A program made the translations under genes and the position numbers. From an uncultured Myxococcales bacterium (GTDB lineage: Bacteria; Myxococcota; UBA4151): DNA of 11,350 nucleotides. How positions within the stretch are numbered: position 1 is the first letter of the stretch; every line of letters starts with the position of its first letter. The notes below the pieces were generated by a model. The model had not been told where the DNA came from and did not search any database. It was given only the letters and a program-made list of their open reading frames with translations. This document shows positions 1-11,350 of the stretch, one piece after another. Where the stretch lies: the NCBI GenBank assembly GCA_964013405.1, contig CAXGWI010000115.1:1-11350 (forward strand), in the 5' to 3' direction.

Positions 1-790
1 TGTCCTCGGCATTGTTGTTGCCATCGTCGCAGCCCTCGCCTGGGCCGATGATGCCGTCCCCACAGATGTTGGCGCTGCAGTCGGACTTGCAGGCATCTTG
101 GTCCACTTGGTTGCCGTCATCACAGGCTTCGTAACCGGGATCTTCAGCGCTTAGGTTTTGTCGCAGGATCCCATCGCCGCAGCGGGCCTCCCGGCAGTTG
201 TTTAAACAGGCATCTTCGTCCACCCGGTTGCCATCGTCGCAAGCTTCGCCCTCTTGTACGATACCGTCTCCACAGCCAGGCAATCGACACGCATTGCTGC
301 AGCCATCACTATCCACCTCGTTGCCATCGTCACAATCCTCGACGCCGAGGCGGATCAAGCCGTCACCGCAGCGGGCTTCGAGGCAGCCGGCGACGCAGGC
401 ATCGTCGTCGGCTGCGTTGCCGTCATCACAGGCTTCGAAGCCGGGCTCGCCTTCGGTGAGGTCGCTGCGGACCACACCATCGCCACAGCGCGCGTTGCGG
501 CAGGTGCTCAGGCAGACGTCGTGCTCATCGCTGTTGCCATCGTCGCATTCCTCATAGTTCGATGCCTGAGGGTCGTCGCTTTGGCGGGTGATCCCATCGC
601 CGCATTGGGGCAGTTTGCAGCCGTCGGTGCAATCGTCGGTGGCGACCTCATTGCCGTCATCGCATTCCTCATCCACCTCCAACTCACCATTGCCGCATTC
701 GCCGGGGACGTCGCGCACGACCACCTGCTCACCAGGACAGCCCATGAGGCCCAGGGCGATCAGTAGGAAACCGGAAGAGAACCACTTCAT
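1..790 (-). CDS. Cys-rich repeat lipoprotein (DUF4215 / Myxococcus cysteine-rich repeat family), 5' part only; runs off the left edge
   Basis: Not in the ORF track because there is no stop in the window; translated by hand from ATG at 790. It reads MKWFSSGFLLIALGLMGC|PGEQVVVRDVPGECGNGELEVDEECDDGNEVATDDCTDGCKLPQ-CGDGITRQSDDPQASNYEECDDGN... and stays open to position 2 (263 codons). Lipobox LMGC with Cys18, six complete CG(D/N)G..CDDGN..D.C...C repeats plus a partial seventh, and SD-like GAGGTGG just upstream. Confidence 0.93.
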   Translation of the reverse strand, partial: MKWFSSGFLLIALGLMGCPGEQVVVRDVPGECGNGELEVDEECDDGNEVATDDCTDGCKLPQCGDGITRQSDDPQASNYEECDDGNSDEHDVCLSTCRNARCGDGVVRSDLTEGEPGFEACDDGNAADDDACVAGCLEARCGDGLIRLGVEDCDDGNEVDSDGCSNACRLPGCGDGIVQEGEACDDGNRVDEDACLNNCREARCGDGILRQNLSAEDPGYEACDDGNQVDQDACKSDCSANICGDGIIGPGEGCDDGNNNAED

Positions 791-793
791 AAA

Positions 794-800
794 CCACCTC
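794..800 (-). promoter_or_regulatory. Ribosome-binding site of the 1..790 lipoprotein gene
   Basis: Minus strand reads GAGGTGG-TTT-ATG; the GAGGT core lies 5 nt before the start codon. Confidence 0.65.
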
Positions 801-936
801 AAAGCGTCGGGGCACGCCGCCACCGTGCATGCCATTATTTCCTGTCTTCCAACAAGATGGCCCGACCATGGTGATGAGTTTGTTGCGCATTCGATGGATG
901 GGGGGCGGGCCACGGCCTTCCCAGGGACCTAGAAGG

Positions 937-996
937 CGGCATGAACGAGCTCATTGTCCGCTTCTTTGAGGAGACAGCCTCGTCGATTTCATGCCG
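937..996. other. Imperfect inverted repeat or stem-loop just downstream of the 4-TM gene stop; possible terminator-like or mRNA-stabilising structure
   Basis: CGGCATGAA (937-945) and TTCATGCCG (988-996) form a perfect 9-bp inverted repeat, with inner pairs CGAG/CTCG and TGTC/GACA. An adjacent hairpin is GCCTTC (915-920) / GAAGGC (932-937). There is no U-tract. Confidence 0.35.
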
Positions 997-1007
997 ATTC
1001 GCTGGGC

Positions 1008-1460
1008 CTAGCGGAATTCGTCGAGACGAAGGCGCCGGGGGCGGTGGACCAGGAACATGGTGACGATGGTGATTCCGCTGAGGCCCACCACATACTGGGT
1101 CTCACCGGACAGCAGGGTCAGGATCAAGCCAAAGAGCGCACAGGATTCAGCCACCGCCCAGGTGATGATCAAACCGTTGACTGGTAGGGGAAAGGCTTTC
1201 TCCATCAAGACTTCTGGTGGCTCCTCCTGCGCCTTCAACTGTTTCGGCTGGGTGAGCCATCGCCGGATGAACACACTGAGGGCCAGGTTGAACAGAGCCA
1301 TCCCTGTGAGCACGATGACGAGAATCGACTCGATGGGCTCCTCCGCGGGCTCTGCGATGACGAAACCGACGATGACGTAGAAGAGTTGGGACAGGGTAAG
1401 CGCGCCCCAAAGAATGTAGGGCAACATGAGGGGGTTCGCGTTCGGCTGCGTTTCGTTCAT
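1008..1460 (-). CDS. Hypothetical integral membrane protein, 4 predicted TM helices (150 aa)
   Basis: Part of ORF 1008..1529. The preferred start is ATG at 1460 (MNETQPNANPLMLPYILWGALTLSQLFYVIVGFVI...), with AGGA upstream. Hydrophobic segments are YILWGALTLSQLFYVIVGFVI, ILVIVLTGMALFNLALSVFI, LIITWAVAESCALFGLILTLL and YVVGLSGITIVTMFLV, followed by a basic tail HRPRRLR. Confidence 0.8.
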   Translation of the reverse strand: MNETQPNANPLMLPYILWGALTLSQLFYVIVGFVIAEPAEEPIESILVIVLTGMALFNLALSVFIRRWLTQPKQLKAQEEPPEVLMEKAFPLPVNGLIITWAVAESCALFGLILTLLSGETQYVVGLSGITIVTMFLVHRPRRLRLDEFR

Positions 1461-1596
1461 CGCACTGGATCCTGTCCGCCGGGACGTTGCGGCAAAAGCC
1501 GATGGATTGGCAAGAGGCTCCTCTGCCATCTTGTCAGACTTTGCCGGCCGCTGTTAGCAGCCTGTTCGAAATCACAGTTTGCCCGGGAGTCATGCG
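1461..1596. promoter_or_regulatory. Divergent intergenic or promoter region containing a nested imperfect palindrome
   Basis: Lies between divergent starts at 1460 (-) and 1597 (+). CGGCAAA (1490-1496) / TTTGCCG (1540-1546) and TGGCAAGAGG / CCTCTGCCA (1508-1528) share a centre at about 1518. A -35-like TTGTCA is at 1531-1536 with only a weak -10. SD-like GGGAG is at 1585-1589. Confidence 0.5.
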
Positions 1597-4500
1597 ATGA
1601 TCTTCGCACTCACTAGCCTCGTGTTCAGTCTGAATGCCGCTGAACTCCAGCCGCAACTCCAAGAGGAAATTGAAAGGGCGCAAACATGGTATGCGTGGGG
1701 GCGAGACGCAAACAATCCCCAGAGTTTTTTCAACCGCTCTCGAGATCACTACGCTCGCGTTTGTGACCGCATCCTCCGCAACGCGGGGGTCTCGGCCGCT
1801 GAGGTGGAACGCATCAAGTCGAAGGCCAGCCAAGAGGACAATCCAGGCCCGAGCCACTGCGAAGTTGCGGAACAACGGGCCGTTGCCTCCCTGAGCGGGA
1901 TCGCAGCGGTGGCGCGCTTGGGTTTTGAGCAGAGCGAATGGCGCATCGACAACGCCTGGGACAGCTTTCGAAGTCGCTATCCCGGCGTTTGGTGGTTGAT
2001 CGGCGAAGATCCCACGCTGGAGTTGGTCGATGACAAGTACATGAACGCCTTTGGGCAGGCTTGGGACAAGCTGGCTGTGGGCATTCCCCTGGTTAAAGTC
2101 CCCCGACTTCCCTTCATCGTGCGCTGTCATGGTCGTCACAGTATCTGTGGCAACTACCGAGATGAGCTTCACGGTGCCACCGCTGCCAATCCCAGGCTAC
2201 ACGGCATTCCCGATGACCGAGGCCGCCAACTCCTGGGCGCAGATTGGGACCGTCTGATCGCAAGCGACGACCCTGAGACGGGGCTTGTGGTGCGACTGGG
2301 GCAGGCCATGGACGCGCCGGCTGTGATGGTTGTCGATGTGCGTGTCGCCGACGAATTCGGACTCCCATCCTCGTCGAGCGACGAAGCGCAGTACTGCGAT
2401 TTGGAGGATGGCGAGGTTCCCGACGATTGTCTGCATGTGGCTCGCACCTACATGACCTACCAAGTCACGAAGATGGCCGGTGGCAAGCCGATGGCCGGTG
2501 GCGAAGCCCATGGCGTCGCTGTCGATACGACCACTCGGACTCAAGTCCGCATGCTCTGGGGCTTGTTTTGGCTCTTGGTGGCCCTAGGCTTCGGCCTGGC
2601 CGGCGGTCTACGAGCGAAAAAGCGTAGGGGGCAGGAGAAAACGATCTATGCCTTCCAGTTAATCGCTGCAGTTGCCGCTTTTTTAGTCGGTGGATTCGTT
2701 GGGTGGATCGCCGGCGATGTCAGTGGCAATTTTGCCCCCGACTGGGCTGAGTTAGGGGCGGTTGCGGTTCCAGGGGCTCTTGAAGGGTTACCCCGTCCGG
2801 GTGTGCTCCTTTGGCCGATTGTTCATGGGCTCGTGGTTATGGTGGGCCCCGCGCTGCTCTGTGCCTTTGTCGCCATTCGCTATCTGCCGGAATGGGCCAT
2901 GGCCTGGAACACTCGCATGGATACAGATGTCATCGTGCCTGCGGCCCAAGCCGGTGCGGTAGCGACCCTCTTCGCACCTCTCTTGGCTTATGGGGTGATC
3001 GAGCCGGCATCGACAGCCTGGGGCCTTCCTTGGGAGTTACAGGTCGCGGGCTCCATCGCTATTTCCGCGGTGCTGACGAGCGTTTGGCTGAGTCGCTCGA
3101 TGATGACTTATCTGGACGTCGAGAACGACACCACCACCCTTGAGATCAGCATGCTGGTTCTCGGTCTGGTTTTGATGGCTCTCTTGCTCCCCCTCGGCTT
3201 GTTCCAGGGCAGAACCCCAGAGAGCGAGGGCTGGCACGGCCTGGTGAGCCTCTTCGTGTCTCTCGTCGCGATCGCTGGCCTTTTGGGAGTTTTCAGCAAA
3301 AAGCCACAGGCTGAGGCTGCCACGGACGAAGATGCCGGGTTGGCCGGTGGCGGTAGCGAGGGCCCGACCTTCAGTTTGAACCGGCCCCTTTTCTACAGCG
3401 ATTTACAGCACGAGGTGTTGGGGGATTCGCAACGAAGCATCACCGTTGCGGAGGAACTGGCCTTCTTGAAGCAGGAAGGCGGACTTCAAGTTTTGGTCTT
3501 AGAGTCGGTCAGTGGTGTGGGCAAGAGTCGGACGGCTGATTACCTGCGTAACGAATGGGAGCAGGGGGAGCATTGGAAGTCCGGCTACGGCACCGCCCAA
3601 GAGGGAGATGAACCCTATGCGCTGATCCAGACCGTTCTCGATGGTGTGGGGCTGACTGGGGATCTCTCGTCCCAAGAAGCCCAAATGGCTCGGAGCCAGC
3701 AGTTGGCCGAGGCCAGTGGCGAACTGATCAATATCATTCCCGGTGGGGGCCTGCTCACCTCACTCACTGGAGGCGGCGCTGAAGAGGGGAAGAGTCAGGA
3801 GCGCATTATCCACGATATCGTTCGCAAGTTGAATGATATTGGCGAGGGCGAAAAAGGTGAGAACATCCTTCTCGTCTTTGACGATGTGGAGCAGGCCGAT
3901 GAGAGCAGTTGGGCCGTCCTGAAGGGCTTGCTCGCGAAGCTAAAAGATGAAGACCGTCAAGGGGACAGAGCGCTGGCCGTGGTGCTGTGCGTCGAGAAGT
4001 CGGAGCCGACACCTGGATCGGCGGAGGCCTCGACCCAAACGATTGACACGCTGCTCAAGGAGGCTTTTGAGCGCCCGAAGGAAGAAGCGAAAATAGCAGA
4101 CGAGCGTGTCCTGAAGGTCAAGATTCCGAAACTAAATGTGGAGGAGGTGGGTCACCTTTTGGCCAATGCGGGGGTCGACCTCGGCCCAAGTCAGCGAGAA
4201 GCGATTTTGGACTTGCTGCACGAGCGCTCGAGGGAGGGCAAAGCATTCTACATCCTTGAGATCGTCCGCACACTCAAGGAGCTGGGCCATATCGTTGCCA
4301 ACCCAGACGAGGCCAACCGGTACGTCTTCGAGGATGTATCGGCTGCGGAAATCGACAAGGCGGTGCCTAAGAATATCTACGATGGCGTGATTCAGCGGCT
4401 CAAGGCCCTCGACCCTGAGGAGCGTTTAGTGCTCCACTGTGCGTCGATTTGTGGGCGCTCATTCTCTGTCACCAACATCGCTCGGGGGCTCAGTCGGCCC

Positions 4501-7419
4501 CGTCTCGAAGTGCTGCGCATCCTGCAGCAGATCGAGGACGAGCACGGTTTCATCGAGGATGTGGTCGAGGACGATGACCGGTTCCGCTTCCTCAACACGA
4601 TCACGATTGGGGCCATGGAGAAGTGGCTGGAGAAGACCGAGGCACGGGGGGGACATGGCCGCGAGCTGGTCAAAGAGATGCACCGTGAGGTGGCCCGCAA
4701 GATGATCGAGGCCCGAGACAAGGATCTTCAAGTCAAGAATGAGAGTGATGTTCCCCTCGGCCGGATCGCGTTCCATTGCCAGCTCGCAGGTCCGAGCATG
4801 TTGGGGCTCTTTCGAGAGTACACGGCCCAGGCGGCGATCGCTGCGGCTCGGCAGGGAGCCTGGCCCGAGGTCTTTCGGGGTGTAGGCACGTTGGGCACGA
4901 GCTTGAACTGGACAACCTCCCTATTAGAATCTGCAAAAGGTGCCGAGGATGCTGCCGACAAAATAGGTGAGGAGTTGTCGGCTACGGAGCCAGCGAGCCT
5001 GCAGCACCGGCAATGGGGGGATCTGGGCCCGGCCCTTCGCTCCAAGCTCGATCTCGCTTGGGCCCGGGCCTGTCATGGAACCGGCGGCCAAGAGAACCGG
5101 GATCGGGCCCGTCGACTGCTGAAGCCCATTCTTGATGCCGCTGCGGGGGGACCTGCGGGGAGCCCGACGGGGGCCGGCTACGCCTCGTCGACCGAGACCG
5201 AGGCGACACCGGAAGGGAAGCGGCAGTATCCCGACCTTTATCCGGCCTTGGCCCTCTATCTTGAGGTGACCTACGAAGAAGAACAACTCAGTGAGCTCGA
5301 GGCCTTAATCGAAGAGACCCAGGAGTGGCTCTCGAAAGAGGATTGGGGTGACGAACTCTGGCAACTCGCCTGTCGGTTCTATCATGACATGGCCATGCTC
5401 TTTACAGCGGTGCGGGACGACCGGGCAAAGCGTATGTACCAGAAGGCGCATTCGGCCGGGTCCGATGATGGAGCCAAAGCCTCCCAAGAGTTCGATCTGC
5501 GTACGAACTTCCTGGAAAAGTTGCTGCGTTTAGAAAAAGCCTTGGAGGCGCTCCCCTCCGATCGGCGGGGGGACCGGCGCCGGGATCGCCGCCGGGACCT
5601 TTTGCGAGCGAAGATGCTGGCAGCCCAGGCCGACCAGGCCTATCAACTGGCGAAGGTCGCCGGCGATCCGGCCGGGCCCGTCGAGGAGCAGCGCTACAAC
5701 GAGCGCATGGAGAAAGCGCTCGGGCTACTTGGTCAGCACCAAGATCATATCGCCGTGGCCCAACTCTACATGGATCAGGCGGAGCGATTTCTTGAACTCA
5801 GCGACTCGGAGATCGCTCAACGTTATTTGGAGCAGGCCGAGAAAACCCTCACCGAGATCGGCTCAGAAAGCGGCAAGAGCCGGCTTAAGGCTCTGCAGGG
5901 ACGCTGCAAATGGGCCCAGGGAGGCGATGATGCCAAGCTGCGGGCAGAGGCTTTCGAACTCTCGATGGAGGCAAGCAACATTGCGGATGACAAGAGCCGT
6001 GAGCGTGATCAGGTCTTGGCCGGCGCGCAAATGATCGAGTTTATGGAAGAGGACTCCGAGCGTATCGAGGAGGTTAACAAACTCTTTGAATGGTGTGCCA
6101 AGGGCAAAGAGCCAGGCTGCTTGGTGGATAGCGAGGTGTGGAAGGAGTTCCACGAGGGCGACCCCATTCGCACCAGGCTGTACGACTTACTTCGACCTCT
6201 CGATCAGACGGCGCCGGGCTGGGCCTGGATGCTGGGGCTGAAGCTGGCCCAGGCCCAAGCCTGTCAGGGGCGGCGAGGTCAGGAGAATCGTGACCTGGCC
6301 CGGGAATGGCTCTCTGGAGACAATGGCGTCCTGACCGTATTGGAGGCATCGGCACACTGGGAAGACGCCCCCTTTGATCTGTTGGAGCCGGTCAGCCTTT
6401 ATTGCTCCATCACCTACGCGGAGAAGCAGGCCAGTGATCTCGATGAGCTCATCGAGAAGACCGAAGCCTGGCTCGCGGATCCGGCCTGGGGAACACAATC
6501 CGACGGGATGGCGCGGATCGTGACCCGCTTCTATTTGTTGATGGCCAGCGCCTTTCGGGATGAATGGTCGAGCGACCGCCCCCGCAGCGAGATCCTCAGC
6601 GAGCAAATCGAAGGGCTCGCCGAGCTCGAGAAGGACCTCGAGCAAGCGAAGGGGCGTGACCATTATCGGGCCCGTTATCGGGCCCGCATGATCCGGGAGC
6701 GGGCCTGGGCCGAAGTGCGTTTGGCTGAGGACGCGGCGGCGACTGCAGAGGTCTTTAATGGATTGATGGAAGAGAGCCGGGGGCTTAGTGACAACGACGA
6801 GCATCCCGATCTATTGGGCCAGGCTGCGAACTTCTCCATGCGGGGGGACTTTGCCCTCTCCTATGGGAAGAACCATGACGAGGCCCGCAGGCACTTTCGC
6901 AAGACCAGGGAGTTTGCGGACAAAGCCCGCTACGAGGATTCTCGCAGTAAGTTGTATAATCGCCAGGCCCGCTGCGCCTGGTATGACGCCCGTGGCCTCC
7001 AGCGGGGCACCGCCTTCCACCATCAGGTCAACCAGGCCTTTCGCTTAGCCTGGCAAGCCTGGGAGCAGGCGGTCGAGGCGGACCGAGAGCGGGATCAAAT
7101 CCACGCATCCATCAACCTCATGGAGTTTTGGGTGACGCCGCCTGAGTCCCTGGAGCGCGAGGACGTTGTTGCCTATCAGCAGGAACTTCTGGAGCGGGTG
7201 CTGCCATCCAAGACGGAGGAAAGGACCTTGGCTGCGGCGATGGACAAGATGGGCCAAGGGCTCAACGATTCTGACCTATGGAAAGAGATCTATCCCAAGG
7301 ATATCCTACGGAGCCAGGTGCGCAGTTGTCTCGACCATCTGAAGTCGGCTCAAGTGACATGGCCGTGGATCGATGCCGTCGACTCCCTGTTGAAGGAAGT
7401 CGGTGAGCCGGAGGCTTAA
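1597..7419 (+). CDS. Large multi-pass membrane STAND-type (AAA_16 / MalT-like) P-loop NTPase: signal peptide, ectodomain, ~7 TM, NTPase, winged helix, duplicated TPR-like region (~1940 aa)
   Basis: ORF 1579..7419; ATG at 1597 is preferred because GGGAG lies 7 nt upstream and it gives a signal-like MIFALTSLVFSLNA|AEL. There are seven hydrophobic segments at about 2545-3297. Walker A is SVSGVGKS (3505-3528) and Walker B is ILLVFDD-VEQADESS (from 3865). The segments VPKNIYDGVIQRLKALDPEERLVLHCASICGRSF, MHREVA, IAFHCQLAG and YTAQAAIAAARQGAWPEV follow the pattern of adenylate-cyclase/LuxR-associated STAND ATPases. The C-terminus is Ala/Leu/Glu-rich and helical. Confidence 0.88.
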   Translation: MIFALTSLVFSLNAAELQPQLQEEIERAQTWYAWGRDANNPQSFFNRSRDHYARVCDRILRNAGVSAAEVERIKSKASQEDNPGPSHCEVAEQRAVASLSGIAAVARLGFEQSEWRIDNAWDSFRSRYPGVWWLIGEDPTLELVDDKYMNAFGQAWDKLAVGIPLVKVPRLPFIVRCHGRHSICGNYRDELHGATAANPRLHGIPDDRGRQLLGADWDRLIASDDPETGLVVRLGQAMDAPAVMVVDVRVADEFGLPSSSSDEAQYCDLEDGEVPDDCLHVARTYMTYQVTKMAGGKPMAGGEAHGVAVDTTTRTQVRMLWGLFWLLVALGFGLAGGLRAKKRRGQEKTIYAFQLIAAVAAFLVGGFVGWIAGDVSGNFAPDWAELGAVAVPGALEGLPRPGVLLWPIVHGLVVMVGPALLCAFVAIRYLPEWAMAWNTRMDTDVIVPAAQAGAVATLFAPLLAYGVIEPASTAWGLPWELQVAGSIAISAVLTSVWLSRSMMTYLDVENDTTTLEISMLVLGLVLMALLLPLGLFQGRTPESEGWHGLVSLFVSLVAIAGLLGVFSKKPQAEAATDEDAGLAGGGSEGPTFSLNRPLFYSDLQHEVLGDSQRSITVAEELAFLKQEGGLQVLVLESVSGVGKSRTADYLRNEWEQGEHWKSGYGTAQEGDEPYALIQTVLDGVGLTGDLSSQEAQMARSQQLAEASGELINIIPGGGLLTSLTGGGAEEGKSQERIIHDIVRKLNDIGEGEKGENILLVFDDVEQADESSWAVLKGLLAKLKDEDRQGDRALAVVLCVEKSEPTPGSAEASTQTIDTLLKEAFERPKEEAKIADERVLKVKIPKLNVEEVGHLLANAGVDLGPSQREAILDLLHERSREGKAFYILEIVRTLKELGHIVANPDEANRYVFEDVSAAEIDKAVPKNIYDGVIQRLKALDPEERLVLHCASICGRSFSVTNIARGLSRPRLEVLRILQQIEDEHGFIEDVVEDDDRFRFLNTITIGAMEKWLEKTEARGGHGRELVKEMHREVARKMIEARDKDLQVKNESDVPLGRIAFHCQLAGPSMLGLFREYTAQAAIAAARQGAWPEVFRGVGTLGTSLNWTTSLLESAKGAEDAADKIGEELSATEPASLQHRQWGDLGPALRSKLDLAWARACHGTGGQENRDRARRLLKPILDAAAGGPAGSPTGAGYASSTETEATPEGKRQYPDLYPALALYLEVTYEEEQLSELEALIEETQEWLSKEDWGDELWQLACRFYHDMAMLFTAVRDDRAKRMYQKAHSAGSDDGAKASQEFDLRTNFLEKLLRLEKALEALPSDRRGDRRRDRRRDLLRAKMLAAQADQAYQLAKVAGDPAGPVEEQRYNERMEKALGLLGQHQDHIAVAQLYMDQAERFLELSDSEIAQRYLEQAEKTLTEIGSESGKSRLKALQGRCKWAQGGDDAKLRAEAFELSMEASNIADDKSRERDQVLAGAQMIEFMEEDSERIEEVNKLFEWCAKGKEPGCLVDSEVWKEFHEGDPIRTRLYDLLRPLDQTAPGWAWMLGLKLAQAQACQGRRGQENRDLAREWLSGDNGVLTVLEASAHWEDAPFDLLEPVSLYCSITYAEKQASDLDELIEKTEAWLADPAWGTQSDGMARIVTRFYLLMASAFRDEWSSDRPRSEILSEQIEGLAELEKDLEQAKGRDHYRARYRARMIRERAWAEVRLAEDAAATAEVFNGLMEESRGLSDNDEHPDLLGQAANFSMRGDFALSYGKNHDEARRHFRKTREFADKARYEDSRSKLYNRQARCAWYDARGLQRGTAFHHQVNQAFRLAWQAWEQAVEADRERDQIHASINLMEFWVTPPESLEREDVVAYQQELLERVLPSKTEERTLAAAMDKMGQGLNDSDLWKEIYPKDILRSQVRSCLDHLKSAQVTWPWIDAVDSLLKEVGEPEA
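5041..7416 (+). repeat. Internal tandem duplication of a ~380-397 aa helical (TPR-like) module: copy 1 ~5041-6228, copy 2 ~6229-7416
   Basis: Collinear matches: LAWARACHGTGGQENRDRAR / LAQAQACQGRRGQENRDLAR (Cys codons at 5071 and 6262); TYEEEQLSELEALIEETQEWL / TYAEKQASDLDELIEKTEAWL; RFYHDMA / RFYLLMA; KSRLKALQGRCKW / RSKLYNRQARCAW; RERDQVLAGAQMIEF / RERDQIHASINLMEF; LVDSEVWKEF..WAW / LNDSDLWKEI..WPW. Confidence 0.9.
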
Positions 7420-8486
7420 GAACTGCTCTCCGGGAGTTGGCGGACATAGACATCCTGTTGGGGGAAGGGGATCTCGATGTTCGCTTCACCGAAGCGCTTG
7501 TAGACAGCGCAGTTGAGTTGATCGAGGATCGGGCCTCGTTCGCCGGGGTCTTCGATCCAGCACAGCAATTCGAAGTCCAATGAGGAGTCGCCGAAGCTGC
7601 GAAACCGAACCTGAGGTTGGTGCTTCTCCCCGTCGACCTGTTCGTGGTCAGCAGCCACTTGCATCAGAATCTCCCGCACTTGATCGATGTCTGAGCCATA
7701 GGCGACGCCCACCGCAACCCGAAGGCGATGATGGGTCTCTAGCCCCCCGGAAAGATTGGTGACGGTGCTCGCACCCACCACGGAGTTGGGCATCGAGATC
7801 TCGACCCCATCCCGGGTGATGAGTCGTGTCGATCGCAGACCGATGCGCTCTACCCGTCCTTGTTGGCCATCGTCGAGGACGATCCAGTCCCCCTTTTGAT
7901 AGGGCTTGTCTGCGATGATGAAGACACCGGCAAACAAATTGGAGAGGGTGTCCCGGGCGGCGAAGCCGACAGCGATACCGAGCACGCCGGCACTGGCGAG
8001 CCAGCCGGTGGCGTCGATCCCCCAGACACTGATGATCAGGTATGCAGCGCCGGCGACCACCAGCAACTTCACCAAGTTGTCAAAGAGCGGCAGCGTGGTG
8101 GCCGTCATCAAATGGAAGCGCTCTTCCTCGTGGGATGCAGCCTCCACCAACATGCGGCTGGCACTAAAGAGGAAGCGGCTGACGATGATGATGAGCACAC
8201 TGATCAACAAGTTGCTGATAAAGTCCTGCAGCCCCTGATTGGCTCGGGTGCGCAGCACGGCCATCAGGATACCGCCGATGACGATGCATTTGACGATTAC
8301 CGGCTCCAGCAACGCGACGAGCTTATCGTCGAGGTCCGTGCCCTCGGTGGAAGCGGCCCAGCGAACCAGCGTCTTTGCCACCAGCCAACTGATGAGTTTG
8401 GCCGCCAACAGGGAGCCGACGATGATGATGGCGAAACTTGCGTAGGGATTGGCCCAGATCTGCTGGACCACGGGAGGAATGTTCAC
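7416..8486 (-). CDS. mscS: Small-conductance mechanosensitive ion channel family protein (MscS family, N-terminally extended), 356 aa
   Basis: GTG start with AGGAG SD at 8492-8496. Pore-helix-like LASAGVLGIAVGFAARDTLSNLFAGVFIIADKPYQKGDWI, beta domain GRVERIGLRSTRLITRDGVEISMPN, and C-terminal VGVAYGSD, PQVRFRSFGDSSLDFELLCW and IEIPFPQQDV are all MscS signatures. Confidence 0.95.
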   Translation of the reverse strand: MNIPPVVQQIWANPYASFAIIIVGSLLAAKLISWLVAKTLVRWAASTEGTDLDDKLVALLEPVIVKCIVIGGILMAVLRTRANQGLQDFISNLLISVLIIIVSRFLFSASRMLVEAASHEEERFHLMTATTLPLFDNLVKLLVVAGAAYLIISVWGIDATGWLASAGVLGIAVGFAARDTLSNLFAGVFIIADKPYQKGDWIVLDDGQQGRVERIGLRSTRLITRDGVEISMPNSVVGASTVTNLSGGLETHHRLRVAVGVAYGSDIDQVREILMQVAADHEQVDGEKHQPQVRFRSFGDSSLDFELLCWIEDPGERGPILDQLNCAVYKRFGEANIEIPFPQQDVYVRQLPESSS

Positions 8487-8498
8487 GGACGCTCCTAA

Positions 8499-11162
8499 TT
8501 ATCGAACGAAGACGTTGACCGCCGTTAAGTTGCCCCAGTGATCGCCTTGTGACCAGACCTCGTTGTCGCCGTGTTCGCTGCGGGTATAGCCGACTTGGAG
8601 GGTCTCCGCGTCGCCGTTGCACCCGTTCCGGATCGCGATGCGACCGGGCTCGGTATCACCATTCTCGTCACCAGCGAGAACGAGGTGGTTGTAGCTGTCG
8701 TGCCTGGGACTCCCACTGAGATAGGTAATGGACTGACTGCAAGCCCGCCCACCATCGACCATGGATTGGTTGATGAGAGAACGGGCCGTTCGGTTGGCGA
8801 GGAAGTTGTCGCTGGTTCGAACACCGTAGCGCGTTTCATCGACCCGATTCCGTACCATCATGTTGTTGGCCGCCAAGCGTCCATAGGCCGGTGAGACGTG
8901 GTCCTGCCCATGGCCCGGGTCGTTGACTCGAACGTCCTGAACACCGCCATAGCTGCTACGGCCCCAACCCTCACCACCGCTGAAGAAGTTGATGGCTCCG
9001 TCGTTGCGAGAGACCCGGAGGATGAGCGTCCAGCCGCCCCCGTCGGTATCCATCTCACAGTAGGCCTGGAAGGCATCGGCCGTGTCGCCTCCTTCCGGAT
9101 CGATCCAATAGATACCGCTGGTTGCGCCGGGCCGGGCCTCGATCAACTGCAGGCAATGTTGCGCTGGCGCGTTTTGGTTTTGGCCCAGGTTATGGCTGCA
9201 ATCGTTGGTACAGGCGTCGTCCTCGTCGTTGTTCCCGTCGTCACAGTCTTCGACACCGTCCTGGACCAGCCCATCGCCGCAGGCGGCCGCTTCGCAGGTG
9301 TTGAGGCAGGCATCGGTCTCGACCTCATTACCATCGTCGCAGGCCTCGACGCCGGCGTGAACCAGCCCATCACCACAACGAGCTGCGTTGCAATCATTGA
9401 GACAGGCATCGGTTTCAGCGGCGTTCCCATCATCACAGGCTTCCACACCCTCGTGAACCCGTTCGTCGCCGCAGCGAGCCACCGCACAATCGTTGAGACA
9501 GGCATCGGTCTCAATGGCGTTCCCGTCATCGCAAGCCTCCACACCGACTTGGATCTGCCCATCGCCACAGCGGGCGACGTTACAATCACTCAGGCAGGCA
9601 TCGGTATCCACCGCGTTGCCGTCGTCACAGGCTTCCACGCCAAGTTGGACGGCACCATCGCCGCAGCGTGCTTCCACACAGTCGTTGAGGCAGCCATCGC
9701 TTTGGACCCGGTTCCCATCATCACAGGCTTCGCCCGCTTGAACCACGCCATCACCGCAGCGGGGGCTCTGGCAGTTGTTGCGGCAGTCATCGTCGTCCAC
9801 GTCATTGCCATCATCGCAGCCCTCACCGGGGGCTAAAAATCCGTCACCACAGCGAGCGACTCGACAGTCCGGGGTGCAGTTGTCGCCGGCGACCTCGTTG
9901 CCGTCATCACATTCTTCGACGCCTACGTGCACGATGGCATCGCCGCAGCGGGCCTCGGCGCAAAAGGTGGTGCAGGCATCGTGGTCGTTGTTGTTGCCGT
10001 CGTCGCAGGCTTCGTCATTTTGGACGATGGCATCACCGCAGCGGGCCCGGAGACAGGCGTTGCTGCAGTCGTCATCGTCGATGCGGTTGCCGTCATCGCA
10101 TTCTTCCGCACCGGCTCGGACGATCTGGTCACCACATTGGGCGAGACGACATGTATTGGTGCAACCGTTGTCATTCACACCATCGCCATCGTCGCAGTCC
10201 TCGTAGCGCTCATCTTCCGGTTGGAGATCCTGGCGAAGGACGCCATCGCCGCACCGGGCTTCGGCGCAGCTGGACAGACACCCGTCATCCTCCATGAGAT
10301 TGCCGTCGTCGCAAACTTCGCCGGCCTGCAAGATGCCGTCGCCGCATTCGGCTGGTCGGCAGTCGTGACAACTGTCCTCGGCGACCTCGTTGCCGTCGTC
10401 ACAGCCTTCACCGGGCCCCTGGATACCATCACCACAGAAGTTGGGTTGGCAATCGCTTTTGCAGGCATCTGTGTCGTTGTCGTTGCCGTCATCGCAGGCC
10501 TCATAACCGGGCTCATCCTCGCTCAGTCCCCGGCGCAACACGCCATCGCCACAGCGCGCTTCTCGACAGTCGTTTCTGCAGGCATCGGTCTCCGCCTGAT
10601 TGCCATCGTCGCATTCTTCACCGGGCTGAACGAGCCCATCGCCACAGCCGGGCAATTGGCAGGCGTTGGTACATTCGTCTTCATCACTGTCGTTCCCATC
10701 GTCGCAGGCTTCGATCCCCACTTGGAGCAAGCCGTCACCGCATTCGGCCGGGATGCAGCCCGCAACACAGGCATCTTCATCGTTGTCGTTGCCGTCATCA
10801 CAGCGCTCGAAGCCTAACTCGCCCTCACCCAGGTCGCTGCGGACCACGCCGTCACCGCAGCGGGCGAGCATGCAGTTGTTGCGGCAGGCGTCCTGATCGA
10901 CGGTGTTGCCATCATCGCATTGCTCGGCGCCCTCAGCTTGAGGATCGAGATCGGTTCGGGTGATGCTGTCGCCACAGCGGGCCAAGGCGCAGCCATCGGT
11001 ACAGGCGTCTCCTGGCTCTTTGTTGCCGTCGTCGCAGGTCTCATCGGCCTCAATCTCCCCGTTGCCGCATTCACTGGGGATGTCGCGGACGACGACCTGC
11101 TCGCCGGGACAGGCGGTCATCAGAAAGAGAAAAGCGAGAAAGGGCGTTTGTGCTTTCAACAT
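8499..11162 (-). CDS. Cys-rich repeat (DUF4215 / Myxococcus cysteine-rich repeat) lipoprotein with C-terminal fibrinogen-like YCDxxxxGGGW domain, 887 aa
   Basis: The likely start is ATG at 11162 (MLKAQTPFLAFLFLMTAC|PGEQVVVRD, lipobox Cys18), 4 nt after the upstream gene's stop and matching the paralogue at 790. There are 19 CG(D/N)..CDDG..C...C repeats. The head domain contains APAQHCLQL..SGIYWIDP..FQAYCEMDTDGGGWTLI (motif at 9027-9062) and ends in VNVFVR*. Confidence 0.93.
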   Translation of the reverse strand: MLKAQTPFLAFLFLMTACPGEQVVVRDIPSECGNGEIEADETCDDGNKEPGDACTDGCALARCGDSITRTDLDPQAEGAEQCDDGNTVDQDACRNNCMLARCGDGVVRSDLGEGELGFERCDDGNDNDEDACVAGCIPAECGDGLLQVGIEACDDGNDSDEDECTNACQLPGCGDGLVQPGEECDDGNQAETDACRNDCREARCGDGVLRRGLSEDEPGYEACDDGNDNDTDACKSDCQPNFCGDGIQGPGEGCDDGNEVAEDSCHDCRPAECGDGILQAGEVCDDGNLMEDDGCLSSCAEARCGDGVLRQDLQPEDERYEDCDDGDGVNDNGCTNTCRLAQCGDQIVRAGAEECDDGNRIDDDDCSNACLRARCGDAIVQNDEACDDGNNNDHDACTTFCAEARCGDAIVHVGVEECDDGNEVAGDNCTPDCRVARCGDGFLAPGEGCDDGNDVDDDDCRNNCQSPRCGDGVVQAGEACDDGNRVQSDGCLNDCVEARCGDGAVQLGVEACDDGNAVDTDACLSDCNVARCGDGQIQVGVEACDDGNAIETDACLNDCAVARCGDERVHEGVEACDDGNAAETDACLNDCNAARCGDGLVHAGVEACDDGNEVETDACLNTCEAAACGDGLVQDGVEDCDDGNNDEDDACTNDCSHNLGQNQNAPAQHCLQLIEARPGATSGIYWIDPEGGDTADAFQAYCEMDTDGGGWTLILRVSRNDGAINFFSGGEGWGRSSYGGVQDVRVNDPGHGQDHVSPAYGRLAANNMMVRNRVDETRYGVRTSDNFLANRTARSLINQSMVDGGRACSQSITYLSGSPRHDSYNHLVLAGDENGDTEPGRIAIRNGCNGDAETLQVGYTRSEHGDNEVWSQGDHWGNLTAVNVFVR
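9198..11069 (-). repeat. Coding tandem array of 19 four-Cys acidic repeats (30-32 aa short units and 39 aa long units)
   Basis: Counted from the translation. Long units with an R-x-x-L insertion are repeats 2, 3, 6 and 9. The 11-mer CAGGCATCGGT recurs with an exact 96-nt period at 9307, 9403, 9499 and 9595. Confidence 0.92.
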
Positions 11163-11166
11163 CGAA

Positions 11167-11350
11167 TTACCGCACCCAAAGGTTAAGGCTATAGGCTTGG
11201 CTGTTGGGACCGGCATCGTTGCCACCGAAATCGACCCGGGTGTTACAACCACTGCAGTTGCTACCAAACTGGGCGTCGTTCGCCTCCGTGAGGCCGATGC
11301 CATGATCGGCCCGCTCGCAGTTGTCACCGCCGCCACCGATCATCATGACC
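11167..11350 (-). CDS. C-terminal 60 aa of an upstream gene, probably ending in a fibrinogen-like or related extracellular domain (partial)
   Basis: Manual translation from 11349 gives VMMIGGGGDNCERADHGIGLTEANDAQFGSNCSGCNTRVDFGGNDAGPNSQAYSLNLWVR*, with TAA at 11169-11167. The end NLWVR* parallels NVFVR* of the next gene, and the stop lies 4 nt before that gene's ATG. Confidence 0.8.
   Translation of the reverse strand, partial: VMMIGGGGDNCERADHGIGLTEANDAQFGSNCSGCNTRVDFGGNDAGPNSQAYSLNLWVR

Follow-up and report, generated by a model that had tools for sequence, protein, structure and literature searches.

A STAND protein family with a predicted ectodomain and seven membrane helices: Walker A lysine loss in half of its members points to a likely membrane receptor or scaffold rather than a classic immune switch

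The STAND/NLR proteins characterised so far act as sensors in the cytoplasm and have an ADP/ATP switch. The described proteins closest to the one presented here are the class 3 adenylate cyclase-STAND-TPR and Ser/Thr kinase-STAND proteins of the SWACOS clade. The present family aligns with these proteins over the nucleotide-binding domain (NBD), the helical domain and the winged helix, whereas the slot of the cyclase or kinase is occupied by a putative signal peptide, an ectodomain and seven transmembrane (TM) helices, and the GRxxE pattern, the winged-helix histidine and often the Walker A lysine have been lost. In resting NODs, this histidine contacts the ADP beta-phosphate (PMC10427625, accessible part). 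MalT and PH0952 are non-defence STANDs with TPR-type sensors, but both are soluble and have retained the ADP-binding histidine; MalT has a DNA-binding output domain, and MalK exerts control over MalT from the membrane, whereas the membrane part is fused in the 1940-aa protein described here.

Avs proteins and bNACHTs with TM regions likewise join a STAND module to a TPR-like sensor, but the STAND is of a different type. For some bNACHTs with multiple TM regions, sensing within the membrane or in the periplasm has been predicted, their TM regions being C-terminal or inserted rather than N-terminal (bioRxiv 2022.07.19.500537, in the text available), and an N-terminal signal peptide followed by an ectodomain and seven TM helices was not found in the accessible descriptions of the Avs/bNACHTs compared. 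The iSTAND ternary systems (Kaur et al. 2020) are predicted conflict systems close to the membrane that include a STAND without catalytic activity (PMC7159879, partial text); this feature is shared, but half of the present family retains Walker A and B, and the MoxR and vWA partner genes that define those systems are both absent beside the gene at 1597..7419. In a sorting of 589 STAND clades, defence and non-defence clades were interspersed (PMC13581612, available sections), and the clade of the present family may be among the supplementary clades of that study.

The order signal peptide-ectodomain-7 TM-STAND-TPR was not found in the literature searched (mostly non-subscription), including the accessible parts of PMC13581612, PMC7159879, PMC10907252 and PMC3578759, in keeping with the original prediction, which knew of no characterised protein of this architecture. 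Within that literature, the family is an undescribed variant of the STAND kind, and it is not assigned here to the Avs, bNACHT or iSTAND systems, KAP or CPBP. It would show either an NLR-type module as the inside half of a receptor or a large envelope-spanning unit as an immune effector.

The gene, its surroundings and its family

The window, i.e., the whole stretch of DNA analysed (11,350 nucleotides of a contig from an uncultured Myxococcales bacterium), contains the following features, the folds of the protein parts being model predictions, which for the doubled C-terminal module cover copy 1.

1008..1529, minus strand: divergent neighbour, 173-aa multi-pass membrane protein, 67 bases from the gene
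1597..7419, plus strand: whole gene, 1940 aa, alone between divergent and convergent neighbours
1597..1638, plus strand: predicted signal-peptide-like start, aa 1-14, hydrophobic, without basic n-region
1645..1959, plus strand: ectodomain part 1, helical bundle of predicted MIT/TPR-like arrangement, aa 17-121
2044..2520, plus strand: ectodomain part 2, alpha/beta domain of predicted LpoB-like fold, aa 150-308
2125..2148, plus strand: Cys177/Cys184 pair, both or none in the family
2530..3294, plus strand: seven membrane helices, aa 312-566, predicted N-out/C-in
3364..4938, plus strand: STAND module (nucleotide-binding domain, helical domain, winged helix, arm), aa 590-1114
3505..3528, plus strand: Walker A, aa 637-644, lysine 643 present
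3868..3885, plus strand: Walker B, aa 758-763, two aspartates present
4588..4596, plus strand: winged-helix F-x-H site, reads F-L-N, histidine absent
5032..6087, plus strand: helical/TPR module copy 1, aa 1146-1497, internal repeat (E 1e-27)
6232..7146, plus strand: helical/TPR module copy 2, aa 1546-1850, internal repeat with copy 1
7416..8486, minus strand: convergent neighbour, MscS-family mechanosensitive channel (mscS), stop codons overlapping with the gene

The ORF at 1597-7419 (plus strand) is open over 1940 codons with a single, terminal stop; GGGAG lies 7 bases upstream of its ATG, and its G+C content (0.60) is close to that of the genome (0.61). A syntenic orthologue in a same-genus genome is 60% identical over aa 1-1939 and starts with the same 13 residues. 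That an assembly artefact fused a membrane-protein gene with a STAND gene is barely conceivable: the assembly of the window is fragmented (244 contigs) and no single contig of the matching metagenome runs spans the gene, but the idea is refuted by this full-length orthologue in another genome, together with 28 divergent full-length relatives having the same domain order. The architecture given in the original prediction was borne out by the single reading frame, seven hydrophobic peaks, an AAA_16 match and a doubled C-terminal region, and no mis-assembly joining two genes was found. Four marine metagenome runs, each from a different study, contain pieces 95-100% alike along the gene, and 24 of the 40 differences listed (87 more exist) are silent. 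At window 6054-6058, one contig of run X1 (depth 2.7) lacks one base and, four bases away, has one extra, so that the frame is restored; this may be an error.

The product of the divergent neighbour matches no Pfam, NCBIfam or PADLOC family, and its DNA is conserved beside the orthologue too; no evidence of a functional link of the gene to this neighbour or to mscS was found. The gene sits within a run of DUF4215 cysteine-repeat genes (Pfam). Long arrays of such paralogous, lipoprotein-like genes fill window 2-913 and 8499-11336 (also L011 and L012), one window copy having a fibrinogen-like domain at its end, and about nine DUF4215-type ORFs surround the orthologue within 31 kb.

A profile built from four rows and covering the first 570 residues was searched against 1.84 billion representatives and gave 50 hits, from which 22 shorter fragments were excluded; the remaining 28 full-length relatives (1244-1450 aa), together with the 1940-aa protein and P0001, make up the 30-row alignment, in which the domain order and its conservation are directly shown. 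The homologue survey that had been proposed returned full-length relatives with the same domain order. It is not a common annotated family: the 1940-aa protein has no curated NCBIfam or PDB sequence match, and members occur in 2 of 401 genomes of the phylum (2 of 6 in the class) and in none of the viral contigs. The family is rare and is known from uncultured organisms only; four of its six labelled loci belong to Myxococcota and two to Enterobacterales (L023 and L024, with 64% and 58% G+C), the latter label possibly reflecting mis-binning or transfer. A transposase fragment lies upstream at L024.

The exported and membrane-embedded half

The leader of the 1940-aa protein is short and uncharged. 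Support for the signal peptide of the original prediction was drawn from the family: 28 of 30 rows, but only 4 of 40 cytoplasmic controls, have a hydrophobic 8-mer ahead of the first conserved helix. The seven TM segments proposed earlier appear as hydrophobic peaks between aa 320 and 566 and as long helices in the predicted model, and each of them is hydrophobic in 26-30 of the 30 rows. Lys and Arg are more numerous in the three inferred inside loops than in the three outside loops in 30/30 (mutually related) rows, with means of 8.2 in 54 residues and 0.9 in 36, respectively, which predicts the N-out/C-in orientation that the positive-inside rule had suggested; neither a missing leader nor an even helix count was found.

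The ectodomain and the membrane bundle are modelled as one rigid unit (pLDDT 92.8, pTM 0.90). Part 2 of the ectodomain has a predicted fold likeness to the LpoB C-terminal domain and GNA1162 at 10% identity, and no Pfam link of the LpoB-like domain appeared in the 40 alignment members scanned (best 25 of 77 families). LpoB, which binds PBP1b, is a lipoprotein, whereas the domain here is fused to an inner-membrane bundle. Cys177 and Cys184 are likely to form a periplasmic disulfide, because 15 of the 30 rows contain both residues and none contains a single one.

The membrane part has the conserved motifs W406-P-x-x-H410-G, G417-P418, P-x-A-Q451-A-G453 and P532-x-G. Among its conserved residues, W406 is present in 30/30 rows, P399 and G453 in 28/30, and H410 and Q451 in 20/30. 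These residues concentrate in outer loop 2 and helices 3-4, where the two orthologues are most alike (84% identity, compared with 66% in the NTPase domain). The cores of the seven helices hold no conserved acidic residue in the 30 rows and one histidine (20/30).

With the whole 565-aa model as a single query, the top fold match of the membrane part was APH-1, a CPBP-superfamily homologue; the comparison with the GPCR/rhodopsin 7TM fold is covered by this one search. This match and the single conserved intramembrane histidine would suit an active intramembrane protease of the CPBP/PrsW type under control of the STAND module, a reading that we regard as very improbable and that is largely refuted because the glutamates are missing. 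The superfamily motifs of CPBP/PrsW/APH-1 are EExxR/QExxR and two intramembrane histidines (PMC6588880, accessible text); the former is absent from the helix cores, apart from one stray pattern in 1/30 rows, and there is no second histidine. Moreover, hhalign against PrsW and YhfC (templates of only 8 and 5 sequences) gave a probability of 0.3, below shuffled controls. The possible fold likeness to APH-1, TMEM147 and CPBP proteins (Abi, PrsW), which does not extend to catalytic motifs or, with those small templates, to the sequence profile, may be one of topology only; if it were homology, the family would represent a bacterial non-protease branch of that fold. Precedents for the receptor reading set out below exist: the funnel built by APH-1/TMEM147 holds a peptide and faces the lumen with its open side (PMC7505659, part available), Abx1 regulates a kinase though it lacks its protease residues (PMC3578759, part available), and MalT is subject to MalK, as mentioned above.

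The STAND module and the loss of nucleotide-contact residues

The sole Pfam match of the 1940-aa protein is AAA_16 (aa 627-782, E 1e-9, better than the cut-off), and the predicted fold of the NTPase matches STAND NOD structures (the MalT entry, NRC2, PH0952 and Apaf-1), so that, by modelled fold, the protein is a STAND with a winged helix, as had been claimed. The assignment to the cyclase/kinase-linked sequence type also stands: 40 of the 44 outside hits, the closest relatives of the NTPase, are adenylate-cyclase and kinase STANDs, and the family is accordingly placed by sequence as a descendant of that type. Neither a fused adenylate cyclase nor a Ser/Thr kinase was found in the 1940-aa protein or in the 40 alignment members (best 25 of 77 families).

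KAP NTPases have TM helices inserted in the P-loop domain. This assignment was rejected, since the seven helices are all N-terminal to Walker A and the NBD model contains none of them, and the NTPase did not turn out to be of this or another non-STAND kind; KAP Pfam families were matched by 2/40 alignment members as against 26/40 for AAA_16 (best 25 of 77 families).

Residue counts were compared with 40 cyclase/kinase-linked STANDs, mostly close kin of each other, from which the family is separated in the STAND tree as one clade (support 1.0). The alignment shows the loss directly: the winged-helix histidine is present in 0/30 family rows and 40/40 controls, the GRxxE pattern in 0/30 and 38/40, the sensor-1 arginine in 9/30 and 40/40, and the Walker A lysine in 15/30 and 40/40. 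The GxP site, retained by some relatives, reads G-K-A in the 1940-aa protein. AAA_16 was detected in 22 of the 28 full-length relatives at E 0.01, the other six all being without the Walker A lysine.

Fourteen of the members that lack the lysine group together in one clade (support 99 in the N-terminal tree and 0.997 in the STAND tree) that retains all other parts; P0010 is either a second lysine loss or a sister to this clade, depending on the tree. The Walker A lysine and the Cys177/Cys184 pair occur in precisely the same 15 rows, which is suggestive of coupling across the membrane between the P-loop lysine and the outside cysteines, although this coincidence reflects no more than one or two events. 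By pairing members that have the lysine with members that lack it, the role of the nucleotide can be tested directly.

C-terminal repeats, gene contexts and the proposed role

The doubled helical repeat region noticed earlier is supported by a score of 261 against 46 ± 7 in 300 shuffles. The 1940-aa protein itself has no Pfam TPR match; the TPR identity of the module follows from the family profile, which matches Pins/LGN (E 1e-10), and from the predicted fold, which resembles the peptide-binding PlcR, LGN, Rap and NprR. The 28 relatives have a single C-terminal module and the 1940-aa protein, its orthologue and a paralogue have two, so by sequence the doubling is a feature of the genus and not of the family. 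As had been noted, no effector domain is recognisable in the protein (Pfam, NCBIfam and PADLOC).

The reading that we favour, with confidence that stays just short of even, is that of an inner-membrane outside-in receptor, in which the STAND-TPR part serves as a docking scaffold and not as a strict ADP/ATP switch. A periplasmic protein or peptide would bind the LpoB-like domain atop the seven-helix bundle, the signal would pass from the ectodomain/membrane unit to the cytoplasmic STAND-TPR part, and the TPR groove would recruit an output partner encoded elsewhere; the doubled module could offer two docking sites in the 1940-aa protein, and the nucleotide would be dispensable in half of the family. 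The original prediction left two options, an inside-out system or an outside-in receptor, and the evidence leans toward the second and away from the first, because the whole family has lost the histidine, and half of its members the Walker A lysine, while the ectodomain and membrane motifs persist; the outside-in direction is nevertheless inferred. A receptor or scaffold is also favoured over a pore because the membrane cores lack a conserved acidic residue.

An Avs-like inside-out defence system, in which the TPR part would bind an invader protein, the STAND would oligomerise, and clustering of the membrane bundles or ectodomains would cause membrane damage or set off a response of the envelope, seems possible but unlikely. 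It would agree with the canonical effector-STAND-TPR order, the patchy spread with two copies each in G000, G001 and the organism of L021/L022, the doubled module, and the fastest divergence of arm and TPR module between the orthologues (55-56% identity against 66-84% elsewhere). NACHT/nSTAND-like genes with weak Avs1b and Avs2 matches adjoin family members in two of the eight contexts (L021:235-5144 and L020:14655-18932), degenerate Walker motifs have a precedent in KpAvs8 (PMC13581612, available sections), and inactive STANDs are known in predicted conflict systems (PMC7159879, partial text). However, PADLOC (2023), the check suggested at the outset, was negative for the 1940-aa protein and 7 of 8 relatives, the eighth matching via the P-loop only, in a library that predates newer Avs families; a polar pore would need other helix cores than those observed; a family-wide loss of the off-state histidine appears ill-suited to a lethal effector; a pore would have no need of an exported domain of 300 aa that has conserved residues of its own; and viral contigs held no member. 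A WD40 protein is also encoded downstream at L021.

The eight separate contexts, several of them short loci, have no neighbour family in common. In both genus genomes, the N-terminal part of the paralogue ends one contig and its probable C-terminal part begins another, the two presumably being one gene. This paralogue is the last gene of a co-directional run (L029:2-14425 and L030:3-9276, in G000:C92 and G001:C122) in the order vWA-like (959 aa, with a signal peptide), Tubulin_2 (1168 aa), a second tubulin-like (964 aa, with a FlgD Ig insert), a 2045-aa helicase-like membrane protein (weak DEAD-like and ZorE-like matches), two small genes and the paralogue. This tight run would suit a constitutive envelope-machine anchor or scaffold bridging periplasmic and cytoplasmic partners with no signalling step, and so would the non-catalytic scaffold role of APH-1 and the decay of the NTPase. 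We consider this improbable, since the run occurs at the paralogue only (1/8 contexts), the gene at 1597..7419 stands alone, and a structural part would be expected to have partners nearby and a less patchy spread.

The favoured receptor may be pictured more specifically, although such a picture is doubtful, as a single chain in which an LpoB-like cap and an APH-1-like peptide-reading funnel feed an NLR-type module, with switch and pseudo-ATPase lineages in which disulfide and lysine were lost together. If true, this would make for a new class of one-chain bacterial receptor, with a STAND protein working from the outside in and the gamma-secretase scaffold fold serving in bacterial signalling.

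The paralogue run resembles the two-tubulin/vWA neighbourhoods of GTPase-centred conflict systems; among the genes scanned in it, there was a vWA-like gene but no MoxR, GTPase or GAP1 gene. In each of the two genomes, an Endonuclease I family gene lies convergent to the probable end of the paralogue (L013:3875-4789 and L031:1852-2679), and two further STAND-type ORFs (G000:C88:5827-8508 and G000:C85:3865-7518) match only the NTPase part of the family profile.
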